A stretch of 23,195 nt of DNA from a virus (taxonomy: Duplodnaviria; Heunggongvirae; Uroviricota; Caudoviricetes), in the IMG/VR virus record IMGVR_UViG_2778261179_000020, one strand, 5' to 3'. This document shows positions 1-23,195 of the stretch, piece by piece; positions within the stretch are counted from its first letter, which is position 1, and every line of letters starts with the position of its first letter. The notes under the pieces were generated by a model. That model had not been told where the DNA came from. It worked only from the letters and a program-made list of their open reading frames with translations, and did not search any database. Made by a program: the position numbers and the translations under genes.

Positions 1-864
1 ATGAACAATTCTGAAGGTTTGAAGTCGTTTCAGCAATCGCTTGCTGGCCTGCCACAGTGGGTGTCTGAACGTATATTGCAGCAGATAAATCAGTTAACCC
101 ATTACGAGCCAGTAATCGGCATTATGGGTAAGAGCGGTGCCGGTAAATCCTCACTCTGCAATGCCCTGTTTGCCAGTGAGGTATCACCGGTCAGCGATGT
201 CGCGGCCTGTACACGTGAGCCACTGCGCTTTCGACTGCAGGTTGGCGACTGCTATATGACGCTGATGGATCTACCCGGCGTGGGCGAAAGTAGCACGCGC
301 GATACCGAGTATGCTGCGCTGTACCGAGAGCAGCTTTCTCGCCTCGACCTGGTACTGTGGCTGATTAAGGCTGATGACCGGGCACTGGCAGTGGATGAGC
401 ACTTTTATCATCAGGTGATTGGGGAGGCATACCGGCATAAAGTGCTGTTTGTTATAAGCCAGTCGGACAAGGCCGAACCCACCAGCGGTGGGGGACCGTT
501 GTCCACCGCGCAGAAGCAGAATATCAGCCGCAAAATCTGCCTGCTGCATGAGCTGTTCCAGCCCGTACATCCGGTGTGTGCTGTGTCGGTCCGTCTACAA
601 TGGGGGCTTAGGGTGATGGCCGAGCGGATGATTAAGTGCCTGCCACGTGAGGCCACCAGCCCGGTGGTGTCGCAACTCCAGCCTTCCTTTCGCACGACGG
701 TAGTCCGGGAACAGGCTCGAAGCGATTTTGGTGAAACCGTCGGTGCTCTACTCGATAGCATCAGTGCCTTTCCTCTGATACCCACACCTGTGCGGGCCGT
801 CATTCAGGCCGTGCGCACCACCGTGGTCTCTGTGGCCCGCGCCGTCTGGGATTTCTTCTTCTGA
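1..864 (+). CDS. P-loop GTPase, YkfA/YfjP/YeeP family
   Basis: 287-aa ORF with ATG at position 1; Walker A GIMGKSGAGKSS and downstream DLPG motif. Length matches recollection of K-12 YfjP/YkfA. Confidence 0.85.
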   Translation: MNNSEGLKSFQQSLAGLPQWVSERILQQINQLTHYEPVIGIMGKSGAGKSSLCNALFASEVSPVSDVAACTREPLRFRLQVGDCYMTLMDLPGVGESSTRDTEYAALYREQLSRLDLVLWLIKADDRALAVDEHFYHQVIGEAYRHKVLFVISQSDKAEPTSGGGPLSTAQKQNISRKICLLHELFQPVHPVCAVSVRLQWGLRVMAERMIKCLPREATSPVVSQLQPSFRTTVVREQARSDFGETVGALLDSISAFPLIPTPVRAVIQAVRTTVVSVARAVWDFFF

Positions 865-898
865 GTATTTAATCCATCCCTGTTATTTCCCTGACCCT

Positions 899-930
899 GT
901 CGCCGATGCGACGGGGATCCCCTTTATTTG
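899..930 (+). terminator. Putative intrinsic terminator after the GTPase gene
   Basis: Hairpin GTCGC-cgat-GCGAC followed by palindrome GGGGATCCCC and a T-rich tract TTTATTTGTTTT. Confidence 0.3.
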
Positions 931-955
931 TTTTCCCGTTATGAGGAGTCTGCTT

Positions 956-1777
956 ATGACCCGTCTGGCTTCGCGCTTTGGCGCAGCAAACCTTATCCGT
1001 CGCGACCGTCCGTTAACCCGTGAAGAGCTGTTTCGCGTAGTGCCCAGTGTGTTCAGTGAGGACAAACACGAGTCCCGTAGTGAGCGTTATACCTATATAC
1101 CCACCATCTCCCTGCTCGACAGCCTGCAGCGAGAAGGCTTCCAGCCATTCTTTGCCTGTCAGACCCGCGTGCGTGACCCGGGTCGTCGTGAACATACAAA
1201 GCATATGCTGCGTCTGCGGCGGGAAGGGCAGATCACCGGTATACAGGTGCCGGAAATTATTCTACTCAACTCTCACGATGGAACCAGTTCGTATCAGATG
1301 TTGCCGGGACTATTTCGTGCGGTTTGTCAGAACGGGCTCGTCTGCGGTGAGTCGTTTGGCGAGGTGCGGGTGCCACACAAGGGGGACGTGGTGAGTCAGG
1401 TGATTGAAGGCGCGTATGAGGTGCTGGGGATTTTTGACCGGGTGGAGGAGAAACGGGATGCCATGCAGTCGTTGCTGTTGCCACCCCCGGCACAGCAGGC
1501 ACTGGCAAAAGCCGCCCTCACATACCGCTTTGGTGAAGACCACCAGCCGGTGACTGAATCGCAGATCCTCTCCCCTCGCCGCTGGCAGGATGAGAGCAAT
1601 GACCTGTGGACCACGTACCAGCGGATTCAGGAAAACCTGATTAAGGGCGGACTCAGCGGGCGTAATGTTAAAGGCGAACGAACGCATACTCGTGCCGTGC
1701 GTGGCATTGACGGGGACGTGAAGCTTAACCGTGCGCTGTGGGTGATGGCTGAAACACTGCTCACACAACTGCATTAG
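956..1777 (+). CDS. DUF932 family protein, YafZ/YfjQ-like
   Basis: ORF 941..1777; the internal ATG at 956 has AGGAG 7 nt upstream and gives 273 aa, matching the recalled length of this family. Confidence 0.75.
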   Translation: MTRLASRFGAANLIRRDRPLTREELFRVVPSVFSEDKHESRSERYTYIPTISLLDSLQREGFQPFFACQTRVRDPGRREHTKHMLRLRREGQITGIQVPEIILLNSHDGTSSYQMLPGLFRAVCQNGLVCGESFGEVRVPHKGDVVSQVIEGAYEVLGIFDRVEEKRDAMQSLLLPPPAQQALAKAALTYRFGEDHQPVTESQILSPRRWQDESNDLWTTYQRIQENLIKGGLSGRNVKGERTHTRAVRGIDGDVKLNRALWVMAETLLTQLH

Positions 1778-1993
1778 ACGTTTTATGTTGCCACATTGTT
1801 ATTATCGGACACCACCTGTCCGAATTGCTACGTGCTCGTGTGCCTCAATCTCCCGGTAATAGCCTGTAACCCCCGTTACATCTGGCTTTTGTAGAAATAA
1901 AAAATAGTTTCTGCGTTGTCCATACCCTGTCCGCCCCCCTGTTTAAAGTAATCACATCATTTTCAGTCAGTTAACTTTCCTGGAGAACCTCTC

Positions 1994-2695
1994 ATGACAC
2001 AGGCAGAACGCCGCCATGACCGGCTGGCTGTCAGGCTGTCACTGATAATCAGCCGTCTGGTTGCGGGTGAAACGTTGAGCGTGCGCAAACTGGCGGCTGA
2101 GTTTGGCGTGTCGGTGCGCACGCTGCGGCGTGATTTTCGTGAGCGGCTGATGTATCTGGACCTGGAGTATCAGTCCGGATATTGCCGCTTACGCACAGCG
2201 GGCAGTGAGACGCAGATGGTGCCCGACGTGCTTATCTTTGCCCATCGCAGCGGGATGGCCGGTCTTTTTCCTGGCTTTGACCGCCGTCTGGTGAACGCAC
2301 TGCTGATGTGCGATGAGTCTCCCTGCGTTATAGCACCCGCCAATCCGGTTCCTTCGCCTTCAGGAGCATTGTCTTTCTGGAGACTGATTCAGGCCATTAC
2401 CGGGCGCAGGCGGGTAACGCTGATTGCCGAGGAGCAGCGCTGTGAGCGGCTGGCTCCCTGTCGGTTACTCATCCACCAGCAGGCCTGGTATCTGGTGGCA
2501 GAGCACGACGGACATATCGCCGTATTCACCCTGGATGAAATCCATCTGGTTCAGCCCCTGCAGGAGACTTTCCGGCGTAACGACAGTCTGTGTCGTCTTG
2601 TTGAAGACCCGGGCTTTATTCAGTCCTTACCCCATTTTCGCTTTATCCAGCAGTCATTGCTTACATTTGTTCCGGCTGACAGCCCACCGGAATAG
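1994..2695 (+). CDS. HTH transcriptional regulator, DeoR/WYL-type (YfjR-like)
   Basis: 233-aa ORF; N-terminal HTH-like segment [21 protein letters not shown]; GGAGAA upstream of the ATG. Confidence 0.7.
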
Positions 2696-2735
2696 CGCAG
2701 GCATTGTTATCAACCCGGCAACAGGGAGGAGCCCT

Positions 2736-2885
2736 ATGCCCGTTATTGCCATTATCGCCATTGTTGTCATCGTCATCATTCTGAACAAAACCGGGGTGTC
2801 CGACAGTCTCGCGGCCCTGACCCTTGCCACTGTTGCCGCACTGCTGACGGGAGGTGCGCAGCCGGTGCTGCCAGTGTCGCGCTGA
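2736..2885 (+). CDS. Small hydrophobic membrane protein (YpjK-like), apparently frameshifted
   Basis: ATG at 2736 with strong SD AGGGAGGA; MPVIAIIAIVVIVIILNK transmembrane segment; stop at 2883-2885. A second hydrophobic segment continues in another frame to 2971. Confidence 0.4.
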   Translation: MPVIAIIAIVVIVIILNKTGVSDSLAALTLATVAALLTGGAQPVLPVSR

Positions 2886-2970
2886 CACCGTTCGTCGGCG
2901 TGCCGGTGGGTATTTTCGTCGGCATTTATGTCTTTGCCAAAGTGGTACGTCTGATTTCAGGGAAAAAATA

Positions 2971-3414
2971 ATGAAATGTAAAACACTACCTCTGCTGGCG
3001 ATGGTTGCCACCACTCTGTTTCTGAGCGCCTGCGATGACAGGAGTGATGACCTGAAAGCTATCAGTAAATTTAAGGACCTCACGCCTCCGCGCTTCAGCG
3101 ATGTGGTCAGTCGGCAGGATGATGTCAGCGAAGAATGGTCACAGGTTGGCTTTTCATCAGGTCTCACCCTGCAGGTCTTACGTACCCGTGAGTCGCCCGA
3201 TGGCTGCGAGGGCGGTAGTTACTACTACCTCGTGGATATGCAAGAAAAAACCATCCAGCCGCTGATGAATGCGCTGTGTATTGCCGATAACATCAAACTG
3301 GAATACCAGGAGGTGACGGACCCGTATACCAAAGAAAAATACTTTGAGTACGCCCATGACGGCAAACTGATGGGGCAGCTACTGATACCCTCGAACCCTG
3401 ACAATCAGGAATAA
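2971..3414 (+). CDS. Lipoprotein (YafY/YfjS-like)
   Basis: 147 aa from ATG 2971; signal peptide with lipobox LSAC (MKCKTLPLLAMVATTLFLSACDD). The track ORF 2854..3414 has a non-native N-terminal extension. Confidence 0.7.
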   Translation: MKCKTLPLLAMVATTLFLSACDDRSDDLKAISKFKDLTPPRFSDVVSRQDDVSEEWSQVGFSSGLTLQVLRTRESPDGCEGGSYYYLVDMQEKTIQPLMNALCIADNIKLEYQEVTDPYTKEKYFEYAHDGKLMGQLLIPSNPDNQE

Positions 3415-3436
3415 AACAACGACAAAGGAGACAAGA

Positions 3437-3904
3437 ATGACAATACTTTCACTAAGTCGGTTTATGCTGGCGGGTGTACTGCTCGCGAGCTTTAATGCCT
3501 CTGCTATCCCGGGGTTCTGGCAGCAGGGTTACGGTCAGGGCAATACGGAATACAGCGTGACCGAAGCCAGCGGAAAGACGTTTACCATCAACTGCACAGG
3601 GAACCCGGACCAGAATGGTTTCTATCAGCATTCAGTCTTTCTTACCCTTGCCGATGACAAGATGGTCAGTTCGCACGATGACGACACTACTATCACCGTA
3701 GTGATGGATCACCAGCAGTACATTATTCCGTCCAGCCTGGGCTGGCGTAACGGCGATAACGCCTGGTTTGACTTCATCAGCAATATCTCTGAGGCCGGGC
3801 AGTTCGACGTCTACGTCAATGACCACAAAGCAGGGACCTTCACTGCGGACCGGAAGAACACTGAGAAAGTTCTGTCCACTCTCGGAGACTGCAGCAACGA
3901 CTGA
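3437..3904 (+). CDS. Secreted protein with signal peptide (YkfB/YfjT-like)
   Basis: 155-aa ORF; N-terminal hydrophobic signal [23 protein letters not shown]; AAAGGAGA upstream. Confidence 0.65.
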
Positions 3905-3980
3905 TAGTAGTATCTTCCCCAGCAAATCCACCCCGACAGCTAGCAGGCTGCCGGGGTTTTCTTTTATCAGGAGCCCGAAA

Positions 3981-4220
3981 ATGACCCAATCCGTGTTGCT
4001 GCCACCGGGGCCTTTCACCCGGAGACAAGCGCAAGCGGTCACTACCACGTACAGCAATATCACACTCGAAGACGACCAGGGCAGTCACTTCCGTCTGGTG
4101 GTTCGTGATACTGAAGGCCGGATGGTCTGGCGGGCATGGAACTTTGAGCCGGATGCCGGTGAAGGTCTTAACCGCTATATCCGCACCTCAGGCATCCGTA
4201 CAGACACGGCCACCCGCTGA
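3981..4220 (+). CDS. DUF905 family small protein (YkfF-like)
   Basis: 79-aa ORF from the internal ATG of track ORF 3768..4220, with AGGAG upstream; size and position match this family in CP4-type modules. Confidence 0.55.
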
Positions 4221-4273
4221 TCGCGAAGCATTTACCCGCATTCACCTCCCCGAACACACTTTATATCCCCATA

Positions 4274-4300
4274 CGCCAGCCATCGCCGCTGGCGTTTTTA
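4274..4300 (+). terminator. Putative intrinsic terminator or attenuator
   Basis: 7-bp stem CGCCAGC / GCTGGCG with 7-nt loop, followed by TTTTTA. Confidence 0.35.
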
Positions 4301-4317
4301 TTGACGGAGACATACCC

Positions 4318-4776
4318 ATGACAACACAGACGCAGCACGACCTCGCACCCGCTAACCAACCCGAATTTGAACTGACCGTCACGCCGGTCCCCGATGAACA
4401 GCGTATCGATTTCTGGCCACAGTACTTTGGCGCTATCCCGCAGTGGCTACTCCTGGAGCCGCATATCTTCGCCTGGATGGATCGCTTCTGTGAGGGCTAC
4501 AGCGGTGGTATCTGGTCGTTCTACACCCTCAGCAATGGCGGCGCATTTATGTCCCCCGAGCCTGACAACGATGAGACATGGCGTCTGTTTAACTGCCTGA
4601 ACGGTAACGATGCCCAAATGAGTGCAGAAGCAGCAGGTATTGCTGTCTGCCTGATTGCGTATAGCCACCATGCCTGCCGTACAGAATGTGACGCGATGAC
4701 CGCACACTATTACCGCCTGCGGGAGTATGCCATGCAACATCCAGAGGCTCACGCCATTCTGCGTATTATCGACTGA
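4318..4776 (+). CDS. Antirestriction protein, ArdB/KlcA family (YafX/YfjX-like)
   Basis: 152 aa from internal ATG 4318 with GACGGAGA upstream; sequence recognised as the KlcA/ArdB-like protein that precedes RadC in CP4 modules. Confidence 0.8.
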   Translation: MTTQTQHDLAPANQPEFELTVTPVPDEQRIDFWPQYFGAIPQWLLLEPHIFAWMDRFCEGYSGGIWSFYTLSNGGAFMSPEPDNDETWRLFNCLNGNDAQMSAEAAGIAVCLIAYSHHACRTECDAMTAHYYRLREYAMQHPEAHAILRIID

Positions 4777-4791
4777 CCGAAGGAGCAACAG

Positions 4792-5268
4792 ATGAAACAG
4801 CTTTCCTTTTTACCCGGCGAGATGACGCCACAGGACCGGCGTCTCATTCAGCGGGCGCTCAGGGCTCTGGACCGCCACCTGCATGAGCCCGGCGTAGCCT
4901 TCACCTCTACCCACGCCGTACGTGAATGGCTGCGACTGCATATGGCCGCGCTTGAACGGGAAGAGTTCCGGGTGTTGTATCTGGACAACCAGAATCAGTT
5001 GATTGCCCATGAAACGCTCTTCACCGGCACGATTAACCGCACCGAGGTGCATCCCCGGGAGGTGGTCAAACGTGCTCTGCACTTCAACGCGGCGGCGGTG
5101 ATACTCGCGCATAACCATCCTTCCGGCGAGACGACACCTAGCCAGGCCGACAAAACCCTCACGCAGCGACTGGTTCAGGTGCTTCAGCTGGTGGATATCC
5201 GTGTCCCTGACCATCTGATTGTCGGTGGCAGGCAAATCTATTCGTTCGCAGAACACGGTCTGCTTTGA
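4792..5268 (+). CDS. RadC-like JAB/MPN domain protein (YkfG/YfjY/YeeS-like)
   Basis: 158-aa ORF; JAMM-type motif HNHPSG; GGAG SD upstream. Confidence 0.85.
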   Translation: MKQLSFLPGEMTPQDRRLIQRALRALDRHLHEPGVAFTSTHAVREWLRLHMAALEREEFRVLYLDNQNQLIAHETLFTGTINRTEVHPREVVKRALHFNAAAVILAHNHPSGETTPSQADKTLTQRLVQVLQLVDIRVPDHLIVGGRQIYSFAEHGLL

Positions 5269-5276
5269 GGTATTAC

Positions 5277-5498
5277 ATGAAAATTATCAGTAAACGCAGG
5301 GCAATGACGATATACCGCCAGCATCCTGAGTCCCGAATCTTTCGCTACTGCACCGGCAAATACCAGTGGCACGGTAGCGTCTGTCATTACACCGGCAGGG
5401 ACGTTCCGGATATCGCCGGAGTCCTCGCGGTATACGCCGAACGCCGCCAGGACCGCAATGGGCCCTATACCTGCCTGATGAGCATCACCCTGAACTGA
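5277..5498 (+). CDS. DUF987 family protein (YkfH/YeeT-like)
   Basis: 73 aa from the internal ATG (MKIISKRRAMTIYRQHPESRIF...); conserved position between the RadC-like gene and the antitoxin. Confidence 0.65.
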   Translation: MKIISKRRAMTIYRQHPESRIFRYCTGKYQWHGSVCHYTGRDVPDIAGVLAVYAERRQDRNGPYTCLMSITLN

Positions 5499-5516
5499 CA
5501 ATAGTGGAGAACTGTA

Positions 5517-6196
<680 letters not shown>

Positions 6197-6261
6197 ACAT
6201 TGCGTACAACCTTCCCGATTTACATTTCTGAACTTCCTCCCTTGTTTACCTATTGCGTAAT

Positions 6262-6297
6262 GCGCCTGCTACTACCCGGCAGGCGCGTTATCTTTTT
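6262..6297 (+). terminator. Putative rho-independent terminator after the toxin gene
   Basis: Stem GCGCCTGC / GCAGGCGC with 9-nt loop, then GTTATCTTTTT. Confidence 0.5.
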
Positions 6298-6957
6298 ACG
6301 GACAAACAATCATGCAACCAGAAGTTGAAGTATTAACCGATCATAATGAGCTAATTTGTTCGAGCTTTATTGAACACATTGCCAACACATTAAATTTAGG
6401 AGTGGTGTACAACTAAACCTGCAGCCAAGGATGTATAGTGAGCGAAGCCCTATCAGGCCTTTTTGGTCAGTAGATAAGATTGATCTTCGTTGATAGAATT
6501 TACTTACACCAGCTGTTACATTAAGATAATTTTTTGGTGGGAGAATGATAAGATCTTACGTAACAATTTGATTTTAATGGTGCGATAATAGGAGAAAAAC
6601 ACACATCATAAATGCATGATATTTAACCGAATTTACCTATTCCATTTTTACAGATACCCCCAAAAGTACCCCCAACAAATTTTCTATACCATGATTTGTG
6701 CAAAAAATTGACTCTCCTGTACTCCCCTATTTTGTGCCCTATTGCCGATGCTACAACTAATGATATAAGTTATTGAAGCAACCTGAGTCCATTACGATAA
6801 AAATGATATAAGAAAAGAGTATAATAGTTCAACGTATTTACTATGATAAATGAAGTCGATGTGGCAGTGAAGCTCTGGAATATATTAATAATTTTAAGGG
6901 TTGTCATTAGATAACCCCAATTAAAATTGCTTACAACTGGAGTTATCTAACTTTCAC

Positions 6958-7719
6958 TCACTGAATAGTCTCATTATCTTCAGGCTTAGTTATTTCATCT
7001 TCTAATTTATCCAACCACGTTATAGCACATTGATTCAAATCGATGATCAGATTTTCCACATACACAATTATTGAATTAAATTTCCTAGGGTTAACACTAC
7101 TTTTAAACTCCCCATGTCCCAAAGAATTTCTAAGGCCAACAACCTCACCTAGTTGCGATAAATCAAGTGATGAATAATCCAAACCTATAGCATCGAAATT
7201 CACCTTGACAACCATTTCATTCACATTGGAAAATGTCATAACTAATTCAGAAACATCGCAATCTGATAATGTGGATTTATTAAACCTGTCAATGTGTTGA
7301 ATTACCTCACTTGTTAGTTTAAACGCCCCCTTCGTAACTTTCTTTTTTATTTGGGCGCCATTATGGACAATGCTTCGGTGTGAGTCAGCATCATAAATAT
7401 TTTTTATCATATCTACATACTTGCTATAAAATGGTTCTCGTTGCAACCAAAGTGCTCGAATTTCTGCAGAGTATCTAAATGCCTCTCTATCTGAGAGTTT
7501 CAATGTATTTAAGCAAACTGACATTGTTTCAGTAAAAAAACCCTCCCAAGAAGAATAAATCATTGGGACCGATATTATTCTAAACATATCCTCCTTGTCT
7601 TTATCACCTGATCTCGACATAAACTCATTAATAGACTTTATGCTCTCAAGGAATCCAAGACTTTCATTTTTCGTCTTTTCCAACATCACCTTGAAATCAT
7701 CGAAATCTGATATTCTCAT
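6958..7719 (-). CDS. HEPN-domain protein (putative RNase), third gene of the MTase-DUF262-HEPN operon
   Basis: 253 aa from ATG at 7719 (the track start at 7743 is TTG); AAGGTG upstream; C-terminal Rx4H motif in GLRNSLGHGEF; start lies 1 nt after the DUF262 stop; AT-rich. Confidence 0.55.
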   Translation of the reverse strand: MRISDFDDFKVMLEKTKNESLGFLESIKSINEFMSRSGDKDKEDMFRIISVPMIYSSWEGFFTETMSVCLNTLKLSDREAFRYSAEIRALWLQREPFYSKYVDMIKNIYDADSHRSIVHNGAQIKKKVTKGAFKLTSEVIQHIDRFNKSTLSDCDVSELVMTFSNVNEMVVKVNFDAIGLDYSSLDLSQLGEVVGLRNSLGHGEFKSSVNPRKFNSIIVYVENLIIDLNQCAITWLDKLEDEITKPEDNETIQ

Positions 7720-7720
7720 T

Positions 7721-8833
7721 TTATCCAAACACCTTCTTCCCAAGAGCGATTCTTTTCTCTAATTTGGCTTTAGTATTAGATCCAGAACCAGTACAAGCTC
7801 TTAATTCTTTGATCTCACCATCCATTAAATAATCAAATCTTTTCGCCACCTCAGCAGGTGTTAAATTATCTACATTACTAAAAATACCAACAGCAACAAC
7901 ATCTAATAAATTAGTACTAAACGGGCCACTTGGAGCACCATCCTTTCTAAATTTAAATGCTTTACCAGATAAACCAGCAATATTTATCAAATCAAAAGTT
8001 CTTTTTATTTTTAATTCAAAATTAATATCAATAACATTATGTTCTGCCGCGTAGAACATAAATTCATCCAAAAAGTCAGTTACACTATGGCTAAATTTAT
8101 CCGCATAAGTCAAAGATGCCATAACTCGTAGCAAAGCTTCCTCAACACCTTGAGATTTTTGGCCATCTTCATTTATTCCAAGAGCTTGAACAATACCATC
8201 AATTTCGGCCATCTTACGTAAGCGATCTGCAAATTCATTCCCTGCTAATCTAGCCATGCAATTACGTATTTCCTGGTCACTCAAACGAACACCAGACCTA
8301 TTCAGTCGTTTAAAAACATTATATTTAGTTTCAGGTTTTGTTTCTTGCTCCAAAATAACAACATTTACTCGCGCATTTTTTATAGTTCGGCTAACTTTGT
8401 CCGGCAATCCTTTTGCAGTCCATCCATTTAATTCTGTAATTATAGGCACATCATCAAGAACAGTTGGATTACGGACATCATTTACAGAGTTTTGTTTCTT
8501 TGCATTATCTATTTCTTCCTTATTAAAAATATCCTCTGAAAAAAATCTAATTATAGTACTCACACGTTGCAATCCATCGATAACCTCCTGCTTACCATTA
8601 TTATCAATGTAGAAAAAAAGTGTTGGCGTAGGTATATTTAAAAGTAATGACTCGATAAATTGGCTTTGTCTTGCGTTATCCCAACGAAAAAGCCTTTGGT
8701 AGTCTGGAGAAATGGTTATCTCATTTTCTTTATATAGATTAATTACTTCACGCCATGATATGGTATAAGAATCAGTTACTACCTCATCTCTTTTTTCATC
8801 TATCTGAGATAGCAATTTAGTTACGTCATTCAT
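7721..8833 (-). CDS. DUF262 (ParB/Srx-like NTPase) domain protein
   Basis: 370-aa ORF; hallmark motifs DYQRLFRW and IDGLQR (DGQQR-like) in the N-terminal half; its ATG overlaps the MTase stop (ATGA). Confidence 0.75.
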   Translation of the reverse strand: MNDVTKLLSQIDEKRDEVVTDSYTISWREVINLYKENEITISPDYQRLFRWDNARQSQFIESLLLNIPTPTLFFYIDNNGKQEVIDGLQRVSTIIRFFSEDIFNKEEIDNAKKQNSVNDVRNPTVLDDVPIITELNGWTAKGLPDKVSRTIKNARVNVVILEQETKPETKYNVFKRLNRSGVRLSDQEIRNCMARLAGNEFADRLRKMAEIDGIVQALGINEDGQKSQGVEEALLRVMASLTYADKFSHSVTDFLDEFMFYAAEHNVIDINFELKIKRTFDLINIAGLSGKAFKFRKDGAPSGPFSTNLLDVVAVGIFSNVDNLTPAEVAKRFDYLMDGEIKELRACTGSGSNTKAKLEKRIALGKKVFG

Positions 8834-10056
8834 TTTGTTATCCTTATGATTTTTTCAAAATAAACTTTATCTTTAATATAATTTTTTGACTTGGTATTTA
8901 TTTGTCCAAATATTGCTTTAACTTGATCTTCTCTCACACATTTCGCTTCTGAAAACCCAATAGAAAGCGCCATTTCACAATAAATATCATAAAGCGGAAT
9001 CTCTATTTCCTTATAATATGAATTTTGTATTACAAAATAACCAGAGCAACCTACCTTTAAAACTCTAAAGATTTCCATTAATGACTCATACGCATCAGAA
9101 AAATATCTAATTTTATTTTTAAGGTAATAACTTCCAGATGCTCTTGATGTATGCGATGTTACCGATGACAAAACATCCATACACAATGGCCCCCATTTTT
9201 TATTAATTTCATCCGCAACTTTAGGCACAGTCGTCGTGCCCATCATTTCCTTTCTAAGAGACTTATATCCCTCACTCCCTAAAATTATTTCCAACTCAAG
9301 ACGAGTAGAAACGGCATAGTCTATTCGTGTTAAATACGGTGGCGATGTAATAACAAGATCAATTGTGTTACTTTTAATATTTAATTTTTTACTATCCACG
9401 TTTAAAATCGAGTAACATGCCCCCCCATTAGCGCTGCCATAATATTCACTTAACTGCTCACGCATAATTTTAAAATTTTTATTATATTCAAAACAAATAT
9501 CAAATTTATTATTAAAGTCTACTTTTTTAGAAATCCATGTAGGATTTGAAGTTGACCTAACATCAAGGACATTGCGAACAGTATAAAATAAAACACTGCA
9601 ATAAAATGCTTTTAAAGGATTTACGATATCATTTTGTCCTTTATCCATAAACTGATCACAGATACATTTATAAAACTTTTGTAACTGTTCAATAAGTGGA
9701 TAGCCCTTCGATGACTCAGTTATATCTTTTGTTTTTTTTCTAAAGCAAAGCAGTATCCTTTCCAGGAGTTGCTCTCCGGTATAATCCAGCGCTGAAATAT
9801 TATCCCTACTTTTGGCTGCAGCAAAATAGCTCATTACAGGATTAATATCTGCTCCAATACACTTTATGGTTTGCTTTTGACAAACTATACCAGTGGTACC
9901 GCTTCCCATCCAAGGATCAAGAACGGTAGCGGACGACTTAACTCCTTCAGCCTGCAAAACAGAAGCCACAAATGACTCTGAATAGCCCGCATAGTATGGA
10001 TGCCAAGAGTGAAGCCCCTTGCGTTCGTTTCTCCCTCTTTTCGCGCCTGCAATCAT
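8830..10056 (-). CDS. DNA amino-methyltransferase (N6-adenine or N4-cytosine)
   Basis: 408-aa ORF; AdoMet motif I DPWMGSGTT near the N-terminus and catalytic motif IV SPPY (LVITSPPYLTRIDY) mid-protein. Confidence 0.85.
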   Translation of the reverse strand: MIAGAKRGRNERKGLHSWHPYYAGYSESFVASVLQAEGVKSSATVLDPWMGSGTTGIVCQKQTIKCIGADINPVMSYFAAAKSRDNISALDYTGEQLLERILLCFRKKTKDITESSKGYPLIEQLQKFYKCICDQFMDKGQNDIVNPLKAFYCSVLFYTVRNVLDVRSTSNPTWISKKVDFNNKFDICFEYNKNFKIMREQLSEYYGSANGGACYSILNVDSKKLNIKSNTIDLVITSPPYLTRIDYAVSTRLELEIILGSEGYKSLRKEMMGTTTVPKVADEINKKWGPLCMDVLSSVTSHTSRASGSYYLKNKIRYFSDAYESLMEIFRVLKVGCSGYFVIQNSYYKEIEIPLYDIYCEMALSIGFSEAKCVREDQVKAIFGQINTKSKNYIKDKVYFEKIIRITK

Positions 10057-10405
10057 CTTTAAATCACTTACCCAAAATTTTCAATTGAGGCTCATAATAC
10101 GGGGATCCGTATAAGCTCAAAATTTGCTCCTGAAGTTAACTGATTAGGATACTTGAAACACAGAGTCTTTCAATAATGATTAAGCAATCCTGCGTAAGTG
10201 CTCTCCTCAACATGCCTGCCTGCTTCACATGGTCAATTCTCCTGCATACGTATGGCAAAAAGCCTATCAGAATCGGCAGTTTTCAACATAAACTCCCACC
10301 AGCCACAGAACACAATATTACGACATAAAAAATATCAACCAATTAACGCATCGATAAGCTAGACGGCTAGCGAACTCAATTTTGAACTACCTTTTAAACA
10401 ACCCT

Positions 10406-10585
10406 TTATCGCCGCAGCCTGTCCGGTTTCTTCCACTGATACGGCCTCACATCATCATGCTGGTGGCGTTCCTGTTGCAGCACAACGGAAACAGGCGCTG
10501 AACACCTGTTAATTTTGCTTGCTGGTTGTTTGATTTCGGCAATGCTGCGGAGCATCTCCAGCATATCGGCTTCGGTGATGGTCAT
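10406..10585 (-). CDS. Hypothetical small protein (59 aa), first ORF upstream of the MTase operon
   Basis: ATG at 10585 with AAGGTG 3-4 nt upstream; translation MTITEADMLEMLRSIAEIKQ...; not in the ORF track (under 60 aa). Confidence 0.25.
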   Translation of the reverse strand: MTITEADMLEMLRSIAEIKQPASKINRCSAPVSVVLQQERHQHDDVRPYQWKKPDRLRR

Positions 10586-10614
10586 GATTTACACCTTAGG
10601 AAATCTTAGGGGCT

Positions 10615-10875
10615 GGTTGACACTTTCCGGCTTAAGACCTTAATAAATCTTAATACCGCAGGTTGACACACTTGACACTTTTTCGCGAAAAACCTTATCA
10701 AACCTTAGCATTTCTAAGCATGGCAACTTGACACTTTTCGCTATTTTTTCGGTTTTTTGACGTGGTGAATATGGTACAAGGCCAGTAATGGCGAGGCATC
10801 CAGCGAGGTTGACACTTTTTCGCGTTCAGAGTGTAAAGTGTCAACCTGGCAAACTGCTCAACTTGACACTTTTTG
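10615..10875. repeat. Array of seven TTGACAC(TTTT) repeats (six direct, one inverted)
   Basis: TTGACAC at 10617, 10663, 10672, 10728, 10809, 10863 and inverted at 10838-10844. Copies at 10807-10818 and 10835-10846 form a 12-bp inverted pair GGTTGACACTTT / AAAGTGTCAACC. Confidence 0.6.
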
Positions 10876-10878
10876 AGG

Positions 10879-11406
10879 TCATTGATGGCCTGATTTTTCC
10901 CATTCAGCCAAGGCGTTTAGTCCTGCCTCACTCCATGTGTCCTGTTCATCGGGACAATCGCTGGCAACATAGCAGAGTTCGCAACGCAGCATACGAATTG
11001 CCAGCCTGGCATTACCTCGCAAATTGTATTTTTCAAAGTAATGCTGCCCTTCATCATCCTCAAGACAGATAGCACCATCATCAAGAAAGTGCACTTCCCA
11101 GCCTAATTCCCCGGCTGCATACAGCACACGCTGCTGTATGGCCTCGTCCGTTACTGGCGCAGGAATTTTACCGTCTCTGGCCTTAACTGCTTTCCAGAAC
11201 TCGCCCCATGTCATTTCCAGCGTTCTTTCTGGCCACATTTCAGAAATGGTGTCTTTCCCCTGTGCTGGTGGGCTGTTCCGCTGCTCTGTCGCTTCCACAT
11301 CAATTTTTTTACCGGACATGACCACTTCGCCTTTCTCGAGCCAGTCGTAAACTGTCTGGCGGCTTACGCCTTTGTATTTGGCGTATTCGGCTTTACTCAT
11401 CAACAT
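10879..11406 (-). CDS. Putative DNA-binding protein with N-terminal winged-HTH (Nu1/MerR-superfamily-like)
   Basis: Track ORF 10879..11424; the ATG at 11406 has GAGGTG 7 nt upstream. The N-terminal segment KGVSRQTVYDWLEKGEV resembles the HTH of lambda Nu1-type small terminases, by recollection. Confidence 0.5.
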   Translation of the reverse strand: MLMSKAEYAKYKGVSRQTVYDWLEKGEVVMSGKKIDVEATEQRNSPPAQGKDTISEMWPERTLEMTWGEFWKAVKARDGKIPAPVTDEAIQQRVLYAAGELGWEVHFLDDGAICLEDDEGQHYFEKYNLRGNARLAIRMLRCELCYVASDCPDEQDTWSEAGLNALAEWEKSGHQ

Positions 11407-11505
11407 GTAGCTCACCTCATGCATATACGATAAAAAATAATTTCATGCGGAAAGGGAATGCGTTGTGGGTATGGAGGAAAGGGGCAATAACCGCCCCTTA
11501 CTGAT

Positions 11506-11778
11506 TCAGTTGCGCCAGGATGGCTGGCTAAGCGTGGTTTTCATTACATCATTGACGACCTGTTTTACGATTTCTGTGTTGGCAGTCGTGCTTTCAACAT
11601 CAACAAAGCCATAATCGCCAATTTCCACTGTCAGGGATTCCAGTTTCTTCCCCAGTGCATCTGGCAACTCTCCACTGAACCGGTGCCGAAGATTTTCCAC
11701 CAGCAAAGCCCTGAATGCCTCGCTGTTCTCTTTTTTCTGCCATAGCTGGCGTTTATCCACTCTGATATTTAATTTCAC
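11506..11778 (-). CDS. Hypothetical protein (90 aa)
   Basis: GTG start with AGAGGTGAGG upstream; the start overlaps the stop of the upstream 55-aa ORF (GTGA). Confidence 0.45.
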   Translation of the reverse strand: MKLNIRVDKRQLWQKKENSEAFRALLVENLRHRFSGELPDALGKKLESLTVEIGDYGFVDVESTTANTEIVKQVVNDVMKTTLSQPSWRN

Positions 11779-11942
11779 AGCCTCACCTCTTTAAGTGCCT
11801 TATCCATCAGTTGCCGGGCAGTAACATGAATCGACGGTGCCACACCAAGCACAGATTTCTGACGCTCTTCGTCCTGGATGCGTTGCAGGGCTTCGATCTG
11901 CCTCCGGGAAAGTAAAACTGGCTTTACTCCGTGATTTTTCAT
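11775..11942 (-). CDS. Hypothetical small protein (55 aa)
   Basis: ATG at 11942 within track ORF 11775..12098; ATGA overlap with the upstream hydrophobic ORF; plausible charged-residue composition. Confidence 0.35.
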   Translation of the reverse strand: MKNHGVKPVLLSRRQIEALQRIQDEERQKSVLGVAPSIHVTARQLMDKALKEVRL

Positions 11943-12178
11943 GATGTTCCCTTCTGAATGACAATAATTGCAATTATTGCACAAATTGAAATGATACCAG
12001 AGACAATTGCAATAAATGAAACGAAAAGCATCAATAAACCAACCTTCGGCACTGAATGCTCTGATTTTTCTGCAAAGGTATGGCAGATGTTGGTGCATGC
12101 AAACATAAAGGCAATAGCAGAAGAAACAGCGGGGAGTGAAAAGGGGAAGTTTTTATAAATACACGATTGTCGCCTCAC
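11939..12178 (-). CDS. Possible small hydrophobic peptide; start uncertain
   Basis: Hydrophobic stretch VGLLMLFVSFIAIVSGIISICAIIAIIVI; its stop overlaps the next start; AT-rich; no clear SD. Confidence 0.25.
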   Translation of the reverse strand: MRRQSCIYKNFPFSLPAVSSAIAFMFACTNICHTFAEKSEHSVPKVGLLMLFVSFIAIVSGIISICAIIAIIVIQKGTS

Positions 12179-12220
12179 TGCAGGTTAACAGCCACAAACC
12201 CCATGATAATAACTTGTTAA

Positions 12221-12544
12221 TTATTTCATCAGATTTTTCATTATTTGCGCGATTGAGTACACAAGCAAAAACTCGGCAGCCGCAAGAGTATAAAAAACAT
12301 AAATTCGCTTAGCCCACCGACGATGAAAGAACTCCTCAGCATGGCCGAATGTTCGAGATACAAGCCATGCACCTACTGCACACAGAGCAGGTGCAATGAG
12401 CACAGTTATAAACCAGATTGTGATGCCCATCCCATGCCTACTGATAATAGCCATTGGTATTGCAAAAATGAATGTTAGAGCAGCATTAGCTAATAGAATA
12501 TCTTTTAAAGTATTTTCAATTAGTTTTTCTAGATTATCTTTCAT
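12221..12544 (-). CDS. Small membrane protein (107 aa, 2-3 predicted TM helices)
   Basis: ATG at 12544; hydrophobic segments ALTFIFAIPMAIISRHGMGITIWFITVLIAPALCAVGAWLV and IYVFYTLAAAEFLLVYSIA; low GC. Confidence 0.5.
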   Translation of the reverse strand: MKDNLEKLIENTLKDILLANAALTFIFAIPMAIISRHGMGITIWFITVLIAPALCAVGAWLVSRTFGHAEEFFHRRWAKRIYVFYTLAAAEFLLVYSIAQIMKNLMK

Positions 12545-12573
12545 CTAATCCCCCCGTTGGACATTAATATATA

Positions 12574-12596
12574 AAAGCCCCTTACTAAGGGGCTTT
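12574..12596 (-). terminator. Putative intrinsic terminator between the lipoprotein and membrane-protein genes
   Basis: Inverted repeat AAAGCCCC...GGGGCTTT (8-10 bp stem, short loop) flanked by A/T-rich sequence. Confidence 0.45.
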
Positions 12597-12607
12597 GCAC
12601 GGATTGT

Positions 12608-13750
12608 TTAAAGGGAACTTTTTTTCGCCCCTTCAATTTCTGCCTGACAAATTTCGTCATTTGTAAATGAGTACTGCAGATAGACATATCCCTGAGTGGA
12701 ATTGTTCGCTCTGGCCTCAATAGAGATAGTATCAATATTGTTTTTTAATGGTATTTCTTTTGTTCCCTTCCATGTGGCAGATAAGAAGCGTTCTTTTTTG
12801 TTTAGCCCCCTCATCCAGTCCTGAGGATCTTTCCAAATTGAACCAGCCAGCAAAAAGTCTGTAGTATCAGCCTTTCCATACAGAGAACTTAAAGAATTAC
12901 TCAATTCTTCAAACTTGGATTTAAGAGCCAATCCATAGCTATCAGTATCAATATTTTTTCCTAAAGCCCGTATTTGACATAAACCAGCTTTCGGGGAGAT
13001 CAACAAACCATACATTTCAAAATCTGCGTTTTGCTTCGGTAATTTATCAGAAGTATACAGATTCACACTGTCTGGTAGTGGCTTGAGCTTAGCACCGATC
13101 ATATCTTCGATGTTTTTCTGTGTAAGACCGGCTTCTAAGCCAAACGGACCATCCGCTGGCGGGAGTAAAGGAAGTTGATCTTGGGAATTTTTGGCTGTTA
13201 CTTCCGTTTCAGTACTGTTTTTTGCGTCATTATCTTGTACTGATGCCAGCTTAACTTCAGCGAGGCCATACTTGGCTGTGAGGTACTTTTGCTGCAACAT
13301 TGCCATAGTCTGCTCTTCAGTGGCAACAGTAGATAATTTTAGTACCTTTATCAGACCACCACTATACTGACGAGCATCAGCTTTGGCTTCGTTGATTTTT
13401 GCATCTAAGCTGTCAATTTCAGTTTTAATTGAAGCAGCAAGCTCAGGATCAGGTTTTACTCCAGATACAACAACATCAATTTTGGCGCCTGATTCAATAG
13501 CATTAATACGCTGTTCCAAAAGCGCTTTATTAGTTCCTAATATTTCCAGTCTTGCTGTTGTCAGATTTTTTATCAACCCACCAGAAAACTGCTGGTCAAC
13601 TTCCTTAGCTGCTGATATTTCACCTTCCGTTTGCGACAGTTCAGCTTTAAGAGCCGCTACTTCCTGTTTCTGTTCTGGCGTTAACTCTTCTGGCCCACAT
13701 CCGGTTAACATTACTATACCGACTAATGTTGCAATTAAAGTTTTATTCAT
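12608..13750 (-). CDS. Lipoprotein of unknown function, coiled-coil N-terminal half with an internal repeat
   Basis: 380-aa ORF; signal peptide plus lipobox MNKTLIATLVGIVMLTGCG; duplicated motif QFSGGLIKNL / QYSGGLIKVL; low GC. Confidence 0.65.
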   Translation of the reverse strand: MNKTLIATLVGIVMLTGCGPEELTPEQKQEVAALKAELSQTEGEISAAKEVDQQFSGGLIKNLTTARLEILGTNKALLEQRINAIESGAKIDVVVSGVKPDPELAASIKTEIDSLDAKINEAKADARQYSGGLIKVLKLSTVATEEQTMAMLQQKYLTAKYGLAEVKLASVQDNDAKNSTETEVTAKNSQDQLPLLPPADGPFGLEAGLTQKNIEDMIGAKLKPLPDSVNLYTSDKLPKQNADFEMYGLLISPKAGLCQIRALGKNIDTDSYGLALKSKFEELSNSLSSLYGKADTTDFLLAGSIWKDPQDWMRGLNKKERFLSATWKGTKEIPLKNNIDTISIEARANNSTQGYVYLQYSFTNDEICQAEIEGAKKSSL

Positions 13751-13884
13751 ATCCCTATTCCAAATGAAAATATTCAGATTAATCTTATCAGGAACCCAGA
13801 TGCAATTGAATATTCATCTGCTCAGCAACGTAGTAGATTTCCTCAGAAAGCATCAACAAAAAACCAAGAGAATCCCATCCTCTG

Positions 13885-14172
13885 TTACTGACTACAATTG
13901 TTCTTTTTTTGGTATTTCCTGAATGCCTCACCATTGGGCTGATGTAATCCCATCCCGGCATGTGCCCGGCTGATGGTTTTGCGCATCTCCCCGAAATTAT
14001 CCTGCCTTGCTGGTGGGCGTGCTGCCTTGTGGATACATTCCGCGCGACGTTTTGCCGCCAGCTCCCGTGCCTTGTCATCATTCGCCAGCATGATGACCTC
14101 AGCCCACCGCGCCGCCGCTCTCCGGTACAGACCACGCGCTTCCAGAGCTTCCGCTTTGCTGTCGTGAATCAT
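13885..14172 (-). CDS. PerC-family transcriptional regulator-like protein
   Basis: 95-aa ORF; N-terminus MIHDSKAEALEARGLYRRAAARWAEVIM matches my recollection of PerC/Pch proteins; its ATG overlaps the stop of the FinO-like gene. Confidence 0.55.
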   Translation of the reverse strand: MIHDSKAEALEARGLYRRAAARWAEVIMLANDDKARELAAKRRAECIHKAARPPARQDNFGEMRKTISRAHAGMGLHQPNGEAFRKYQKKNNCSQ

Positions 14173-14591
14173 GCGCCTGTTTTCTCCTTTGCTGCCCGAC
14201 GCTGACGTTTGCGTTTCTCATTCAGCGCAACCAGCCGCGTTTCTGCGTCCTGTTGTTCCTGTGGTGTCACCTCGCCGCACGGCTGGCATTTCAGGTCGTA
14301 GCGTACCCCACCAGCCATTAAGGCGCGGTAATAGCGCGGACACTGCGCATAAGATGCCAGCGTCGCACGCAATGCCCCTGGCCCGAATGCCAGCCCCCTG
14401 ACGGCGAGATCCTGCATCAGGTCGTCGAATATCCCCACCTTAAGCGGCTTCGGTGCTTCCCGGCTGAATAATTCAGGCCACAACTCAGTGAGGCGGTTAA
14501 CGCGTCTGCGGTTTTTTCGCTGCCGTTTGGTCATATGCCGCCACGGTGTTGCCCCTGTGGGCTTCTGCTGCGCTTCCTGGTTACCGGGCAT
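14169..14591 (-). CDS. ProQ/FinO-family RNA-binding protein
   Basis: Track start at 14594 is GTG; ATG at 14591. Segment LWPELF...KPLKVGIFDDL...ALRATLASYAQCPRYYRALMAGGVRYDLKCQPCGEVT fits the FinO/ProQ domain pattern. Confidence 0.6.
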   Translation of the reverse strand: MPGNQEAQQKPTGATPWRHMTKRQRKNRRRVNRLTELWPELFSREAPKPLKVGIFDDLMQDLAVRGLAFGPGALRATLASYAQCPRYYRALMAGGVRYDLKCQPCGEVTPQEQQDAETRLVALNEKRKRQRRAAKEKTGA

Positions 14592-14716
14592 CACTTTATG
14601 CGCCGATGTGGTTTTATCCGCTGCTGCGCCGCCTGCGTCGTTTTCTGCGGCGTGCCGTAAATACCTTTTGGTTTTCTGTTAATGGTCAGCTTAGTCATGC
14701 TTTGCCCCATCGTTAC

Positions 14717-15054
14717 AACTGTCTACCAACTGTCTACCGATATAATTGATTGATTTATTTAATGTTATTAACACATAACAAAAAAACAATCTGCAAACTG
14801 TCTACCAACGGTCTACCGCATTAATACATTGATAATTAATGATTTTTACTAAATGGTAGACAGTGTAGACAGTTAAAAGAGAAATTTAAAAAATGCCCCC
14901 TTAACTATCTGTTTTTTATATACCCCCCGTGGTTTAGGAATATAGAAATAACTGTCTACCTCTCTACCACATTGAAAATATCTTTATAATTCAAAATATT
15001 AATTGGTAGATGGTTGGTAGAGGGTTAAGTGAATCTGTCTACCAACCGTCTACC
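14717..15054. repeat. Iteron array, putative origin of replication
   Basis: About 12 copies of NGTCTACC, as four tandem pairs with 11-bp period (14717/14728, 14796/14807, 14950/14961, 15033/15044) plus inverted copies at 14855-14872 and 15005-15024, flanking an AT-rich core; immediately 3' of the primase gene. Confidence 0.6.
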
Positions 15055-15081
15055 TTTACGTTTCAGCTTATAAATTTCGTA

Positions 15082-16887
15082 TTATGTTCTGTCGTTAATC
15101 CCTGTAGCTGCTGGCAACCAGCCATCAGCATCATCATCTAACAGAACATTTGTTATCACTCGCCCTTTATCCGGGCCTTTAGTGCATTTAGCCCGCTTAT
15201 ACTCCTTTCCGTATTCCGCCATAGCTCCTGGCATATCAGTACCAAAGCGTGTCAGTGATACTGGTTTTCCCAGGCCATGCGCTGACATATAGGCTAAATA
15301 AGCATGATACAGGTATCGCCTCGGGCTAAATGGCACTATTTCCGCATTGCCCACCATCATTCCTTCACATTTAACCAACGACATCAGATAGCCGCAAAAG
15401 TCCACCAGTGAATCACCTTCGCGCTTTATCAACAGCGCTTCTTCTGATTTTTGCTGCTCATAAAGTAGTCTTTTAGCTTCGTCCTGGTCGGTAAATCGTG
15501 TTAGCAAATGGCGAATCACTACCGCCAGTTCGCCTTCTATCTTTTCCGCCAGCATGGGATCGCGTTCGTTCTCCGGTACGACCTCAGAGAAATTAAATAT
15601 CACCCTACGACGCGAGATCCCCCCGCTTCGGTCACTGAATGACATGGCGTTATTGTTTACCGCAAGCACTACTGCCGGAATACGTGTGGAGTAGGGGGCT
15701 TTATGTTTCGGATCAATTGCCACCTTGTCGCCGCCAGTAATTGCCTTAATTCCTGCACCATCGCCAGCGTAGCGAGTCATATCCGGCATGATAATCAGCG
15801 AAAAGCCAACTACTAACGCGCGTTCCCTTGCGTCTTCCAGAGCCTTCATGCTTGCCGATACTGTGTTGGCCTTACCCGCCAGCATGGTACAAATCTCAGC
15901 CATCACACTTTTACCGCTTCCGCCTGGGCCTGTTACCTCAAGGAATAACTGCCAGTCGTACCGGTTCGCCAGTACCATGAATAATGCCGCCAGTACGCGA
16001 TCAGCTTTACGATCATTATCTGCCACCGAACGACGCAGCCACTTCCAGAAATTCGGCGCATGTGTTGCCAGCGTTTCCCCCTCTGCTGGTGGGCTGAACG
16101 GTAATTCACTGGCATTTAACAACCAGTCATTTTTGTTATGCTCCCGAAAATTTCCCGTCCGGGTATCAAATACCCCGTTACTGAATCCAATAAGATTCCT
16201 GTCTGCCCCGCCCATAACAGGCAGGCTCAATTTCATTGTGTCTACGGCAAATTTAATGGCGTTTTGCGAATAACTGATTCCAGCATCAATAAAAATCTTC
16301 GCCATAGACCGCTGGAGTTCCTTATCAGATACAGGCACCCAGACAATTCCGTTGTAATGGTGAACTACATCAGAATCATCATTTATAGCCAGTGCTCTTC
16401 CATAATATTCAAGTAACACTTCCCCTCTCTGGCTGGCTCCCATCTGATTTAGTGCTGGCCTGGATAGGTCAATATTTTTTGTGGCTAATTTCATCGCTGA
16501 AACTTCCCCACTCTCTGCCTGTTCGCGGATCCGTTGCAGGTAGTCGCGCCAGTTTTCCGGCTCCCGGTCGGTGATACCTTTGTATAATTTCGCGTCCTGT
16601 ACACCAGCCAGCGCCAGCTTTTCAGCAATAGCATTGATCTGGATTGGCTCTATCTCCCCCGCGAGATAGACACGCGCAAAGCGGCGTTCATCGTCGACAA
16701 TGCGGATATTCGCCAGGTCTGCCAGTTGCTTTGGCCCCAGGTAAACAGGAGGCACGTTATCGCCGTGTTTTCGTCCTTCGCTTTCAATCCAGTGTTGAGC
16801 ATGGGCGTAAGCATCCGTCCCGGCAAAAATGATTACCTCGGTGAATTTATCCTTCGGCTGATATTTTAAATTCGGTGCGTTTTTCAC
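15082..16887 (-). CDS. Primase/helicase-like replication initiator (P4-alpha / D5-type P-loop NTPase)
   Basis: 601-aa ORF; Walker A GPGGSGKS; GTG start with GGGAGGT upstream, overlapping the preceding gene's stop. Confidence 0.85.
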   Translation of the reverse strand: MKNAPNLKYQPKDKFTEVIIFAGTDAYAHAQHWIESEGRKHGDNVPPVYLGPKQLADLANIRIVDDERRFARVYLAGEIEPIQINAIAEKLALAGVQDAKLYKGITDREPENWRDYLQRIREQAESGEVSAMKLATKNIDLSRPALNQMGASQRGEVLLEYYGRALAINDDSDVVHHYNGIVWVPVSDKELQRSMAKIFIDAGISYSQNAIKFAVDTMKLSLPVMGGADRNLIGFSNGVFDTRTGNFREHNKNDWLLNASELPFSPPAEGETLATHAPNFWKWLRRSVADNDRKADRVLAALFMVLANRYDWQLFLEVTGPGGSGKSVMAEICTMLAGKANTVSASMKALEDARERALVVGFSLIIMPDMTRYAGDGAGIKAITGGDKVAIDPKHKAPYSTRIPAVVLAVNNNAMSFSDRSGGISRRRVIFNFSEVVPENERDPMLAEKIEGELAVVIRHLLTRFTDQDEAKRLLYEQQKSEEALLIKREGDSLVDFCGYLMSLVKCEGMMVGNAEIVPFSPRRYLYHAYLAYMSAHGLGKPVSLTRFGTDMPGAMAEYGKEYKRAKCTKGPDKGRVITNVLLDDDADGWLPAATGINDRT

Positions 16888-17174
16888 TTCTTACCTCCCG
16901 CAACCAACATTGCCCGGATTTTTTTAATATTCGTGGCTGCACGTCTCGCCACTGCCTGTTGTTTGTTTTCCACCAGAATAAAATCACGCTCAAACTGACG
17001 GCGCGGCATTACGCAGTCATATTCGTAAGCCTCACGGCGGTAGGTGATATTGCCTGGCGTAACGTGACGAATAACCACCCGTCCCCCGCGTCTGGTGTCC
17101 CGGAAAATATCACCGGGGCGGATTTCAGGCCGAGAGAGGCCGCTGGCAGTAAAGCCAGAATTTTTCTTTTTCAT
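16884..17174 (-). CDS. Hypothetical protein (96 aa)
   Basis: ATG at 17174; stop overlaps the primase start (GTGA); basic protein. Confidence 0.45.
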   Translation of the reverse strand: MKKKNSGFTASGLSRPEIRPGDIFRDTRRGGRVVIRHVTPGNITYRREAYEYDCVMPRRQFERDFILVENKQQAVARRAATNIKKIRAMLVAGGKK

Positions 17175-17178
17175 GGTT

Positions 17179-17379
17179 TTATTTTCCTGTCAGCAGTTCC
17201 GGTTTTATTTCCGCACGAATACAAAGTTCAGAAAAAAATTCAGGAGAACCAACAATCTCATTACTTTTCAGTCGGCATTGTGATTTCACTTTCCCTTTAT
17301 CCAGGTAAACCAGCACGCGTCCGGTGAAATCATCTGGCACATTAAGCACTACGGGTACATGCGCTTCATGATTATGCAT
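17179..17379 (-). CDS. Hypothetical protein (66 aa)
   Basis: ATG at 17379; 8-nt overlap with the upstream gene; part of a packed co-oriented operon. Confidence 0.4.
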   Translation of the reverse strand: MHNHEAHVPVVLNVPDDFTGRVLVYLDKGKVKSQCRLKSNEIVGSPEFFSELCIRAEIKPELLTGK

Positions 17380-17605
17380 GGCTTACATCCTCCAGAGATT
17401 TTCTTCTGTAACGCGTCTCTGCCACATATTCAGCATAGTCCGACGCAATACTAAGAATCATTTCACCCTCTGACTTGTAGCCACTGGTATTGATAAGAAA
17501 ATATGCAGCTTTCATCATGTCAGCAATGCTCAACAATGCGCCCGATGTATCTTCCGGTGCGCCATCAAACTCCTGTTTCAGGGAATTAAAACGATCATCA
17601 CGCAT
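17372..17605 (-). CDS. Hypothetical protein (77 aa)
   Basis: ATG at 17605; 8-nt overlaps with both neighbours. Confidence 0.4.
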   Translation of the reverse strand: MRDDRFNSLKQEFDGAPEDTSGALLSIADMMKAAYFLINTSGYKSEGEMILSIASDYAEYVAETRYRRKSLEDVSHA

Positions 17606-17963
17606 GTTTACCCCCCTGAATGACCTGATAACCGCAACTGGTCAGCAATTCGATAAATTCCGGCAGTGTGCCGAAACAGCAATCATCACGCAGACGTTCG
17701 CAGGATACTTCAACGCCGTTTTCGTAGTGACTCACCATACACCCGGTAAAATGCAGATCATCATCGTGATGGCACGTTGACGGCTTAATCAGTCGCGCAC
17801 GTTCCGCCAGCTCCAGCAATGCTTCAACGCTTCCGGCAATTGCACCATCCGGCAGGTGATAATTACTTACCACGCGTCCATTCTCCACGTTGACCAGTAG
17901 CTGCCCGGAAAATATCTCGTCAAACTGAATGCTGTTAAGGTCAGAAATTGACAGGTTATGCAT
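17598..17963 (-). CDS. Hypothetical protein (121 aa)
   Basis: Internal ATG at 17963 with AGGAGGT 6 nt upstream (the track start at 17981 would overlap the upstream gene by 26 nt). Confidence 0.45.
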   Translation of the reverse strand: MHNLSISDLNSIQFDEIFSGQLLVNVENGRVVSNYHLPDGAIAGSVEALLELAERARLIKPSTCHHDDDLHFTGCMVSHYENGVEVSCERLRDDCCFGTLPEFIELLTSCGYQVIQGGKHA

Positions 17964-18180
17964 GGTGCACCTCCTGTACATCAGCCATGATAATTTTTCC
18001 GGCTTTATCCAGTGCCTGATCGGCTTTCAGCTGCACAAATGCTAAATAATGGGAGATGCATTCTGATTCTCTGGCTGCGTGTTTATGCGCCACACCAGCG
18101 ATAGCAGAAATCTCAATAAGTGAATCCATCAGCGTTTTGATAGCGTCTACCGCTGCATCAGGCCATGTTGCATTACACAT
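17956..18180 (-). CDS. Hypothetical protein (74 aa)
   Basis: ATG at 18180; 8-nt overlap with the upstream 122-aa gene. Confidence 0.4.
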   Translation of the reverse strand: MCNATWPDAAVDAIKTLMDSLIEISAIAGVAHKHAARESECISHYLAFVQLKADQALDKAGKIIMADVQEVHHA

Positions 18181-18538
18181 GCTCCACCTCCTGGCGAATA
18201 CGGGCAGCGAATACCATCACGCAGCCATCAGGAGATTGCTGGCGTGCTTCCTGTTCGCTGGTGGCCTCGATGTGAATCACGCGCGGTTGTGCCGTACTCA
18301 GGGCGATAAAACGCCAGATAAAATTGTTTTCGCATTTCTGAATAAACAGCGTGTTTTCTTCGCGCCCTTTCCATGTTGCCGAGATATAGCCCATGTCATT
18401 GAGCATCTCGCAGGCATCAACCAGCGTATCGGCGGCTACGTGTACAGTGTTTTTACCGTCAGCAATGCAATCACGGTGCACCGCCAGGAAGGTGTATATA
18501 AATTTAGGGTGAGTTTGGGTATGCTGTGTTCCAGCCAT
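18173..18538 (-). CDS. Hypothetical protein (122 aa), first gene of the leftward replication operon
   Basis: ATG at 18538 with GAGGT 8 nt upstream; it is the C-terminal part of the stop-free track ORF 18173..19759, which I reject as a single protein. Confidence 0.5.
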   Translation of the reverse strand: MAGTQHTQTHPKFIYTFLAVHRDCIADGKNTVHVAADTLVDACEMLNDMGYISATWKGREENTLFIQKCENNFIWRFIALSTAQPRVIHIEATSEQEARQQSPDGCVMVFAARIRQEVEHV

Positions 18539-18604
18539 AATCGTTACCTCGTTTAACGGTTTGGTTAGACGCCCTGCATGTGTGCCACCACTGCGGGGCG
18601 TTGC

Positions 18605-18637
18605 TGTATATACACCACAACAATTGGTGTATATACA
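18605..18637. promoter_or_regulatory. Operator-like perfect inverted repeat in a divergent control region
   Basis: TGTATATACACC (18605-18616) - 9 nt - GGTGTATATACA (18626-18637); further ACACC/GGTGT half-sites downstream to about 18710; lies between the leftward operon and the rightward small ORF. Confidence 0.45.
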
Positions 18638-18728
18638 AATTAAATTTAAGTGTGCTACAGTGTCAAGTGTTTTATCAACACACCTTTTGGTGTAATGTGT
18701 ACACACCTCAAAATAACCGGACATTCTG

Positions 18729-19034
18729 ATGGCAACAGGAAACATCAACAGCAGATCGCAAATGAAAAATATCCGCTTCCCCCATGATGTAATCGAGGAA
18801 ATGGAAAATTCGAAAACGGAAGGGGAAACAATAGCCGCTTTCGTGATTACAGCCGTTCGCGGTGAAATCGCCCGCCGCCAGGCAGAAGGAAGCGGAGAAA
18901 ATCCCCTGGTTTCTTCGCTCGATGCCCTAGCGCAGGTGGAAAAAATCGGAGTCAAAGCTGCCGAGGAAATCGGGCAACTCGTCACCGTCGCGCGTGAAGA
19001 ACTCCAGCGGCGCAAAGCTAAAGAGCAGGAATAA
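18729..19034 (+). CDS. Possible ribbon-helix-helix-type DNA-binding protein
   Basis: 101-aa ORF (alternative start MKNIRF at 18762); beta-strand then helix pattern KNIRFPHDVIEEME / ETIAAFVITAVRGEIARRQ; composition typical of a real protein, unlike the antisense frame; weak SD. Confidence 0.4.
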   Translation: MATGNINSRSQMKNIRFPHDVIEEMENSKTEGETIAAFVITAVRGEIARRQAEGSGENPLVSSLDALAQVEKIGVKAAEEIGQLVTVAREELQRRKAKEQE

Positions 19035-19091
19035 CCACTATAGGTGCCGTGGTGTGAGGAACTACGGTGCATTATTTTACAGGGCAGCGCC

Positions 19092-19292
19092 ATGACCAAC
19101 AAAGAATCAACCAATACACCATCACCGGCACGGAAAAGACAGCGCAGAAAGATAGCGTACGAGCATGAGTCAGACAGATTCGCGCCCTGTGCGTTTGTCC
19201 TTGAGAAATTCCTTAAAGAGTACAGGCGCACAAAAATGGGGTCGCATACCTGGAAAACATCGCGGCATGGCAATGTTAAAGAGCAGGAATAG
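19092..19292 (+). CDS. Possible small basic protein (66 aa)
   Basis: Internal ATG of track ORF 19044..19292; basic; ends KEQE* like the preceding ORF; weak SD. Confidence 0.25.
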   Translation: MTNKESTNTPSPARKRQRRKIAYEHESDRFAPCAFVLEKFLKEYRRTKMGSHTWKTSRHGNVKEQE

Positions 19293-19368
19293 CCCACCAG
19301 CAAGCCAGCATATTCACCATAATGACCCTCAGTTAAACATAGAGTCATTGGTGCAAAGCTGACACATT

Positions 19369-19759
19369 GCCCACCAGCCGCAAATCTGGCATTGTTGGCG
19401 ATGCGTTCAAGTATGTAGCTTTCCCACTGGCGGCCCTCTGCGGTCGCCTTTGTTTTATCCAGAACGAAATCAGACATCAGATTGATCAGCACCTGGCGAC
19501 CTGACAAAATCGCATCAGTCGCGCCACCAGCAAAATTTTTTGCTTTCCGGACAGTGTGACCAACGACATTTTGCAGCAAAATATTCTGCATTTCTGGCGT
19601 GCTGTAGTAACGGTGATCAGCGCCTTCACTCTGTGCGACCACAACGCTATAATCTGCCTCGTAGACAGTAAGCAATATGGCGCAGTAGGCTATTCGTTCA
19701 CAAAGGCGCTCCGGCAACGGGGCGCTTTCTCTTTTTGTAACGGTCAGAGCGTTACACAT
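19369..19759 (-). CDS. Possible CDS downstream of the AntA-like gene; 3' end undefined (approximate)
   Basis: ATG at 19759 overlaps the AntA-like stop; the first ~130 codons look protein-like, but the frame has no stop until 18173 and the middle translation is Cys/Ser-rich. Confidence 0.25.
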
Positions 19760-20552
19760 GGCTGTTTTCCTCCATGCGACGGGCTAACCAACGCTGCGAA
19801 AGACGAATTAATTCAGCCTTCCGCTGGTGGTAGTCCTGGCCTAACTCAATCAGCGTGATATTGCTCTGCTCAAGGTAAGAAAGGTGCTCAAGCTGCAACG
19901 TGCTCATGTGGTCGCGTGGTTCGCCTGTAATGCCGTTCGCCAGTGCCCACTGTTTTGCAGTCATGCCACCCAGCACGATACGCGCCAGCATGTTCGCTTC
20001 CGTGGTGTAGTGGTGCTGGAGTGTGTTTTTACCCAGTTCAGCCCGGTACGCCTCCAGCGCGGCACACATTGGCTTAAAGTAGCTGGCAACTGTGATACGG
20101 GCTTTCAGTTCCCGGCGTAACGCTGCGGAACGAACAGGCGCAACCTTGTGTAGCTCCTCCTCGCATTTGATAAAGTACTGGCGAACGGCGCGGCCCTGTT
20201 CGGTACGTTCGACCATCGCCAGTTCTTTCGCCATGTTCACTGTGATGATGTACTCAAGAGCGGTTTGCTGGCGAGATTTTGCGCTCACCGGATCGGGTCG
20301 GCTCAAATATTCAACAACCTCATAATCCACGCCTTCCGTGAACCCATATTCTTCAATGCGCCCCTTGATCCACGAACGGAAAACGCGCCCTACACCTAAC
20401 GCCTTATGTAACGCTCTGGCGCTAACAATAGTGGTTTCACTCCCGCCAATAACGCCGGAAATAATCGGGATAATTTCGCCGAAATTTTGCAGATTCTGGT
20501 TTTCAGGCCGAACGAAGCCCCGCCCCTGTACGGGCGTTTTTGGAAATTTCAT
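19752..20552 (-). CDS. Phage antirepressor-like protein (AntA-type N-terminal domain)
   Basis: 266-aa ORF; ATG with AGGAG upstream; segment SARALHKALGVGRVFRSWIKGRIEEYGFTEGVDYEVV matches my recollection of the AntA domain. Confidence 0.65.
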   Translation of the reverse strand: MKFPKTPVQGRGFVRPENQNLQNFGEIIPIISGVIGGSETTIVSARALHKALGVGRVFRSWIKGRIEEYGFTEGVDYEVVEYLSRPDPVSAKSRQQTALEYIITVNMAKELAMVERTEQGRAVRQYFIKCEEELHKVAPVRSAALRRELKARITVASYFKPMCAALEAYRAELGKNTLQHHYTTEANMLARIVLGGMTAKQWALANGITGEPRDHMSTLQLEHLSYLEQSNITLIELGQDYHQRKAELIRLSQRWLARRMEENSHV

Positions 20553-20629
20553 AAAAACTCCTGCTATCGAATTAAGTTACTTTTATTTGCTGGTGGATAG
20601 CTGGGGGCAATAGCCCCGTAGCCATTTAA

Positions 20630-20827
20630 TCAGGTAGCTGTTCCGCGTGATTCCGCAATACGCTGATTAATCCACTCGTCAATTTCACTCTCAACGAAAG
20701 CAATAGCTCGCGAGCCAATTTTAACTGATGCAGGAAATTTACCTTGCCCCATAAGGCGATAAATCCATGCCTTGCTATATCCAGTTCTACGCTGAACTTC
20801 TGTTAAACGAATAAGCGTATTTGACAT
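20630..20827 (-). CDS. alpA: AlpA-family phage transcriptional regulator / excisionase-like
   Basis: 65-aa ORF; hallmark AlpA sequence LIRLTEVQRRTGYSKAWIYRLMGQGKFPASVKIGSRAIAFVESEIDEW; GAGGT SD. Confidence 0.85.
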   Translation of the reverse strand: MSNTLIRLTEVQRRTGYSKAWIYRLMGQGKFPASVKIGSRAIAFVESEIDEWINQRIAESRGTAT

Positions 20828-20896
20828 ATATTTACCTCATAACGTCTACTCAATTTGACGAGGTAATCATGGCACAGAAATAACGAATATTTTCAT

Positions 20897-21039
20897 ACCC
20901 TCAGGCCTAATGGTTACCGGAAGGAAATCTACCCTAAGGGTGATGGTAATCGGGAGGAAATCTACCCTAAGGGTGATGGTAAAATTGACGGGGAAGATAA
21001 AAAAATACCCTCAGGGTAACAGTAAATCACCCTCAGGGT
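20897..21039. promoter_or_regulatory. Operator array upstream of alpA: four full 11-bp palindromes ACCCTNAGGGT plus a half-site
   Basis: ACCCTAAGGGT at 20931-20941 and 20964-20974 (inside a 33-bp tandem duplication, 20917-20949 and 20950-20982); ACCCTCAGGGT at 21007-21017 and 21029-21039; partial ACCCTCAGG at 20897-20905. Confidence 0.5.
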
Positions 21040-21054
21040 ATGCGGTATGGTGCG

Positions 21055-21852
21055 TTAATCCGGCTTTGCGTTCTTTTGGCTGTTGTCTCGGTTAATAGGG
21101 CAGGCAGTCCTCTCTATGAGCGTTGCAAGTGCATTACTTGCCCCCCACTGCTTAAGCTCCCTGGTTATCGCTTCTTGATTTCCCCTGGTGGCAAAATCAT
21201 TTTCTGGATCGTAATTGGCCCACTCTCTGTTTCTAATCTCAATAGCCTTAGCTAATGGGTCTTTATCCCAGTATTTATATAAGTGTATCGGGCGCTCTTG
21301 CTCTAACTGCTCTATCCTTGCCCTTAACTCTGCGTTTTCTTTTTCCAGCATTGCGATTTGGGATAATAAATCATCCTCTGTACGCAACTCTTTCTTTTCA
21401 ATATCGCGTCCTTGTGCCTCGTCATTTTCAGAAGAGTTAGCGCCTTCCAGCTTCGTTAACGCGTCAAGGACATCGGGAAAAATTGCGAAAATTTCACCCC
21501 TTATAAATCCAATGTTCTCAAATTCGGGATCTTCCCAATAACCGGACACCAGAAAACCATTTTCATCCCTCTCACCAGGTAAACAACCACGTTTCCGAAC
21601 CGCATTCAGATTTCTATAAAGAACATCATTATCAAATTCATCCCGATACGGGTTACAAAAAGATTCCAACAGCTTAAATTCATTTACTGTGTACAGGCGG
21701 ATATGTTCTCCGCTTATTCTCCTGAGTATCCAAGTTATGACATCTGAAACATCATAATCATCACCAGCGACCTTAAGCACGACCTCAAGAAATTCACGTA
21801 AAGAAATAAAATCTTTTTTGTATTCGTTTAATTCGGCATGAATATCAATCAT
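21055..21852 (-). CDS. Hypothetical acidic coiled-coil protein (265 aa) between integrase and alpA
   Basis: ATG at 21852 with GAGGTG upstream (the track start at 21858 is GTG); coiled-coil segment LLSQIAMLEKENAELRARIEQLEQE; lower GC than neighbours; no recognisable catalytic motif. Confidence 0.55.
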   Translation of the reverse strand: MIDIHAELNEYKKDFISLREFLEVVLKVAGDDYDVSDVITWILRRISGEHIRLYTVNEFKLLESFCNPYRDEFDNDVLYRNLNAVRKRGCLPGERDENGFLVSGYWEDPEFENIGFIRGEIFAIFPDVLDALTKLEGANSSENDEAQGRDIEKKELRTEDDLLSQIAMLEKENAELRARIEQLEQERPIHLYKYWDKDPLAKAIEIRNREWANYDPENDFATRGNQEAITRELKQWGASNALATLIERTACPINRDNSQKNAKPD

Positions 21853-21980
21853 ACGCACACCTCAGCGTCCTCTACTGTAGTGGCTGTACCAGTCCGTCGA
21901 GGTGTACGGATTTTCGGGAGCGACCCTAGACACAGCCTTTTCTTTCGTCGCTCAAAGTCTACTACTGTATACTCAACCAG

Positions 21981-23195
21981 TCACCCGCATTTTCCGAACT
22001 CACCATGCACCACATTTCCGCCATGCTCGAGCGAATCCATATAATCAGCGTACCACTGAAGCATTTCCCGCCGCCCATCCAGATATTGCGCATGGTTGTA
22101 TGTGCCACGAATTGAGTTTTTATCGACGTGCGCAAGCTGTGTCTCTATCCACGCGGTGTTATAGCCCTGCTCATGCAAAATGGTGCTCATAGTGTGCCGG
22201 AAGCCATGACCAGTAACCTTTCCGTTATAGCCGATGCGTTTAAATACTTGGTTTATGCTAGCCTCGCTCATTGTTTTCCTTGGATCATTACGGCCGGGAA
22301 ACATAAGCGGATAATTGCCAGTTAGTTCTTTAATCTGCCCAATAAGCGAAAGAGCCTGCTCAGACAAAGGCACTACATGAGGGCGACGCATTTTCATCCG
22401 TGAAGCAGGTATCTCCCAGATAGCCTTGTTGAGATCGATTTCATCCCATAATGCACCGCGCAGTTCGCCAGTCCGCAAACCGGTGATAATCAGTAAACGA
22501 GCCGCCATAACAACCAATGCACTTCCTGAGTAACTGGACAATGCCTTGAAAAAATCAGGTAATTCTTTGGCTGTGAGGAAAGGATAATGATTAGATTCAT
22601 GACCTTGCATCGCGCTGGTGAGATCCGGTGCAGGGTTATACTCAGCACGTCCAGTGACAATTGCATAGCGGAAAACTTCCCCACATCGCTGCCTCACTTT
22701 TTTGGCTTTTTCGGTAGCACCGCGCCCCTCGATGCGCCGCAGCACATTCAGCAGTTCAAGTGGTTTGATTTCGGCGATTGGTTTTTTGCCAATGTAAGGG
22801 AACACATCTTTGTTGAAGGCTTCGAGGATGTCTGAAGCATAACCAGCAGACCATTTTTTTAATTTGCTGCTGTGCCACTCAAGGGCAATATCTTTGAAGG
22901 TGTTGTTTAACTGCGTTTCCCGGGCAATCTTTTCCTCTCGTTTCGCTTCCATCGGATCGATACCCCCAGCGATACCCCTTTTAGCTTCTTCACGTTTTGC
23001 ACGAGCATCAGCCAAGGTAACTTCAGGATACACACCTAGTGCTAACAGCTTCTCTTTACCAGCTACACGATACTTGAAGCGCCAATATTTTCCTCCACTA
23101 GGTTTTACCAAGAGATACAGACCACCACCATCAGCCAGCTTGTAAGCCTTCTCTTTTGGCTTGGCAGTGTCTATTTGACGGGCATTGAGTTTCAC
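21981..23195 (-). CDS. int: Tyrosine recombinase / phage integrase (P4-family-like); 5' end at or just beyond the window edge
   Basis: 404 codons; N-terminus ..KLNARQIDTAKPKEKAYKLADGGGLYLLVKPSGGKYWRFKYR typical of P4-type integrases; catalytic HGFRHT and Tyr-containing RGTYNHAQY near the C-terminus; first codon in the window is GTG. Confidence 0.9.
   Translation of the reverse strand: MKLNARQIDTAKPKEKAYKLADGGGLYLLVKPSGGKYWRFKYRVAGKEKLLALGVYPEVTLADARAKREEAKRGIAGGIDPMEAKREEKIARETQLNNTFKDIALEWHSSKLKKWSAGYASDILEAFNKDVFPYIGKKPIAEIKPLELLNVLRRIEGRGATEKAKKVRQRCGEVFRYAIVTGRAEYNPAPDLTSAMQGHESNHYPFLTAKELPDFFKALSSYSGSALVVMAARLLIITGLRTGELRGALWDEIDLNKAIWEIPASRMKMRRPHVVPLSEQALSLIGQIKELTGNYPLMFPGRNDPRKTMSEASINQVFKRIGYNGKVTGHGFRHTMSTILHEQGYNTAWIETQLAHVDKNSIRGTYNHAQYLDGRREMLQWYADYMDSLEHGGNVVHGEFGKCG

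Follow-up and report, generated by a model that had tools for sequence, protein, structure and literature searches.

A probable tandem-integration seam at thrW between the end of a CP4-6-type prophage and a PICI-like satellite

The non-coding stretch at positions 6197-6957 of the caudoviral DNA analyzed here, a single stretch of 23,195 nucleotides that we call the window, is very probably the seam of two integrative elements that lie in tandem at the tRNA-Thr gene thrW of Escherichia coli. On its left lies the end of a CP4-6-type cryptic prophage that is proximal to thrW (window 1-6594); to its right, beginning at 6595 and extending past 23195, is a second element of 16.6 kb from its core to the tRNA. 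In kind, a seam of this sort, from tandem integration at a known hotspot, is ordinary; it joins a known prophage end to an undescribed relative of a described satellite family. The thrW gene is listed as one of the tRNA genes of E. coli used most often for integration (PMC7545054); in O157:H7, tandem prophages are reported at thrW, and tandem integration (accretion) of prophages and integrative elements is known from thrW, ompW, ssrA and leuX (PMC9997748). The O157:H7 cases share with the present one two independent acquisitions at one att site, with the target repeat between them; they differ in the particular pair of elements, not in kind.

A point boundary between two convergent modules

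The 761-nt junction resolves into three parts, namely the tail of the CP4-6-type element (6197-6577), an att core (6578-6594) and an arm of the second element (6595-6957). The initial annotation, made from the letters of the sequence, had described a junction zone of about 650 bp across which two mobile elements abut head to head. Instead, there is a point boundary at 6578-6594, flanked by 381 nt of the left element and 363 nt of the right element, and the modules converge tail to tail, stop codon towards stop codon, with the integrase of each element at its far side. Correspondence to K-12 stops exactly after TGGTGCGATAATAGGAG, where the window passes into the far end of a 16.6-kb element known from other genomes. 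The junction is AT-rich as had been described, with a GC content of 35.9% in 6197-6957 versus 55% in the left module, but this composition is not peculiar to it and extends into the neighboring cargo genes (34.1% GC in 6958-10056). Likewise, the palindrome pointed out near 6549-6558 is present (TAAGATCTTA, inside the CP4-6 tail and in K-12 as well), but perfect 10-mer palindromes are at chance level in the junction (1 seen versus 1.09 expected in shuffles, P=0.66). The statement that the junction holds no recognizable tRNA stands, with 0 genes reported by ARAGORN; further, no Rfam family matches the junction even at E<=1 and no ORF within 6197-6957 exceeds 45 codons.

The thrW-proximal end of a CP4-6-type prophage

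Window 1-6594 is collinear with the ykfA...yafW-ykfI-ykfN-thrW end of CP4-6 in K-12 at about 93-99% identity, with 92.9% over 1-2186, an interruption between 2186 and 2744, and 98.9% over 2744-6594, the stretch that contains the toxin gene. The features closest to the boundary are the following:

5517-5834, plus strand: YafW/CbeA-type antitoxin gene (Pfam CbeA_antitoxin, 1.7e-49; collinear with K-12 yafW)
5855-6196, plus strand: YkfI/CbtA-type toxin gene, the last gene of the CP4-6-type element (Pfam CbtA_toxin, 3.9e-68; ATG at 5855)
6197-6577, no strand: non-coding 381-nt CP4-6 tail, equivalent to the K-12 ykfI-thrW spacer (381/381 identical to K-12 MG1655)
6257-6297, plus strand: intrinsic-terminator-like hairpin with T run, 3' of the toxin gene (stem-loop 6257-6291; 14-pair stem with 7 GC pairs, then CTTTTT)
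6312-6374, plus strand: ykfN pseudogene fragment of CP4-6 (exact match to K-12 b4626)

The tail that follows the toxin stop codon thus contains a terminator and a ykfN pseudogene, both as in K-12. The stem-loop with its T run, base-for-base the same in K-12, is the sole terminator-like site in 5800-7300. Both the toxin match and this site bear out the initial annotation, which had ended the rightward CP4-type module with a CbtA-family toxin and a terminator; its statement that the toxin end of CP4-6 adjoins thrW in K-12 agrees with the order in MG1655, where the CP4-6 genes ykfN, ykfI, yafW and so on directly adjoin thrW. The window and K-12 hence share gene order, sequence, terminator and ykfN fragment, and differ in what follows: the K-12 tail runs into the intact tRNA gene, whereas the window tail runs into a 17-nt copy of the tRNA end and then into the second element. 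They differ, too, in that K-12 has the pseudogenes ykfK/ykfL where the window holds an intact gene at 1994-2695. The ORF in question encodes a WYL-domain protein by the annotation of the collinear locus of strain 2273-PO3, which matches window 1-6674 at 98.7% DNA identity.

Two minor sequence motifs were seen in this element. A single match to the IHF consensus WATCAANNNNTTR (AATCAAATTGTTA), on the minus strand at 6561-6573, is a candidate site in the CP4-6 tail directly left of the core. At window 1800-1814, TATTATCGGACACCA nearly repeats the thrW 3' end in inverted orientation (14/15, with one T inserted); it is intergenic, follows the DUF932 gene of the CP4-6 module, and is present in 2273-PO3 too (fetched locus 16300-16314). 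We considered it as an old att site and rejected it: its score of 24 falls within the shuffle range and it lies inside the CP4-6 module, and it is probably a chance occurrence.

The second element has the organization of a phage-inducible chromosomal island

To the right of 6958 the large genes lie on the minus strand up to the integrase. The initial annotation had read every gene there as leftward, which holds for the large genes; a few small ones are on the plus strand, for example the YlcI/YnfO gene at 18729-19034. The principal features are:

6958-7743, minus strand: HEPN nuclease, RiboL-PSP/MAE_28990 (Pfam)
7721-8833, minus strand: DUF262/GmrSD_N protein (Pfam; PADLOC NsnA 1.2e-55, PD-T4-2_A 1.1e-41)
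8830-10056, minus strand: N6/N4 DNA methyltransferase (Pfam; PADLOC MTase_II)
15082-16887, minus strand: primase/helicase (D5_N, DUF5906; profile matches)
20630-20827, minus strand: AlpA-family regulator/excisionase-like gene (PHROG 2790 and 66, ~1.5e-11; AlpA family by the annotation of GF4)
21869-21936, minus strand: int-alpA RNA motif RF02996 (45.5 bits versus a gathering score of 35.8)
21981-23195, minus strand: tyrosine integrase of the second element, with an N-terminal arm-DNA-binding domain and central and catalytic domains (Pfam Arm-DNA-bind_3 3.6e-29, Phage_int_M 1.3e-34, Phage_integrase 4.2e-26)

The window ends at the integrase start codon. Further genes of the element code for an AntA antirepressor, an Icd-like protein, a DUF4222 protein, a ProQ/FinO protein and a PerC-family protein, and a weak small-terminase-like HTH is found at 10879-11424. 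The order of int followed by alpA in one direction (minus), together with a primase, is that of Gram-negative phage-inducible chromosomal islands; the length of 16.6 kb falls in the range of that class (~10-20 kb), and no capsid, tail or lysis families were found among the 20 ORFs scanned. Judged by this gene content and order, the second element is a PICI-like satellite. A P4-like satellite was considered and rejected: families of the hallmark Psu/Sid/Delta/Eps type (capsid size and transactivation) are missing among the same 20 ORFs and a P2-type cos is missing as well, with no match in searches for the lambda and P2/P4 cos.

Related elements share only about 10.2/10.6-23.2 kb with the window. 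Since the more distant relatives stop matching at 10057-10600, the region from 6595 to about 10,600 behaves as a variable, probably defence-related, cargo region at the att-distal end of the element.

Two other observations concern this element. The RF02996 motif lies just downstream of the integrase gene and upstream of the next ORF, of 267 codons. An open frame of 528 codons at 18173-19759 (minus strand) was considered as a missed gene and discarded: only its last ~50 residues have homologues (Icd-like), it is antisense to the well-supported YlcI/YnfO gene at 18729-19034 (PHROG 9e-49), and RefSeq annotates only its 3' 121 codons.

The described family to which the element is related is that of EcCIMP1, the phage-inducible chromosomal island of E. 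coli MP1, which lies in tRNA-Thr in the proA-yagU interval, in tandem with a vat/MarR island (PMC11773190). EcCIMP1 undergoes excision and transfer only with a helper phage, for which its integrase and alpA are needed (PMC11773190); specifically, the integrase is required for helper-induced excision from tRNA-Thr (PMC11773190). The integrase of the second element is 96% identical in amino acids to that of EcCIMP1 (390/405 aligned positions). The two islands further share the integration site between proA/thrW and the yagU side, an AlpA gene downstream of int, AntA antirepressor, DUF4222, Icd-like and PerC-family genes, a single-C distal core with a TACCCCCAA block 60-70 nt from it, and a place innermost at the tRNA with an older island pushed outward. 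In contrast, DNA outside the integrase is unrelated or only ~70-74% identical. The primase of EcCIMP1 is of the TOPRIM/DUF927 type versus D5_N/DUF5906 here; its cargo consists of ejection-protein-like genes versus methyltransferase, DUF262 and HEPN genes here; and its outward neighbor is the vat island versus CP4-6 here. Helper-induced excision, replication and packaging come from experiments on EcCIMP1, whereas the second element is known from its sequence. The comparison implies that an EcCIMP1-type integration module can carry quite different cargo and replication genes.

The two elements occur apart at the same site

The whole window was compared by megablast with 5,426 complete E. coli genomes, none of which covers at least 80% of it. 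In 12 of them the match runs from ~6568-6577 to 23195 at 99.6-99.9% identity, and we fetched six of these (PD23, E189, 4314, GF4, AHB12 and FDAARGOS_1301). In all six, identity to the window starts at the core, the element is 99.7-99.9% identical, and its integrase start lies 166 nt from tRNA-Thr, which is followed by proA, proB and phoE, an arrangement that identifies the thrW locus. In every one the second element is also the element nearest to the tRNA. We infer from these genomes that the proximal junction of the present genome, which lies beyond the window, is probably of the same form.

What lies to the left of the element is, in contrast, of four kinds in the six genomes: GF4 has the native yagP/paoD flank there, PD23 a yagU-side integrase fragment, E189 and 4314 a block of hypothetical genes, and AHB12 and FDAARGOS_1301 a vat/MarR island. 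The CP4-6 end in the window is a fifth. Conversely, about 417 of the 5,426 genomes match at 99% identity or more and end at the core, the sampled rows being annotated there with tRNA-Thr. Roughly 860 E. coli genomes in all have a match to window 6450-6700. Each element is thus found alone at the same site elsewhere, CP4-6 in K-12 and those ~417 genomes and the satellite in GF4. The exact pair of a CP4-6 end and the second element is absent from the 5,426 complete E. coli genomes; a CP4-6 end beside an EcCIMP1-type island is seen in strain 2273-PO3.

These comparisons agree with the initial annotation on its central proposal, that a second element had inserted between an older prophage end and its tRNA: the switch in sequence falls at the core, and tRNA-Thr stands 166 nt from the integrase in all six genomes. 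The strains that lack the second element, which it had suggested comparing, are the ~417 genomes that end at the core, and the fixed order of a single element, which it had named as the observation that would speak against it, is not what is seen, as the second element occurs without the CP4-6 toxin module in six genomes.

The exact boundaries that emerge put the end of the CP4-6 tail at 6577, the core at 6578-6594 and the satellite from 6595 to past 23195. The methyltransferase/DUF262/HEPN cargo consequently belongs to a mobile satellite-like island and not to CP4-6.

The att core, its arms and the position of strand exchange

The sites around the boundary are the following:

6567-6577, no strand: TTTGATTTTAA, flank directly downstream of the tRNA 3' end (part of a longer CP4-6 att repeat in K-12)
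6576-6583, no strand: AATGGTGC, putative strand-exchange block (tRNA GCACCA plus 2 nt downstream), proposed from the 11/14 single-C distal junctions and the tRNA copy that keeps CC
6578-6594, minus strand: att core at the tRNA-distal junction of the second element, TGGTGCGATAATAGGAG (the 18-nt 3' end of thrW, reverse-complemented and short of one C)
6595-6957, no strand: non-coding att arm (P' arm) of the second element, 363 nt, between the core and the HEPN stop codon
6655-6675, plus strand: tandem pair of arm-type sites TACCCCCAA-AAG-TACCCCCAA at a distance of 60 nt from the core; candidates for binding by the integrase's arm-binding domain

A direct repeat of the tRNA 3' end had been proposed for either 6197-6957 or 10057-10600. 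It is in the former: the core matches 17/18 nt of the thrW 3' end, with a gapped local alignment score of 30 where 500 shuffles of the interval gave at most 26, and is oriented as the tRNA copy is in the reference loci. At 10057-10600, the best score is 14 and there is no copy; this region is instead the boundary of the variable cargo inside the second element. A search for the 18-nt thrW end that allowed mismatches only gave no match, because the core copy differs by an indel, which gapped local alignment found. In K-12, the same 11 nt TTTGATTTTAA stand in front of both thrW-end copies.

The 363-nt arm begins directly after the core in PD23, E189, 4314 and GF4 too, at 99.9% identity. Its 9-mer TACCCCCAA stands at 6655 and 6667, with a 12-nt period, and has no further exact copies elsewhere in the 23-kb window; the integrase-side (int-thrW) arm of the same element in PD23 carries three copies, two in tandem and one inverted. 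Given the arm-binding domain of the integrase, these repeats are most simply predicted to be arm-type integrase-binding sites. An attP of the lambda/P4 type consists of arm-type sites bound by the N-terminal domain of the integrase and a core with a 6-8 bp overlap. The present arrangement is similar in the arm-binding integrase domain and in 9-mers that are repeated, directly or inverted, in the two arms at distances that are conserved. It differs in the sequence of the motif and in the probable crossover, which would lie at the asymmetric 3' end of the tRNA and not in the T-loop or anticodon loop. The classes of sublocation, namely T-loop, anticodon-loop and 3'-end, are summarized in 10.1101/2020.11.02.365908. 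Across eight aligned distal junctions, the arms of which have diverged to a mean column identity of 59%, two blocks remain conserved: the invariant 18-nt AATGGTGCGATAATAGGA, and TACCCCCAAAAGTACCCCCA, which has variants in three arms.

Two features of the repeats may be mentioned on their own. The number of arm units varies, GF4 having three TACCCCCAA units (locus ~3080-3130) versus two in the window and the other copies of the element. The inverted copy in PD23 (locus 22628-22636, just past window position 23195) lies between the GGAGG ribosome-binding site and the GTG of the integrase, a position that suggests that the integrase could bind there and regulate its own expression.

The C that is missing from the core recurs as such. 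Of the 14 distal junctions examined, 11 have a single-C core; they represent at least six different elements, and their left flanks are of four kinds. The second element accounts for four of them (in the window, GF4, AHB12 and FDAARGOS_1301); the others are those of EcCIMP1 in MP1, of the EcCIMP1-type island in 2273-PO3 and of five other relatives (in SCU-316, JL05, 2014C-3057, 98193 and AR_0011). Every tRNA-proximal copy examined has CC. What adjoins the core on the left in MP1, AHB12 and FDAARGOS_1301 is an older island's integrase-side arm, and a complete tRNA end must once have stood next to it. Read most economically, the single C would belong to the elements and lie on the arm side of the crossover.

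The presence of a single C on the arm side in many islands, with CC kept by the tRNA, would place the crossover to the left of the C, in AATGGTGC. We consider it reasonably probable that strands are exchanged within this 8-nt block of identity, at the extreme 3' end of the tRNA; such an exchange would correspond to the asymmetric 3'-end sublocation class, which is known for some integrase subfamilies (summarized in 10.1101/2020.11.02.365908). The authors of the EcCIMP1 study hypothesized TCCTATTATC as its core (PMC11773190), which lies across the C from the block proposed here. If exchange does occur in AATGGTGC, the islands would never provide a functional tRNA end, excision would restore thrW exactly, and each distal junction would be a fingerprint of one integration event. 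Exact restoration of thrW fits the proficiency of EcCIMP1 in excision despite its single-C junction. This placement, a modest suggestion, is the sole mildly new point of the analysis, and the difference between the cores could be used at little cost to test and refine where this integrase family exchanges strands.

An alternative that we regard as unlikely is that the C was lost by decay of a useless tRNA fragment after integration, such that the core would be a degenerate relic and the element perhaps locked in place. The distal copy is indeed free of selection on the tRNA. Moreover, the single-C rule has exceptions, all in the same 99.9%-identical element, which would require extra mutations: PD23 has a different lesion, with CCG missing (locus 6009-6025), and E189 and 4314 have the intact CC (loci 6001-6019). 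Against decay stand the recurrence of one single-C form at 11/14 distal junctions that differ in left flank (four kinds) and in arm (diverged to 59% mean identity), and EcCIMP1, which has a single-C junction yet excises, circularizes and transfers. Decay that might lock the element in place was rejected as the explanation of the missing C upon this recurrence and the excision proficiency of EcCIMP1. Accordingly, of the degenerate att core that had been expected in the junction, the core exists at 6578-6594; the word degenerate is probably wrong, the single-C form being more likely the regular one carried by the elements.

Order of arrival

We propose the following course of events. A CP4-6-type prophage would have come first, with its toxin end against thrW as in K-12. 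The 16.6-kb satellite, with its integrase, AlpA, primase, PerC and defence cargo, would then have integrated site-specifically into the 3' end of thrW, and this insertion would have put 16.6 kb between the tRNA and the CP4-6 end. The integrase may have bound the TACCCCCAA repeats in both att arms and exchanged strands in AATGGTGC, such that the tRNA would retain its own body and CC and the distal junction would receive the single-C half-core of the element, CGATAATAGGAG. To the right of 23195 one would then expect an arm of ~166 nt with TTGGGGGTA and TACCCCCAAAAGTACCCCCAA, followed by an intact thrW and proA.

We favor CP4-6 as the older element on three grounds: its junction with thrW is common (the ~417 genomes above) and the 381-nt tail is identical here; the satellite is near-identical across unrelated contexts, with the CP4-6 module 1-7% off K-12; and the satellite is always innermost in the fetched genomes. 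The reverse order appears quite improbable to us. In it, the satellite would have been first at thrW and the CP4-6-type element would later have entered the distal core of the satellite by means of its own IntF-type integrase. It predicts the same final map, such that the map by itself fits either sequence of events, and the distal junction does keep TTTGATTTTAA and 17 nt that overlap a 60-nt repeat flanking CP4-6 in K-12. Yet the CP4-6/thrW junction whose tail the window repeats without change is widespread, at 99% identity or more. Likewise, the 99.7-99.9% identity of the satellite across at least five left contexts suggests that it spread recently, against 93-99% identity of CP4-6 to K-12, and no fetched genome has it farther from the tRNA than its neighbor. 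Further, K-12 CP4-6 is surrounded by repeats of a 49-nt tRNA segment, 31 nt of which are missing from the distal core.

That the whole window might be a single composite element of fixed order, with 6197-6957 as an internal intergenic region, is scarcely credible: both modules are horizontally acquired and adjacent, and a related pair exists in 2273-PO3, but either half is found at this site in the absence of the other, the change of sequence falls on the tRNA-end repeat, no genome of the 5,426 covers the window in one piece to the extent given above, and GF4, in which the satellite stands alone between the native yagP flank and thrW, contradicts it.

Finally, a CbtA-family toxin gene is met at thrW in another setting. 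In AR_0011 (locus 613-903), such a gene belongs to a different island, with the arm motif TGCCCCC..., from within which it faces the distal thrW junction; K-12 and the window have the opposite arrangement, their toxin end being turned towards the tRNA.

Follow-up and report, generated by a model that had tools for sequence, protein, structure and literature searches.

Two minus-strand genes of the window, i.e., the whole stretch of 23,195 nucleotides that was analysed, are separated by an intergenic gap of 383 bp (14699-15081), and an array of short repeats occupies this entire gap. What is this array for? It could be a replication origin, as proposed by the sequence-only reading, a site that assists replication started elsewhere, a relic, or an operator for the genes that follow. 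Upstream lies the gene of a 601-aa protein (15082-16887, minus strand), identified by Pfam, by the NCBIfam family primase_Cterm, by its match to the structure 1KA8 and by AF2 models. Downstream are a ProQ/FinO-family gene (14169-14698, minus strand) and, after it, a PerC-family gene (13885-14172).

The gap contains 12 copies of (AAC)TGTCTACC in six pairs. About 12 copies of the octamer had been announced, and 12 are indeed located at those positions: the 11-mer consensus AACTGTCTACC occurs 12 times within 14717-15054. Pair 1 (14717-14738, plus strand) is made of two exact AACTGTCTACC that start at 14717 and 14728; pair 2 (14796-14817, plus strand) of AACTGTCTACC and AACGGTCTACC at 14796 and 14807; pair 3 (14855-14874, minus strand) of CACTGTCTACC and AACTGTCTACA at 14855 and 14864; pair 4 (14950-14968, plus strand) of AACTGTCTACC and ACCTCTCTACC at 14950 and 14958; pair 5 (15005-15026, minus strand) of AACCATCTACC and AACCCTCTACC at 15005 and 15016; pair 6 (15033-15054, plus strand), 27 bp from the stop codon of the 601-aa gene, of ATCTGTCTACC and AACCGTCTACC at 15033 and 15044. 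The spacing is 11 bp in pairs 1, 2, 5 and 6, 9 bp in pair 3 and 8 bp in pair 4. The four tandem pairs at 11 bp and the inverted copies (four, on the minus strand) of the sequence-only reading are thus recovered. Four of the 12 copies match AACTGTCTACC exactly, five have one mismatch and three have two. The heptamer GTCTACC is exact in 8 of the 12; the others read GTCTACA, CTCTACC (twice) and ATCTACC.

A chance origin of the repeats is excluded. The heptamer GGTAGAC is found eight times in the 383-bp gap, a number never attained in 2000 dinucleotide shuffles (mean maximum 2.9). The hexamer TCTACC is found 17 times in the 23-kb window for 6.3 expected, 11 of them inside the 338-bp array, and the 11-mer with up to two mismatches has 18 matches in the window (4.1 expected), 12 of them in the array. 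There is no second TCTACC iteron cluster in the window: the other occurrences are six scattered hexamers, two of which sit inside an unrelated palindrome repeat. Two further repeat arrays of the window (10612-10878 and 20890-21042) are unexplained.

The DNA between the pairs is strongly AT-rich, in agreement with the sequence-only reading; it forms three spacers and not one core, i.e., 14739-14795 (GC 19%), 14818-14854 (GC 16%) and 14969-15004 (GC 11%). All three rank near the bottom of the window in duplex stability, together with the low-GC cargo genes at 6.8-9.5 kb; the 30-mer of lowest stability in the region, 14975-15004, belongs to the third one. Pairs 2 and 3 face each other, their starts 44 bp apart, across the spacer 14818-14854, the candidate melting site of a first module (module A). 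Pair 4 converges on pair 5 at 43 bp start-to-start, a distance typical of the family described below, across the 36-bp spacer 14969-15004, the candidate melting site of a second module (module B). The two modules are separated by a linker of 75 bp (14875-14949; GC 31%) with C- and G-runs. The IHF consensus has four matches in the window, two of them in spacers of the array (14822-14834 and 14743-14755, minus strand); they are not conserved in the other iteron classes. No DnaA box was found within one mismatch in 14699-15081, and no Rfam family matches in or near the array.

The 601-aa protein has an intact ORF and the domain order D5_N (aa 156-285), DUF5906, i.e., an SF3 helicase (aa 319-427), and Pox_D5 (aa 490-567) in Pfam. 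The Walker A motif, GPGGSGKS, is at aa 320-327; no substitution is seen at the Walker A, Walker B, sensor and arginine-finger residues when the protein is aligned with those of P4, CFT073 and Ant. The origin-binding domain, of Pox_D5 or P4-alpha type, covers aa 490-592, with aa 491-592 aligning to the corresponding P4 alpha domain of known structure, 1KA8, at E = 6e-19. The identity to P4 alpha is 49% over aa 141-592, i.e., over the helicase and the origin-binding domain. The gene had been called a primase gene, a name that its sequence does not support: the name is due to the helicase part only, to which the NCBIfam family "primase_Cterm, P4 family" applies. In the N-terminal ~140 residues nothing resembles the P4 primase domain (best E = 6.8), and no primase family of Pfam or NCBIfam is matched. 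These residues are predicted to form a small alpha/beta domain (AF2 model of aa 1-150 with a pLDDT of 75, the core being mostly above 90 with dips to the high 70s). A primase activity of the protein is thus unsupported by its sequence, and a routine misannotation, i.e., "DNA primase" for a protein with no recognisable primase domain, is corrected. The C-terminal domain carries an insert in a beta-hairpin, CTKGPDKGR, at ~aa 568-576. The AF2 model of this domain has a pLDDT of 44 and is unusable for a fold search; only the order of its secondary structures was used. This predicted order (helix, helix, helix, strand, loop, strand) puts the insert in the loop of the hairpin, so that its assignment to the "wing" is a prediction from homology and secondary structure.

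A classical iteron plasmid origin (pSC101, R6K, RK2, P1) was considered and ruled out. Classical plasmid iterons are direct repeats of 17-22 bp, accompanied by DnaA boxes and read by an initiator of RepA, pi or TrfA type; the array has an 8-bp core in both orientations, an SF3 helicase as initiator and no DnaA box.

A survey of the 450 bp located 3' of the gene was made at 83 loci encoding relatives of the protein, from which the window and the near-identical loci L001 and L005 were left out. At almost all of the 83 loci one 7-8-mer is enriched, mostly in ~5-12 copies and on both strands; a few Xenorhabdus loci have 3-4 copies only. At least five iteron classes are found: GTTCACC (P4, vB_KppS-Ant, EcCIRM13514, Klebsiella, Pectobacterium, Xenorhabdus), GTCTACC (the window, Kluyvera, Enterobacter, Lelliottia, Scandinavium, CFT073), CTCCACC (Yersinia, Rahnella, Erwinia), and GTCCACC and CTGTCCG (both Serratia). 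The offsets of the sites, counted from the first one, are near-constant across classes, namely ~0>, 10>, 52<, 74>, 85>, 93>, 125<, 137<, 147<, 169>, 212< and 220<. This canonical layout is its own reverse complement and consists of two mirror-image halves, '>> AT < >>>'. Convergent sites most often start 42-43 bp apart on the two sides of the AT-rich spacer (68 of 115 junctions). The ori of P4, read in the direction of alpha, has the offsets 0, 10, 52, 75, 86 and 96, which is exactly one half. The iteron has thus changed in all copies at once while the positions stayed fixed, as is expected for sites read by one co-evolving protein. Among close relatives this is not visible: in five E. coli alleles (90.8-100% identical), 14 of 84 columns are variable in the iteron cores and 55 of 299 in the spacers (p = 0.87), so that the evidence for constraint comes from the deep comparison only. 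The copy at 14950 is the most variable one among the E. coli alleles.

The array could also be mainly transcriptional, i.e., an operator array, bound by the initiator or by another regulator, that controls proQ-perC and has no part in replication. The last iteron pair (pair 1) ends 19 bp from the ATG (14698) of the ProQ/FinO-like gene, and a weak promoter-like match on the minus strand, from 14966 to 14939, overlaps iterons. No terminator is found on the coding strand between the initiator gene and the array, so that the downstream genes are transcribed either through the array or from within it. These points would fit an operator. However, promoter-like matches are no commoner than in shuffles (3 vs. 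2.6), the terminator scans are likewise not above shuffles, and the array and its geometry are kept 3' of the initiator gene whatever gene adjoins: in CFT073 these are SSB and hypothetical genes, in Ant it is a capsid gene and in P4 attP and int. We consider an array devoted to transcription as extremely unlikely. Read-through transcription of the origin is probable, though speculative, and binding of the initiator may, again as a speculation, affect the expression of proQ-perC too. Such a regulatory side-effect would add to an origin function and not replace it.

The class of the iteron follows a short variable stretch of the protein, which comes after helix three of the origin-binding domain and within the last ~40 residues. 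All TTCACC loci have no wing insert and the pattern K-x-x-T/S-K-x-G-I-R/Q-S/T-N; TCTACC loci of the window type have a 5-aa insert (GPDKG, in ...CTKGPDKGR...); CTCCACC loci have a 1-aa insert, and the Serratia classes have other inserts. The lineage of CFT073 and locus L084 uses TCTACC with no wing insert, and thus more than one wing sequence can give TCTACC specificity. Since the gene and the origin are physically linked, a simple correlation between them is inflated, and part of it could reflect shared descent. Two proteins are informative in this respect. P0056 of E. coli has an overall identity of 87% to the window protein, with 82-100% per 40-residue block up to aa 560 and only 22% over aa 561-600; its origin has GTTCACC and the canonical layout. 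The Kluyvera protein, less similar overall, keeps 77% identity over aa 561-600, and its locus keeps TCTACC. As judged from these alignments, the pattern is not a matter of deep phylogeny only. In SaPIs, the specificity for the origin resides in the C-terminus of Rep, which matches island-specific iterons. For the window it is predicted that residues ~561-600 of the initiator decide between binding to TGTCTACC and to TGTTCACC, the latter being the P4 type I repeat.

The window is a part of an E. coli chromosomal island that adjoins tRNA-Thr/proA. The order is: P4-type integrase (21981-23195), an unknown gene, AlpA (20630-20827), AntA-like, YlcI/YnfO, Icd-like, several small genes, DUF4222, the 601-aa gene, the array, ProQ, PerC, small genes and a defence cassette, beyond which remnants of CP4-type islands are found. 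EcCICFT073 and EcCIRM13514, two E. coli PICIs from the literature, have this order too, and the Pri-Rep of EcCIRM13514 is 75% identical to the window initiator. The integrase, AlpA and the other genes are intact. The ProQ-like gene is frameshifted in the window (a T is missing after 14619) and intact in sister copies. Of 5426 complete E. coli genomes, 105 carry the array with its flanks, in each case in the chromosome. Escherichia ruysiae (L005) and Salmonella Give share this layout, the protein of the latter being 93% identical. No cos of lambda or phi80 type was found within three mismatches, and the ORFs scanned gave no match to terS or to capsid-like genes and no homologue of psu, delta or sid. 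The signals for packaging as a PICI (helper cos, terS, capsid-redirecting genes) were thus not found in the island; this concerns its completeness as a PICI and not the origin.

In gene orientation the sites of the window, which are those of the E. ruysiae and Salmonella copies too, are at 28<, 39<, 60>, 71>, 114<, 122<; 212>, 221>, 265<, 276<; 344<, 355<. The first six correspond to the canonical distal half (0, 11, (32), 43, 86 and 94 vs. 0, 12, 44, 87 and 95). The four sites after them, at 0, 9, 53 and 64, are spaced as in the canonical proximal module. The AT spacer of this module (14818-14854) and the first spacer of the vB_KppS-Ant origin share 87% identity over 30 nt. Both halves therefore keep their internal geometry (43 and 44 bp) and their order is swapped, with the 75-bp linker, to which nothing corresponds in the canonical layout, between them and one pair, i.e., pair 1, in excess of this layout. 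This order of the halves differs from that of the tested CFT073 origin and of all other classes, EcCIED1a not being among those compared. The comparison with related origins, which the sequence-only reading had named as a check, bears it out as to position, arrays standing there almost throughout the 83 loci; in the window, the layout usual in the family is rearranged. In blastn-short searches against canonical origins, the matches are iteron-sized only, besides the 30-nt match to the Ant AT spacer.

Such a rearrangement could mean that the array is an origin by descent that no longer functions, the half-swap being a scar in a decaying and immobile island. The layout does depart from the conserved dyad-symmetric one, the iteron cores are not detectably more constrained than the spacers among E. 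coli alleles, the frameshift in the ProQ-like gene hints at some decay and a lambda-type cos is lacking. Yet ProQ is intact in sister copies, the 601-aa ORF retains all helicase motifs, the integrase, AlpA and the other genes are intact, and both modules are at the family spacing. Moreover, the Salmonella layout is that of the window site for site despite the divergence of the spacers, which makes it a stable variant and not a one-off scar. A dead relic is, on balance, quite unlikely.

Another possibility comes from P4. The likeness of the octamer to the P4 type I iteron, noted in the sequence-only reading, is real: according to the GenBank annotation and the sequence itself, this repeat is TGTTCACC and matches TGTCTACC at 6 of 8 positions. 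A literature search for TGTTCACC returned unrelated papers only. In the GenBank annotation of P4, crr is the array that immediately follows alpha on its 3' side, with ori ~4.5 kb away. The pri-rep-then-ori layout that had been invoked is that of EcCICFT073, where the origin has the same position, and not that of P4. By analogy, the array of the window could be a crr-like replication enhancer or copy-control site to which the initiator binds, the true initiation being elsewhere in the island, as in P4; the two unexplained arrays mentioned above might then be considered. Three observations speak against this: (i) there is no second TCTACC cluster in the window; (ii) the pri-ori fragment of EcCICFT073 alone supports replication; (iii) the modules of the window share the 43-bp convergent geometry with the ori proper of P4. 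A crr-like role is, in consequence, very unlikely in our opinion.

The region 14699-15081 is thus very probably, as far as sequence comparisons can tell, the origin from which an integrative, PICI-like satellite island located by tRNA-Thr/proA replicates. The iteron-origin reading is supported by the match to 1KA8, by the TGTCTACC iterons of EcCICFT073 and by the 83-locus survey. Features that characterise Gram-negative PICI origins are present, namely the position 3' of the initiator, iterons with an AT-rich region, homology to Pri-Rep and gene order. This would locate the replicon of an island that is widespread in E. coli and Salmonella and carries anti-phage defence cargo.

From the observed anatomy, protein homologies, conserved position and geometry, and joint change of iteron and protein, we infer how the protein would bind, how the helicase would be loaded and the DNA melted, and where the primers would come from, as follows. 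The C-terminal winged-helix domain of the SF3 helicase (D5/P4-alpha type) would bind the twelve 8-bp iterons TGTCTACC, and the beta-hairpin wing and C-terminal tail (~aa 561-600) would set the iteron specificity. Sites paired at 8-11 bp would put two domains side by side. Convergent pairs would bracket the spacers of 36-37 bp (GC 11-16%), forming two '>> AT <<' modules. Helicase hexamers would assemble on the bound protein and melt the AT-rich spacers, and the 601-aa protein would then act as the replicative helicase. Priming and synthesis would be carried out by host enzymes, or priming might be due to a putative activity of the N-terminal domain. It is predicted that each '>> 36-bp AT <<' module is a melting unit.

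A broader proposal is possible, though it must be taken as tentative. The P4-alpha/PICI family may descend from one ancestral origin made of two mirror-image autonomous halves. P4 would have kept one of them as ori, most islands would keep both, facing inward, and the window would have swapped them. The C-terminal wing and tail of ~40 residues would constitute an "iteron code" that can be switched between five or more specificities, the one of the window type having been acquired by the 5-residue wing insertion. If this code is true, several satellites in one cell could replicate with no cross-initiation. The survey itself ties the ori/crr of P4 and the PICI origins to one dyad-symmetric template, which helps to annotate satellite origins and to predict cross-talk or incompatibility between co-resident satellites.

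How does this origin compare with known systems? In papillomavirus E1 and SV40 large T, a helicase is fused to an origin-binding domain that reads short inverted sites, and the origins are dyad-symmetric with an adjacent AT-rich melting region. This is an analogy only, since the origin-binding folds are unrelated and the sites have no sequence relationship with those of the window. SaPIs have the same pri-rep-then-ori layout as the window, with two iteron sets that flank an AT-rich region (PMC6092414); they belong to a Gram-positive lineage and differ by their transcriptional organisation (PMC6092414).

P4 is closer. It shares with the window an alpha-type origin-binding domain and an SF3 helicase that are homologous to those of the window protein, an array directly 3' of the gene (crr in P4) and, in its ori, the half-origin layout with a convergent spacing of 43 bp. 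Three properties separate them: (i) the iteron of P4 is TGTTCACC, and there is no GTTCACC cluster in the window; (ii) the sites of P4 are split into ori and crr (two direct repeats of 120 bp) ~4.5 kb apart, whereas the window has a single array; (iii) P4 alpha begins with a zinc-finger/primase region of ~320 aa, whereas the window protein has an unrelated domain of ~140 aa.

The closest tested system is EcCICFT073. In E. coli PICI origins, iteron sets flank an AT-rich region directly 3' of pri-rep (Fillol-Salom et al. 2018, ISME J, PMC6092414). A pri-ori plasmid of EcCICFT073 was maintained at the restrictive temperature; deletion of rep abolished colony formation and deletion of ori significantly reduced it (PMC6092414). 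The iteron of this origin (L002 7009-7240) is CTGTCTACC/TCTACC, i.e., it has the same core as that of the window. Both elements have the TGTCTACC core directly 3' of Pri-Rep in ~11-12 copies and in both orientations, iteron sets that flank AT-rich spacers with a convergent spacing of 43-47 bp, the same order of initiator domains, and the same gene order (int, AlpA, YlcI/YnfO, Icd-like, DUF4222, Pri-Rep, ori, PerC). They differ in that the initiators are 44% identical and the 5-aa wing insert of the window is absent in CFT073; that the window has its halves swapped, a 75-bp linker and an extra iteron pair; and that its island sits at tRNA-Thr/proA, a site distinct from the eight published for E. 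coli PICIs, and has defence cargo in place of capsid-like genes and a lambda cos. The current understanding is not overturned: the origin is of a kind already described and tested in this sister element, and it is a well-formed though largely expected feature.

The intergenic space between ORFs 10406-10585 and 10879-11424 holds a second repeat array of the window (10612-10878), separate from the origin iterons and unrelated to them, in which (G/C)TTGACACTTTT occurs seven times, with six sites on the + strand and one on the − strand. This array is a candidate that could act as an operator/promoter array or as another cis site. A further repeat set is found at the alpA-integrase end of the island: five copies of the palindrome-like site TACCCT(A/C)AGGGT are localized at 20890-21042, upstream of alpA (20630-20827, − strand), with a 33-bp tandem duplication (20910-20975) within them. 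These repeats probably serve as operators for the early promoter of the island. It must be noted that two stray TCTACC hexamers fall within them. At the same end, the int-alpA RNA motif (Rfam RF02996; 45.5 bits vs. a gathering score of 35.8) is found on the − strand at 21869-21936, i.e., by its coordinates, between the integrase gene and ORF 21055-21858.

The ProQ/FinO-like gene is intact (176 aa) in the sister islands of both E. coli strains APEC E123 and ETEC4079. In the window it is split into a 35-aa ORF starting at 14698 and a 141-aa ORF starting at 14594, the frameshift at 14619/14620 corresponding to one T fewer than in these two strains; a sequencing error and a pseudogene are the alternative explanations.

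With the 551-bp query (14600-15150), which takes in parts of both genes flanking the iteron array, up to five matching places are found in one chromosome (E. coli ETEC1747, NZ_CP122722.1); with the array-only query, no genome yields more than three. A single cell may thus harbour several related elements, which, if present, would bear on cross-talk or incompatibility between origins.

A defence-like cassette of three genes occupies 6958-10056 (− strand) and encodes a DNA methyltransferase, a GmrSD_N / NsnA / PD-T4-2_A-like protein and a HEPN (RiboL-PSP) protein. Since the APEC E123 island carries GapS1 at the matching position, this region is a variable cargo slot. Positions 1-6200 (+ strand) hold CP4-type island remnants (YfjP-like GTPase, DUF932, HTH-WYL regulator, YafY lipoprotein, KlcA-type antirestriction protein and RadC); another mobile-element remnant thus lies next to the satellite-like island.

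No primase, zinc-finger or TOPRIM sequence motif is detectable in aa 1-140 of the initiator, nominally a primase (15082-16887, − strand); this N-terminal domain takes the place of the ~320-aa primase region of P4 alpha. Many relatives of the initiator in other genera align only from ~aa 140 onward, which suggests that different N-terminal domains are swapped ahead of a shared helicase/origin-binding module. The published PICI EcCI042 of E. coli 042 has a RepA-family helicase rather than an initiator of the alpha type. A different, AAGTGAGG-like repeat is found in the 200-bp gap on the 3' side of this helicase gene (5725-5924 of the EcCI042 locus compared, L093). The EcCI042 repeats and the window origin are alike in position and principle, whereas the protein/site pairs are unrelated.

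Follow-up and report, generated by a model that had tools for sequence, protein, structure and literature searches.

The stretch of DNA examined here, 23,195 bp in length and referred to below as the window, carries a compact module in which an integrase gene (int), a gene that we designate X and the small gene alpA share one orientation, all on the minus strand. A structured RNA motif separates int from X, and an array of palindromic sites separates X from alpA. Apart from that array, the module consists of the following features:

21981–23195, minus strand: tyrosine integrase gene int (Pfam Phage_integrase, Arm-DNA-bind_3 and Phage_int_M), the left end of the module
21869–21936, minus strand: int-alpA RNA motif (Rfam RF02996), 45.5 bits against a gathering score of 35.8
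21055–21858, minus strand: gene X, a 267-aa ORF, candidate cognate regulator of the palindrome array
20630–20827, minus strand: alpA, 65 aa, the putative regulated gene (Pfam Phage_AlpA, 2.4e-19)

RefSeq gives the product of X as 265 aa, with its ATG start at 21852, and the intergenic region between X and alpA measures 227 bp in the window. Downstream of alpA lie an AntA-like gene, small phage-type ORFs, a primase gene, genes for ProQ/FinO and PerC proteins, and defence-type cargo. The X-alpA region is present in 164 of 5,426 complete E. coli genomes and is chromosomal every time.

The int-alpA RNA is part of the conserved module and occupies the same position, between int and X, in nine related loci. 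In the window it ends within the ribosome-binding site of X, and in ten of ten loci (the window, L015, L026, L028, L041, L073, L075, L096, L097 and L100) it precedes an X-type gene and never alpA itself; it is absent from the island EcCIMP1 and from L098, L099 and L053. It may thus belong to X as a 5′ leader rather than being associated with alpA. Neither a promoter nor a terminator was predicted in the interval between int and X, and X may therefore be expressed together with int in the resting island.

The intergenic array consists of four exact copies of the 11-bp palindrome ACCCTNAGGGT, two of which fall within a tandem duplication:

20931–20941, unstranded: palindrome site 1, ACCCTAAGGGT, exact match; within the first copy of the 33-bp unit, its centre 109 bp upstream of the ATG of alpA
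20964–20974, unstranded: palindrome site 2, ACCCTAAGGGT, exact match; the duplicated site, in copy 2 of the 33-bp unit
21007–21017, unstranded: palindrome site 3, ACCCTCAGGGT, exact match; followed on the minus strand by T7 and scored terminator-like
21029–21039, unstranded: palindrome site 4, ACCCTCAGGGT, exact match; 15 bp downstream of the X stop codon
20910–20982, unstranded: 33-bp tandem duplication (Tandem Repeats Finder: period 33, 2.2 copies, 92% matches)

An initial annotation of this DNA had reported four full palindromes upstream of alpA, and these are real: four exact matches were observed against a composition-adjusted expectation of 0.019. When one mismatch was allowed, the same four sites were still the only matches in the 23,195 bp, while shuffled sequences contained a mean of 0.5 and none of 100 shuffles reached four. 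Allowing two mismatches added only ACCCTCAGGcc at 20897–20907 and one unrelated match at 3166. In the window, the remaining island operons expected to be activated by AlpA have no ACCCTNAGGGT site upstream.

The duplication, which had been described as almost perfect, is indeed identical at 31 of 33 positions in its best registers (starting at 20916–20918), and each copy of the unit holds one palindrome. Across E. coli strains the X-alpA intergenic region measures 194, 227, 260 or 293 bp, and the four alleles that were read contain exactly one (L004), two (the window), three (L002) or four (L003) copies of the 33-bp unit between otherwise identical flanks, site 2 being the one missing from L004. 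The three-copy and four-copy alleles carry different unit variants (TCTGG in L002 versus TCGGG in L003), so that the unit must have expanded more than once. In diverged relatives the layout is that of a single copy and the sites fall about 114, 157 and 179 bp from alpA, which indicates that one copy is ancestral and that the two copies of the window are derived. The proposal that the duplication reflects recent amplification of a putative binding site is thus supported by a range of one to four copies among otherwise near-identical E. coli islands and by the single copy in diverged ones. As read from the sequence, the unit lies between stretches of ATGGT(T/A)A microhomology, an arrangement that would fit either slippage or unequal exchange.

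Three routes led to related loci: a scan of IMG/VR for the site pattern, a scan with a degenerate codon pattern for the C-terminus of X, where its conserved domain (the C-domain) lies, and protein homology. The codon-pattern scan was independent of the sites and covered IMG/VR and one genome per species. In islands whose alpA is 74–100% and whose X is 29–100% identical to those of the window, the spacers can no longer be aligned and the palindromes are nonetheless kept, at about 113, 157, 179 and 211 bp from alpA in diverged islands. The equivalent of site 1, at about 113–114 bp, is retained in nearly all diverged relatives, and the 22–23 bp spacing of sites 3 and 4 is kept as well. The initial annotation had proposed a comparison across related islands, and in 47 distinct intergenic regions from Enterobacterales and Burkholderiales the palindromes keep their positions. 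Of the 106 spacings between neighbours in these regions, 101 come to within 1 bp of 22, 33, 44 or 55 (observed classes 21–23, 32–34, 42–44 and 54–55 bp), counts that are not independent since the sequences are related. Spacings in multiples of about 11 bp place the sites on one face of the helix. The conserved motif is (T)ACCCT-N-AGGGT(A), with a free central base; its variants are one-sided and break the pairing, with no compensatory changes, and relatives lack the T-run that follows site 3. This conservation at the level of sequence, together with the one-sided variants, the helical phasing and the unconserved T-run, speaks more for a protein that recognises double-stranded DNA than for RNA hairpins or terminators. 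The pattern of conservation argues that the palindromes are functional and under selection. Of the readings considered, a dimeric regulator acting on alpA, as had first been suggested, appears the best supported, given that palindromes are kept while spacers diverge, that phasing is close to 11 bp and that the array ends beside an extended −10-like element.

The motif has a wide distribution. Loci of the Enterobacterales that encode the C-domain (in Raoultella, Klebsiella, Kluyvera, Cedecea, Xenorhabdus, Sodalis and Atlantibacter) carry ACCCTNAGGGT arrays; L075 and L077 carry dyads of the form ACCGTGAGGGT-N10-ACCCTCACGGT, and Pasteurellaceae loci carry dyads of the form AGGGTGATAG-N10-CTATCACCCT. 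Relatives of a protein from Herbaspirillum frisingense led to four further loci (L053, L094, L096 and L097) that keep ACCCTNAGGGT arrays, and in loci of this type AlpA is 37% identical to that of the window and X is 26% identical outside its C-terminal motif. Three of these betaproteobacterial loci also have a hairpin-forming repeat, cctaACCTTGC ... GCAAGGTtagg, between the array and the next start codon (L053:6340-6410, L094:3880-3930 and L097:2690-2745).

A scan for sigma-70 consensus promoters across 20600–21200 found no −35/−10 pair, and features of the promoter region were instead drawn from an alignment of 21 diverged alpA upstream regions:

20866–20874, minus strand: predicted extended −10 of the alpA promoter, TGcCATGAT; the pattern TGnNATNAT is conserved in the 21 diverged sequences, with no −35 consensus
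20898–20913, unstranded: promoter-proximal 16-bp dyad CCCTCAGGCCTAATGG, from the same alignment
20834–20864, minus strand: conserved inverted repeat, consensus CTCGTAA-N13-TTACGAGG, which includes the alpA Shine-Dalgarno sequence

The TGnNATNAT element lies about 40 bp from the alpA ATG with the array upstream of it; the promoter is predicted rather than mapped. Just upstream of where its −35 would fall is the 16-bp dyad, and this alters how one of the original observations should be read. A palindrome half-site had been noted at 20897–20907, and the sequence is there, although it does not belong to the array: it is the promoter-side half of the separate dyad CCCTCAGGCCTAATGG, which has a conservation pattern of its own. 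Among islands the half-sites of this dyad are either CCATTAGG or CCCTCATG, and the window has a hybrid with one of each, the half-site noted earlier being the second. Three forms of the dyad thus occur among relatives, namely CCATTAGGCCTAATGG, CCCTCATGCCTGAGGG and the hybrid of the window. Its CCATT/AATGG half resembles the repeats of an alternative cassette found in L098 (see below), a likeness that hints at recombination of regulatory cassettes inside an operator. The inverted repeat nearer to alpA, which overlaps the predicted transcription start, could be an RNA hairpin that sequesters the Shine-Dalgarno sequence or a DNA operator; RNAalifold pairs ten positions, and the changes are one-sided (wobble) only. 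The dyad of the Pasteurellaceae loci reaches with its right arm into a perfect extended −10, TGCTATAAT, an arrangement that has the geometry of a repressor site.

The protein encoded by X has no match in Pfam, PHROGs or NCBIfam, and these searches revealed neither a helix-turn-helix (HTH) nor a ribbon-helix-helix (RHH) domain; the other X-type proteins likewise gave nothing in the three collections. A sequence-profile comparison with the PDB found no relative (best E 0.09), and tblastn against 50,697 deposited phage genomes found no match. A profile search among 1.84 billion sequences returned 95 cluster representatives, most of which share only the last ~95 residues with X, and some only the N-domain. 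The AlphaFold (AF2) model comprises an N-domain (residues 1–143), a disordered acidic linker, a long helix (161–188) and a small helical C-domain. Of these parts the N-domain is hypervariable and swapped among homologues, residues 161–188 form a coiled coil, and the C-domain of ~75 aa (about 186–257) is conserved. Modelled alone from 33 sequences, the C-domain forms four helices with a pLDDT of 88, and structure comparison with the PDB and BFVD gave no significant neighbour for this model or for the full one. The predicted architecture of a variable domain, a coiled coil and a small conserved domain would suit a dimer that reads a dyad; the acidic character of X (pI 4.7) counts against DNA binding, for which the case is one of genomic association. 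The family is rare and unannotated and appears to be undescribed, and a full-text search of the open-access literature found no description of the sites or of X.

That association is close. A search of IMG/VR with the site pattern alone yielded 63 loci, 36 of which have an X homologue, alpA or both beside the sites, and wherever both flanks are present the sites always lie between X and alpA; the remaining 27, which are long hairpins of no relation to the array, repeats in coding sequence or other tandem repeats, were discarded. The C-domain codon pattern, for its part, recovered 23 new IMG/VR loci, and 18 of its 21 genome matches encode the C-domain, the other three being chance or off-frame. 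All of the C-domain loci found in this manner have dyads of ACCCT/AGGGT-type half-sites right after the X stop codon, and an alpA-like gene comes next wherever enough downstream sequence was read, with Pfam confirming Phage_AlpA proteins of two divergent types. Proteins with unrelated N-domains and a shared C-domain have the same motif alongside, so that specificity would reside in the C-domain if X is the binder.

Natural exchanges within the module separate X from its neighbours. L098, from APEC E123, has an AlpA identical at 63 of 65 residues (97%) with an identical HTH and the same integrase type, together with a different gene, X′, whose C-terminus is a distant relative of the C-domain of X (hhalign 77%, E 1.9e-5); upstream of its alpA lie three AATGG-N6-CCATT-type repeats and no ACCCTNAGGGT. 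A third type of X is found in L100 and L125, the latter with an integrase 99% identical to that of the window, and here the sites are two perfect ACCGCAATTGCGGT palindromes. Apart from two unrelated loci, a search for pairs of ACCGCAATTGCGGT yielded nothing but near-identical versions of the L100 module, and hence no independent footprint. The experimentally studied PICI EcCIMP1 has an AlpA that is 81% identical, with a near-identical HTH and recognition region; its int and alpA are not separated by a gene, and ACCCTNAGGGT occurs nowhere in 21.5 kb. Conversely, the Herbaspirillum-type prophage loci L053 and L094 have an X homologue followed at once by the array and no adjacent AlpA-like ORF, the nearest being 2.9 kb away. 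Because the motif co-varies with X, and not with AlpA, the integrase or AntA, X is the best candidate for the regulator. The initial annotation had looked to AlpA, the PerC-like and RHH-like proteins and helper proteins; motif co-variation points instead to the gene that it had listed as encoding an unknown acidic protein. These natural swaps are few, and in each the whole regulatory cassette was exchanged together with X.

The exchanged genes form a pattern that may be recorded in its own right. Near-identical alpA genes are preceded by alternative int-alpA genes, each with its own repeat set (L098:2716-2970, L100:2715-2828, L099:2719-2816 and L007:18858-19284), the repeats of such cassettes being AATGG-N6-CCATT in three copies, ACCGCAATTGCGGT in two and TATTTAATTTAAA in two. 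EcCIMP1, which is without such a gene, has ACCGCAATATG..CATATTGTGGT upstream of alpA. From their sequences, the alternative genes and repeats look like interchangeable regulator-plus-operator cassettes.

The gene alpA is the master switch of this E. coli phage-satellite island; in Gram-negative PICIs it is AlpA that activates the cycle (PMC6092414). Helper phages have been known since 2018 to switch alpA on; they do so through an unidentified factor, even without AlpA, and neither a repressor of Gram-negative PICIs nor the cis-element of induction has been identified (PMC6092414; PMC11773190). We propose, with a probability of roughly one half, that the palindromes constitute an operator array at which dimers of X would hold alpA off until a helper signal arrives. 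The four palindromes would be helically phased sites that adjoin the alpA promoter on its upstream side and bind a dimeric regulator encoded by the island, most likely X itself, whose gene ends 15 bp from the distal site. X would dimerise through its coiled coil and read (T)ACCCT half-sites with its C-domain, while the hypervariable N-domain would serve as the input domain. Bound cooperatively along one face of the DNA, X would keep the self-activating alpA silent while the island is at rest; a product of the helper phage would then act on the N-domain and release it, and AlpA would amplify its own expression and start the island cycle. Gain or loss of a 33-bp unit would add or remove one site and so tune the switch, with phasing left intact since 33 bp corresponds to three helical turns. 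We infer binding by X, the direction of the regulation and the helper input from the arrangement described above; the geometry of the Pasteurellaceae dyad and the literature on alpA induction make a helper-released repressor the most likely role for X. More tentatively, and at odds somewhat against, X may be the founder of a family of dimeric DNA-binding regulators with a new C-terminal fold, and a helper-sensing master regulator of widespread Gram-negative satellites in Enterobacterales, Pasteurellaceae and Burkholderiales. The succession of int, int-alpA RNA, X, array and alpA would then form an immunity-like switch in which swappable N-domains set the inducing helper and the 33-bp VNTR tunes the threshold.

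The main alternative retains X as the binder and reverses its sign: a helper-sensing activator that, after a helper signal had reached its N-domain, would recruit RNA polymerase from the phased sites to the −35-less alpA promoter. The region has several properties that one would expect of such an arrangement, namely an extended −10-like element with no −35 consensus, an array wholly upstream of the predicted −35, and a proximal dyad that would be centred near −45, the classical activator position; moreover, the unrelated phage contig L069 has the same palindrome 9–12 bp upstream of TTGACA at many promoters. We nevertheless consider an activator unlikely, given that the Pasteurellaceae dyad overlaps the −10 in a manner that fits repression, and that an auto-activating master gene requires a tight off state. 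Since X may be expressed with int in the resting island, a plain activator would switch alpA on constitutively. It is distinctly unlikely that the palindromes are bound by a protein encoded elsewhere, whether a helper-phage transcription factor or a conserved host factor, with X as a linked passenger or co-factor. Such a binder would accord with the induction of alpA promoters in trans by helper phages (in EcCIMP1 partly without AlpA), with the want of a recognisable DNA-binding fold in X, and with the association of TACCCTNAGGGTA with promoters in one large metagenomic phage. It would leave unexplained the loss of the motif where X is replaced or absent and AlpA, integrase type and host species are unchanged, as well as the occurrence of the same motif with X homologues from Enterobacterales to Burkholderiales, whose phages differ. 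In IMG/VR, too, paired sites lie only beside X, unrelated hairpins and L069 apart, the window has no further site, and the deposited phage genomes searched above yielded no X homologue.

There is a slim chance that the palindromes are autoregulatory sites of AlpA itself. An AlpA-family gene does lie downstream of nearly every array, and the AlpA of EcCICFT073 activates PalpA (PMC6092414). The sites are nonetheless missing both from L098, where AlpA and its HTH are as good as unchanged, and from EcCIMP1; L053 and L094 keep the array with no alpA adjoining it, and the other operons that AlpA should activate have no site upstream. Xis/AlpA-type winged helices, in addition, typically bind direct repeats as monomers. 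A slimmer chance attaches to a role as RNA or termination elements, in which the palindromes would act as small GC hairpins in transcripts that read through from X or, in a DNA variant of the same idea, a bound protein would act as a transcription roadblock. Sites 3 and 4 were scored terminator-like on the minus strand and T7 follows site 3, no other terminator separates X from alpA, and long read-through is plausible with no promoter predicted between int and X. The stems are only 4–5 bp each, however, and the single T-run is unconserved, so that an intrinsic terminator was rejected; the variants are one-sided and never compensatory, and a spacing so strictly in steps of 11 bp is characteristic of double-stranded DNA and not of RNA. 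In an Rfam E-value scan of the region no family was matched, and the best hit, RAGATH-25, was treated as chance at 16 bits against a gathering score of 49.

Three other identities were set aside. Arm-type attP or excisionase sites would be expected to track the integrase and to lie within a few hundred bp of the att core, whereas the palindromes lie more than 2 kb from the int-proximal end of the island; islands with the same integrase type and another X lack the sites (L098, L100 and L125), and islands whose integrases are 66–67% identical keep them. Replication-origin iterons, which would be direct repeats beside an initiator or primase gene, do not fit: the primase gene is 4 kb away at 15082–16887, and the sites are palindromes that in every relative belong to the region upstream of alpA. 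Nor are the palindromes the int-alpA RNA (RF02996), the covariance match lying at 21869–21936 and not at 20897–21039; that motif shares the int-to-alpA interval and the set of mobile elements, but it is a structured RNA candidate between int and X, about 830 bp from the palindromes, which themselves match no Rfam family.

Among characterised systems the closest functional analogue would be Stl and its operators in staphylococcal islands. Stl of the SaPIs is an island-encoded regulator whose gene lies beside int and controls the genes that start the cycle, as is proposed for X, and both proteins are modular, with a conserved DNA-contact part (putative in X), a highly variable part and many allelic specificities. 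The variable part of Stl binds helper-phage proteins and derepression follows; X would sense helpers in an equivalent way. X is not, however, a member of the Stl-like regulators, since it differs in the recognisable DNA-binding domain, the direction of transcription and the order of domains: Stl has an N-terminal HTH and is divergent from its target, whereas X has no detectable HTH, bears its conserved domain, of orphan fold, at the C-terminus, and is co-directional with int and alpA. X would also control an activator, which adds a layer of positive feedback. Arrays of the lambda OR/OL type and of similar immunity regions, to which repressors bind cooperatively, offer a further parallel in their multiple dyad sites, their phased spacing next to or overlapping a promoter, and their many immunity specificities swapped as repressor-plus-operator cassettes. 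The present sites differ from those of lambda in being short (5-N-5, with half-site centres 6 bp apart), in reaching some 130 bp upstream of the promoter and in varying in number through a 33-bp VNTR, and X is not an HTH protein of the CI type.

The AlpA-dependent induction of EcCICFT073 and EcCIMP1 concerns the same element type and the same target gene. There the alpA promoter is the entry point for helper induction and AlpA activates its own expression; those studies defined neither cis-sites nor a repressor (PMC6092414; PMC11773190). EcCIMP1 departs from the window in having neither gene X nor ACCCTNAGGGT, and in EcCICFT073, to judge from the ORF numbering, alpA apparently follows directly after int; a search for that island in two 45-kb stretches of CFT073 returned only the icd prophage and chromosome. 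The AlpA of P. aeruginosa, a Q-like antiterminator of larger size, binds GGGACG between −35 and −10 (PMC9371919); the shared name is a coincidence, and neither that protein nor its element is related to the 65-aa Phage_AlpA protein or to the motif described here.

The locus accordingly offers a conserved cis-element and a specific candidate protein for the coupling of helper phages to alpA. What would be new is an operator array with a cognate candidate regulator controlling the master switch of a satellite, together with a protein family that appears not to have been described. Should X prove to be the binder, satellites would provide a new DNA-binding domain and regulatory specificities that behave as cassettes. 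The natural variation from one to four copies supplies an allelic series with which the number of sites can be related to the induction threshold. Such satellites carry defence and virulence cargo, represented here by GmrSD-like, HEPN and PerC genes.

Some further observations concern the motif outside the islands and the remainder of the window. L069 is a 127-kb metagenomic phage contig from IMG/VR, in which (T)ACCCTNAGGGT(A), the same palindrome as in the islands, occurs 21 times in 14 kb (L069, 1-8100); most of these copies are intergenic and lie 9–12 bp upstream of TTGACA on the coding strand. The contig has no relative among deposited phages, and the 14 kb examined contain no X homologue. 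C4 and isrK immunity RNAs were not detected in the window and are present in several related islands. The island cargo resembles a defence cluster at 6958–10056 of the window, on the minus strand:

8830–10056, minus strand: DNA methylase domain protein
7721–8833, minus strand: GmrSD_N-domain protein
6958–7743, minus strand: RiboL-PSP HEPN protein

Positions 1–2695 encode on the plus strand, opposite to the island core, a GTPase-like P-loop protein (1–864), a DUF932 protein (941–1777) and a WYL/HTH regulator (1994–2695), and possibly represent a second element or extra cargo. At 18173–19759, on the minus strand, the window has one 528-aa ORF whose C-terminus matches Icd-like or repressor PHROGs, and in the otherwise near-identical island of strain F9792 (L001:17853-18693) a short Icd-like gene and divergent YlcI/YnfO-family genes replace it; the island is mosaic at this point.
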